This document shows positions 1 to 64,000 of a stretch of 64,000 bases of DNA, piece after piece. The stretch's first letter is position 1; each line of letters starts with the position of its first letter. The stretch covers positions 46,004,001-46,068,000 of the forward strand of contig OZ241826.1 in assembly GCA_965202585.1 (NCBI GenBank). The letters are read 5' to 3'. Both the position numbers and the translations under genes were made by a program. Source of the stretch: Thalia democratica. Its lineage: Eukaryota. The notes beneath the pieces were generated by a model. The model was not told where the DNA came from and did not search any database. It saw only the letters and a program-made list of their open reading frames with translations.

Positions 1-104
1 TGCGTTATTTTTTATTGAAACTTATAGATATCTAAGTTGCTTCTGAGAAGAAACTTTTCGTAAACTAGGTGAAAATATTAAACTTATGTTTTATTATATC
101 AAAC

Positions 105-3100
105 CTGCCATTTTGTATGGTGGCCTGTTAACGTCCTTCCAAACAACGCAACCAGGTTTCACTTGATCCTGGAGCTGCAGCAGCACCAAACCATCCTGGA
201 GATCTCTGTTGGTTGTTAAAATTTAAATTTAAACAAAAGAATGACTAACTTGTGAGTTAGTGAAAATAAACTAAAAACTTTTACATGATTTCGTGTTCAA
301 AATAAAAGTTTTAAAAGCTGAATAATCTTTTATATATACATTCAAAAATGTTTAATGCAAGATATGAAATTACGCAGTAAATTATTTTTAACTATTTTCC
401 AAATTACAAAAATGCAGATAAAATTATTTGATCACTTTTTAATTGGTCAGTTAAAAACAGATTAATACGCACAAAGTGAAAATGTATTGCTTGATAAAAT
501 GAAGCATGCGAAAAGCTGCCTGAGGCCCACAAATACTTACAAGCACTTATTCATAGGTTAACCAAAAAGTTAGTAACTTATCTATATAAGGACAACTTAC
601 TTTTGAAAAATTAAAAAATTTTGGTCATAAGTGACAAAAATTATCATTTTTTATAACACGGCAGCTGTTTAATTAAATACCAGCATATACTAAACGAATA
701 CAATTATAACATTGTGATTTTTGATAACACATTTTCAGTTTAATTAGTCATAAAACACTATTGAAAATCTTGAAACTGGTTCATATAAATAGGGTCGCAG
801 AAAAATATTAATTGTATTAAATTAATATAACAGGCAAACATAGTGACAAATTGATTTTAGTTCCCAATAAAAGCAGCAACAAAGGCATTCATTTACATTG
901 CAAAACAAACACAATAATAACGATTAACCTGCCTAAATAAACATTATACAGCTAATTCCCTTAAATAAGTGTATAAAACACTATTGGCTTGCATTTACTC
1001 AATTTAAATGCCTTTAAAATGAAATTTAAAGAAATTCTCCTAAAAAATACGCAACTTTGATGAGAAATTTGTGAAAATTTCTCTATTAAATATCTTTATG
1101 GGAGTTTTTCACTTGGAAATTCTCAAAATCCAAGTTATGCGTTGTTACGGTTCGTTAGTTGCAGCAAACATTCATCGAATAAAACCGCTTTGATGAAAGT
1201 TTTAATACATAGAACATTTTTTAAAGTTTGTTTCTTCTTGCTATAAACACCTGATTAAAAATAAAACAAATGTGTTCATTAAAAAAACATTCTTTTATTT
1301 GAAAAATCTTATGACGCTAACTTTCCCAACATCAATGTGCTATACCCAAACTATTAATTTACACTTAAACGTTTCCGGGACCTAATGTACTGGCTAATGT
1401 GTTTTCTAGCAAAAAAACAGTTTAATTAGGTAGCAGTTATAGTAAAATTTATTTTTACGATCTCAAACGATACTATATTGTCTTTAATTAGCTTAATTAC
1501 TTAGCATGATGTTTTTACACAAAACATTTTTTAGTTTTAATTGCTAAAATAATTTATTCTAAATTATTGTTTTAACCCTAAAATAGTAAAACTTTTTATT
1601 AAATGCCACTATAAATATTTATACGAAGACAACAATGACATCTGCGTGTGGTAACTAATTAGATTTTTTATTTGCTTGGAAAAAGTGTATTTACAATTTT
1701 ATACTAAAGTAACAGAAACTTTAATTCACATTTATAAGCATATAATTAGGCATACTTTTGAGTAAATACTCCATAGATTTTTGATAACAAGCTGATACGT
1801 TGAAGTCATTTAAAAATAAAAGTTGGCAAAAATGATTTATATTAGAAAAATTATTTTAAAACTTTCGTTAGTTATTCACCAATATAGGAAAAAAAAACCA
1901 ACCTTCCAAATTTGTTCACTCTGGGGGAAACACCGAGTGAGTTCATCCAGTTTCTGAAGGTCTTCACCTCGCGAGTTTCCTCTGACAAAATAAAATAAAT
2001 ATTACAAGTACTTTATTAATGACTATTTACGTTTTTATCAAAAAAATAAATATCAAACTGAATACCTTGGCAAAGGCAATTGAAAACTAAAGTTAATTTC
2101 TGGTCAACTAACTATTGAACAAACTATGATAATATCCTTTCATAATATTTCAATCTAAAGCTGACTTTAAAAAAATAACACATATATATGTACAACACCG
2201 CTTCTGACAACAAGCACCAACCGACGATTTCGTTCTCCTGGTCGTAGTTGAGCGCGGGGTAGGTGTTGAACAGGTTGGCAACGAACGCCATGTTCAGCTT
2301 GCTGTTTCCCTTCACGATGTCGGTGGCGGTGACAAACTCCCTGCAGTTCATTCTGTCGGCCGACTTCAGCACGTTCTCCGCCCTCTGCATGTCGTCTGAT
2401 ACCTGCGGTGACATGTTTGAACTTTAATACCAAGAGTCTTTTTTATGGTTTATGTTAACTATTTTTAGTATTATACTTTGCCTCTGACCCTTAAAATATC
2501 AGATTAATAATGTATGCACCCATCTCAAAACAACAAGTCAAAAAACACGCTTGGTCTTTTGTGCATGATTTAAACTATTATACGAAGTCAGTTTTTATGG
2601 TTTAAAAGAATTATTTTTGATATGATACTTTGACTACACCTCTTAAAATACCAGGTCATTACTGTAAGTACTTATCCCTTACTAATAGGCCAAAAGAATA
2701 TATTATTTTATTTTGAGTTTTTTATCAAAAGAAGAAATTTACACAAAAACTTTATAAAATAAATTTATATTTGATTCATATTTTATTTCAATAAAAATAT
2801 AACGTAAAAACAAATTAGTCATTCAATACAAATCATATATACGTAAGCTTATGATTAATTTAGTGGTTTATGCGAAAGTATCTTATTTTTAATCAATAAC
2901 TAGTAATAACTAAACAACTATTTTTAAAGAGAAAACAAACGACCTAAAATTTAGCAACAGAAATAACTTTCACAGTGATGAAAACTGAAATCACTTTCAT
3001 AGTGACCTAAAACTAAACCTGTAAAATCACGTAAAAAACTAAAGGCATAGTAGTATTTAAAATCAATATAATTTACTAACGTTGACGTCGTTTGAATCGA

Positions 3101-6100
3101 TGGCGGGTATCAGCGTGTACTCGTTGGTTTCCTCGTCCCTCGGCTGAATCTGCTCCAGCAAGCAAGCGTACGCCTTGGAGTCTTTGATGTCGCCGCTGAA
3201 GTTGGTCACCGGCTTGCCTCCAATCGCCTGGTAGGTCTTGGAGTTTTCCAAGTGGTAGTTCATCCACCTGTTAGTTTAAATTCAAATGTCATATAAAATT
3301 TCAAATATAACTAAATCACGGTCTTACACATTCATATTTTCTTAAGATCAAAATACTTAAATAGAAAAGTTGTTTCACCACCATGAAAACACAAACCTCA
3401 ACAAAAGCTCATCCGGAGACAGGTTCATCAAATCTTCCAATTCTTCACCCTCTCTGAGAAGGGCTGCCAATTCTACATGAAAGTTTATAAAAATATAATA
3501 TGCGTAAAACAAAAAGTAATCTATAGAATTATATCATTTACTTCATTAATGCTGCAGAAGAATGACAAAAATAGTATTATAACATTACTTAACGGTTTTA
3601 ACTCTTAAAACATTTAGTTTAACAATTATTCAAAAAGCAAGCAAACACACCAGGAGTTCTGAAGAGATCGATTTTGCTGAAGAGGCCGATCCTGATAACT
3701 TGCCACAGCAGCCCCAAAACGAGATGGGGTTTTCCCTGGTTGATCTCGCTGGCGCTCATGTTGATGATGTTGCAGCCGATGGAAGACGCAGAGTTGAGTG
3801 CCAAGTTCAAGTTTTCCTGCAATTTTAGTTGAATAATGATATCTAAATTTTTTGATTGTAATAATTATACAAAAACTACATGCTTTTTTTTATTTAACAT
3901 TTTTTTTTTAATTAAATATGCTTTTAATTCAAACGCCTATTGAGCGCAAAAACTTACAGTGATTCTATAAATGTTGAGCTTGGTCTTGTTTATTGTCCTC
4001 TCATCGATGGTTTCAGGTGCTGACTTGTTGATAAGCTTGCTGTTGTTAAATTATCGTAACTCAATAAAATGTTTATTTATATTGCGCATGCATAAAACAG
4101 AAAACAATATATCATAAGCTAACTTAAAACATAACATCATTAAGTTAGTTTAACATCTGAATATAAGAACGAATCGTGATTATCTTAAAGCTGCAAGAAA
4201 CTGATATATAGAAAAAACTACAACTTTCAAATGAAATAAAACACATCAGTGAATTTTCAAAGCTAAGTATGTGAACTAACCACAAAAGAACACCATCGTT
4301 ACATGCTTCAAACAAGCTGTCGCCTTCCAAGTTCTTGCATTTTTCTTTGCAATCTGCATCATCCTTCAATGTCTGTTTAGCAATTACATTATAATAAGTA
4401 AAAGAGATAAACAAAACGGTAAATATTATAATTTGATAACCGTGGCTGTTTTGTTTCAAAATCTAACGAAGTTTAACTACCATAAAAGTTTACTTTTATT
4501 TGCAACAAAAAAAATTTTGTAAAATTAATGCATCTTATAACCTAAATTTAGAATAAAAACAGCTTATAAACATTTAAAATACCATTCTGATGTAAAGAAT
4601 ACTTTTTTAATTTAGCTATAAAAACAACTTTAAGCAGGATAAACTTTATCAAAATTAATTCACATATACAACTTTCTATCAAGCTGTAAAAATTATACCT
4701 AAAATGCTATTATAAAACCATACCCTGAGAATCCAGCCGGTAAAAGCAGCAGTTTCTTCCTCAGAGTACGAATGCTGAGTGCCAGTGTTGCTGGCGTTGG
4801 TGATGGTCGTCGTTTTGATTCCCTGCTTCGTTCTCACCGCCGCTTTGAACTCTTTCTCAATCTTGTTCTTGGTCAGGGTTTCGTACATCTGTTAACAGTA
4901 TTTAAAAAAATTAAGCATGTTAATTTTGTATCTTTTTAAATTCAACATTATGATAAACTTTAAAAACAAACCTTAAGAAACTCGGACACGCTGATTCTGT
5001 TGTCCTTGTCCAAATCAGACTCTTCGAGCATTCTCCTGATCTTGTACTGGGCAGTGGTGCAGTTGACCAGAGCCAGAAAGTTTCCAATTTCGTCTTTGTC
5101 AATGAAACCGTCACCATCCTGGTCTGTGTTGATAAAAAATAAATAAATATAAAGTTTTAACTAGAATTAATCATTTTTTAATGCTTTTTTTGTAAAGATT
5201 AACTTACTTTTTACTTTTTAAATTATTCCATTAAGTGAAGTTTCTCTAAAATTATGTTCTAACTTTAAAGCAATTTTTAATTTTTTGCTACAGTTTTACA
5301 ACATTTTTAACATAAAAACTGCAGATTTAACATTTTTAACCATATTTAATTATTATTGCTATGTGGAACCAAAACTATAACTTACTAATATTTAATTAAG
5401 AGGTATAAATAAATAAAAAAGTTAAGGATTAGTAAAATGCAAACAGCCTTTAAAATGGTATAGTTAACTCAATAAATTTTCAACTATATCTGTAAGCAGT
5501 TTCAAGCATTATTTAATTATGTACATTAATTTTAACTGTACAGGATTAGCTGATATTTAACTTTAAAAGTCAAAACTATAAATGTGAACACAGCAAAATA
5601 TTAATCAGTTTCATTGCTTCTTTAGACTATGAGTATAACCTTTTTTTTGTTAGTAGAATTTCAAAATTACCAAAATATTTTTTTTGTTTGTGTATTTTTT
5701 TTTTAATGCAGCTTTCAGAGATTATTTCAGAAGTTTATAAAGCGAAGTATAAAAATGTATTATGAGGTTAAATGATGGCAATTAGTAAAATTTAAGCAAC
5801 AATGCTCTATTACAAACCCATTCCTTTTCCTTGTTCATCTGAAATGTTTCAAGTACTTTCTTTTTTATTGAAAACTTTAACAACAGTAATTATAAACCAA
5901 CTATTGTATAAACATAAATGAAAGTACATAATTTTAAATAAAAATATTTTTAAAATCATGTATTTTAACTGTTTAATAATATTGGTATCAAATAAATAAT
6001 ATTGGTATCAAAAAATCATTGTCATACCCATTTCCACAAAAGCTTTCACAATAAGATCTTTTTCATCATCATTGAAATTAAAGTTGGCGAACTCCCTGTT

Positions 6101-6118
6101 TAATGCTTCCTCGACCAT
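105..6118 (-). CDS. PLS3: Plastin/fimbrin (EF-hand pair plus calponin-homology actin-bundling protein); 5' part only, the 3' exons lie beyond the left edge
   Basis: Exons (- strand): 6118-6028, 5123-4972, 4888-4724, 4372-4281, 4039-3958, 3816-3651, 3472-3397, 3267-3081, 2402-2222, 1981-1903, 205-105. All are GT-AG and phase-consistent (457 codons). Motifs: EF loop [12 protein letters not shown]; [15 protein letters not shown]; [20 protein letters not shown]; [15 protein letters not shown]; [18 protein letters not shown]; LLLRWMNYHL; [20 protein letters not shown]; [22 protein letters not shown]; [11 protein letters not shown]. The symbol is family-level: an invertebrate gene would be co-orthologous to PLS1/LCP1/PLS3. 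Confidence 0.95.
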
Positions 6119-8181
6119 GGTTGTATGTAGCAAATAATTTAGTTATGACTTATAACAATTCTATACATATTAATAAAAATAAGAATTTATATTATATCAT
6201 AGTATGGCTGACTCTTAATCTAGATAATAAAACAATTTGTTAAAAAAGTGGCTTGTAGTTCTGTACTATCAAATGGAATGCTTTTATAGCATTTAATACA
6301 TAAGACATTTGGAAAAATTTTAAATAACTATCTAAAAATATAATCTACAATACCAACTAAAATCTATATTAACCTTTTTGCGCTTAACAACAAACAACTT
6401 AAACTAAGAAGTAATAACACTTATAAAATTTATTTAAACATTGAATAAACTCTGGTGATATAATGATACTTCTACATACTAAAATACATATATTTTTAGG
6501 TGTATATAACTAATCCTTTAGAACCTTTTAAAAAAAGACAATAAAAAACAAATATATTTTCATATATTCATCTTAAGTATATAAAAAATATAAACAGTTA
6601 AAATAAACTAAGTTTTATAGTATTTTTTATCAATTCTTAAATATTATATTTTCATACTATGATTAAAACATTAAAGTTTCTATCAGCACAAAGTTCTATG
6701 TGGTGTCAAATCGTAAGCAACAATATATATATGTGTAAATCTAACCAGGAAGAACTTTTATAAGTTTAAGAGTATTTAATTAAAGCTTAAAAGATTTTAT
6801 TAACTAATTTTAATTATGTAAAACTAACTTTAATAGCTTAATTTACTGACAAGTTAATTATAAGCTGTTAGAGCTAATTATTGCTTAGGTTTTATATTAC
6901 ATAAAAAAACTATGCAAATTAAATAAAAATGGATATAAGAAAAAAATAGATGGTAATTAAATAAATACAAAACTTATTGTTTTAAATAAAATTAACTTAA
7001 CAATATAAACCTTGTTAATAGCTAAATTATTGATTGTTTAAATTTCTAATTTAAACTTTATCATAAATAATTAAATAAAGTTTTAACTAAACATGTGGTA
7101 CTTTTTTTAATTACTTTATAAAACAATAATAAATAAATTTTAGTTTATAATGAAATAAAGATATAACTTAAAAAAAACTTTTAATTTTTGTATCACACTC
7201 AATCAGACAACAATATTACTAACTAAATTTGAAACTTATCCTATCATACTTACTTTTTAGATTTACTTACAGCTCTAAAACCTAATTCTTTGTAAAATAA
7301 ACTATTCTTTTTCATTAATTCATAAGTGTATACAAAAAGTTTTTTTTCTTATGATATTTGAACTATTACTTGCATTAATAATTTTTTATTCTGTACATTA
7401 CAGCAAAAAAAGATCTCTAATATGTTTAAAAACACTGAAAACTAGTAAACTATAACTAAATTTTACTTAAAAATATTTAGCTTTCTTGTGATCAGAAAAC
7501 TTGTAACCTATAATTTGATAAGTGCACCATAGTACTTAAAGTTAAAAATGCTTAAAGAAATTTAATAACTTTACAACTTCAAAACATTTATATAAACAAA
7601 CATTAAAAATTTAACAAGGGAGTACAAAACGATTTGTTAGGATTAAAAAATATACAAGTCATATACAAAATACACATTTTAAATACGCTAACACTTACTT
7701 TGCAACTAAAACTTTATTTTTTTTTAATTTAATTCAACTGATTTATTTAAAATTGTAAGAAAATTTAAGATTATATAATATAGTAACAAGGCAGTTTTTT
7801 TCAAAAAAAATCAGTAACATTTTGAATACTTTTTTAGTCAAGTTACAAATTGCATTTATTGATTTTAAAATTTAAAAATAAATTTCGAAATGCAATTTCA
7901 TCAAAGTGTAAGAGTGCAAAAATTTTTTTATATGAGGAGCAAAAAAATAGGCAAAATTTTTTATATCAATAAATATCGTTAATTTTTTAACAAACATTGT
8001 AAAAGTGTCTTAATCTAATATTTCTTAAGAAATTTAGAAACTCTTGAATACTTTTTTTTTTAATCAAGTATTTAAACAAAAAAATATATAAGACTTAGAG
8101 CCCACCAAGCAGAAACTTCTGGCCCCAAATTTGGATCAAGATTTTCAATTAGGTGTGATACAAGTACTTAACTGATTTTAA

Positions 8182-8564
8182 GAGGGTTGCCAATATTTGA
8201 GTCAAAAAAGTCTTGAGTGACCTTAAACTGTCATGAGACATCCTCTGTTTTTCAAACTAATATAAAAATTAGAATCTAATAGAAATCAATAAAAATCAAG
8301 TTTTATAAACAAAATTAGCAATAAAATGACAAAAAATTGACACTTAATCAACTGAATCTCATTATATATCTTAAAAAAAAAAAGGGCCTCAGTTTTTCAA
8401 ATTTTTTTTAACTGTTCCAAGTTTTATGTAAAAAAAACTATAATGATTCAGCCTGAGTTTAAAAAAATCAAAATATCTTGAGTAACCCTGAGTTATACTG
8501 AGTCACATTAAGATTTAAAAATTTTTCATAATATCCTGAGTATCATGAAGGTGTTGCTACCCTG
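8182..8564. mobile_element. hAT-like MITE, family with CTGAGT subrepeats
   Basis: Ends (G)AGGGTTGCCA ... GTTGCTACCCTG resemble CAGGGTTGCCA hAT termini, with many (C)CTGAGT motifs inside. No clean TSD. Related fragments at about 10480-10680, 31491-31800, 50000-50100, 50871-51633 and 51790-51880. Confidence 0.5.
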
Positions 8565-10176
8565 TTTTCAGTAAAACAAACTAAAAAAAGAAAAAGAGGC
8601 TAGTGTAAGATCAAGAAAAAATTGGGGCCCAAGCTTAGGGTTTGCTTGGATATAATTTGTACAAACTAATAAGACACTAATATTAATTTGTGCTTTTAAT
8701 CTGATTTTCACTGCAATTTAGTTTTTGTTAAACAACATTTATATACATTTTATCTTATAGAGAATTTTTCATGATTTAGATTTATAAAACTGCATTGCTC
8801 TAAAAACTTTTTTTAAACGAGTGATCACTGATAACTGATTTTTAAGATATTTCTTCATTTTTCTTTTTTAATTTAAGTTTTAGTCCTTTTTTAGTACGAA
8901 ATTAAAATTTTTTAATATAAAATATTTAAAAACAAAACTTACTGAAAAGATACCATAATGCTACTTCAAATGTTTTATAATAAATAAACTATGAAATTAT
9001 ATAAATATATTTATGTATACAACATTTATTTCTTATCTAATCTAAACTTCATTACTTTACTTACATAAGTTTATTAAAATTAAAGTTTTTAAAAAGAATC
9101 AAATTTTTTATTTCTCCAGGTTATTTTCCTAAACATTCAAATTCTAGGTGTCAACAAAAAAAAGTGATCAACTTTATACCTTTGGTGTTTATAAAATTAA
9201 TGGCAGCCAAAGAAAAAAAAGCCTGGTCTAATCTTTAGAAACTGAGATATAAGACATTATTTTGCATAAAATATTAAAAATATAATATATATAAGTTTTT
9301 GAATATATGCTGTGCCAAGTTAGTTAAAAAAAAATTACTAGTTTTAGAATATTTTTTTTTTACTTTAGTAAAATCAATAAAGTTGTACAAACTTGGTCAT
9401 GGAAGAAAACTAAGAATAAAATATAACATTCTATAATCCTTAATTATATACAACCTTTTATTTTGTAAAGTGTTTATTTCATGTCTAATTTAGATATAAT
9501 TATTTTCTCATACAAAACTTATCAAAACTCCAGGTTTTTATATTTAAATTTTAAAGTTTAAGTTTTTACAACTAAAATGGCTACACTATTATAGTACTGC
9601 AAAATCTGATCAAATCAACTAATATTCTGATCTTTCATTGTTTGTTTATTCAACAACAACAACAAAAAAAGTGTCCAAAAATTAGTGTACAAAAAAATTC
9701 TTTTGGTTATGGAGTCATACTCCACAGATACAATAATGTCTTGTCTAGGACATAAAATACTTGACTACAACACTATTCACATTTAAACTTTTTTTAACTA
9801 TAAATTCTAACCACTTTTACATATAAACATCTTTAGTTGATAAATCAATGTTAGTCATAAAAAAAGTCACTTGTTTTAAAGCTTTAAAGTAACTTTCAAA
9901 AAAAAGGACACAACTTTAGTTAGATGTCATATTCATATAAAAAGTTAAAACGTCACTAAAGCAAATTGTGACTAACTAAGCATTTTAAGTTGAAAATACT
10001 TGATCAGTTTATAGTAAGGGCCTTTTATTGTTACCTGATTTGGTCATAGCTTGTCATGTCCTGGATCTAAACAGACTTTGATACAAAAAATGATTCACAT
10101 CCAGTTAAGACCTCATCTCAGTTAAAAAAAAGTAGTCCAATCTGGTTTGGTTCCAATTTAGATTAAAGATCTAGAT

Positions 10177-10375
10177 CCGGGCTTCCCAACACTTTCTTCA
10201 AAAGTCCCTCTTTAAGAAATTAAAAAAGCTATGACCCCCTACAACAAGATTATTTAAAAAACTGCCATTAAAAACTCTTTAAGACCTTTTTTTCTCATCA
10301 TCATCAACTCCAGAATATCTAGTGTAAGTTTCAAAACTACCATAAAAAACTCATAGCCCACTTTGGGAAACCCTG
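10177..10375. mobile_element. hAT MITE (199 bp)
   Basis: Termini CCGGGCTTCCCAA / TTGGGAAACCCTG; perfect 8-bp TSD ATCTAGAT at 10169-10176 and 10376-10383; internal sequence recurs at about 60660-60730. Confidence 0.8.
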
Positions 10376-10859
10376 ATCTAGATCCAGCCAAGAGTTTAGC
10401 TAGATCCAAATATTTAATTTAAATTGAGATCAAACATGAATCAGTTTTTTTTTTTTTTGTTTACCACTTCTCTTTTAGAAAAAATGCCAGCCTGAGTGAC
10501 TAAAAACCAACCTGAGTTACATTAAACTAGTCTGAGTTTTTGAGTATATAACAAAAACAGGTAAAATGAGCCTTCAACAAAATTAATATCCTTTTAATCA
10601 AACTTAATCAAATAAAATACCAAAACAATAATAGGCTGGTTTGGATATTTTTGCTTAAACTCAGGCTAGTTTCTGCTTTGAATTTTTTTAACTGAATAGT
10701 TATGTTTACATCCTCTTATTACTGTTTTGGTATTTTTATTTGTTCAATTAGGAGGAATTTTTTAAAATTAAAAATATAAAATTTATAAAAAAAATAAACA
10801 AAAAAAAAGTTTTTTTGTCATAATTTTTTTCTTTTTAGTTTTTTAAAATTTTGCTTTGA

Positions 10860-11050
10860 AAGAATTTTTTTAACAATGCAAGGAAGATTTCCTGAATTTT
10901 TGAGGCAGTTATCTCAAAAAGCATAGGAGAAGATAGATTTTTAGTGATTTTAATTTATTTGCCATTTTAGTTTGCACCTCCCACATGGAACCTATTGTAG
11001 TCTCCAACTTTGACAGGCTATTTCTCAAAAACTATTTAGAGTTTATACTA
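10860..11050. repeat. Fragment of the Kolobok-like MITE family seen at 29-34 kb
   Basis: Shares GGAGAAGATAGATTTTTAGTGA and GGAACCTATTG motifs with the 29925-30592 element; a matching end CCCCCCTATGCCC occurs at about 11535-11547. Confidence 0.55.
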
Positions 11051-11066
11051 TTTAGGTTATGCTTAA

Positions 11067-11446
11067 CTTTAGGTGAGCACCAATATCAAGCTGAAATTAT
11101 AATACATTTGATGTATTATTTGATCATTATTTCAGACTAAAAATTTATCTTTTATAAATACATAAATAAAATTAAACTTATAAATCGTAAACTAATAAAC
11201 TTGAGTATTTAATTGCTTTTATTTTACAATAGAAAAGTGATTATATCAATACAATAATTTGTGTTGATTAGGATATTGTAAAATAAAATTGATTTGATGT
11301 TTTAGTTTATAATATATTAATTTAGTTCTTTCTTTGTATTTATATATCTTGTTTAAAACAAAGTATTGTTTTTTAGCCTAAAATTATGGTTATATAAGAC
11401 ATTGAATGTATTATATTGACAGTTTGATATTGGTGCTCACCTAAAG
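11067..11446. mobile_element. piggyBac-like MITE (TTAA-flanked)
   Basis: TIR CTTTAGGTGAGCACCAATATCAA at both ends (similarity extends to about 45 bp), flanked by TTAA at 11063-11066 and 11447-11450. Confidence 0.7.
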
Positions 11447-14400
11447 TTAACCAAAACCAAAATCTGTACAAGGCAACTTGTAGCTTAGTTAAAACTCAAT
11501 AAAATATGACTAAATTGTGAAATAAGTGATTTAACCCCCCTATGCCCATTTTATTGTGATTATTACATCTATTAGTACAGGCAGCACAAAATGAGACAAT
11601 ACGTCATTGATCCAACTTTTCCTAAACCATATTCAATGGACCACATTAAGTTTGATCAGAAAATTAAAGAAAAAAAGTTATTACCTTAATAAATTGCCCT
11701 ACTTGTATAAAAATGAGAAAACAATAAAGACTCAGTGGATAAGAATATATGTAAATGTCATTTTGTAAATCTGAAATCTAACCTTTATTGGAAAAAGGAA
11801 CTTTTTTTCAGTTTCGAATGAAAAAATTTACTACAATAGTAGTTACAATAATATTTCAAATTATACTAACTAAGTAGTTCAAAATATTGTAACCATTTAT
11901 AGCAACTATATTAGTTTGATTCTCTTCAGTGACGTATAGTGTTCATTGTTGGAGAAACAAGAATAAATTTTGTATAACTATTCTTTTACTATTCTAAAGC
12001 TTTCTTTAGTTTAATAAACAAATAAAGGCACTCTTACAATAAAATAGCAGAAAGTAAAAAGTAGTACTTTTGAAGTTTTAAAGCAAAAAAAAAATAAAAG
12101 TATAAAAAGTAAGTAAAACAGTAAACATACAATCTCAATTTTCTCCCTTTAATTCTAAAATTTTACGAGGATACGAGGAATAAGGATGGTACGAGACGAG
12201 GAAGCCTAGCAAATTTTCAAATTAAATCATTAAACATATTACACTGTTTTGTTTTTCGTTTAAAAAATACAGAATAGGATACACATTTCTAAGGTCTCTG
12301 TAATTCTTTTCTTAGTTTTTCTTTTTTCAGTTTAGGGCAAAGTCGTCATAAATAAAGTGTAATACACTTGTCTTTGTTTTATAGTTGCCAGGTTTATATA
12401 TAAAAAGGCCACTTAATTACACTTGCATAAGAACTTTAATTTAAAACAAACTCTTAATCAGTATTCATCAATCTTTATTTATAGAATTTTGTCAACTTAC
12501 CTTTGTAGTAGTAAAATTTAATCGTGTTTTGTTCTTAGTTAGATTTTTGTAAGACCTTTACAGGAGTTTTTCTCTCTATGGAGTAAAAATGCTCTTTTGT
12601 AAATAAAATCCAAGACTTTAAAAACTTTTTTTGAAACTAATAATTTTTGCTAGAAAAAGATATTTAAATTGTTAAAAAATATATTTGTTTCGTTTATCAT
12701 TTAGATAGCTACATGGACATGATGTAAAACTGTATTAAAGTGATGTACGTCTCAATAATCGTAAGGTATTTTCGTACACTAAGTCCTAAAACTAGATATT
12801 TTTAACGTTTTTTTTCCGTTTCATAAAATGTATATTACAATTGTACTAAAAACTAGCATGGTTCATTTAAAAGCTTAACAAAAATAACTTTCAATTAAGT
12901 CTACTTTACAGCTTTGGAAAAACTAAAATATTAGTTTAAATATAAATTTTTGATAATAAAATTTTTCTTTTTTTACTTTTATATACTTAATGGTTTGATA
13001 AATTGTGTAGTATATTAAGTTAATAAATATCTAAAATTTATAGCTTGCCTAAAGCATGCTTCCTGTTTCCAACTTATTAAGTCACGCCAAAGTCATTTTC
13101 CAACCAAATTATTTTTCATCTTATCGTTTTCAATCCAATAAATTCCTATTAAAATCAGTTTAGTTCGATCAACTAAAGTGCATCTAACTTCAATCGTATA
13201 AATTTATGCGCCAATATAAAAAATTTCAATTAGTAAGTATAAAAAACTGATAAATAACTTCCTATTTATCTTTGAAAGTTAAAGTAGTCAGTTTTTGTTT
13301 GGTTTATAAAATTTTCAGCGTGACAAAAACTTGCTTAGGTGCACTAGTTGTCGTATTTAAGGTTTTCAAGTTTACTATATAAACTTCTTGTATTAATGAT
13401 TTACAAAAAATCTTATTTTGTTTAAAAATAGAATTAAAATTATTTTACTGCTATAGTTTTCAGTTTCTGACAAAAAAGGTTTTTATAGAGGCCTTCTAAA
13501 CAACGTATTTACAATAAAAACTAATCATCTTCCAAATGAGAATACTAAAATAAAGCTTATTTATATAAGAATATTGTATAAAAAAATTCTTTAATGCAAT
13601 AATGCATGGTTTTATATTTAAATTTTATCCAAAGTTGCTGATGAAGTATAACTCAAAAGGGGAGACTTTGGCTAACAAGTTAAGGATGGAAACTGAACAA
13701 ATTTATTTAAAAGAACAAATATACTTACTTCCAAAAATACCTATTTTAAGTATATGATTAATAAAATTTATTAATATACTATGTTAGATAATTTCGTCTT
13801 TTAATTCTTAGTTAAAACTAGTTTAAACTTAATAACTTAGCTTTTAGTTGATTTAATCTAATGATAAAACATAAACTTTAACTACTTTTTAAGAAAGCAG
13901 TAATTTCTAAAAAAAAAAGGTATAGTTTAAATTAATGGTAGGCGGGTACACTCCTTCTATACCTAAAACAATTAAATAAGTAAAGCAGATTAATTTAATT
14001 CAAATTAATACAGTTTTGTAATTTAACTTTTATTTCTTAAGATTATCTAAAATTTAAAAGTAGATAGTTTTGTTTTCAAAAAGACTAATACTTTTAAATT
14101 ATCATTTACAATTAAAAAAAAAGTTATAAATAAATTAGTATTATAAGTTTTTACGTATAGTATTAGTTTTAAACTTTAACTATTTCTTATAAAAAAAAAA
14201 TTGGGCATAGTAAATTAAAGATTTTATTAAGGGTCTGGTAAACGTCATTATTACAGTAAAAGTAAACAACAAAGTTAGTAAATATACATGTAAAAATGGG
14301 AAACTAAAGTACTATTTTTACTGTATTTGTGAGCATATCAAGAAATAAATCGTATCTATAACCAGAATGTTTTAATTCACTATGTTATAACTCTTCTCAT

Positions 14401-14803
14401 TCAGTTTTATTTTTAACTTGATTTTATATAAGCATTGAGTTGTTAGGGTTATTTAGGGTTAGTACAGCAGTTAAAGATACTTTAACCACATTTTTATCTT
14501 AAAAGTTGCTTAATTTCTGAAATCATAAATTTTAGACTAAATATTTTTTTACAATTTTTTTTTTATTGATTCTTCTTAAAAGCAATTTTAAGATATATCT
14601 TTTTACGAATTAATTTTTTAACATACAAAAATCTCGTAGTGTTTGTGAAAAAAAGAAATACTTAAAACGATTTAAAGTAAAATCATTAAGTAAAAAAAAT
14701 GTATAACTTGTTTTTAAAGTGCGAAATTGAAAACTTCGTTTTTGAGATTTCGCTTGCGGCAAATGAAAGTGCTTCGAAGATTTTTTTTTGTTTATCCTAT
14801 TTA

Positions 14804-16098
14804 ATGGCAAACACCGAACGAAAAGCAATTTTGTACAGTTTTTTTGCAGGTTTTGAATTGTTGATTTTATTATTATGTACGTTTTCAATTTCTATGTCGT
14901 TTTTTTATGTTTTTCAATTTTAAAGCTTTAGATTGAGTTTTTTAGCATTTAAAAACTTGACTTAAAAATTTAATTTCTGTGTACGTAGATAAAAATTTAT
15001 AAACAATTTATTAACAGAGTTTTTTTATAACTTTGATGTTTTACGTTTATAAAATAATCAAGTTATATACAATCAGTTTTTTAGTTGTTTTATCGCTGAC
15101 GTTCTCAACAATTGGCTTCCTGAGAAATGACTGGGTAGTTTTAAAAAACAAAGACAAGGATGGAAATGTGACGTCAGCTGTTTATGGCTTGTGGGTTGGT
15201 GGACTGTCCGACCTAAATTGCCCTGAAACCCCTATTGATATTTGCTGTGAGAAAAACAAGTTTTTTTTGCCAAAAATTCATAAACAATTTTTTTAGAGAT
15301 AAACTATTGCATCAAAAATGTTTAAAAAAACATTCATAAAGCGTTAAGCACGATGTAGAAATTTAATTAATAAAACAAATATTTTCAAATAATTCAGCTA
15401 GAAAAAACTACTTACTTATGTGTGTTTTTTGGTTATAAGGATGAACTTTTTATTTAATTTTAGTATAAAAAAACAAAGTCTTTTGATATATTATTATTAC
15501 AGTACCGACGCGAGGATTCTTGTTTGCAAGCTTGACCATCATGCTGCCTTGCCTCATATCCATATCAACTTCTCTCGTAGTGTACCTGACCAAAGGCAAC
15601 CTGCGTGTTTGCGCCAACTCGGCTCGAGTTTCTGCTGTTTTGCTGCTTGTATCCGGTGAGTATGATATCAATAACTTAGCGGTCTGTCTAAAAAAGTACA
15701 ATTTTCTAATAATTAAAATTATAATGTTCTTCGGTTTTAGATTTTATGTTTTTAGTACAAACTTTTGAAAAGTTCAAGTTACTTAAAAGGTACAGAAAGT
15801 AAATATTACACTAATTAGTTCTATCATTATTTTGTTTTAAGTAACACTTATTGTAGAGAATATTTATTGTAGAGTGTTAGTAGTTTTTTTTGTTAAACTA
15901 ATTTGTTCCATTCATCTTTTATCAGCTTGCAACCTTGTGATTGGCTTGTCAATTTTTACATCTTTTCACAATGGAACAAGTGAAAGTTTCATTGGATACC
16001 AATCATCGTTTTACTTATCCTGGATAGCTTTGTTTATGAGTTTAACGGGAACCATAACCTCGTGTATGTTTACAAAAAATATCAAAGAACAGGCTTTG
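14804..16098 (+). CDS. Claudin/PMP22/EMP-superfamily tetraspan membrane protein (last exon unresolved)
   Basis: Exons 14804-14849, 15085-15246, 15503-15655, 15926-16098, phase-consistent. Protein MANTERKAILYSFFAVVLSLTFSTIGFLRNDW...YGLWVGGLSDLNCPETPIDICLPTRGFLFASLTIMLPC...SFYLSWIALFMSLTGTITSCMF: W-(x)n-GLW plus two Cys in loop 1, four hydrophobic helices, and an SFYLSW motif before TM4. Confidence 0.8.
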
Positions 16099-18300
16099 GT
16101 TAGTTTTGTATTGGTTAAGAAACATCTTGTCATAGCTAACTCGAAAAATTAGATAGTATTTACTTTTGAGGTCTCTTTACATTAAATTAGCTTAAATTTA
16201 AATTTAAATAATTTTAAAAAGGTACATCACGTTGTGGGTTTTAAGGATTTTGTTATTTTTACTTACTAATATTTAAAAATGTCTGTACAAATGTTTAAAC
16301 TGAATTATCCTTTTTAAATAAGGAAATTATTAAAAATTTATTTTTCTATTTGAAAATTTAAGATGTTTTTCAAATAAATATGAAATCGTTAAAACTTTAG
16401 ATTTAGTTATTTCAGCATCAAATTATGAAGTATTTAATTAATAGTTTTTCAACTGAAATATTCAAACCTTACAATGTGTAAAAAATCCAAAAAGTACCTT
16501 TATATTACTATAAAAATTATATTTAAAACTTTCAGAAAAATAAAAAGTTTAAAGATAACTCATTTTAATCAATATTTGAAAACATGACTGCTTCAAGACT
16601 TGATGAAAACAAAGTGTAAACTACCATACGTGTTTTTGATAAAATATATCTTTTTATAAGCATATTTTGACTTTTTTGATGTCTAGTATAGTTTTTTACT
16701 TGTATAGTTTAAACTTTTACATTCTAGTTTAAACACTTACTTACTATATTGAATTCTCTAATTATACAAGGATGTTGTTTTCATGATCTAAAGAGTGAAA
16801 TAGCTTTAATTTAAACAACTTTAAACTTTTATGACATGATTTAAGTTGAAATATATCAAATAGAAATATTAAATTTTATAGAAAAACTTTCTATTTCTTT
16901 CTTGAAAATATGAATAAAATAATAACTATTAAATTCATAATACATATCTTAATCTAAAAAAAAAAAAAAAAGAGTTTTAATAAAATATAACGTGCAGTTT
17001 TTAGTTATCTACACACAGAGTTAAATTTATTCTTTTATTTATTAGATGTACAATATGATTTTACATTGAAGACATTTTTTTACACTACATTATAATTTTT
17101 AAAGTCATTTATCTTGAACAAAAAAATCAGAATTTATAGTTTAAATAAAATTTCCTTTATACACTATAAAGTAAATTTATATTCAAAAATTCTTGTAACA
17201 AAATTATTTTTTTGAAAACAAAGTTTTACACAGTGAGCCTTTTTATGTTCTGTAATCAATTTTTTTAAGTAAAAAAATACTTTTTTCTATTATATAGTTG
17301 TTGACTTAAAGATCAGTTTTAATTACTATTAAAATATAAAAAATGTGTAAATATATATACCAGTAAAATCTTTAATTAGGGAAACAGCTTTTTAAATAAC
17401 TAAAAAAAATACTTTTTTATATTATTATTTAATTTAGCTGACCATGATAATCTATTTCGCACGAATTACTGTTTTGTATAGTTTTGTAAAAATTCCTGTT
17501 TACGAGAAAACTGTCTACTGGTAGCAAATGAAAATAAATTAAGTAGCTAACTTTTCCGCTTTAAAACATCTTGTTTTATAAACTCTAAAGTTATGTTTTT
17601 AATACATTTTAAAAACTATTTAGCTATGCTTGTACTTCGGACGTAGTTTGGTCACAATTTTTGAATTAACAAAAAAACGCATACAAATCTAAAGGCTAAG
17701 CGTTTGAACTTAGCTAATGAAGTGTAGAATGAGTGTAAAAAATGACTTTTAAACTATCTAAAAACATTGACTTACAATTATAGAGTTTTGACAAGACACA
17801 GTTTTCAAGTGCATGCATAAAAATGATTACATGACAAATTCATGACATTTTAAATGGTTTAAGATAACCTAATAACTATTAAACCTAACTACTGAGTGAT
17901 CAATATTTTTAATAGAAAAATGACTATGTTGACTTAGAAATTGAAAATTATTAAACTAAATTGGTTTTTGGTTTTAAAAAAGTTACTCGCTGTTACGTAC
18001 ATTTAGTTAATTAGTTCAAAAGTTTAGTTTTAATAATAAAAATGCGATAAAAAAAACACAATAACACAAAAAAAAATTGAAAAAGCAATAACTCAAAAAA
18101 AAAAAATTTACTGTTTAAAAAATAATGTTATTGTTTTATTTTATCTTTAAAAAAATTTTAGTTTGTAAATTCAAGGTAGTACTTTTATTTGAAGTTTTAT
18201 TAACAATTTTTTTTATAATAAAATCAAATGTATTAATATACGAATTTAGTAATAAAAAAATATTCACCTCAATAGTTTACTAAATGAAATATTGTTTTGT

Positions 18301-18598
18301 TCATAATAGCTTTAAATGTTTTACTAGTCTTCGTTAGTCTTTGTTATGTGTTTAAGTACAGTTTGTTAACTTAAGCTAAGCCTTGATGTCTCCATTAATT
18401 CTTTTTTTTTAGAATTTCATCGTAAGTAAGAATATCATTAACCTCATTAATTTACTGAACAAAGTTAGATTTTTAGTTACAATGAAATTCTGATAAAATA
18501 AACATTTATGGGATATCTAGGCTTAGCTAAAGTTAACAAACTATATTTAAACACAAAAAAACTAACGAAAACTAGTAAAACACTTAAAGCTATTATGA
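18301..18598. repeat. Imperfect long inverted repeat (MITE-like hairpin)
   Basis: Arms 18301-18420 and 18482-18598 are reverse complements (TCATAATAGCTTTAA..TGTTTTACTAG..TTTGTTAACTT.AGCTAAGCC); 61-nt loop. Confidence 0.75.
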
Positions 18599-18905
18599 GT
18601 TAAACTATTAAAAAAATCATTAACGAACTATATTGAAGGTAATAAAAGCTTGTTAATAAACACTAATGATAAATTCTACCTACTGAACAAAGTTGTAAAC
18701 GTTAAATTTGATAATTAATCTTAAAATAAAGTAAAAATGTACAATTAAGAATAAATAATAATACTAGCTTTAATATTTATAAGTGTTGTAACCCTATGGG
18801 TTTTCAGTTGAAATAAAACAGAATTGCATTTATGAGATATATATTTCTAATTTTTTTGATAATATTAGAAATATTTTATTATCAAAGAAAAACCAAAAAA
18901 TATAA

Positions 18906-21900
18906 TCATAATCTGGTGGATTTATATGTTAAGCAGGTTTCCTCTTGCTCACCTTTCGATGAACTACTTGGTGAAACTTGTACAAACGTCCGTTTCTAAA
19001 AATAATAAAATTTTTACTTCTACTTCATTTAATAACTTTTATTTGTAGTATTTAAAGAAAATTATTAAAGAAAAAGTAAGCTACTATGTTTGAAAAAATA
19101 AAATCAAGTCTATGTGAAAATTAAATAAGTAAGTGTTGTAATGGTAGCTATATGAAAAAAAAACTACAATGCATTAATACATGTTATAATTGTAAGCAGT
19201 CTAAATTGCATAAAGCAGAAAAAATAGTTTTATAGATCAATATAAAACGAGTCTTAAAATTAGTAAATTATTCTTTGAACTTTAATTATTTCAGTTATTA
19301 TGAATAAGTTTTTTTTTTCAGTTATTATTAAAATTTATTAAACATTATTTAAAATTGAAAAAAACGATTGTTGTTATTAAAATTTCTTAGCATAACTTAC
19401 AAGAATATAAAGTTTTTTTTAGTACAAATTTTAAAAATTTAACCTGACTAAGGTTTAAGTTGGAACATGTTTCATTGTTGTTTGTTTTAGACTGTGCAAC
19501 TTGTTGTCCATCAGATTGGTCTTCAACATCTTCATAAGTTTTTGTTGTATTAAAACTCGGCACAACGTAAATCAAACTTGCTATAGCCCCAGCAAACTAT
19601 AAGTTCAGGTCGTTTTAATCGTTAATGATTTGATACATTGGGTTTAAAAGTTATAAACGACAGATCGAAATAAAACTTGCTACTTACTTCTATTTTTAAG
19701 ATATGGAAAAAAAAAGTAACGCTAACTGCTTTATATTTATTTTAGGTAAACTTTAAAATTTTGATTTAATGTTTTGAATTTAAGATTTTTAGTTTAATTG
19801 TTTTTTTGGTATCAAACTAAAATAATTGAAGTTCTTTTGATCAAATAGACGAGTCATTAAAGATTTTATTTTGGAATACTACTTAACCAATTACTCATAA
19901 AATAGAAAAAAATTATAATCTACAACATTAAAAAGCTAGTTTTTGTAAAGTATATTTTAATTGAAATTGATTAGAAGCGTTTAATAACATTCATAAATTA
20001 TCATCTAAAAATATCTGCACTATAGAAAAAAAAATGTTACTATTACTGTTGTATAATACTAGTTTTACTTTTAGATTAAAATAAATGTATTTACATAAGA
20101 TAGCTCAACAGCTACCTTTTTAAAAGTAAAAAAAAACTAACAAAAACTGAAGACAAAACAATTAGTATAAGCAAAGGAGTATACATCAACACGTTTATAA
20201 GTCCAAAAGCAGCTTTAATTACTGACTCTAAAAAGACCTGTTATTGTTTAAAATAGATTATTGAAACAATGAATAGTTGTTTATCAGAAGTAGAAGAAGT
20301 TTAGAATAAGATTTTGAATAAGTAGAATCTAGTCCCAAAATATGTATAGATTTATTCATTCACTAACTTACTTATAAAACAGTGCTTAACTAAACTTATA
20401 AGATTCGCAGTTAAAATAAACATTTTATTCAAATAGAACTTCATTTATCTTAATATTTTAGTGAAACATTGCCTCTTAAATAGATTCATGGATCAATAAA
20501 ATTTGTAATTTTCTCTTTGAATAAGTAATTTACATTGAGTAAACTTATTGTTATTCTTGTAACAAACTTAAAGTATGCAAAATATATATAATAAAATGGT
20601 AAGCTACTTGCATTGTGTAATGAGACGAATAGGTCGTATTCAGTCGATCTAGGTTGGTGACCAGCCCTTATAAACTTCTTCTTGATAAGATTTAAAAGTT
20701 TTTTTGCATCCTTCAAAACTTGATCAAAATGCTTTTTCGTTCTAGGTTTTAACGCCTAAGACATAAGTTACTTTAATAAATTTCTACAACTATTATAATT
20801 ATAAAACACTAGTATAGCTTGTGACAAAGCAGTTTTTAAAATTAACATTTTTCAATTCTTTAATTGAGCGCTTATTAGCATTTTGTATTTTCAAAGGTTT
20901 ATAAAAAAAGCTTACATAATATATATACGTTTACAGCAAAATCATTTATTCTATACAATTTTAATTATTTGTTTTACATATCTAAGTTAACTTTGCTTTA
21001 TTTATTAAAAATGCTTTAACTAACCATTTTAATCAAGCTAACATAGTCAGTTTCTGATTTGTTACTTTCATTACCTCTTAGAATTTGTGAATATTTAAAA
21101 GCTATGAAGATGAAGGTTGTAAAGGTTAAAAGTTGAACAAGTAAGTGAATCACTGCAAAAAGTTTTCTTTTTCGCTGAAATATTATCATATAAGCTAAAT
21201 TATAGCGAATCAAAAAAAGTAAGTGAATCACTGCAAAAAGTTTTCTTTTTCGCTGAAATATTATCATATAAGCTAAATTATAGCGAATCAAAAAAAATAA
21301 ACTTTGTTGAACACTTTTAAAGCGTGTTTAATTATTTTTTTTTTCCAAAAATGATTGTACTGATAATAATAAAGCTATAAAAAGGTTACTTTTTTAATAA
21401 TTAGTTGTAGTATAGCGAAACACTTGAAACATGGTTGCAATAGAAAAAAAAAAGTTAATTTAGTTAGATAAACATAAAATATTTACTACAAAGAAAACTA
21501 ATAAATTTAAATTACAAAAACTAAACTATTCTTAACTAAGTTTTTTTTTGCTGTGTAACTGTTTTAATAAAAACAAATACATTTAACAAACTACTTACTT
21601 TGACTTCATATGTAACTGCTATTGGTAATAGAGCTAAGAAAAGTGAAATAACAGAAGCAACGATAATGTATGTTTTAATATTTTTCTCTTCATCTGAAAG
21701 TTATTATTTAAAGCAAATATTTAAAAAATAACAACCAATCTATCAAAAATTAAAACCAAAAATGTAATGAAAATTTTATAAAAAAGTAGTGAAAATTGTC
21801 AAGTTAACTTTTTTAGTATGTAAGATAATACTACATTAAACTATTTTCGTTCTGCATTATTTTTATGAAACAAACAAAATTTATTCATTATGTTTTTAAA

Positions 21901-22666
21901 TAGCTGTAGCTTACTTGTTAATTCAAAATCTTTTGTTGGCCTACCTCCTGGAATTTTGTCACAAATCAAACAAGGTAAAAAGTAAGCAACTAATATACTG
22001 AAAATTACAGCATAAAATATCTGTTCAAGTTTGTGTGTTTTATAATTTTTTATGAAGTTCATAGAAAAAAAACTCAAATAGTTAAAATAAATAAATATTA
22101 TTATTTTGTAAAAATTATAAATCTTATTAATTCAATACTAACGAAACCATTTTGCTTAAGCGCAGTTTAAATACTTTTAACTATTTTAATTTTTTAAAGT
22201 TTTTAGACTTAGTTAAACAACGTTATTACAATTAATATACTTTCAATAAAAAAATAAAGCAGAAATGTTGCTATAGCATAGTTTAATTTTTTTAAGTCAA
22301 TACTTGTTTTAGGTTAATACAGTGTAAAAATTTAATTAGTTTCTTTATATTGTTTTTAAAAATATTTGTTTTCAGTTTTGTAAACAGTCTTTGAATTAGT
22401 ACGTTAGAGTCATATCTACTTTAGATAAACATATGGTTTTTAACTTTTTTGTTTTACTACATCTTCATTAATCGTAAAGCATTTTTAAGGATGTAGTTAT
22501 TAAGTTATAACAAAATAATAGTAGCAAAAAAATAAACAAAAAAACAAAAAATTTCTAAACTAACAAACGTAAATCCTGCTGTGATCAATGTGCAAAATTG
22601 TGCATTCGACAAACTTTTTTGATTTTTATTTCGTCTACTAGTTTTTAGTCCTTTTACTTGAAGCAT
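18906..22666 (-). CDS. Multi-pass membrane protein of unrecognised family (about 320 aa)
   Basis: Exons (- strand): 22666-22569, 21997-21915, 21693-21599, 21174(or 21252)-21043, 20755-20608, 20227-20142, 19919-19883, 19728-19688, 19596-19444, 18995-18906 (TGA). All are GT-AG and phase-compatible; boundaries of the middle exons are uncertain. Hydrophobic segments: CTLITAGFTILVAYFLPCLI, YIIVASVISLFLALLPIAV, LFAVIHLLVQLLTFTTFIFIAF, AFGLINVLMYTPLLILIVLSSVF and FAGAIASLIYVV. The protein ends KSTRL. Confidence 0.65.
21139..21294. repeat. Perfect 78-bp tandem duplication spanning a splice acceptor
   Basis: Units 21139-21216 and 21217-21294 (AAGTAAGTGAATCACTGCAAAAAG...TATAGCGAATCAAAAA) are identical. 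Confidence 0.95.
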
Positions 22667-24640
22667 TGTTACAACACAGATATTAATATTTTTTAATTAA
22701 TGATATCTGCATAAAAAGTGATGTTATTATGTTCTGTGATTATTTAGTAAAATTTAATTTGTAGTTTAGGTAGAAAAAGTACATTTAAACTATGAACAAC
22801 ATAAATTCGAAAGGAAAAAAGTTTAAGCCTTGTATGTTTTTAAAAATATTTACGCATTTTAGAACTGTGTAGTTTATAATATCGTTTTGAAAAATTTAAA
22901 ATAAATTACAAGTTTTTAAAGAATAGCGATAAATCATTGATTTTCTATTTTTTATACTTTATGAATTATGATATTATTAGTAACAATGTTAATTAGAGTT
23001 TTTGATTGTAATTATATATTAACATTTAAGAGTTTTTTATAGTTATAGAAACAAAAGTATTTTTCTTACAGAAAATAACTGCAAAAAACTATTTTGATAG
23101 TGTTGGTTAAAAAAATAACTACTTGAAATTAAAGCTTTATACTTCTATACAACGAAACTAACAATGTTTTACAAAACAAAATAAGTTTTCATGATATCCT
23201 ACTAAATAAAGGTTTATCTTATGGCATAAAATTAGAGTAAGTGCAAAATGTGTATTCAATAATAGCTAAGTATTTTTATACATTTATAAAATTTTACTAA
23301 GTTTTACTATTATTAAAACAACTATATAACTAACTGAAAACTATTTACTAAAAAAAGAACCCAGAATTCAAATATGTTTTGCTAAAAAAGCTATTTTTTT
23401 TACAAACTAAATCATCTGATAATGTAAAAAAAATGTAACTAAAAAATATTTATAATTAATTTACAATTTTTGTTTTTCTGTAAATAGTGATTTTAATAAA
23501 CCAAAATTAAACTAAACATGTATTGTTAAAATAAACATCGATTTCATTCGTTAAAATATTTATTAGTTTGTATTAACTTTAATTGATATTTATCAATTTG
23601 ATTTAGCGCAATTCCCAAAAGTATTTACTTCTTATATATTACCTACTGAAAATCAAAAAGCTAAAGTTGAGTATGCATATAACAACTTTTTTCAAAACTC
23701 GTATAAGATAATTCTTTTCTATTATTTCATAAAACCATGTTTATTTTATTGAACATAAAAAATAAATAGAGTCTGTTAAAACCTTATTCAAATAGAATTG
23801 AAACTTTTATTTGACTAAAGTTTAAACAATTTCCATTTATATGTTGTAAAAGTCGTATGATTAACATTTAAAAATTTAATTAGATTTTCATTAACCACTC
23901 TCAATGAAATATATCTTTTTACTGTTTAAGTAATTTGTTTGTGTATGCATTATTGTCTTTAAGAATAATTAGTTGGTATTAAGTAAGAGACTAATTTTCA
24001 TGTCTGTTAGTTTTAAAGTTAATATTTAGATTTGTCTAACAATTATAACAGCACAGTGTGAAAATTTACAAATTAAATAAATAATCTTTACTTAGGTTTT
24101 AAATTTTTACTTTTCAGTAATTTATACTTTGAATTTAAACGACTAACAAGTAACAAAAGTCCTTAATAATCTAATTAAACAAACTTTTAAGTTTGTTCGA
24201 CAGCTTTTAGTTTTTCCATTTTTAGTTTGTTTGTATTAAAATCTGAATGAATTACAATAAAACTTTTAAAATTATTTTTTTTTATATTTATCAAATATAA
24301 CCCTTCGAGCTTTAACTATGCTACTTTCTCCATTTCAATTTTTAACAGTTTTGGTTAAAGTAAATTTACAAACTAGAAACCTAGAGTAAAGGCTCGAAGT
24401 TCAAACCTAGAATTGAACAAAAAATATATGGGTATAAGTTTATGCTACTTTTGCTTTTTGGATGTCCTAAGTGGTTTGTTTTGAAAGAATGGTTACTTCA
24501 GATAAGCTTTTATAAATAAAAAAATGTAGTATTTAGCTATTTTACAAAGTTAAACCTAGACAAGCGAAATATACGTCGAGAAAAATAGGTTGTAGCAGTG
24601 TTTTTCTTGGAGAAGAGGGTATGTACTATGTAGTTTAACT

Positions 24641-27451
24641 GGGTCGGAGCCACTTTTGCACGAGGGGTCACTTTAGCACGAAGGGTCACTTTTACACGAG
24701 TAGTAAGTTTTGCACGAGTCGTCAACTTTGCACGGAGTCAGTTTTGCACGAAGGGTCATTTTACACGAGTTTAAATTTAGTTTCAGGTAATTGGTAAGCG
24801 GTTCTTCCTGTCGGCTTAGAAAGTGGCTGAAAACGACTGGAGTAGTGGTTTTCAATCTTTCTTACCCCTAACCAAACATGGTAACAAGCGTCGCAAATTA
24901 AATATATCACTATCAAAAAATCCCCAACAGTAGGATCTTTAAACCTCAAATGTTAATAAACTTTAAAAATAGTTATAGTAGTTATTTTTTAATTTTAGGC
25001 AAGGTTTTATCATTCTGAAGATATCAAAACTAATTTAGGGTAAAATCTTTTAAGTTTCATCATTTAAACCTTTGATTTATTTTATAGCTGTAGGACACTT
25101 ATGCAAAATCTTATTTTGCCTTGTGTCCAAATTTTGATAACTTAAAGAAATTAATGTTAATCACTTGATATTATATTTTTCCATTAAAAAAAACAACAAA
25201 TAAATATAGTAAAACTAATTCCCAAAAAACTATTTTTCACAAACAAAATAAGTGCTAGTTAAAATGATTTTTGTCTTTGATTTCTTGATTGAACTGGAAA
25301 TAGCTTGTTTATGGGTGTGGCTAAGGGAAAATGAGAGAATCAAATGATAGATCAAGTGATCTACAGTCCAAAGTCCAGGAAAATGAGAGAATCAAATGAG
25401 AGATCGCGTGATTATTGAAAATTCTAGAAAAAGAATCGAAAAACTATAAATACGCCCAATCAGAGCGTGAAGCAGGTCATTTACCTCGAAACAAGCACGA
25501 AGCGACACTCTGCTGCTCGCAAATTTAAGCGTTAGCCGCCATCTTGGAAAAGCTAGATGACACCCGAGAAAACCTTCTTATACAACAACGTCGACGGGGC
25601 GAACAACTCGATTTGAGTTGTTAACGTGCCATAATCATAAGCCTACGCATACTGTAGCAGACAACTTCTTTGGATCAATTTGAACACTGAATTCCACGAT
25701 TGAGTCCACAGCGTTCAAAGAAACAAACTGGAACATTCATCTTATTGAGCAAGCCCACACAGATTGTGGCGTCAACCTTAGCTACACTTCTACAAACAAG
25801 TTGTTTTCGTACTTTTAAATAATTCTGTCGTAATATTTATACATATTTATATTATCGTATCTACTTACTATTGTACTTGTATTGTAATATTTATACATAT
25901 TTATATCATCGTGCCTATTTATATTGTATTTTATCGCCACGCTCCGATTACGGGAAGGAAACGGAAGAAGATCAAGCCACGTACATCAAGATTCTGTAAA
26001 CGAGACGGACCAACGTCGAGTGCCAGAAACTGAGCGACCGGAGACCAGTGACACGTCTCCAGTGACACGTCAAGGAGGGAATCCAGAGCACGTTTTCCTT
26101 CTAATTGTTAACTTTAAGTGTTTAGACTTATTGTGAGCTGTCATTGCGTTTATTTGTACATAATAAAACAACATTACTTAGTTTTATTATATTTAGTTAT
26201 ATAAATTATATAGTTATGTCCTTAAAACCCCTAAAAAAGGCATTAGTCTTGAAAGTGCCACGCACACAAACGTGCACCGAAATGAGTTGTTCCGAGACTA
26301 CTGCTAACCTGGAATCTGATGAGATTGTCGAGCCTGAGACCGAGGCAATTTCGAAGGAAATCAGTGAGGCTCCTAGTCTGGGTAACAATATAGCCACAAA
26401 TTAATACTGTATAGTTACTTGTTTGGATCAATTCAGCCTATAATTTACAACTGTCATTTGTGGACAAAGCATACATAAAACAAAACTTACTTTTGTATGT
26501 TGTAAATAAAACATTAAAGTATTTCTTTAAAGATTTTGTTTCTCACTTTTACTGATTAATAAATATATTACAACACAGAAGTTTAATTTACCTTGAAGAA
26601 CTTATGTACTTAACTTTATAAAACATTTATACAAAACAAAAAAGTTAATAAATAAAAATGACGAATTAAAGATATGATACAAAAGAATATTATTTTATAT
26701 TTAAATATTTTTCTTTTATTTTATAAAATATTTAAGTAAATATAAAAAATTATTAATTAATATAATTCAAGAAGAACTTCAATTTTTGTTACTGTAGAAA
26801 AAGAAAGTAATATTGAAAAATAATATTATAAACTGTTTTAGTTTTACAATCAAGGTGTTGAAATTGTTTTAGTATATTGTAAAATAAAACTTATTTAATT
26901 TAACATTATAATAAGTTTATAACAACAAAAGTAATAAATTTATCCATTGTACAATATGAGAAGAAAAATAGCTATATTTTATTACTTTAGCTTTCCAGTT
27001 ACTATAGTGATAAAACAGCTGTAATTAGTGGATTTAAAATTTTACCATGCCTGCCCCTAACCCTTTTCTTGTTATGTAAGTGGTTCCTTCTGTCGGCTTA
27101 AGGAGTAGCGGTTGACGATTGCAGCGGTGACTTAAACTAGTCAACTGTGCAAAACTGACGTTTCGTGGAAAAATGACAACCATGCAAAATTTAAAACCGT
27201 ATAAAACTGTCTAGTGTCTATCTTGCAAAGTTGACCCTTCGTACAAAAGTGTCTGCTTGTGCAAAAGTGACTTTGTGCAAGCAAAGACGAATCGTGAAAA
27301 CTTATCTACTCGTGCGAAAGTGAATCCACGAAAAGTTAACTGTTCGTACAAAGTGACCTTTCGTAACAAAATGCCGCCGTTCAAAAGTGTCCCTTTGCGC
27401 TAAGGTGACCTTTCGTGTAAAAGTGACTTCGTGCAAAACAGACCTGTCCCC
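24641..27451. mobile_element. Mutator/foldback-like non-autonomous element with 18-bp subrepeat arms and internal cargo
   Basis: GGG...CCC termini; about 7 copies of GTCACTTTTGCACGAAGG on the left and degenerate reverse-complement copies on the right; 9-bp TSD AGTTTAACT/AGTTTAATT (one mismatch). Confidence 0.75.
25326..25546. promoter_or_regulatory. Promoter-like motif cluster inside the MULE cargo
   Basis: 35-bp direct repeat (25326-25360, 25378-25412), TATAAATA at 25445, CCAATCAG at 25456 and YY1-type GCCGCCATCTTG at 25535 in locally CpG-rich DNA. Function not demonstrated. Confidence 0.3.
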
Positions 27452-29131
27452 AGTTTAATTATAAAGCTAAAACTTAGAATCATCTTTTTGTTTGAGTTTT
27501 TTTTAAAGCATATAAGTAATAAAATAATTTTAAATTTACTTTATATAAGTAGTTGGTTAGATAAAGAAATTTGAGGTTATTTTTTTTTAGTATACTTGTT
27601 TTTTTCATAGAAATTAAAATTTAAAAAAAATTTAAACTATGAGATTGATAAAAAATAATTCGCTTGTCCTATGAAAAAATTTACTTTAACAAGTTATTCC
27701 AAGAAAAAACATACAAAACAAGAAGTTCGTAAGTATTCATGCATTAAATAAAAAACCATGTTTAAACAGATTTTAGTAGGTTTCATAAATCTAAAAACTA
27801 CCTTAAGTATTTTAAAACGATTTGTGTTTCAGCAAAACAATTTAATAACTTAGCAAAAGTTTTAATACAACATTCTTAAATTCTTTTTGAATTCTTAACT
27901 ATTCTTAACGGACTTTCAAAAAGTAGTTTAGAATAAAATAATTTGAGCAATAAAACTAATTAAAAAATGTGAAATAATGTATAAATATTTGTGTATCTAT
28001 AAGTTAAAAATTGGCTTCCTTTAAACTTTTATTTATTGTTTTTTAAAAATAACGAGTTTAACTCATTAATTTGTTTTCAAACTCGCCCAATGAACAACAC
28101 ATATGAAGTAAATCCAGTTTTATTGTTTAATAAAGAAGCTTTTGCTTTTACTTGCAAAACTGCATAAAATAACTAACTGTATCTAAGTGGTTTTCTAAGT
28201 TTTAAAATCTGTCTATTAAATTAGTAATTTATTCAATTTGTGTACCCAAGGCAACTAAGTAAACATTTCTAATATTTAGAAAATAGTTTTACTAGATAAG
28301 ATGTTGTTTAGAACTATCAAAAATTTGTGGATCTGATACATGGCTTTGAATACACACTGAGTTGGACTTGCGAGATTAAACCTCTTTGGCCCACAGTCCA
28401 CATTAAACCTTTTTGAGTTTGTTTTGACCACACAACAGAGTTTCTGTGCTTAGTAAATCATATTTTGTGCACACAATTGCAATATGGGATGCCAGTAATT
28501 TAAAAATGTGGTTGTATTTTTTTAGATACTGAACACTTTTCCTAAATGAGACACAACTTAGTTTATGTTCTAATTTGACTATAAATTCTAAATTCTATTT
28601 CATTGTAAAATCAATAGCATTGTTATATATTTTGATGTTTTGGAAAAACAATAAACAGAGGTCTCTACTTATACAAGAAGAATCATAACAATATAATTTT
28701 TTATAAATTTTATAAACTAAACAATGTTTTGCTCAATGAGCTCATCAGGACTTATTCAAATAAAATGAGCTTATTGAGCTGAACACTTTTTAATTAATAA
28801 AATTTAGAGATAAAGAAATTGTAAAAGCAATAACTTAGTTTAGATATTTTTTGAATTCTTGTCTCAGTATTTATTCAACCATAACTGATAAAATAGAGTA
28901 AATACTTTAAATTACTTAGAGTTGGAAAGCTTCTAAAACATTACAAAATTAGTAAAATAATTAATACTACTTCTTAGCATATACTTCAGAAAATTAGGAT
29001 ATTATTTGATGTGATAATGTTATTTTTTGTATATTGTTATAAATACAGGATGTTTTTGTGCCAATAGAACCCATGATAACTCTTGCTAGTTAGATAATTT
29101 TAAAACACTCAGACCAACTCAGGATAGTTAA

Positions 29132-29816
29132 GGCCCAAGGGGGGGATAAGACATGTTTTTTTTCAAGTTGATCTTATTTTAATCAGTTTTTTCTAAGCTT
29201 GAAGATGCTTTTTATTGTTTTAAAAATTCAAATTATTTTTTGAGATATGACTAGTCAAAGACGGGTAGCGTAATAGGTTCCTTATGGAAAGGGAAAACTA
29301 AAACACCAAAAAAAGACTATTTTATTTAAAATCTATGTCCTCCTACATTTTTCAATCAATCTTCTTCAAACTTACACAGTCTAATCTTTATACAATAACA
29401 AAAAATGTTACTTTGGAATTTGAAAAAAAAATGTTAAAATATTCTTTAAAAAAAAAAAAACTTTTTTTTTTAATTTTTCTGATAAAATTTTTATTTTTTT
29501 ACATTATTAAAATTCTAAAGTAACGTTTGTTTCTTTTAATATAAGGAACATTTCCTGAAAATTTGAAGAAGATTGCTTGAAAAATTAAGGAGGAGATAGA
29601 TTTTTAGTGAATTTTTAAATTTCTGAGAAAATTGACCCCAAAAAATTTGCGGTCCATATGTTTGTATTGGAAACTTTTTACAAAAAATAAAATATCTCAA
29701 CAGTTAAATGATATTTTTAAATTCTATAAAAAACAGTCTTGTAATTTGTATTTAAAGCTTTCATATAAAAGCCAAAGTTAATTTTTGTAAAAAAAATGTT
29801 GGACCCCCCTATGGCC
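29132..29816. mobile_element. Kolobok-like MITE copy K1
   Basis: TTAA|GGCCCAAGGGGGGG ... CCCCCTATGGCC|TTAA. TTAA TSD with RR...YY termini fits Kolobok rather than piggyBac. Reverse complement of K3. Confidence 0.8.
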
Positions 29817-29924
29817 TTAAACTTGAACTTTTTTTGTAAAAATCAAAATAATTTTTGTACTTCTGCTAAATTTCAGGCAAGTTTTTAAGACTTTTAATCA
29901 TTTTTTAAATAGTGTTTTTATTAA

Positions 29925-30592
29925 GGGCATAGGGGAGTGTAAAACACTTTTTTCAATTTAGTATTATTTTATAAAGTTTTTACTAAGCTACAAGATTCTT
30001 TCACAGATTTAAAAAATTCAAAATAATTTTTGAGATACAGCCGATCAAATTTTGAAGGCAACTATAGATTCCTTATGGAAGGCGCAAACTTAAACAGCAA
30101 AAATAGACTATCTCACTAAACATCTATCTTCTCTTACGTTTTTTGAGATAACTACCTCAAAATTTTAGGAAGTGTTCCATGATATATTTAGAAAATTCTA
30201 TTGGAAAGAATTTAAAAAAAAAACTAAAATATAAGATTTTTATGTAAAAAAAAACTAAAAAACAGTTTTTTATTATAAAGTTTTTGTTTTTGATTTTTAA
30301 AGTTTTGTTCCAACAGAATTTTCTCAAATACGGCAAGGAACTTTTTCCTAAAAACTTTAAGGAAGTTATCTCAAAAATAGTAGGAGGAGATAGATTTTTA
30401 GTGATTTATAGTTGTTTGCTGTTTTATTTTGCGCCTCCCATAAGGAACCTATTGTTGCCTCTGACTTTGACCAACCATATCTCAAAAATTATTTTGAATT
30501 TTTAAAGTCTGTAAAAATCATCTTGTAGCTTAATAAAAACTTTATAAAATAAAATGGAATTGTGAAAAAAGTGTTTTAACCCCGTTTATGCC
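29925..30592. mobile_element. Kolobok-like, almost fully palindromic MITE (K2)
   Basis: TTAA|GGGCATAGGGGAGTGTAAAACACTTTTTTC ... GAAAAAAGTGTTTTAACCCCGTTTATGCC|TTAA; inverted similarity extends about 250 bp inward. Confidence 0.8.
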
Positions 30593-31872
30593 TTAAAGTC
30601 CTTTTGTAATAAATTTTGTGATTTTAGCAACTTAAGCTTCATTATCAGTATTTTTATAGTTTTTAGTTGATTAACTTCTCATAATTTTCTTATAAACTCA
30701 AACTAGCTTATTGTAACATAGTCTTGTTTTTGATCACTTCGGCCTACTTTATAGCCTCAAAAAGAGTAACAATCCAGTCAAACCATTCCTATTAAAATTT
30801 TAAAGTTTTTTGAGTCAACCAAGTATGATTTGTCATTATAATATTACCTGTCCCTTTATTAATTATAGTTTAATTTATTAAAAAAAAAAAAAAATTAAGC
30901 AATCATTTCAAAACTTTTACTCTATAGTCTTAATGAAAAAATTTACTTTTTGTAGAATTAAATTATTATTATTTTTTAAATCATTGTTTTTTAATAATAA
31001 AAAAATTGTACCTTATATTATAAAGTACGTTTTTTGAAAAATTTTGCAAAATTTCAGTTAAAAAAAAACAAGTAAAAAACAACAATTTGTAACTTTCTAA
31101 AATCTGCCAAAATTTAAGATAAAGGTTGTTTTGACATACCTTTATATTGTTTTTTTATCAAACTAATTATACTTTAAAAGTTAAATTTATTTTTACCATG
31201 TAAAACAAGGTTTTAAAGTGGGCAACATTGCTCCATGGGTTTAGTTTTGGTTATCGCAAAGGAATTAACTAGTAAGGAAGCAAGAAGTGAATGGTTAATT
31301 AATTAAGTGATAGGAAATGTCTAATAAAAGATGATAGTTTTAAAATTTTCTGCCAAGTGGTCAATTATAATAATAAGTTTTATAAACTCTGCTGTAAAAA
31401 GTATCTTATAGTATACTACCCTCTAAACTTTCAAATAAAGAGCAATGTTATTTTTTGTAATAAAAATGTTGATCTATTCTATGGCTTTAACAGAGTTGTC
31501 ACACACTCAGGACACTCAGGATATTTTGAAATTTTTGAAAATATCAAGATTACTCAGTGTAAATTAGGATAACTCTAGATATTTTAGATTAATTTTTAAA
31601 CTCAGGTTGATTCAGAATATTTTGTTTTGTTATAATAACTCGGGATAGTTTTAAGATATCTAAAAATCTCAGGCTAGTTCTTAAGGTTTTGAATGAGATT
31701 TCATTGATTAAGTTTCAGTGTTTTGTTACTTAATAACCATTTTTTTGAAGATCTTTATTTTTTCAAAAGGATTTGAAAAATCTTAGGATGACTCAGGACA
31801 GAGTAATTTGACTTAATTAAATATTTGAACTCTGCTTTAAGCAAAATAAAAATATTATATCTCTAGGATTAA

Positions 31873-32568
31873 GGCCATAGGGGGGGGGGTCCGACTTTTT
31901 TTTTTACAAAAAATAACTTTGGCTTTTATATGAAAGCTTTAAATACAAACTACTAGCCTGTTTTTATAGAATTTAAAAATATCATTTAACTTTTGAGATA
32001 TTTTATTTTTTGTAAAAATTTTCCGATACAAAAGTATGGACCGCAAATTTTTCGGGGTCAATTTTCTCGGAAATTTTAAAACTCACTAAAAATCTATCTC
32101 CTCCTTCATTTTTTGACCTAGAGACTTCAAATTTTCAGGAATTGTTCCTTTTAATATTTTGAAGAATCCTAAAGTTGGAATTTTTGAAATTTTGAAAAAT
32201 AAAAATTTTATTCACAAAAAACTAAAAAAAAGGGTAGTTTTTTGACAATATTTTTTTTTTTACTCAAAATTAATAAAATTCCTACAACAAATCTCTTTAA
32301 AGTTTAATGATACACATTCTGTAAAAATTTGAGAAAGATTACTCAAAAAATGAAGGAGGAGATAGATTTTTAGTGAAATAGTTTTTTTTCGCATTTTTAG
32401 TTTTCGCCTTCCATAAGGAACCTATTGAGCGCCCTTTCTTTGATCGCTTATATCTCAAAAGTTACTTTGAGTTTTTTTAAGCGGTTAAAAGTGTCTGATA
32501 GCTCAGATTAAATTCTACAAAATAAGATCAAGTTGTAAAAAACAAAGTGGACCCCCCCCCCTATGGCC
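31873..32568. mobile_element. Kolobok-like MITE copy K3 (inverted relative to K1)
   Basis: TTAA|GGCCATAGGGGGGG...CCCCCCCTATGGCC|TTAA; its body aligns with the reverse complement of 29132-29816. Confidence 0.85.
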
Positions 32569-32898
32569 TTAATTTCAAATAAAAGATTTACTAGAATGCA
32601 AGTCTATGATTTTATAGTCATAGGGTTTTGTTTAGTAGCTTTTGTTAGTGTGGCTAGTTTACCTAGAAACTTAGATAAAACTTGATTTTAATATTTTAGG
32701 CAAAAAAATCTGGAATTTTAAACAATGTTTATATACAACATTAATTAATCAAAATTTTATTTGTAAAACTCAGTTTCACCCTTTTTGGGACCTTCAGTTA
32801 CAATTTAAATCTTATTCAAATAGAATATTTAAAACTTTTATATGTATAATAGTGAAAGTTTTATCAGTTAAAAAACAAACTCCATACACAAAAAAAAA

Positions 32899-33208
32899 AC
32901 ACATTATACAAGGTTTGTATATATTTATATATTTATTTATCTAATTATATAAAAACTATAATTTAAACAGCTGTTTCACACATTGAAATGTAAAATTTCA
33001 TGTGATTAATAAACTGTAACTTACTGACGATCACATGAAATTTTACATTTCAATGTGTGAAACAGCTGTTTAAATTATAGTTTTTATATAATTAGATAAA
33101 TATTTAGCTCCAACTTAATTTGTCGAGCACTATCAATCAGAACTTTTTATAAAACCTTTAATATATATATATATATATAGATATATATATAAACCTTGTA
33201 TAATGTGT
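32899..33208. repeat. Nested inverted repeat with a perfect 73-bp stem
   Basis: Arms 32934-33006 and 33030-33102 are perfect reverse complements with a 23-nt loop; outer inverted repeat ACACATTATACAAGGTTT at 32899 and 33208. Confidence 0.85.
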
Positions 33209-33810
33209 AATTATATATAAATAAATTTATATATATATAAAGTTTAATTTAAAACACATTTCTTGGGAAGTCAAAAAGTTCTAGCATGCAAGTTTTTAAA
33301 AATCAGCCTAAGGTTTTTACAAGGTGTTTTTGTGACAATTGCCACATGTAAAAAAATATATTGAGCTGAAAACTCAAAGTCTGCAATTTTTAAAAGCACC
33401 CTTATGTATATTAAGCTAATTTTATGTAACATATCTACTTTGCATTTTTATAAGAGTTTTTTATGTTGATCAACCATTTTTAGTTTTATGATTGAAAAAA
33501 ATCTGTTCAAATTAATTTTTGATGCTAAGCTTTCAAAAAATTTTTATTTTATTTTACTCATTTATATAAAAAATGCAAATATGAAATTATTTAAGAGATT
33601 TTTTTTACAATCTATAAATACATATATTATATATTAACAAAACTTCAATTTAACTATCAAAAACTACTAAACAATTAGAAACTGAAAAGATTTTTTAAGA
33701 TACTCATTGGGTTTTAATCTATCATAAAAATGTTTTTCATAAAAAAACTAATAAGTTTCATATAATTTATTTGAAACTGTCTTTTCTGTGTTTTAAGTTT
33801 AGATAATTAA

Positions 33811-34401
33811 AGGCATTGGAGTGTTTACCTGGTTGTTTACTAGTTGATCTTGTTTTTTACAGTTTTATGTTAGCTATTCGAATCCAAGTAACAAAGTTAT
33901 GTAATTTTAATATGTAGGTGTTAAAAATGAGTCAATAGATTCCTTATTAAAAACGCAAAACAAAAGGCAAAAACTAACATGTTGATAAAAATAAGTTTTC
34001 CTCATTTTCTAACCAATAAAAAAAAAACAATTTTGTTACTTAAAAATAAAAAAGACCTATAAAAAACATTTGATAAAAAAAACACTTTTTTGAATTTTGT
34101 TTATTATCTTTTTCTTTCTACATTTTAACTTTTGTTTGTGAATTAAAAAAAAATGAAAACAGGCTTGCTCGCTTAAAAAATAAAAAAATGAAGTTTTAAA
34201 GTTTTTAGAAAATTAACAAGGAAAATATTGCAGTCTATAAGTTTTTATTGGAAACTATATACAATATTAACTAGGTATCGAAAGTTATTTCTAACTAATA
34301 TATTTTATAAAAACCAAACTTATACTTGATACTTTAGACAGTCATTTAAGAAAATAAGACCCAATGTAAATTTTTTTTAGAAAATTCTCACTCCTATGCC
34401 C
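33811..34401. mobile_element. Degenerate K2-family MITE
   Basis: TTAA|AGGCATTGGAGTG ... CACTCCTATGCCC; internal ATAGATTCCTTAT motif shared with K2. Confidence 0.45.
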
Positions 34402-35496
34402 CTAAATAAAAAAAAAGACTGTTTATTATTAACATAAAAATAAAAAACGAAAAAAAAGTAGTTCAACAAATTATGCTCTAATTGATATTCAAAAAGCAAG
34501 TATTTTGAATTCATAAGTTAAAATTTTTTTAAAAGTTTTTTTAACTTATATATTTATATAAATTTTAGTTATATATTCTTCATGTTTTATACAAATTAGG
34601 AATTAAAGTTTTATGTAGGTTATACATTTATAAACTCTTGTTTTATCAAAAGCTTTTTTAATCACTGTTATTTTGAAAAAAGCTGATTTTATAGTTTACA
34701 CTAGTTAGTTGTATATTATTTTATTTTGTTGTTAGTTTAAAGTTTTTTAGCTGCAGTATCAGAACAAGCAATTTTAATTCTTAAAGTTAAATACAAAGAA
34801 AATAATCTGTGTATAAGTACTACATTTAGTATTTAGTTCTGCAAAACTTTTAAAGTACTGAATAATAAATTTTATATGATTTTAAATAAGCATTTGTGAT
34901 CAGCTAAATAAGATTTTTTTTATAAAACCATTTTATTTTTTTTGAGTGTAATTTTTTGCTTTACTGTTATTATATTTTAGTTATTGATTTTATTGTTAGT
35001 AGCTGTATTAAGTTCTTTGAAATGATACAATTACTATAATAAACAGCCAGTGATTTTTATCTGTTTAGTATTTTAAATATAGTTGTAAGCTTGAAGTAAA
35101 CTTATTAAGAACTGATGTCATTTTACTTAAAGCTGACAAACAATCCTACTTACTTTCACACCCTGTAACAATCAAAATAATCAATAATCAAAATATAGTT
35201 TTGTTTCTGTGAAATAAATTTTACTGTAACAAACCTATTTTTAGATGTTCTAAGAGCATAGAAAGTCCCTACTCAATTTATTAGTCTTGTTAATAATAGT
35301 TATTAAAAATACATTTAAAACTACATGTTTGTGATTTAAAATAAAAACATCTAATGAAATACTTGCTTAGTAGTTAATAATTATAATAATTTTTGGGTGT
35401 AAAAATCTACAAAACCAATTTTTAATCATTCACCTTAACGTTTCTGCATTCTAATAAGTTTGTCTTATGCATAATTCAATAACTGTTTTTCAGAAA

Positions 35497-38400
35497 ATGA
35501 GGTTTATACTAACTCTAAGCTTAGTGTTACTTGTTTATCTAAATAATGTGTCTTGTTTCTACGTTCCTGGAGTGGCTCCAGTTGAATTTCAGATTGGTCA
35601 AGAAGTTGAAATAAAGGTTTGTTGTCTGCCTTAAAAAGTTTATTTCTTACTTTTTACCTTGTACTAGTTTTTGTTTTAAAAATTATTTAAAAATGAAGAT
35701 ACTCATAAAGTTGTATGATATGGTATACATACAATATTAAAGTGAGATATATTTAAGTATCTTATTAAAACAAATAAAACTTGAAAAAAAAGTTATATTT
35801 TTGTTTTATTCATTACTAGAATTTTATTTAACAAACTATCAAATTATATTACATTTTAGGGTGTGAAAATGACTAGTTCAAAAACACAATTACCGTATGA
35901 ATATTATTCACTACCTTTCTGTAAACCTGAAGTTGTTGAATATAAAACCGAAAATTTGGGTTTGTTTTGTTTTCTTAATAAAAATTCTAAAAAAGGCTTG
36001 CTTGTATACATAAACATTTCAAAATGTGAATGTTTTTTTCAAAGTAGCCTAAAATTAATCTTCAAGACTTATGACAGCAATAATTAAGATGTATTTTTGT
36101 TGAGCAATATCTTGAAACATTAAAATACATATAGTATTATTGATTTTATTTTTTGTTTGAAACTTAGAAATAATATTTTTTTCATTTTAAAAGTAAATTA
36201 ATTAAAATATAAGTTTTAATGTTTAAATTATGTTAAATTATTGTATTGACTTTGATATTTTTATAATTTAAAATAGTGTTAAAAAAAGCCACATAAATTT
36301 GTCTAAATAATTTTTCAATGTTAAACCATTTAGTATTTTATTTTTAATTTTTTAAAAGCATGACTTGAGTGGAGTCAAGTGAATTTAAGAACTCATTTTA
36401 AAGATAAACTTTAACTAAAACATCAGGCGAGGTGTTGCGTGGAGATAGGATTGTAAACACTCCTTATGTTGTTAAGATGAAAAAAGAGTCTCAATGCAAT
36501 GTCTTATGTGAGAACACGATAACTAAAGATCAAGCAAAATTATTTATAGAAAGAATTAAGCAGCACTACTCTGTTCATTTGTTAGTTATTGTTTCTTATA
36601 TTTGAACCCTATTAATTGGGTATCAAATTTACTGTAATACTGTACAAAATAGCAATAGAAAAACATTTGTACAAGAAAAAAGTTAACTTAATACTTTTTT
36701 CTAAATTTGAAGACAAAACCCTAATAAATATTAATATTAACTTTTTATTAGTAACAAAAACAATATGAAAAATGTTAAAAAAGATTCCAGTAGATAAAAA
36801 ATAAACAAAACAAATGGTTGACAGGTTAGCTGACAACCTGCCATCAGCAACACACATAAAAATGGAAAGTGAGGAAATAGTCGAACATGGTTACAAGCTG
36901 GGTATTCATCTCAATGATGAGTCTACTTATATCAACAATCACCTCGTCATCAAAATGAAGTTTTTATTCTTGCTAATTAAAGAAATATCTTTATAACTAG
37001 TCTAAAATTTAAGCATCAAGGTTTTTTACTTGCACATTTTTCCTTTAAAATCATAAAATAGATTTTAGTAAATGGATATTGCATATGTTATATATAAGTA
37101 ACTTTATCGAATTATGTTTAGTTTTGTTATTTTAAAATTAAGTCGTACTTGTTTTATACTTAATGAAAATATTTAAAATTTAAAATTTATTTATGCAAAA
37201 GCTTTAAAAAAGTCATTTCCATTCAATAAAAAAGAATTGGTACATAATGATCAAGCACTTGTAAAAGTTTTGTCTCTGTTTTAAATTTTTCTGTGCTTTT
37301 AACAACAAAAGCTATCATCAAATGTTAGACTTTTTAGCCCGAAAACATTTATAAGCAAAATAAAAAAATATATTCCAAATTTTTATAGGTACAACGAGAA
37401 TCAAGAAGATTCAACGTTCCGCGTTGTTGGTTTCGAAGTGATACCAGTGTCGCTTTCCAGAGCTTCAGTGAATGTAAAAGACGGTATGTGCACTGTTGGT
37501 GAGCAAACTGCAAAGGAGAAAATAACCGAAGCAACAACATCAGTATTGTTCACCTACCAAGTTAAATGGGAGGTTTGTAGTTTTGTGTTATACTACCAAA
37601 ACGTTATTTTTTGCTGTATAAGTTAAAAAACTACAAGTATTTAAAAAAAAAGATATTCATTATTAAACATTTTAAGCTTGTCTATTTTTAAAAGTAAGTC
37701 ATAACATAAAAGTTAAATAAAGGAATTTCAAAAATTTATTTTAACTTTAATAAAATGCATAGTAATGTTAATTAATAAATAAACCAAGTTTTTTCTACAA
37801 CATGACTATCAAGCAGGAATTCTGACAAAGTTTTAATAAAAGCAAATAATATTAAACTAATGTTAAAACTCTAAACCTTATTCATTCACATCAAAATTTG
37901 TATTGGAATTATATTTTTCTAGCAAAGTGACATAAGATGGGCATCCCGGTGGGACAGCTATTTGTCCATGGGAGACGCGCAAATTCACTGGTTTTCCATC
38001 GTCAACTCAATTGTTGTTGTGCTCTTTCTTGCTGGTTTGTTGATGTGGTTATATGTGCAAATTTGTGTCAAGTAAAAGCCTATAATTTATTATACATTAA
38101 AGACTTATGATTATTTCTAAACCATTCAAATATGTAAGCGTTTGAAATCTTTTATCAATTGTAATGTTTTCCTTGACGTTTTGTTAATAAATATGGTGAC
38201 ATTTGCATGTTTATTTTTCGCTCTTTAAAAAGGATCTTACCAAATTTTAATTTATAAGTTAGTTATAATATTATTTTATTAACCGTTTAAGTTTATCTTT
38301 CTCCAAAGACCACTTATCATCTCTAAACTATTCAAATGTATAAATAATATATTTTTTTTTAATTGAAAGTCTAAACCGCAGGAGTGCTGACGATGATCAT

Positions 38401-41400
38401 AGTGCGAACTCTGAGACGCGACATCGCTCAGTACAACAAGGAAGACGACGACCTGGAAGACGCGTTGGAAGAAACCGGATGGAAATTAGTTCACGGTGAT
38501 GTCTTCAGACCCCCCAGAAGAGTTTGTTTATTTGAATTTTTAGTATCACAAAATAATATATTTTGTGTAATAATTAAAATTCATAAGTTGAAAAACTTTT
38601 GATAATGCTTCTTATTGTTTTTAATAAAACATTTAGATCATGTTGCTGGTTTCGTTCTTTGGTGCTGGCGTGCAGTTGTTCGGTATGGCGATAGTGACAA
38701 TAGTCGTGGCCATGTTGGGAATGTTGTCCCCTTCGTCCAGAGGTTCGCTGCTCAACGCCTCTTTCGCCTTGTACGTCCTCATGGGGTTAGTTTGTTTTAG
38801 TTGTGCATTAAACTATTAAATTTTTCAAGTTAATTAATTTATTTTAAACTATTCATCATTTTACTTCTATGTTTCTGTTTTTATTCACAGCCCAAAAGTT
38901 TATACTTTAAATATTGTAAACTGTTCGTTGCTTCCAGTTCTGTTTGTAAACACAATTTGAATACGACAGTGTTTTTGGCGGGTACTTCGCCGGAAGGTTG
39001 TACAAATCGCTGAAAGGCCAGCTGTGGAAGCGTGCTGCCGTGCAGACTGCTCTTTTATACCCCGCCGTCGTCGCCACCATCGCCTTCATGCTCAACTTTC
39101 TCATCTGGGGCAAGCACTCGTCTGGCGCTGTTAGTTTTGTGTTTAAAAAGTTATTTTTTTGATTTGTTTTACAAAATGAGAATTTTTTAATTAAATAAAA
39201 ACATGTTTAAATAGCTTCAATGAAATCAATCACCAATAATTTTTACGGAGTACTTTTAGGTTGTTTACTTGTAATCATCAACACAATAAAACTGTTATTA
39301 ACAATGTAATATTTAACAATATTTTTATTAGCTAAAATGTTATTGATTAACTCTGTAATCGATCAAAATATTTTTTTAATAGCCACATCTATTAAGCATG
39401 CAAGCATAAAGCATAAGTGTTCATTTGTAAACAAATAAAAATCTTATAGTTTTGTTTTTATGGTGAGAGTGAGCTTTCAGTTTTGTTGTATGAAATACAA
39501 CAGTTTTTTTCAGAACTAGCAATAACAAGTAGTGTAAATGCTAGTTAACACTTATGAAATTTTCCAGACGCTTGTAAATATTTGCTCTTTAAATGTGTTA
39601 ACCTGAATTATTTTAAGTAATCACTTTCTAAAGTAAACTGGTTTGACTGCATTTGTAGTTTTCGTAGCAAACTTTCTGACCAACTTGTTACATTTCTTCC
39701 ACCACATTTTTTTATATATTACAAAATATTTTATACTATTTATATTAACTAACTCTGTTTCTAGTCTGTTGATATCACATCTTTTTAACTGAATAATAAT
39801 TTTATAGCTTGTCCAAATTTTATTATAAACTGTAGTAATTTGAGCATTAAGTTTAATAAAAATATTATAAATATGTTTATTATATATAGAGTTATATATA
39901 TTATAATTATATAATTTTTGATTGTATTTTAACAAGTTACTCAACATAAAACTTCAACTTAAACATTTCAGCTGCCGTTTTCAACGATGGTGCTGATACT
40001 GGTGCTGGTGGTCGGAGTGTCGCTTCCGCTAACGCTCGTCGGTTTCTACTTCGGTTACAGGAAGCAGGCTTACGAGAACCCCGTCAGAACGAACCAAATT
40101 CCCAGGCAGGTGCCGGATCAACAGTGGTACAAGGGATCAATTGCTAGGTATTTGAAGTTTGAGAAAAATGATTCATGTAGAATAAGATAAATTTTAAATA
40201 TTGTATATTACATGCAGTTTTTATTAAATTGTTTTTGGTTAAAAAGCTGTAAAAGTGTGTTTTTTTATTTTGTATTTCTAATATATATTTTGTCACTTTA
40301 TTTTGTACAAATATTGTATTTAGTATGGAAATGATTAATTTTGTAACATTAATTTTTTTGTAACAGTGTTATGATGGCTGGTGTTCTACCTTTTGGTGCA
40401 GTTTTCATTGAACTCTTCTTTATATTCACTGTAAGTTATTAATACTATTTTATTGTGACTCTATCTTGTTTTTAAATTTAAATTTATTATTTTGCAGTTT
40501 TCTTTTAATTACTAGGCTATGTTTAAAATTTTTATCATAAAAATAAAAATTTTCAACTAACAAACTAACAGGCTATTTGGGAAAATCAGTTTTACTACAT
40601 GTTCGGTTTTCTCTTCCTCGTATTTGTAATTCTGATCATCGCCTGCAGTCAGATTGCCATTGTCATGGTCTACTTTCAACTGTGCACAGAGGTTTGTACT
40701 TTGATTTTTAGATTAAATTTAAATTGAAGTAATGAAATTTTAACCAGCTTTGCTAAGCTCAAAGTAGAGTAGATTTTACAATCAAGTAACAGCAAATATA
40801 TTAAAAAATGTTTTAAGTAATTTTCCAAACGCATTGTTATGTTTTTATTTAATTAAATATTTTTATTCAAAGGACTACCACTGGTGGTGGAGAAGCTTCA
40901 TGGTATCCGGAGGATCAGCCGTCTACGTGTTCCTCTACTCGCTCTTCTACTTCCACACTCAGGTAATAAACTAAGCGCTTTTGCGGTTTTCAAACTAATT
41001 ATTGATACCTTTACTATTTTTTAATGTTTTAAAAGTGTGTATTATTTTAAACGAAATCTATACTAAGTATAGATTGATTTATTTGTGTATAGTTATTTTG
41101 AATTTTTAAAATTATATATTTGTGACCTGGAATAATACAAGTAAAAGAAAGTTTATAATTTCAAGTATATCTTGATATTTTTATATAATTCTTTTATTAT
41201 TACTATTTTAAGTTTTTAAAGTTAAACATCTGTCATTACTACTATCCTAATAGATTATTCAGTAAGTACTTAAAATTTTTTTTTATGAGACTTAAAAGCA
41301 ACTTAGTTTTGAGTTCTATATTGTAACTACAGTACACTACCGCTTAAGTACGCAAATTGAACCCGACCAAAAAGTGCGTACTTAGCACGGGTAGTGCGTA

Positions 41401-42994
41401 CTTTTTGAAGACATAGTATAATAAGAACTTTAGTTATTTGTTTTCTTTCTTACAACTAGCCACCAAATAATTAAGCCAAATAAACAAGTCTTTTTATTTT
41501 AAATAACATTTAATACATAATTCTAATCTGCAAAACTTTTTATTAGATTTTAAAATGATTTATTTTGTCTATTATTTATTAATATAGAAAGTCAATGTCA
41601 GTCAAAGGTATAAAAAAGAATAATAAGCCATATTTTGTTTTGTTAGAGGTAAAGTACCAAACTACATTGTGTTTACCAAACATTTTGAAAACATCAATGT
41701 GTGTACATTTAAATTAAGTTATGACTTAACTATGTTGTATTTGTAGGTTTTTTTAGCTTTGTCATCTAGATTTATTTATTTAACCGCATTACAGCTCAAA
41801 TATCATTGTTCTTTTCACTTTTCTGCAACCACTACATAAGTATTTAGTTTATTAACTTTTAATATCAGGACTGTCACAATTTCAGGCTCGTTAGACTACT
41901 TAGGATTACTCACGCTAGTTTAAAATTTGTGAAAGTCTTAGGCTAACTCAGCAGGTTGGCCATTCTACCTTTCTTGATAAGTGCGTACTTAAGGCGTGAT
42001 GCGTACCAAAAAAAGTGCGTACTTAAGCGGTAGTCTACTGATTTAAACTTTTTATTGTATTAATCTGATGTTATTGTATTGTATAATTTTTTAAAGTTTA
42101 GTTTAAGCTGTGTAAGTTTAATTATTTGTAATGATTACAAATTTCCTACGTAGCATGATGTAATTACAGTTTTTATGAGCATCTAAATTAACGTTAACAA
42201 AGTTCTACTGTTACAAAAGTTTCTAAGGTTTTTATAATGTGTTTTTAAATCTTAGTTAGAACATACAAAAGTTGTATATGTTTTCGTTGAGAAATATATA
42301 AAAATAATCTTTGTTGTTTTAAAAAGTTGTTGAAAATAACAAATAGTTTTCTATTTAAAGTTTAATTATTTTTAGCTGGCACACTAAAAAAAAGTTGTTT
42401 ATATTTAAAACTTTTATTAAGCAATCTGAATTTGAAAAGTAAATTTTTTTTTTCAAAGTTTTAGAAGTTATCAAACTTCCTCCTTAAGGTCATAAAATTG
42501 GTCCTAGTCCGCACGTTAGTTGTTAATTAAAAAATTGCACACATATGATTATATAAAACATCGGTACTAGCTAAAAAGCGTACATTATTATTCTTAAATA
42601 TTGCGATTCATTTCTTATGATAATTTTTATTAATTAATTAAATTATTTAATGTGAATTTTATAGCATTTTAAAATTTATTGTAAATTACATATTTCAAAT
42701 TGAAACAAAACATTAGTTTTCAATTATATGCTTAATTAAGTATAAAAAAACGCATTTTTAAAAATTAAAATAATAATTTTATAGAAGTAGAAGCTTTTTT
42801 TTTTAATTTGCATATGATTTAATTTTTTTTTATTATTTTTACAGCTGAACATCACAGCGGTCATCCCGACGATCTTGTACTTCGGATACACAGTCATCAT
42901 CGTCATCACCTTCTGGATTCTCACCGGTTCCATCGGCTTCTACGCGTCCTACAGATTCGTCAGGATGATCTACTCGCAAGTTAAAATAGACTGA
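35497..42994 (+). CDS. TM9SF4: Transmembrane 9 superfamily member 4 (nonaspanin), complete, 617 aa
   Basis: Exons 35497-35616, 35860-35959, 36427-36580, 36825-36959, 37389-37572, 37923-38034, 38382-38521, 38637-38785, 38970-39129, 39972-40147, 40367-40430, 40572-40691, 40873-40962, 42845-42994 (1854 nt, all in frame). Signal peptide followed by FYVPGVAP; [13 protein letters not shown]; [17 protein letters not shown]; WASRWDSYL; [17 protein letters not shown]; [12 protein letters not shown]; [13 protein letters not shown]; DYHWWWRSF; C-terminal KxD motif (VKID). An acceptor just before the ATG implies an unlocated 5'-UTR exon. Confidence 0.97.
41330..42040. mobile_element. Tc1/mariner-like MITE in the last TM9SF4 intron
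   Basis: 25-bp TIR CAGTA(C/G)ACTACCGCTTAAGTACGCA at both ends, TA on the left flank; a second copy lies at 52095-58172. Confidence 0.8.
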
Positions 42995-45900
42995 TCACCC
43001 TCTTTATTTTGTTGTTTTTAGTGAACATTAAGGTTCATCAACATGTTTGAAAAAGTTAGGACATGTTGAATATTTATTACATACTTTATCAAATTCTAAA
43101 GAATGCTCTATTTTATTTTCCCCCTAAATTAATAACCTTACATAAACTATTTTAGATTATCTTTTTCAGTGGAAAAACTTTTGATGTTAAGTTTAATTTG
43201 ATGTTAAAGGTCCTATTTTGTAAAAACTAACAGCTTTATAATTAAGTTAGCCTAGTTTGAAAAGATGTAAAAGTAGTTCTTTTAGTGAATTTTAATAATT
43301 AATTAGTTAAGTTTTAACCTTTTTGGTATTAATTGAAATTTTACATAATCAGCAGTCAGTATCAAACATTTTATGTATTATAATAGTATTTAATATATGG
43401 TAATCTTATTTTACATATAATTTTTCAATGTTTCAACCCAATAACAATAATAACAATATTTAAGAGTATTTATGTACTTGAGTTTAACCATTCTTGGAGT
43501 ATTACCCGTGTTTTTAACAAATTTGTGAAACACCAAGCATTTGCTATATGAGTTGCATATGCTGTTCAACTAAAAGATGAATAACTAAGATTAATCATTT
43601 CCTAACTTTTGCTAATTTTTAAACACTTCCTATGCTGTAGAGGCAATAAGTTTTTTATTGGTCAGTTTTTTTTTAATTAAGCTAATTTACTAATATCTAA
43701 GTTTTGTTGTTTTAAATTAACATTAGTTGTTGTTGATTATTAGTTTTAGTATATTTAAGGAAAATTTTTTGTTATTAGTTTTAATTTAGTTTAACATAAT
43801 TCATCTAAGGCCACCTTACTACTATTCTAATGTTTATATCTTTACTCACACAATTGATTTATTTTACCAAGAAGGGGTAAAATTGCCAATGAAAACAGTT
43901 ATAAATTAATTTTTACATAAGTTTTAGTTTAACTTGGATTGATTCACTGTTAATAAAATAAAAACATTCTATGTTTTTACATATATATGCGAAGTTATCA
44001 GTTTTTTTCCAAATAAGCATGCATTTATTACTTGCTATTTGTTTCGTATGGTAACAAGTTTCACTAAAACTTATTTATTAGCCACTATTATTTTATGCTT
44101 ACATGTAATAGTACACACTTTTCAATGTAGTATAAATTAGTTTTTGTCAGTTTCATGTTAGTTTACAACTTGCTAAAGCATTGAATACAATTGCAATATG
44201 TTTATGTATTTCTTAGTTGTAAATTTGGCTGTTTTTGTTTCGCTTTTGTTTCAAGTTTTATACATAAAAAGTTTAAAAATTTCGTGCTATTTTTTACTAC
44301 TTTAATTTATAATAAATTATTTCGTACGAAGGCAAAAAATTTCTTACACAAATAAATTATAAGATATTAATAAGTTTATTTAAAAATAATTGTATTTGAG
44401 TAGTATATGCAAATAAGTATTTGTCACTGATGAAAATATAAAATTTTTAGTTTTTATTTAATGAAATATAATTATGCTTTTGCAAATAATGATAGTGTCA
44501 GACTTAAATAACTTTTTTGCTTTACAGCTTAAGTAGAGTTAAGTTAAATAAACTTTTTTTTGAAAGGAGAAAAATATACTTGAATAGTTGTGTTCGAAGC
44601 AGTCAGCAATTTTTTCTATGTTGTAGGAATAATTTTTTGACGTGTTTTTTTTTTAGGTAGTCGGTAGTTTTGATGTTACTGTTAACCACACGAATGAAAC
44701 TTTTTTATAACTCAGGATGGAAAATCATAAAATATGGAATCCTTAAAAATAATGAAGCTTATATTTTTGTAAAGACAACAAAAGTCCTACAATTTTGAAT
44801 TTTATATAAATATTTTCTAGTTCTAAGAATGGTTTTAATTTTTTGTTTGAAAATAAAAAGTACTACAAAATTGTTTGTAAATCTTTCTGTAAACACCTGA
44901 AACAAATACTTAACTTTAAATATTTTTTAAAGTTAACAAAGTTGTCTTTTAATTTATAATTTGAACTAGGTTTTTTTACGGAAGCTAAATAAAAACATTA
45001 TTTTAGTTGAAATTGCCATTAAACTATATAGGAATAGCACTGTAAAAACCTAGTTTGAAACAAAAGTGATTGTTATCAACACTTAAGGCTGCTTATTAAT
45101 ATACTATAAATAGATAAAAACACTTTTATTTCCTGAAAACTTGGTCGTTTTTATATTGAGATTTGAGATAGTAATACTTTTTTACCGATACATGTAGTAA
45201 TAACACTTGTATAGAATAAAAAGTATTGTTATATTAAAGAGAATTTGTTTATTTTTTAGAACTGTATTTACACTTGAATACACTTGTTTTCATATAAAAA
45301 GTTGCTCGCGGACCGCAGTTACTTAAAATAATTTTGCAATATACATAAAAATAGTATCTAAAACTAAACAATATAAGTACTATTAGTTATGAGATTAAGA
45401 TCCAAGTTGAATTTTTTTATCAAATAAATGATTGTTTTAAACAAATATTTTTATAGCTAAAAAGTAAATCGCGGGCTAAAGTTTTCTGTTTTTTTTGCCG
45501 ACCTCTTTTGTATTTAAAAGAAAAATCTTGCAAAGTTGGTTCACAATTGGAAATAAGATTATTTTTTAGATTATAATTTTTGAGCAGAAAGCCAACATTC
45601 TAGTCCATTCATAGTTTAAAATTTAAACTAAAAAACCCGCCCACTACAAAATTTATGTCAGTTGGTGCGAGGCGATTTGAAGAGGATTTGCTTTAAATAA
45701 ATTAAGATTCATTAAAAGTTTAAAATCAGCGATTAAAGAAGAAAAAAACAATATTTAATAAAAAAGGTTTTAATTATTGTTTCATAGTTTAAAAAAGGTT
45801 TGTTTAATTAGTAGTTTTGTCATAATTTTAGTCGTTATCTAAAAAGTAAGATAAAAACAATGCATATGCAATTTCGTACTTTTTTTGTCGTTACTCTAGT

Positions 45901-47960
45901 AAACTTTCAAATATTTAGGTACTTTCAGCACGACATGAGTTTATTTAAGAATAAGTTTTTCAAATCTTTGTTTTAGTTAATTTAGATAAATTTGAAATAC
46001 AAACTAAAAATAATTTTTTTCTTCTGATTTGTAGTCACTTTTATTAGTTTAGTTCATTGAATGACAAAAAAAGCGCTAAAAAAGGTAGTTTACAAAAGAC
46101 CTTTCGATATTAGAGTCGTACACTATTTGAATACAGTTTAACGTCTTGTCCAGGACAGACAACTTTTTCTTCAACAATACTCGAAAATAAAAAACATTTT
46201 TAAAATTTTTATAGAATAATTTTAGTTTAAAGCGTTCTTTTTTATTATCTAAACGTTTTATTAAAAATCTAACGTGTATCAAAAAATATATATGAGTTTA
46301 GCTTTAGCTTAGTTTCAAAACAAATCTTATTTTTTTATATACAAAATGAGTAGAAAAATATAATTTAGAAAGTTACTATTCTGAGTCTGACAGTTTTGAT
46401 CTAAATTATATAAAATTGTAAACTTCATTAAAATTTATTTTTTGAAAGATTTACAAACTTTAACTTTAGACGAAATTTATTTCTTCATTTCAAGCAAATT
46501 GGGCTCACTGTGGTTTGCACACAATGTAAATTGTTTTAATACCACTATTTTCTTGAAGAATTAAAAAAATCTTTATGATTTCGTTTTATGAAAGCCTTAA
46601 AGACCATTTAAAACAATTTAAATCTATTTTGTTGAAAACCTTTGAGATCAAAAACTTAAGTAATTCTAATTAATTTGTTATCATGGTTCAATATTTCTTT
46701 AGTTTAGCATTGCTAAATTCACAAGTCTTGGAAGAACTTAAAAAAATAACTATTTAAGTGAAACAAACTAAGTTTAAAACAGAAATACTGTTGATATTCA
46801 GTAATTTGTTAAAATTAAGTTTTTATAAAACCTAGAAAAAAAAAGAGATATGAACAAAGTTTCCAAAAAAAACATTTGGCCAACCTGACAACTGTGTACA
46901 TTTAAATCTGTGAATTCAATTTTTATGTGCGTTTTTGTATTAATCTTAAAGCATTATGTTATTATCATCAGAGCTATTAAAATTGTAATTAAGATGTTCT
47001 AAAGTTAAACATTTTTAGTAGACTAAGAAAGAAAATAATAATTTAAAACTAGTGTAGGGTATGTAACGCATTAAAATTAATACTTCAATTCTAATGAACT
47101 CTATTAATAAATTATTTTTATTTAAGGTATTTTGTGCGCCTTAATTTCAGCACTGTTAGTTTGTTAAAAGTTTTCAATAAAGATAATTCTCAAAAACAAA
47201 GCTAGAAATTTTGACTGTTTTAATCAGCTATATTATTTGTAAAATTTATTAGTTTGGGACTATTTATATTACAACAAAGCTAGATTATAGTTATTTGCCT
47301 AAATTTTTTTTACAATACTATTAAAGAACAAATTTAAAAAACTTATTTTTTCTAAATTTGCATCTACTTTAAACTAAAATAAAACTCCACAACCCCCTTT
47401 AAATTTTTGAGATTTAAAGTGACATTATATAAATTTATATCTTAAATTTATAATTTTGCTATGTTTTTGTAGACATTCTTTTATTAGCAGCTTATAAAGG
47501 ATGTCTAAAACGAAAGTCAAACGAACGTTACATGATATAATAAGACACAAAAAAGGAAGCATTAACAAGCCAAAGCTGCTTAGTAAAGCAGTGTAAGTGG
47601 TATATTTTGTTACTGGTGTGTATTATAGCTGCCAACAAAGAGTGATTGAAGCTATAAAAATGTCGTTTTGTTTACAAAATCCAGAATTTGAGATGCTAGA
47701 ACCGTTGCTTTAAAACAGCATGGTTTAAATTTGTTAAACTAGGTTGTTTTAAAACTAACTCTTAATTTAAATAAAAGGTTAACAAAAACATTTTTATACT
47801 TGGAAAAAAACTTTTGAAAATAGCAATTAATGAAACGAATGAAAAAAATATAAGTTATGTTTTCCAAATTGCCATTTGGCCACTTAAAAATATGCTTTTG
47901 CGTTTAAGTGCATTGTTTCCCGGGTAGGCCTATACTGCACCGTTCTACTTCAAGTATTTA

Positions 47961-48977
47961 CTAATTAGCACTGCTACTTGATAAAATTTTTATTTGTTGA
48001 GCAACTTTTTTCATTCTTGGCAAAATCAGCTTTTCTAAAACTCCACGCATTAATTCATCTTCACTATTTACTCCGTTTGTCTTTTTTATGTCTGATAGAG
48101 CCCAAAAAGCTCTTTTGGCAAGATGGGTAGTGGGCATTGCAACTAGTTTGTTTACTGCTAAAATCGCAAGAGATTTGTAATTTGAATCTTGAAGCGTTTT
48201 AACCCAGAACTCTGAGTAGGAACTTTGAAGCAATTCGCTTTTTTTTACCAAATCGTTTTTCAATTCTATCAATTTGCCTGTTTTTTCTTCGTTATTCAAT
48301 TTGGCATCATCAACATCCTGAATGACAAATGGGTTTACAATCCACTTATTTTGATTAGAGTCATCTGAAAAATCTTCAAGGTTAAACTGACAATTAGGAT
48401 TGTTTTTTTCAATAAAAGCTCTAAAATCTTTCTACTTTTTTGCTTTTCCAGAAGTGTTAACAGCAACACACTTCTCCCACTGAAGCTTTTCTGCTGTGAA
48501 AAATTCTTCTAACTTTGTAAAAATGCTGGTTCCTGTTGAGTCGACACCAACATAACCGCAGAAAAGCATGTGGTCTGAAATTTTGCTGGTACTTGCGTCT
48601 GGAAATCTTGCAAACACCAGCAGGTAAGTTTCACCGAACTGATCAACACTCACATGAATCAGTAAGCCAAAACAGGGCGAATCACGTAATTTTACTAACA
48701 ACTGATCTTTCAAGTCTTGGGCTATCAGCGTGCAATTACTTACCATTGTGTTCTCAGACAATGAAATTTTTTTCATGCTTTCAAGTTCTTCACTTTCTCC
48801 AAGGATAGTTTCAACAGTCATTATTATGCAGTCTTTTATTACTTCTTCAGCATAAGTAAAGGGTTTTCTTTCTTTCATCAACATATGAGATACTTCTAAT
48901 GACGAAAGTATTTGACGATCGCTTTGATTATCTTTGTTGTTGCTCAAAGAAGCTGATTTTTGGTTGTCAGATGCCAT
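47961..48977 (-). CDS. hAT (Buster/Charlie; FAM200/SCAND3/ZBED8-like) transposase-derived ORF, catalytically dead, interrupted by one in-frame TAG (pseudogene, readthrough or small intron)
   Basis: The two track ORFs are in the same frame and the gap between them has no further stop: 339 codons with a TAG at 48434-48432. Homologous motifs: LEVSHMLMKERKPFTYAEEVIKDCII; ISLSENTM; CFGLLIHVSVD; WEKCVAVNTSG; KWIVNPF; SEFW; MPTTHLAKRAFWAL. No BED finger and no flanking TIRs seen. Confidence 0.85.
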
Positions 48978-49639
48978 TTTATTTTAATGAATTTTAACTA
49001 CTTAAGCTGCAGATTTTTTACCTTTCTTATCTATAAGCTGTATGAAATTTTTTATTTTTTTGTTTAATTATTTTGTTAAAAACATAATTTGCTATCTTTT
49101 AAATTTCTAAAATATGGTATAGGACTTAAGTTTTTTAGAACAAAATTCTTAACTTATACTTTTCTATTCAAATCTAAAAAATATCTATAAAAACATGTCA
49201 AACAAAAAATTTAAGAAAAGTCAAGTCTTGAACTTATAACTTTGTATATACTAAATTATAAAACTAAAGTACTAGTTAAATAAAATAACAAGATTAAGTA
49301 CTAGTTAAACAAGATTATCATTAAATTTTTTCATTAGAAATTGATCAAATTATTTTCAAACTATTAAAGCTAGTTTGGTAAATTTAATCTTGAGAAAATT
49401 TTTAGTTCTATAAGTAAACTTAATTTATAGACTTGGAAATCCTAGTCCCAAAAAAGAAGGGTGAATACTTTTTGCCTGTAAAGTTAATACCAAAACAAAA
49501 ATAATATGTTTGTATTTTTCAGTTGCATTAAGATTTCATTTAAAAACTGTATACCTTTATTTCGAGGGAAAGATTGTTTTTAGAATTAGTTTGTAGCTCT
49601 AAAGTTTTGTCTTTATTTTTAGTTTTAAGTTAATTTCTA

Positions 49640-49880
49640 AATAAGAAACTATGTTAAGTAGTATAAAAACATTGAAAAGATCCTGTAAAGTTACTTTAAA
49701 TGTATTTTTAATAATTTTTTTTTGATGATGACAAAAAAATCTTATTTATATGATAGATTTTTTGTGTTAAATCAAAATTTTACTACATAAAATGTTAAAA
49801 TTATCAAAAATACCAGGTTTTTCCAAGTTATTTTTGCCTAAATTGTCAATTTTCATGTTTTTCCAGGTAAAGTGCCAAAA
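49640..49880 (+). repeat. Truncated copy of the 52154-52507 MITE
   Basis: Shares AGTATAAAAACATTGAAAAGAT.CTGTAAAG, TTTGATGATGACAA and TTTTTCCAGGTAAAGTG with 52262-52500. Confidence 0.6.
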
Positions 49881-50870
49881 ATCTTTGAGCCAAAATACTG
49901 TCTTTAGACATTTTAAAGTCTTTAAACAAAATTTATTATAAAATAACAAATATTGAAACTATTTCAACTAAAGATCTATTGAAAAACTGGAACCAAACTG
50001 TCTTGAGTCAGCCTGAGTTTTTATAATTCTTTTAAACAGTCCTGAGTTCTTTTCAAAATATAAATCTGTCCTGAATTATCTTGAGTGTAAGTTGCTATAT
50101 TGTACTTATTACAATCTGAAAATAGTTTTTATAAATTTATATTAATTTTTTAACACAAAATAATTTCACATTTTGTTTACTAATATACATACACATACAA
50201 AAACGAAGATTAAATTTTTCAACTTGTACGTGTTTTATAGTTTTAAATGAATTGCTATTTTTGAATTAGCACCTGAACTTTATGTTGCTAGTTTTTGAAA
50301 TAAAAGTTTTACAAAAGTTAAATATGACTTTTTTACAATTAAGAGACTTTAACTTTTTTCAGTTACATAATTAGTTTGACAAGAGTAAATTAAAAAAAAA
50401 TCTATATCCTTCTTTAAAATAAAAACAGTTTACTCAACTTACTAATACTATTTGACCATTACTTAAATGAAGTTGTAAAATATACCTAAAATGTATTGTG
50501 ATAAAGAACTTGTTATAGAGCTTCAATTTTATTACAAATATTTCCTTTAATGGTATTTAGATAAATATTTGAAATAAAGATAAATTTTAAAATTATGAAA
50601 AAATTACTTGGTAATATAACTTTATACTACTGTATAAGTTTAAATTGCAGTATATTTAAACCATTGAAAAAAAAAACAGAAGCAGTTTTTTTCTTTTTAT
50701 CTAATAAAAAAACTGACTGTATTAAATAAAGATTCCAAATTTAAATTTACAAAACAATAATAGAGGGTATAAAATACAAATTTATAGACAAACATTTATC
50801 TAATGTTTTATATAATTAAATTGTTAAACTATCTTTTTTTTTTTTAAATCACTTGATATATTGGAAGTGA

Positions 50871-51633
50871 AAAGGTTGCCATTCTTTTAGTTAAAAATAC
50901 TGCCCTGAGTAACCCTGATTTTTTTTCGAATCCTTTATAAGAAAAACTTGCTTTTGGCACCTGCATTAAATGTTCTATAAACTTATTATAAATACTGTTT
51001 TTGAAGATTAGACAAAACGAGTTTGTACTCTTTTTGTTTTTACTGAAAACAAGTATTTATAAGTTATAAAAAAACAACTTTATCATTTAAGGTGTATAAA
51101 AGTACATAATTTTACTAAACTATATAAGTAATTAAATCATAAGGTATATTGAAACTTTTTATTGCATTGTTAAACTTTTAAACCTCTTAAACTGTTTCTG
51201 TATAATTTAATCTCAAATCATGATAAATATAAATTTAAGATGTAAAACAAAAACTACAATGTAGAATAGTTAAGAGCTAGCCGCAAAGCTAATAAAGTTT
51301 AAAATAAGCATCTAAAAATCAACAAAATCATGTTCTTGAAAAATTTTTGATATATAAAACAAATAATATTGACCCTGGGTCAACTTAATTTTATTCTAGA
51401 TCTACAAAAAAATTCTACCTTGAGATTTTAAAAATTTCTAAAAACTATCCTAAGATTTTTAAAAAATCTAAATCTATCCTGAGATTTTTACAAAAATCAA
51501 AGTTACGCGGATTCATCCAGAGTTTAAATAAACTAGTCAAAACATCCTGAATTATCTAGAGTTACCCTGATCTTCATGAGAAATTCTAGAATTTAGAACT
51601 ATACTGAGTTTCCCTGAGTGTGAGGTAACCCTG
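50871..51633. mobile_element. hAT-like MITE, CTGAGT family
   Basis: AAGGTTGCCA ... GTGAGGTAACCCTG ends with CCTGAG subrepeats; TSD not resolved. Confidence 0.5.
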
Positions 51634-52153
51634 AAGTAAAGTAGTGGGAGATAATTAAATTAATAAAAGTATATCCATTAATTTATTAATAAAGTTATTT
51701 GTAAAATTAAAAGGTATATTTTACAATATGGAATTAATAGAAATTTCAAGGTATAACTTGTGTGATGAATTTTAAATAGCACACTTTTAACAGGTTTGCC
51801 ACTCTTTAAGAGGAATAAGCCAGCCTGAGTGACCAAAAACTAGTCTGAGTTACATCAAGCTATCTTGAGTTGGCTAAGGTTTATTAACTTATTAAAAATA
51901 ACAATAATGAGAGCCAAAAATTTAAATAAAATGATATTAAATTTTTGGCTCTAATTTGATATTAAATGAGTCATTTTTTTTAAATAGCAAAGCAATAAGA
52001 AAAGGACTTAATAAAAAAAATAAAAAACTAGACTAAAACCTAGTAAAAAAATTCAAACTAGCCTTAGATTTGAAATGTACTATGAAAACAATTACAGTAG
52101 CCTGCTGCTTAAGTACACACTTTTTTTGGTACACTATCCACTTTTCCAGAAAG

Positions 52154-52507
52154 CAGGGTTGCCATTCGTTTTTTCATAAGTTTTCCCAGGTTTTTCAAAT
52201 TTCTTCCAGGTTTTTAAAAGTACACATTTTTGGGTGTGTTTATAGTTTAGAGTTAAGTTAAAGGCAAGAAACTGTGTTAAATAGTATAAAAACATTGAAA
52301 AGATACTGTAAAGCTACTTTAAATATGTTTTCTTATAAAAATTGTCTTTTGATGATGACAATAATTTTTTATTTATATCTTCATTTGGGTCAATTTGAAG
52401 TTTTACAACTGAACACGTGAAAATTGTTAAAATTCCAGGTTTTTCCAGGTTTTTTTAGTGATTTTTGTACGAAATTTCAGGTTTTTCCAGGTAAAGTGGC
52501 AACCCTA
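52154..52507. mobile_element. hAT MITE with CCAGGTTTTT subrepeats
   Basis: TIR CAGGGTTGCCA / TGGCAACCCTA; TSD not matched. Confidence 0.7.
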
Positions 52508-53189
52508 AAAAAGGCAAAAAAAAATCTTAATTTTTTTATTCAAAAACTTTCAGAATATCTGCAAAAGAAAGGCTAAATTAAATTTGATACAATATAAAAC
52601 ATATAACCAGGATTATAATTATTGACATAACAGCGCTCTCTTTAATAAACGATCTTCTCACATCTGTTAAAGAGTTATCTACTCATTTTATTACACTTAA
52701 CATGCATATAATTTTAATTGAAAATTGTAACTAGTTTTTGTGGTTTTCACCAGACAGTTAACGCCATAATAAAGTTGAAAATACAATAAACTCATAACTG
52801 GTTGCCCTAGGCCAACCATCTCCAGTTGAGGCATTTGATATGATCTCCTGCCCTCACCTAGATCTAGTTGTCCCGGGTCCACCAGTTAGAATAGTGGCAG
52901 TTGACTAGCACGCTTAAATTGTATGTTCAAATTTAGGTTGGTGTTAACCAATGGCGTTGCGTGGCATTTTTTTAGGTGGTGCAGAAAATTTATAAAAAAA
53001 ATTGCTTAGTTGCCCTTGTGCTCAAATCACCCCTGCTCTGCTTTGTTTTCATTTTTTGTTTACAATGGCTTGTGGAACTGATACTTAAACTTGTACTGTT
53101 TTAGGGAATTTTAAACTTAGCTTACTTACTGCAATATATTGACTTTGCAGTATGTAATTCTTTAAGAAATTTTGCTTTTTTGAGGGTTT

Positions 53190-53437
53190 ACTATCATTTC
53201 TAACTCGCTATTTTTTCTAACCAAATCATTTCTAACCCGATCACTTCTAACCCGATCACTTCTAACCCGGTAATTTCTAACCCAATCACTTCTAACCCGA
53301 TCATTTCTAACCCGATCACTTCTAACCCGATCACTTCCAACCCGATCATTTCTAACCCGATCATTTCTAACCCGATCATTTCTAACCCGATCATATCTAA
53401 CCCGATCGTTTCTTACCCGACAATTATTAACCCGATC
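53190..53437 (-). repeat. 15-bp tandem array (TCTAACCCGATCA[C/T]T)n, about 16 units
   Basis: Directly visible; left arm of the foldback element. Confidence 0.95.
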
Positions 53438-55271
53438 TGTATTAATGTGTTTGTTTATTACTGTTTTAAAATAAGGGTTTGTTTTAAAAACAAATTAATC
53501 TTAACAAAGTTGTTTTTTTAATAAAATTTAGTTTGTTTTGCTAAAATAAAACTTAATTTTTTTATAGCTTTTGTTAAAATTAATTTTTTGATACTTGTTG
53601 CTATTGGAAGTTTGATATCCTACGCTAAACCCAGGCATCAAAATCTAGGCCACTTAAACTGAATGACACTTAATAAAGAGACGTAAATTTATATACCGTA
53701 AAATCAAAAACTACAGTTTTATCCAATATTTCTAGATTAACAGCAAAAGAAATCAACACTTTAGTATAGTACTAATTGACTTATTTGTGGTTTAAAGGAG
53801 AAGGTTTTTAACAAATTTGGTTTAACTCCCTAATAAGCAAGTTTAATATCAATTCTTTCATCGAACAGTGAGTTCCAATAAAACCAAACACAGCTGCACA
53901 GTATTTCAATTAAGAATTAACTTCCGATTTCTTTTCAACAAAAAACCTTCTCTTAAAAATTCAGCAACACATATTGAGACGATTTAGTTGACTATTTCAA
54001 TGATTTTAGTGCAGCAGTCAGCAAAACAGTCTGAATTACGCACTTGTTTATTAAAATTAGGTTCATGGTTACTTTTGTAAAATTCATTCGGAACATTTAG
54101 AATGTCAGAATTCAAACAAACTACGAAAATTCAAGAATTAAATTAATTGTTGTTCAAACATCAACCGGATAAACATCCTGACTTTTAGAGTTAGGCTATG
54201 TACATTTGTGCAACCGTTTGGTATTTCATTGTTTTTTTATCAATTATTTTTGTCACTTTTTCAAAGCATAATCTATACAATTAAAATAAACATTATTGGA
54301 ATTAAGGTACAGACAATTGTAAAAAAAAAATAAAAATTTAAGTGCATTGACTAACCACTAAATTAAAAATTTCAAGTCCAAAGCACATTAAGAATACAGG
54401 TCAAATAAATATATATGGAAAGTATTGAAAAACGTTTTATTATTTACAGAGGAAAGGCGCTGCAAATAAAATCAAATTATAGAATGAACCAAATTCTACA
54501 TATTAAATCAATGGTTTATAAGTTTTAAAACTTGTAAATTACTGATAGTTTCTAGTATAAAGTATTTTATCTTAATCAAGTAAACTTAAATAAAAGTTGT
54601 TCAATTTTTTTGCAAAAATTAGTTTTGTTTGAAAGCTAATTCCACATTTAAACTGAAAGATAATTATTACTGCATGAATTTTTCGATTTATTTTCGTGGA
54701 GTTTATTAGTTTTAAAAACAATAGGAAAAGTATAAGTCTTTTGAATTCTTAAGATTAAATATTAAGTTTTGATAGTCGTCAATTTAAGAAATATAATGAG
54801 TATTGCAGCCGTTAAAGACTACTCCGTACTTTTTCTTTGAAGATATTCTATATGGTTAATAAATATTTGTCAACTATGGAGACCAGATTAGCAAGTTGCA
54901 TTCAAATTTAGGGCGAATTTGTATGAAATACAATTTTTTAAGAATATTAATATCAATATATATGAAACTTGAAATAATAAAGTTAATAAAATTTAGTAAT
55001 TGTAATTAGTATGGTGGTTTCATCTAAAATTATCATTATTAAATTCTAAATTCTTAAAACGAAAGTGTATACTGTTTAATAAGTCAAAAGTAGAGGTAGA
55101 CGTTTTTTAATACTTAGAACCTGTCATTTACTAAAACTTAAATTTAATTTTCTTTTTTTTAAGCCAATGGTAAATTATATTTAAAAATTAAATAAGATAT
55201 ATTGTGTACTTTTTACTTTAAAGATGACAATCAAAGTTCTCAACTTAAATATAAGGAGAATTATCAATTAG

Positions 55272-55456
55272 AAATTTTAAATTTTATTAACAATACAATG
55301 TTTCACTCGCTTAAAACTAGTCAAACAAGATCATCAGTTGAATAAAATCTATTTCAAATAGAATTCTATTTGAAATAGATTTTATTCAACTGATGATCTC
55401 CGTTTGACTAGTTTCAAGCGAGTGAAACATTGTATTGTTAATAGAATTTAAAATTT
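55272..55456. repeat. Spacer-less palindrome with 92/93-bp arms
   Basis: Centre GAA|TTC at 55363/55364; only about 4 differences between the arms. Confidence 0.9.
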
Positions 55457-57109
55457 ATAGTTAGATATATTATATGTTAAACTTAACTATAAAAGTTAAG
55501 TTTCGAAAACTTATTATTTTGTTTTTTTTTTCTTTCAAAATATGATGTATATAGAGAAAAATAAATTTACATTTATCATGAAAATTTAAAAGTTTTTAAA
55601 ATTTAAAATTCCAAAAACAGTTTCTCACGATTAATAGTAGAAACTTCTTTAAAAAAATTATTGATATATTTTAAAAGATATTGTTTCACAGGTTTCCAAA
55701 AACACAAAAACTTAAGATTGTTAGCGATAATTAAATATGAGTTATTTAATTAATTTATATAATTTAAAAACTTATAATAAAATAATAAAATTTGTTTGTT
55801 TTGTGAAACTCTAATATAGGTTTAAGTTTCTAATGAAGAAAAAACTTAGAGGTGCAAAAAAACACCGAGAATAAAGTCAACAGACTTCAAACTGGCTTTA
55901 CTGTAATGAATAAAAAGTAAATATGTTGCGTGTAATAATCGTCCGAAAAAATAGTTGATTAAAGGAAACAAAGAACTTGATGGAGTTTTTATAAACTTCT
56001 GCTCCTAGTTATACTTAATTTAACTATAACTAATTATTACTCTATTTCAAAATGTTTTTTCAGTAATTAATTCGTTTTCACTTAGGTTATTTTAATTGAT
56101 CACAAGTAAGTAAATTTTAAAGAAATTTTTATCAACTAAAGTACTAATTTAAGTCGTAATTGAAACATTTTGTATATTATATAAATTTAAGTGAATGTTT
56201 TTAAGAAGATTACCTGGGCGAGATTTGATTAGACTCGGACTTGTTATACAAATAAACATGTCTGTTTAACTATTAGTGACTTCTTTTGCTCAAGGACTAA
56301 GCAGGAATTTATTAATGATGTGAAATCAAGGCGGTCAATCGACGTAACATACTTTTACGGTTTGTTATATGACATAACTGTTTTAATATCTAGGTTATAC
56401 CTAAAAATCATGCTTTTTCACTTAAAACAACAAAAGTATTAATTTCTCCTAGTGTATGTTTGAATTTAATTATCTTAATAGGCCTATGCAAGTTGTATAA
56501 CAATTTGTAAAAGTTATTAAAATGAAACTTATAACTAACCTAATATAAAACGTTAATACATTAGTCAGCAATAATACCACATTTACAACAGACTTACAAT
56601 GTAGTTTTTAGACCGTAATATAAAGGTTTTTATATCTGAATATTACAATTGTAAAGGTTTACTTTTAAAAATTTGCAAATGTTAAAATTATTATAGTCAC
56701 CTGAATTATTATAAGATCCAACTTAAATATAGTTATAACTGCTTACTTTAAAGTCCTACAAAGAATAGTTCAAAATATTGTAAAGTAAACAATTTAGTGA
56801 ATTATATAGGATTATTGAAAAACGTCTGTTATAGTAAATTAAAAGAACAAATAAACATGAAATAATGAAAAAAAAAATTGAAATTGTGTGTAAGATGAAA
56901 TATCAAAAAATGAGGTAATAAAAATAGACTAAACTTATGTTAAGTTAATACTAAAATTAAAGTATATACTAACAACGTTTTTTACGTAACACATTAAAAT
57001 CATAATGTTTTAAAAAAACTAAAAAAAAAAAAAATTACAACTTTATTAAGACTAGTTTGTTTTTGAATGAAATCCAGATTAAAAAATAAAAATAAAATAA
57101 ACAAGTATA

Positions 57110-57368
57110 ATGGGTTAGAAATGATCGGGTTAGAAGTGATCGGATTAGAAGTGATCTTGTTAGAAATGATCGAGTTAAAAGTGATCGGGTTAGAAGTGAT
57201 CGGGTTAGAAGTGATCGGGTTAGAAGTGATCGGGTTAGAAGTGATCGGGTTAGAAGTGATCGGGTTAGAAGTGATCGGGTTAGAAATAATCTTGTTAGAA
57301 TGATCGGGTTAGAAGTGATAGGGTTAGAAGTGATCGGGTTAGAAGTGCACGGGCTAGAAATGATCGGC
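57110..57368 (+). repeat. 15-bp tandem array (GTGATCGGGTTAGAA)n, about 17 units
   Basis: Directly visible; right arm of the foldback element. Confidence 0.95.
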
Positions 57369-60300
57369 TCCCTTTTTGAGTTTATTTGCAGCAGTCAGCT
57401 AAGAGTTTGCAGTGTAGTGAGTAAAATGGTCGTTGTCGAAGTTGGAGTTTTCTAATAGATTTTATTGTAGAAAATAACTAAAACGTTATAGATACTTAAT
57501 TTTTTCTTACAAAGTTTTAAGGTGGTGCAATTGCGGCAGTGCAACACCCCTGGTGTTAACTGAATGATGAAAACCATAAAAGATAATTACAAATTTTATA
57601 AATTCAAAACAAACATATAAAAAGAAACAACAACAAAAACCAAAGTTAGAAAAGTTAATGATTATTTGTCATTTTGCACTTATACTATAAATGTTTCTAG
57701 TGATATAAACTTTCTTGATTGATTTTTTACTTAAAAACCAAATTAATAACTATTAAGTATTAATACATCATAATAATTGATGCTTTGAAAATGTTTGTTA
57801 AACACTTTGTAGTTTGGTACTTTCTCCCTAACAAAACAAATATGGAAAATATGGCTTAATATTTTTTTTTATATCATTGACTGACATTGACTTTCTACAG
57901 CTAAATATGTATTAATTAAATGGAAACTATTTATATAAAAAATAAATCATTTTAAATCTATAAAATTACTTTGCAAATTAGAACTGTGTATTAAATGTTA
58001 ACAAAAAAAACTTGTTTACTTGGTCAAATTATTTTGTATCTAGTTGTAATAAATAAAAAAAACAACTAAAGTTCATTTTATACTATGTCGACAAAAAGTA
58101 CGCACTACCCGTGCTAAGTACACATTTTTTGGTCGAGTTCAATTTGCGTACTTAAGCGGCGGTAGTCTACTGTATAATTATTAAGTCATTAAACATATTG
58201 ATAATAAAATAGTAGCAAAACAATCATAGTTGAATAAAAATAAAAAGCCATTTCAGAGAGTAATAACTACCAGGGCTCCATATACTTTAAATTTTTGGTT
58301 TTATTTTAGGTAAATTTATGAAAACAATTATATGAATTATATTATACGAGCGTTAACTTAACTCGATTAGCATTTTTTAACAATTAAAAAAAAACGTTCA
58401 AACTTTAGATCCAATTATTTTCTTTATCTTTAAAGCTAATTAAGATTTTCTAGAGAACGCTCCTTTGCCTTTAATTAAAAAAAAAATCACTGGATTTGGG
58501 TTTGACTTTTTGAGTGGAAACCCTTAGAAAAATTTGTTTTTGGATATTTTTACTCCAACCGATGTTTTGGTCAAAAAATATTATTATTATGTTTTTTATA
58601 TTCTTACTCTGCTGTGTTTTAAATGGTCGGTGTTTTTTTTTTAATTTCTAATATTTTAATAATATATACAAATATGCCCGATTGTAAATTTCGAAGACCC
58701 TCAATTTTCTAAAGGTCACTGAAGCAAAAAAATAGAATGAATACACTTAATTATGACTATTTTAAATGGTCCACACTTTTTTTTAAATCTAAACTGTTTT
58801 AATTTAAGACATGAAGCATGCACGTTTTGAAAAAATTATCATTATTTGAACATGAAATCCCTCATATTTCTCGTTTGTTCGGTTCGTTCGGTATCCAGAA
58901 TTCTTTATTTCTTGAGTTCTAGCAACTCTGCCAAGGATGAACAAAAGTGCTCGTAAATAATTGAAACTCGTATCATCATTAAGTTATTTATCGATATAAA
59001 ATATTAAGATAATTCGTTTAGCTGATTTAAGGAAGTCTTCTGTACTGTTGGTGTGTATGGTGTTGAAGTCAATTTTTGTGAAAACTTAATAGAATTTAGA
59101 CTAATTAAACTAAAACTATTTATAAATAGATCCATATCAAATTATTTCATCAAAACAAAAAGTTTTCGTTTATTTGTTTGTCTACTACATTTAAAGCAAA
59201 AAAAGATCTTTGTTAAATGCTTAGATTTTGAAAAGCTTGGTTTTCAGAAAATGTACAATAAAAAAAAAAAAAAACAAAACATTAAAAAAAAATATATACA
59301 TAGTTGCTGTTTTAATCAAAATACTTGATATCTTAGATAAAGTAGTAATTTTTTTTTGAATATAATCATTATACAAGTTGTTTAGAGCAGTAGAATGTAA
59401 ACTCAAACACATGTAAAACCACTCGCATTTTCTAATAAAACAAATTGCTTTGATTTAAGTGGTTGCAAATTAAAAGAAGTTTTACTTTTTTAAAGAAATT
59501 AAGTGAAAAATAGCCTTAAAAAAGGCGCTAGACTTACAGAACTTCATTTTTAGTTACAATGCTTTAATTACAAAATTACATTCAAGTCCATTAGGATTCA
59601 CAAAGTTTAACTATAGGTAAAGTTATTTCAAATCTATTTAGAAAATTAAATAGTTTTGAAGCTATAATTTATTTTTATCATTATAAAGTTCTAAAGTGTC
59701 TTTTATAAGTTTTTATTGAACTTTCTTTTTAATACAAACTGACATTAAGTTTTAAATTAATGAAGATTAATAAAAAAATGTTCTTTTTCAGATTTAATAG
59801 AATAATAACTAAAACTGTAACCGCACTGTACAGTTATTCTTTTATTGAAAAAATTAAGCTGAATAAACTATATATAAGTCTGTTAAGCTATTTATAATCT
59901 GTAAAAAGTGTGAAGTATACGAGGACAACTTTTGGTTAAAGATAAAGATTATGAAACTTTGTTGCCTAGTTATTTTTTGTTTAGTTATTTTCTAATTACA
60001 AACACAATACAACTTTTCAGATTTACTTTAATCAATTTTCGTAGTTCTTTTAATTTATGTTTTCAAACTTTTTAAAATTAATAAGATCTGCTTATAGTAA
60101 TAAAGCTGTAATTTTTCGAAATAAAAGCTTCTACAAGTATTGTAAGCCTACTCCCGCTAAAAAGTGCTTCTTTTCCTAACTAAATATATTTTTATAAATA
60201 AATATACATACACTTAAAAAAACCATTTTGCTTTAATGATAATAATTTAGCTTACTGTAAATTTTTAGAAAACGTTATGTTTGTCAGGCATTATTTTTAA

Positions 60301-60576
60301 GCTAAAAAGTACAGTACACAACACAAATCATTTATTAGTCTGGCTTTTAAAAAATTGATAACTTAAATTCAGGATTTTTAGCACTTTATATGTGATGGTG
60401 CTGGATATAATAAACTAAGTTTGCTAGTTGCCTTGTTCTTAGAAGCTTGTATAATTATATACGACTATTGAAATAATAAAATAAAAAACTCTTATAAAAA
60501 AGTTTAGATGGTAACATCTCAATAAATAGTAAACATTTGGGAAAAAAATAAAAAGTGACCGTTTGTGTTTAAATCA

Positions 60577-60740
60577 GAGCTTCCAAGCAAGATATGGCTA
60601 TTTTTAACCCCTTATTAACCCCTCCCACAAGATATCTCAAAAGAATTCCCTTAAATACACCTAAGACCTTTTTTTTTTTCTGTTCTTCATCTTCAACTCA
60701 AGAATATCTAGTGTATATTTCCAACTATGGCCCCTTTTCT
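60577..60740 (+). repeat. Degenerate relative of the 10177-10375 MITE
   Basis: Shares TAAGACCTTTTTTT..TC..CATC.TCAACTC.AGAATATCTAGTGTA. Confidence 0.5.
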
Positions 60741-61249
60741 ACTCAGCCATCAGATTAAGACAAGTTCATTGCATTTAAAAAATGTGTTTTTTCAACATTT
60801 TTTGTTACAATTGTTTTCTTCTTAAAGCTAAACAGTTTTCATTTTTTTACTAGTTTTACTGCATAATTTCATTTTACAAGAATACTTGAATACGTAGCTT
60901 TTTAATTATAAAACGGTATTAGAAGTAAATTTTTAAATATAATAAGTTTTAGTGATACGTTAAATAGACGTTTAAAGCAGACTATTTTTTATGTTAGTAA
61001 ACTAAAAGTGAAAACAACTAAATACTAACATATAAAAGTAAAACTAAGTTTTCAGCCAATAATCTAAAGCTTTCATGGACTCCAGCAAACAGTAGAACAA
61101 TAATAACTTAATAAAAAGGTTCGTTACATTTTGTAATCCTTTAAAATCACAGAACTTCAAAACCACGGTATCTCTCTGTTGTAATTTATAACATTTACTG
61201 ATAATTGTATAGGATTGTTATCTGTGAAAAGTACAAACACTATTGTTCG

Positions 61250-63997
61250 GCGCACCACAACAAACACTGCGGGGGTAATTTACGATAATTTGTGGGTTGT
61301 ACGTTTGTTGTTTTGTTCTGTTTTCTTAGCTTAATTCGAAACTGGAGGTTATCTCTACAGTGGGTGAACTTGATAAGTTTACAGAAATTTTAATTTACTA
61401 CCATCACATTAAATGTTTACACTCATTTCTTTGTAAACTATTTTTATAACTTCGGCTAAATTTATTAGCGGTAAAACTAAATTAAATTTGTTGTTGCAAA
61501 TTATATAAGATCTTTGTTAACTTGTATAGTTTAGCTAATAAACACACTTAAAAAATCTCATAATTAACAAATATCAAACAAATGTAGTATTTTGTTATGT
61601 TTTTTTTTTGAGTTTGCATGCTTTCTAAAACTTTCTGACCAGTTCACTTGAACCACTTGCTGAATACTCAAGTGGTTTTGTAGTCTCTTAACTTTCACTA
61701 ACTATGTGTCACGATATTTCATTAGTATTTTGCAACTTTTTATTCTTTTGGCTATTATTTTGCTGAAGTTTCTTAAACATCAGTTTCATCAGCATCGAAC
61801 TTATATAAAAGCAACAAGTGTGTTTTTTACAAACATTTTAAACTCTTTGCCTTTTAGAAGTTAAACTTCAAAATTATATTTCAATAATAAAAATTTCAAT
61901 GCTATGAACTTTGCAGCTTATGGCCCCAAGGGGGCCATATTTCTTACTTTCGTAAACCCTGGTCTAAATTATAAGATAACAATAAAATATTTGAAAAAAA
62001 AAAAAATTTATAACTGCTAAAAATAGTCGTATTTTAACATGTTATTTTTACCATAAATCAAAAAAAAAATTCTGAAAAAAAGGTGTCTATGTAGGTTTTA
62101 GTAAATAGATAAGAGAATTATAAAACAATTTAAAAAACGTTTATTAAACGATAAAGTTCACAATAACTAACAATTATCAGAATTTGATTTGTCGGAATTT
62201 GATTAGTCGTGCACCCGATATTTTTCGCGAGCCGTACGTTACCACATCCCTATATTAAAGAAAAGTTTTTTGAAGTTAAATAATACTACAGGAATGTTAT
62301 AAGTAATTGTTTCTGGAACTGTTGTCTCATACTTTATTTGTTTGTTTTAATAGCTTTTTAGCATTTTAAAAAGACTGAGAACTATCTTGAATAACTTATA
62401 TAAAACTTTTGTGTTTTTAGATACCAGTTAAAACTAGATATTTTGTAAAATTAAGTAACTAAATTTTAGTTTAATACTTATAAATTTAGACCGTTTAGGG
62501 ACTGTTTTTGTAAAATTAACTTGTCAAAAAAGAGGTTTTATAAAACATTAAGTAATAGCATGTTCAAATTGTGAATATAAAAGCTGTTTAAGTATTAAAA
62601 GTAATACTATGAAACACAATAAATCCTCTATTTATGTTTTACAGGTTTTAGTGTTTTTGATCTAAATGTGTAGTCAAGTTCAAAACAGTTTGATTTATGC
62701 TAATTTGTAAAAATAAAACTAGCTTAACAATGTTAAAAAATTTTAATAATATTTAAACTAGTTTAGGTTTTCAACTAAAGTAAAGCTAATCCAGTTAAAA
62801 CTAGACAAATTCCGATTTAAATGTTATTATTACAAACGACGTACTTTAAGTCACGACGTTTTTACGCAAGTCAAATTTTACGTGACGATTGTATTTTTGT
62901 TACAATAAAAACATACGTAAAAAATGTCTTATGATGTGTCATCTCTTCTTAAAATAAATAAAGTATGATAATATCACGTAGGTAAGTAAAACATTCAAGT
63001 AGTTATGAAAACCCTAAAATGTCAAAAAAAACAACACAGCTGAATGTTAAAAAAATAAATCAAACTTTATGTTAACAATCATTCAACTTGATACGAAGTG
63101 TTATAAGACGCAATTTTAACTTAGTTTGTTACTTGGTATACATGATGAATAAGTACTTTTACCATTTGCGGTTATTTTAAATGTCAGAGTAAAAATTTTG
63201 TAGCATGTTATACTCAATACAATGAAAAATCGTTTGATTTGTGTCCTTTGTACAAAATTTGATTTTATAAAATTTAAAAATGTATAATTTTGTTCACAAA
63301 GCTGTAACTTAAAAAATTCATAACATTGAAATCTTTGTTATATAAATAAAACTTGTAAGTTTGACCTCTAAAAGACAAAAAGTTTTAAACTATTGTAAAA
63401 ATATACACTCATGGCTAAAATTTCATTGTCATTATAACAAATAAACACGAATTTAAAAAATAAATTGAGGATAATTAAAAATTACATTGTGTTTAAGAAA
63501 CTGAAAGCAAAACAATAGCCAAAAGAATAAAAAATTGCAAAATACTATTGCAACATAATGACATAGTTAGTGAAAGTTAAGAGACTATAAAAACACTTGA
63601 GTATTCAGCAAGTGGGTCAAGTGGACTGGTCAGAACGTTTTAGAAAGCATGCAAACTCAAAAAAAACATCAACTTTTTTTTAATGTTTATCAATTAAAAA
63701 ATTATGAAACATGTTTTTTATTTAATTATACAAGTTAACAAAGAGAAATATAATTTATAAAAACAAAATTAAATTAGTTTTACCGCTTATAAATTTTGCC
63801 GAAGTTATGAAAATAATTTACCAAAAAAATACTGTAAATGTATTATGTAATGGTAGTATATCAAAAAAAAAACAAGTTGACCCTTTGTAGATATAATCTC
63901 TATTTTTGAACTAAGCTTAGAAAACTGAAAAAACAACAAATGTATTTATTACCTACCGAAATAATAAATTACCCCCGCAGTGTTTGTTGTGGTGCAC
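61250..63997. mobile_element. Non-autonomous DNA element with very long (about 0.5 kb) TIRs; superfamily unassigned
   Basis: Arms about 61250-61790 and 63480-63997 are reverse complements; the terminal GCACCACAACAAACACTGCGGGGGTAATTTA is identical. The right TSD is cut off by the window edge. Confidence 0.8.
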
Positions 63998-64000
63998 ATA

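Follow-up and report, generated by a model that had tools for sequence, protein, structure and literature searches.

A half-size hAT transposase derivative without its catalytic triad is probably a lineage-restricted domesticated gene and carries a polymorphic nonsense codon

The window analysed here, a stretch of 64,000 nucleotides from Thalia democratica, carries on its minus strand what is probably a lineage-restricted domesticated gene, a Buster/FAM200-ZBED5-type hAT derivative encoding a 'mini' protein of ~338 aa. Before the two known lineages split, the ancestral element lost its BED finger and, in frame, the whole alpha-helical insertion domain (~205 aa), and its catalytic carboxylates D, D and E were replaced by H, S and K. 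The resulting protein cannot cut DNA, and its gene, probably at one fixed locus without transposon ends, was kept under moderate purifying selection (omega ~0.43) over a divergence of dS ~0.36. The protein may function as a non-catalytic homodimeric binding protein, most likely by protein-protein or nucleic-acid binding via the conserved dead active-site face; acting as a poison subunit for related hAT transposases would be one possibility. The features of the locus, all on the minus strand, are as follows.

48978..49014 (-), conserved leader of 37 nt, closed in all three frames
47958..48977 (-), whole hAT-derived frame of 339 codons, matched along its entire length by the 337-aa orthologue P0006
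48678..48920 (-), N-terminal all-helical domain, residues 20-100, counterpart of the intertwined dimerisation/DNA-binding domain of Hermes
Residues 21-71, within the N-terminal helical domain, homodimer interface predicted by the structure model
48378..48677 (-), RNase H-like core, strands beta1-beta5, residues 101-200
48654..48656 (-), His108 at the catalytic Asp1 column (Hermes D180), in IHVSVD, from the family and Hermes alignment
48450..48452 (-), Ser176 at the catalytic Asp2 column (Hermes D248), in NTSG, from the same alignment
48432..48434 (-), in-frame TAG at codon 182, a polymorphic nonsense variant
48366..48401 (-), deletion junction between NPNCQF and NLEDFS, where the alpha-helical insertion domain (HCxxHRE) is missing in frame
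47964..48377 (-), C-terminal helical region, residues 201-338, with the WIVNPF, HLAKRAFW and ELMRG motifs of the hAT C-terminal region
48114..48116 (-), Lys288 at the catalytic Glu column (Hermes E572), from the same alignment
47602..47957 (-), downstream flank homologous to the outgroup locus (71% identity, 11 gap events)

The frame starts with an ATG at 48977-48975 and ends with TAG TAA at 47963-47958. Translation bore out the description given in the initial annotation, namely one 339-codon frame with no frameshift and a single internal stop, the TAG at codon 182 (48434-48432). Stop codons account for 8.1% of the codons over the window's six frames, which predicts ~28 stops for a run of 339 codons; the probability of finding at most one is ~1e-11. 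The two pieces on either side of the TAG are the longest ORFs within the surrounding 22 kb. The surroundings of the frame are repeat-rich intergenic DNA, with a TM9SF gene ~5 kb away. An in-frame TAA lies 9 nt before the conserved ATG and all frames are closed in the 37 nt upstream, so that an N-terminal extension is impossible; this agrees with the earlier statement that no BED finger is present. A weak zf-BED match (E = 0.0016) was detected in one paralogue (L002) and none in this frame.

The gene is a Buster/FAM200-ZBED5-type hAT derivative. A profile of 50 relatives matched the Hermes transposase (E = 2e-4) with exact correspondences to D180, D248 and E572, and the AF2 model of the orthologue (pLDDT 88.5, pTM 0.85) retrieved Hermes in Foldseek at E = 3e-5 as well as ZBED5, FAM200A/B/C, ZMYM6 and SCAND3 at TM ~0.79-0.82 by query. 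The precomputed Pfam match of the orthologues is PF27073 (FAM200-ZBED5_RNase-like). The local Pfam copy, which predates PF27073, returned nothing useful for both pieces of the frame, the orthologue or the paralogues, and in the same scan the PF05699 model did not match the frame or the orthologue.

Alignment to more than 40 family members and Hermes placed IHVSVD opposite LDESTD, NTSG opposite TDG, and HLAKRAF opposite YLCE/YLAEK, confirming that the catalytic triad is replaced; the three replacements (H, S, K) are identical in the orthologue. The all-alpha insertion domain with its HCxxHRE and VRWLSRG motifs, which in the family lies inside the RNase H-like fold, is missing. In the nearest paralogue the two halves are ~690 nt apart compared to ~66 nt here, and therefore ~205-210 aa are missing, as expected from the in-frame removal that had been proposed. 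WIVNPF, THLAKRAFW and ELMRG can be aligned both to the family and to Hermes 538-590, in agreement with the retained C-terminal region described in the initial annotation. According to the model, the N-terminal helical domain, the RNase H-like core and the C-terminal hAT helices are all kept in a predicted compact fold.

The gene is present as a single copy in the 801-Mb genome, and the best other match is 47% identical for the N part and 45% for the C part. A check of genomic copy number had been proposed in the initial annotation, and no many-copy family came to light. The next paralogues (44-47% identical) are all broken, with stops or insertions in each; more distant Buster-like ORFs (~28-32% identical, 580-598 aa) look intact in the same genome. 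No convincing TIRs bracket the ORF, in line with the earlier observation: the best pairs, 21-31 nt at 74-81%, stand among 226 such inverted pairs in 4.2 kb of DNA with ~23% GC. The 5' edge also has a weak inverted match at ~47575, which is no better than chance, lacks conservation and was therefore rejected as a TIR. Retrocopy origin was likewise rejected, since homology runs on beyond the probable poly(A) site and a parent gene is lacking.

In Tara Oceans metagenome contigs the gene occurs as an intact 337-aa frame that shares both the substitutions and the deletion. In P0006 and seven further cluster members, mostly 337 aa long, IHVSVD, NTSG and LAKRA are identical and the deletion is shared; the RNase H-like core is the best-conserved part (82% identity with the orthologue). 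All Tara contigs have one common pair of flanks and thus derive from a single locus. Downstream of the gene, homology between the two lineages covers at least 356 nt with 71% identity, and this flank diverges at about the synonymous rate. On the upstream side, homology with every outgroup contig starts exactly at 49014 (-37), and from there outward the flanks are unrelated. The proposed comparison of syntenic orthologues thus succeeded on the downstream side and failed upstream, so that synteny is shown on one side only. The proximal 121-165 nt of the outgroup's upstream sequence are 99-100% conserved among Tara alleles, and this unique flank was not found in the window or its genome. The AATAAA hexamer that follows the outgroup's stop is not conserved in the window. 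One JGI contig (L032, 1,102 nt) spans the locus from -37 to 30 nt past an AATAAA. As judged from the sequence, its ends resemble mRNA ends, the sole hint of expression; its sample (JGI 3300018893) is presumably a metatranscriptome. A protein homologue search with the C piece yielded nothing within the length window of that search, the search with P0006 found its own cluster only, and metagenome contig scans with a protein query and with an exact WIVNPF-codon DNA pattern were both empty. The gene is restricted to two closely related marine plankton lineages.

Comparison of the window's frame with the orthologue by the Nei-Gojobori method gave a dN/dS of 0.36-0.42 at dS ~0.36. Maximum likelihood yielded an omega of 0.43-0.45, and the likelihood ratio test against omega = 1 gave p = 2e-7; the dN/dS check that had been suggested thus arrived at omega ~0.43, significantly below 1. 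The fixed differences (84 N : 47 S) depart from neutrality with p = 2e-5, and polymorphism in the Tara lineage (31 N : 19 S, p = 0.003) likewise speaks for purifying selection. Identity by codon position was 0.86/0.88/0.78, with third positions lowest. The 1,017 nt of the ORF contain one in-frame indel versus 11 gap events in ~370 nt of homologous flank; at the flank rate ~30 events would be expected in the ORF (P ~2e-12). In a neutral simulation the probability of at most one stop was 0.002 at 16% divergence. The omega of ~0.43, the codon-position bias and the near-absence of indels indicate long-term purifying selection on a domesticated gene, although an omega of 0.43 is moderate constraint only. 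The initial annotation had seen a streamlined, selected protein rather than random decay, and this view holds in light of the single copy, the intact 337-aa orthologue, the dN/dS of ~0.43 and the complete lack of frameshifts despite the indel-rich flank.

The four sequencing runs used consist of genomic contigs. Position 48432 (plus strand) is C in runs X1 and X8 and A in run X2, in which codon 182 reads TAT (Tyr) and the frame is fully open; X2 represents organism B. The TAG is found in the assembly, in X1 and in X8, and on at least two haplotypes, X1 differing from the assembly at S3T and N17D. It is a real TAT-to-TAG nonsense variant in the samples of organism A and is absent from organism B. 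Two origins of the stop had been offered together, a recent nonsense allele or a sequencing error: the former stood, with TAT in X2 and His (CAC) in the orthologue, whereas the latter was contradicted by the TAG in the assembly, X1 and X8. If expressed, the TAG allele is expected to give a 181-aa product. A nonsense allele in one taxon label and not in its close relative represents a natural knockout for the function of the gene, and the TAG/TAT contrast also informs how domesticated genes get lost again.

All seven variants found in the window's lineage are non-synonymous, and a ratio of 7:0 has a probability of 0.04 under omega 0.43 and of 0.21 under neutrality. Constraint in this lineage may therefore be relaxing now, which the initial annotation had not anticipated, and the gene may be dispensable there or entering pseudogenisation. 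Quite possibly, then, the window holds a young pseudogene of a once-domesticated gene, drifting after a recent loss of function, its promoter region replaced and the TAG frequent or even fixed in organism A. This reading refines our preferred explanation without excluding it. It is consistent with the TAG on at least two haplotypes (assembly and X1) and in X8, and with the seven non-synonymous versus no synonymous variants. In addition, the X2 haplotype carries N215S (in WIVNPF) and R311H (in ELMRG), both at family-conserved residues, and diversity in the ORF (6/1020) is not below that of the flank (4/1171). The upstream sequence from -37, unrelated to the outgroup's conserved proximal segment, and the outgroup's AATAAA that is not kept after the stop point in the same direction. 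However, the X2 frame is still fully open, the numbers of variants are small, and either lineage may have rearranged the upstream flank. Relative rates are balanced as well (12 vs 9 polarised substitutions, p = 0.66), so that any relaxation would have to be very recent.

With regard to function, structure modelling predicts a homodimer through the N-terminal helical domain, with the multimerisation surface retained. The homodimer model reached an ipSAE of 0.51 compared to 0.00 for the best control, with a contact agreement between runs of at least 63% and a partner pLDDT of at least 79; the interface comprises residues 21-71. On calibration, the mark was passed by 21 of 30 one-chain-pair structures and by none of 23 single-chain structures. 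The pass could nevertheless reflect memory of Hermes dimers in the predictor. A function as dominant-negative repressor or scaffold, as suggested in the initial annotation, is conjecture. A literature search on truncated dominant-negative hAT proteins found nothing relevant, and no intact close cognate transposase was seen in the genome, the 44-47% paralogues all being broken. It is conceivable, if rather unlikely, that the gene encodes a minimised hAT core which, as a non-catalytic homodimer, acts as poison subunit or decoy to dampen Buster-type transposases and is now being lost in one lineage because the cognate transposases died out. In this reading, the insertion domain would have been excised cleanly and the RNase H-like fold resealed, in a genome crowded with non-autonomous derivatives of such transposases. 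If true, this would make the birth-to-death cycle of a transposon-derived transposon repressor observable.

Vertebrates and plants have well-known domesticated hAT transposases (ZBEDs, FAM200s, SLEEPERs), which usually keep the BED finger and the insertion domain, often also the DDE triad. ZBED5 (Buster1), FAM200A/B, FAM200C/ZBED8, SCAND3/ZBED9 and the C-terminal region of ZMYM6 belong to the same hAT clade (PF27073) as the gene described here. Like it, the mammalian Buster-derived genes are single-copy, lack transposon ends and are under purifying selection, but their proteins of 570-1,325 aa keep the insertion domain, whereas this gene is about half that size. ZBEDs generally retain the DDE triad and the BED finger (PMC3606216); unlike them, this gene has neither BED finger nor insertion domain and none of the three catalytic residues.

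Hermes (PDB 2BW3, 4D1Q, 8EDG) has a homologous N-terminal helical domain, RNase H-like core and C-terminal helices, and it also dimerises via the N-terminal helical domain, as predicted here. In contrast to Hermes, D180, D248 and E572 are H, S and K, the insertion domain, BED finger and TIRs are missing, and the gene is immobile. The truncated hAT-derived vertebrate gene C7ORF29 (ZBED6CL) belongs to the Ac clade and not to Buster, and is of independent origin; unlike in C7ORF29, the insertion domain is cleanly deleted here, leaving a complete predicted RNase H-like fold.

The P-element KP protein and dominant-negative Ac derivatives are truncated transposase repressors which, like this gene, are shortened and catalytically inactive and keep a multimerisation surface (predicted in our case). 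In KP the DNA-binding THAP domain is still present, and the protein is made by elements that occur in many copies and carry internal deletions. This gene, unlike KP, is single-copy and without a DNA-binding finger, and its genome yielded no intact cognate transposase. Here selection maintains a half-size hAT version without BED finger, insertion domain and DDE triad, which points to the N-terminal dimer domain and the dead RNase H-like core as a self-contained functional unit.

The abrupt start of inter-lineage homology 37 nt before the ATG, with unrelated upstream flanks, might also be explained by a low-copy mobile unit, a rare non-autonomous hAT element residing at different loci in the two lineages, whose truncated protein was selected for the element's own benefit, e.g., as a transposition regulator. 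This is improbable: each genome or lineage has a single copy, homology on the downstream side goes on for 356 nt or more at a divergence close to neutral, neither TIRs nor a TSD were recognised, and the DNA-binding finger is missing.

Still less credible is a bypass of the stop, by which the TAG allele would yield a long product through a 51-nt intron (48471-48421) or readthrough. The letters of the proposed intron exist, with GT at 48471-48470, TTTAG ending at 48421 and a length that is a multiple of three. Nevertheless, splicing was rejected because it would remove a conserved core beta-strand (CVAVNTSG): the segment encodes CVAVNTSGKAKK (E170-177 in the model), which is identical in the orthologue and coding in all outgroup contigs including L032, and its excision would break the RNase H-like sheet. 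Moreover, X2 needs no bypass. Readthrough, which had also been considered, found no support, and both readthrough and a variant genetic code were rejected since TAG is the true terminator of the gene in both lineages.

Least probable of all is a neutral relic of a dead hAT element whose long frame is a leftover without selected function, a reading suggested by the repeat-rich intergenic location, the stop codon in the reference and the loss of catalytic residues and domains but effectively refuted by the selection tests, given an omega significantly below 1 (p = 2e-7), third codon positions that are the least conserved, one in-frame indel against ~30 expected gap events, a probability of 0.002 for at most one stop under neutral decay, and an identical architecture with an intact ORF in a lineage at dS 0.36.

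The hAT-derived frame starts with ATG at 48977 on the minus strand and ends in TAG TAA at 47958; minus-strand translation agreed with the initial annotation in giving 339 codons with a TAG at codon 182 (48434-48432) as the sole internal stop. The window has a GC content of ~25% and stops make up 8.1% of the codons in its six frames; ~28 stops are expected per 339 codons, and the chance probability of finding at most one is ~1e-11. The longest ORFs within the surrounding 22 kb are the two halves of this frame, which lies in repeat-rich, apparently intergenic DNA ~5 kb past the last exon of a plus-strand gene (end near 42994):

38384-42994, plus strand, exons of a TM9SF gene (transmembrane 9 superfamily) with recognisable protein pieces including the C-terminal end

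No domain was recognised in the frame by a Pfam scan (local copy). Searched in six frames, the window's own genome (801 Mb) yielded ~100 related stretches, and the proteins encoded at the three closest loci carry a BED finger, are ~640 aa long and contain QLDESVD, TTDGAAAM, HCMLHREAL, WIMNPF and TYLAEKGFS; the precomputed Pfam annotation of relatives is PF27073, FAM200-ZBED5_RNase-like, which is the name of the clade. The consensus of a 50-sequence alignment reads LQxDESTD / CTDGA / HCxxHRE / VRWLSRG / WIxxPF / TTYLCExxFS, the derived profile matches the Hermes transposase (E = 2e-4), and the catalytic residues D180, D248 and E572 of Hermes align exactly onto the consensus catalytic motifs. 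At these columns the window has His108, Ser176 and Lys288, and between NPNCQF and NLEDFS ~205-210 residues, which form the all-alpha insertion domain, are absent in frame. The paralogue, 50-sequence and Hermes alignments agree in upholding the earlier motif-by-motif description of DDE replacements and an in-frame deletion, and the protein cannot catalyse transposition. Upstream, an in-frame TAA lies 9 nt 5′ of the ATG and all three frames are closed within 37 nt, so that no N-terminal extension, and hence no BED finger, could be spliced on there, in line with the reported lack of this finger.

When 1.84 billion representatives were searched exhaustively with HMMER, one match stood out, the marine metagenomic protein P0006 (337 aa), which is 78% identical to the window protein and aligns from residue 1 to residue 1; no further orthologue was found among 5.8 billion clustered proteins. 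Six of the eight members of its 90% cluster are 337 aa long, and P0157 and P0158 are two halves of one frameshifted gene on the JGI contig L032. ENA metagenome assemblies, either marine or unlabelled, supplied five members, of which three belong to Tara Oceans PRJEB4352. All share IHVSVD, NTSG, LAKRA, the deletion junction and the SSSSAN terminus, and carry His (CAC) at the position of the window's TAG. The catalytic replacements and the deletion are therefore older than the split between the window's lineage and this outgroup, the Tara lineage, whose contigs have both flanks in common at 93-100% identity and are thus alleles of one locus. Homology between the lineages breaks off abruptly 37 nt 5′ of the ATG, and the window's genome lacks the unique flank present upstream in the outgroup. 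The far upstream outgroup flank (L025:1-190) is a repeat of ~80-bp tandem units with hundreds of ~87% identical copies in the window's genome; since this family is common to both, the lineages are probably close relatives. The proximal 121-165 nt upstream of the Tara-lineage alleles (L025-L031) are 99-100% identical, compared to 97-99% for the ORF and 93-96% for the downstream flank, and could be a constrained promoter. Contig L032 (1,102 nt) begins exactly at -37, the point from which the two lineages are homologous, and extends 30 nt past an AATAAA. These ends resemble those of an mRNA, and the gene may be expressed; the IMG series of this contig is presumably that of the Tara metatranscriptomes.

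Domesticated Buster-type hAT genes are well known; the ZBEDs retain the DDE triad and the alpha-helical insertion, and C7ORF29 is described as a truncated derivative (PMC3606216). The present gene has neither triad nor insertion; it was domesticated independently, is narrowly distributed and has been reduced more radically. One of its ESM Atlas neighbours is a SCAN domain-containing protein 3 cluster of 270 aa; the others are GTF2IRD2/FAM200-like clusters with representatives of 530-760 aa, and the 337-aa architecture recurs in none of them.

Selection on the protein, rather than the random decay that the initial annotation had argued against, is demonstrated by the intact 337-aa orthologue and by the codon analyses. 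Pairwise dN/dS (Nei-Gojobori) between the lineages is 0.36-0.42 at dS ~0.36, the ML codon model gives an omega of 0.43-0.45, and holding omega at 1 lowers the log-likelihood by 13.5 units (p = 2e-7). Identity by codon position is 0.86 / 0.88 / 0.78. The downstream flank is 71% identical with 11 gap events in ~370 nt; at this rate ~30 would be expected in the ORF, compared to one whole-codon indel observed in 1,017 nt (P ~2e-12). In a neutral simulation at 16% divergence, at most one stop occurred with P = 0.002. Within the Tara lineage, polymorphism is 31 non-synonymous to 19 synonymous (p = 0.003 vs neutral), and constraint is thus still acting there.

Four public sequencing runs match the locus, as genomic contigs and not RNA. 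Run X2 (organism B) covers 46841-49031 at single-copy depth, with 10 differences from the window over 2,190 bases. At 48432 (plus strand) it has A instead of the window's C, giving TAT (Tyr) instead of TAG and a fully open frame. The C is retained in X1 (organism A) and X8, and as X1 differs further from the assembly (S3T, N17D), the TAG occurs on at least two haplotypes. These sequences, together with the outgroup's CAC, show the stop to be a real nonsense variant of recent origin rather than an artefact of assembly; the sequencing error offered alongside it in the initial annotation is contradicted by X1 and X8. The codon would most simply have changed from CAC/CAT through TAT to TAG. Recoding of TAG is not indicated, since TAG also terminates the gene in both lineages. 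The proposed 51-nt intron (48471-48421) was rejected because it would excise CVAVNTSGKAKK, a core beta-strand (E170-177 in the model) identical in the orthologue. Next to codon 182, L032 (~540-560, aligned to window 48432-48449) has its 1-nt frameshift in an A-rich tract (GGAAAAGCAAAAAAG) bordering the window's TAG, which may be a mutational or sequencing-error hotspot.

All seven variants among the assembly, X1 and X2 are non-synonymous (S3T, N17D, *182Y, D202G, N215S, R311H, S335G), with no synonymous variant in the ORF; the numbers are small (P = 0.04 under omega 0.43, 0.21 under neutrality). N215S falls in WIVNPF and R311H in ELMRG, motifs conserved even in active transposases. Diversity in the ORF (6/1020) is not lower than in the flank (4/1171), and the AATAAA 3′ of the outgroup's stop is not conserved in the window. 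Together with the upstream break, these observations point towards relaxation in the window's lineage. Polarised substitutions are nevertheless balanced between the lineages (12 vs 9, p = 0.66), which, with the open X2 frame, counts against long decay. We read this, from small numbers, as a gene maintained for most of its history that would now be dispensable, or barely starting to decay, in the window's lineage. The assembly has N17 at 48929, where X1, X2 and X7 have D17, and S3 at 48971, where X1 has T3; at both sites the assembly's state is the derived one when compared with the Tara lineage.

A high-confidence AlphaFold2 model of the orthologue (pLDDT 88.5, pTM 0.85) comprises:

residues 20-100, helical N-terminal domain
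residues 101-200, RNase H-like sheet, beta1-beta5
beyond the RNase H-like sheet, C-terminal helices

It can be superposed on Hermes (E = 3e-5) and on ZBED5, FAM200A/B/C, ZMYM6 and SCAND3 (TM 0.80-0.82 by query), with the superposition passing over their insertion domains; the deletion thus seems to have removed a single domain cleanly, with the predicted fold still closed. A homodimer model scored above controls (ipSAE 0.51 vs 0.00 for the best control), with at least 63% of contacts in common between runs and a partner pLDDT of at least 79. Of 30 proteins solved as same-chain pairs, 21 attained this mark, compared to none of 23 solved as single chains. The predicted interface (residues 21-71) is the counterpart of Hermes' intertwined dimer domain, and the pass may be a memory of Hermes. 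At 82% identity, the RNase H-like part, with the dead active site included, is the most conserved. The protein would act as a non-catalytic dimeric binding module.

No second copy of the gene occurs in the window's genome, where the next best matches share 47% identity with its N part and 45% with its C part. The inverted repeats on either side of the ORF are short and rich in AT and do not stand out from the 226 background pairs in 4.2 kb, consistent with the absence of TIRs noted before. Among the nearest full-length paralogues, L003:1180-3114 (G000 C7:64.66 Mb) has a single in-frame stop within its BED-hAT frame of ~644 codons. L002 (L002/L014, C2:91.55-91.56 Mb) is split into N and C parts ~13.8 kb apart, which suggests an insertion, and a third copy, L004, is interrupted at several points; an intact member of the subfamily was not encountered in the genome. 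The window protein could be a poison subunit directed against related transposases, a possibility that has no support; these paralogues are all broken, and the protein has no DNA-binding finger. Extremely high-copy repeats at 49496-49863 and 46000-46183 (summed k-mer depth 3e5-1e6 in X1/X2 vs ~100 for single-copy DNA) are presumably the MITE-like elements of the initial annotation. A minisatellite in two inverted copies (53200-53394, minus strand; 57067-57303, plus strand), whose open frame reads (G/E)LE(V/M)IGLE..., is probably a tandem repeat and not a gene.
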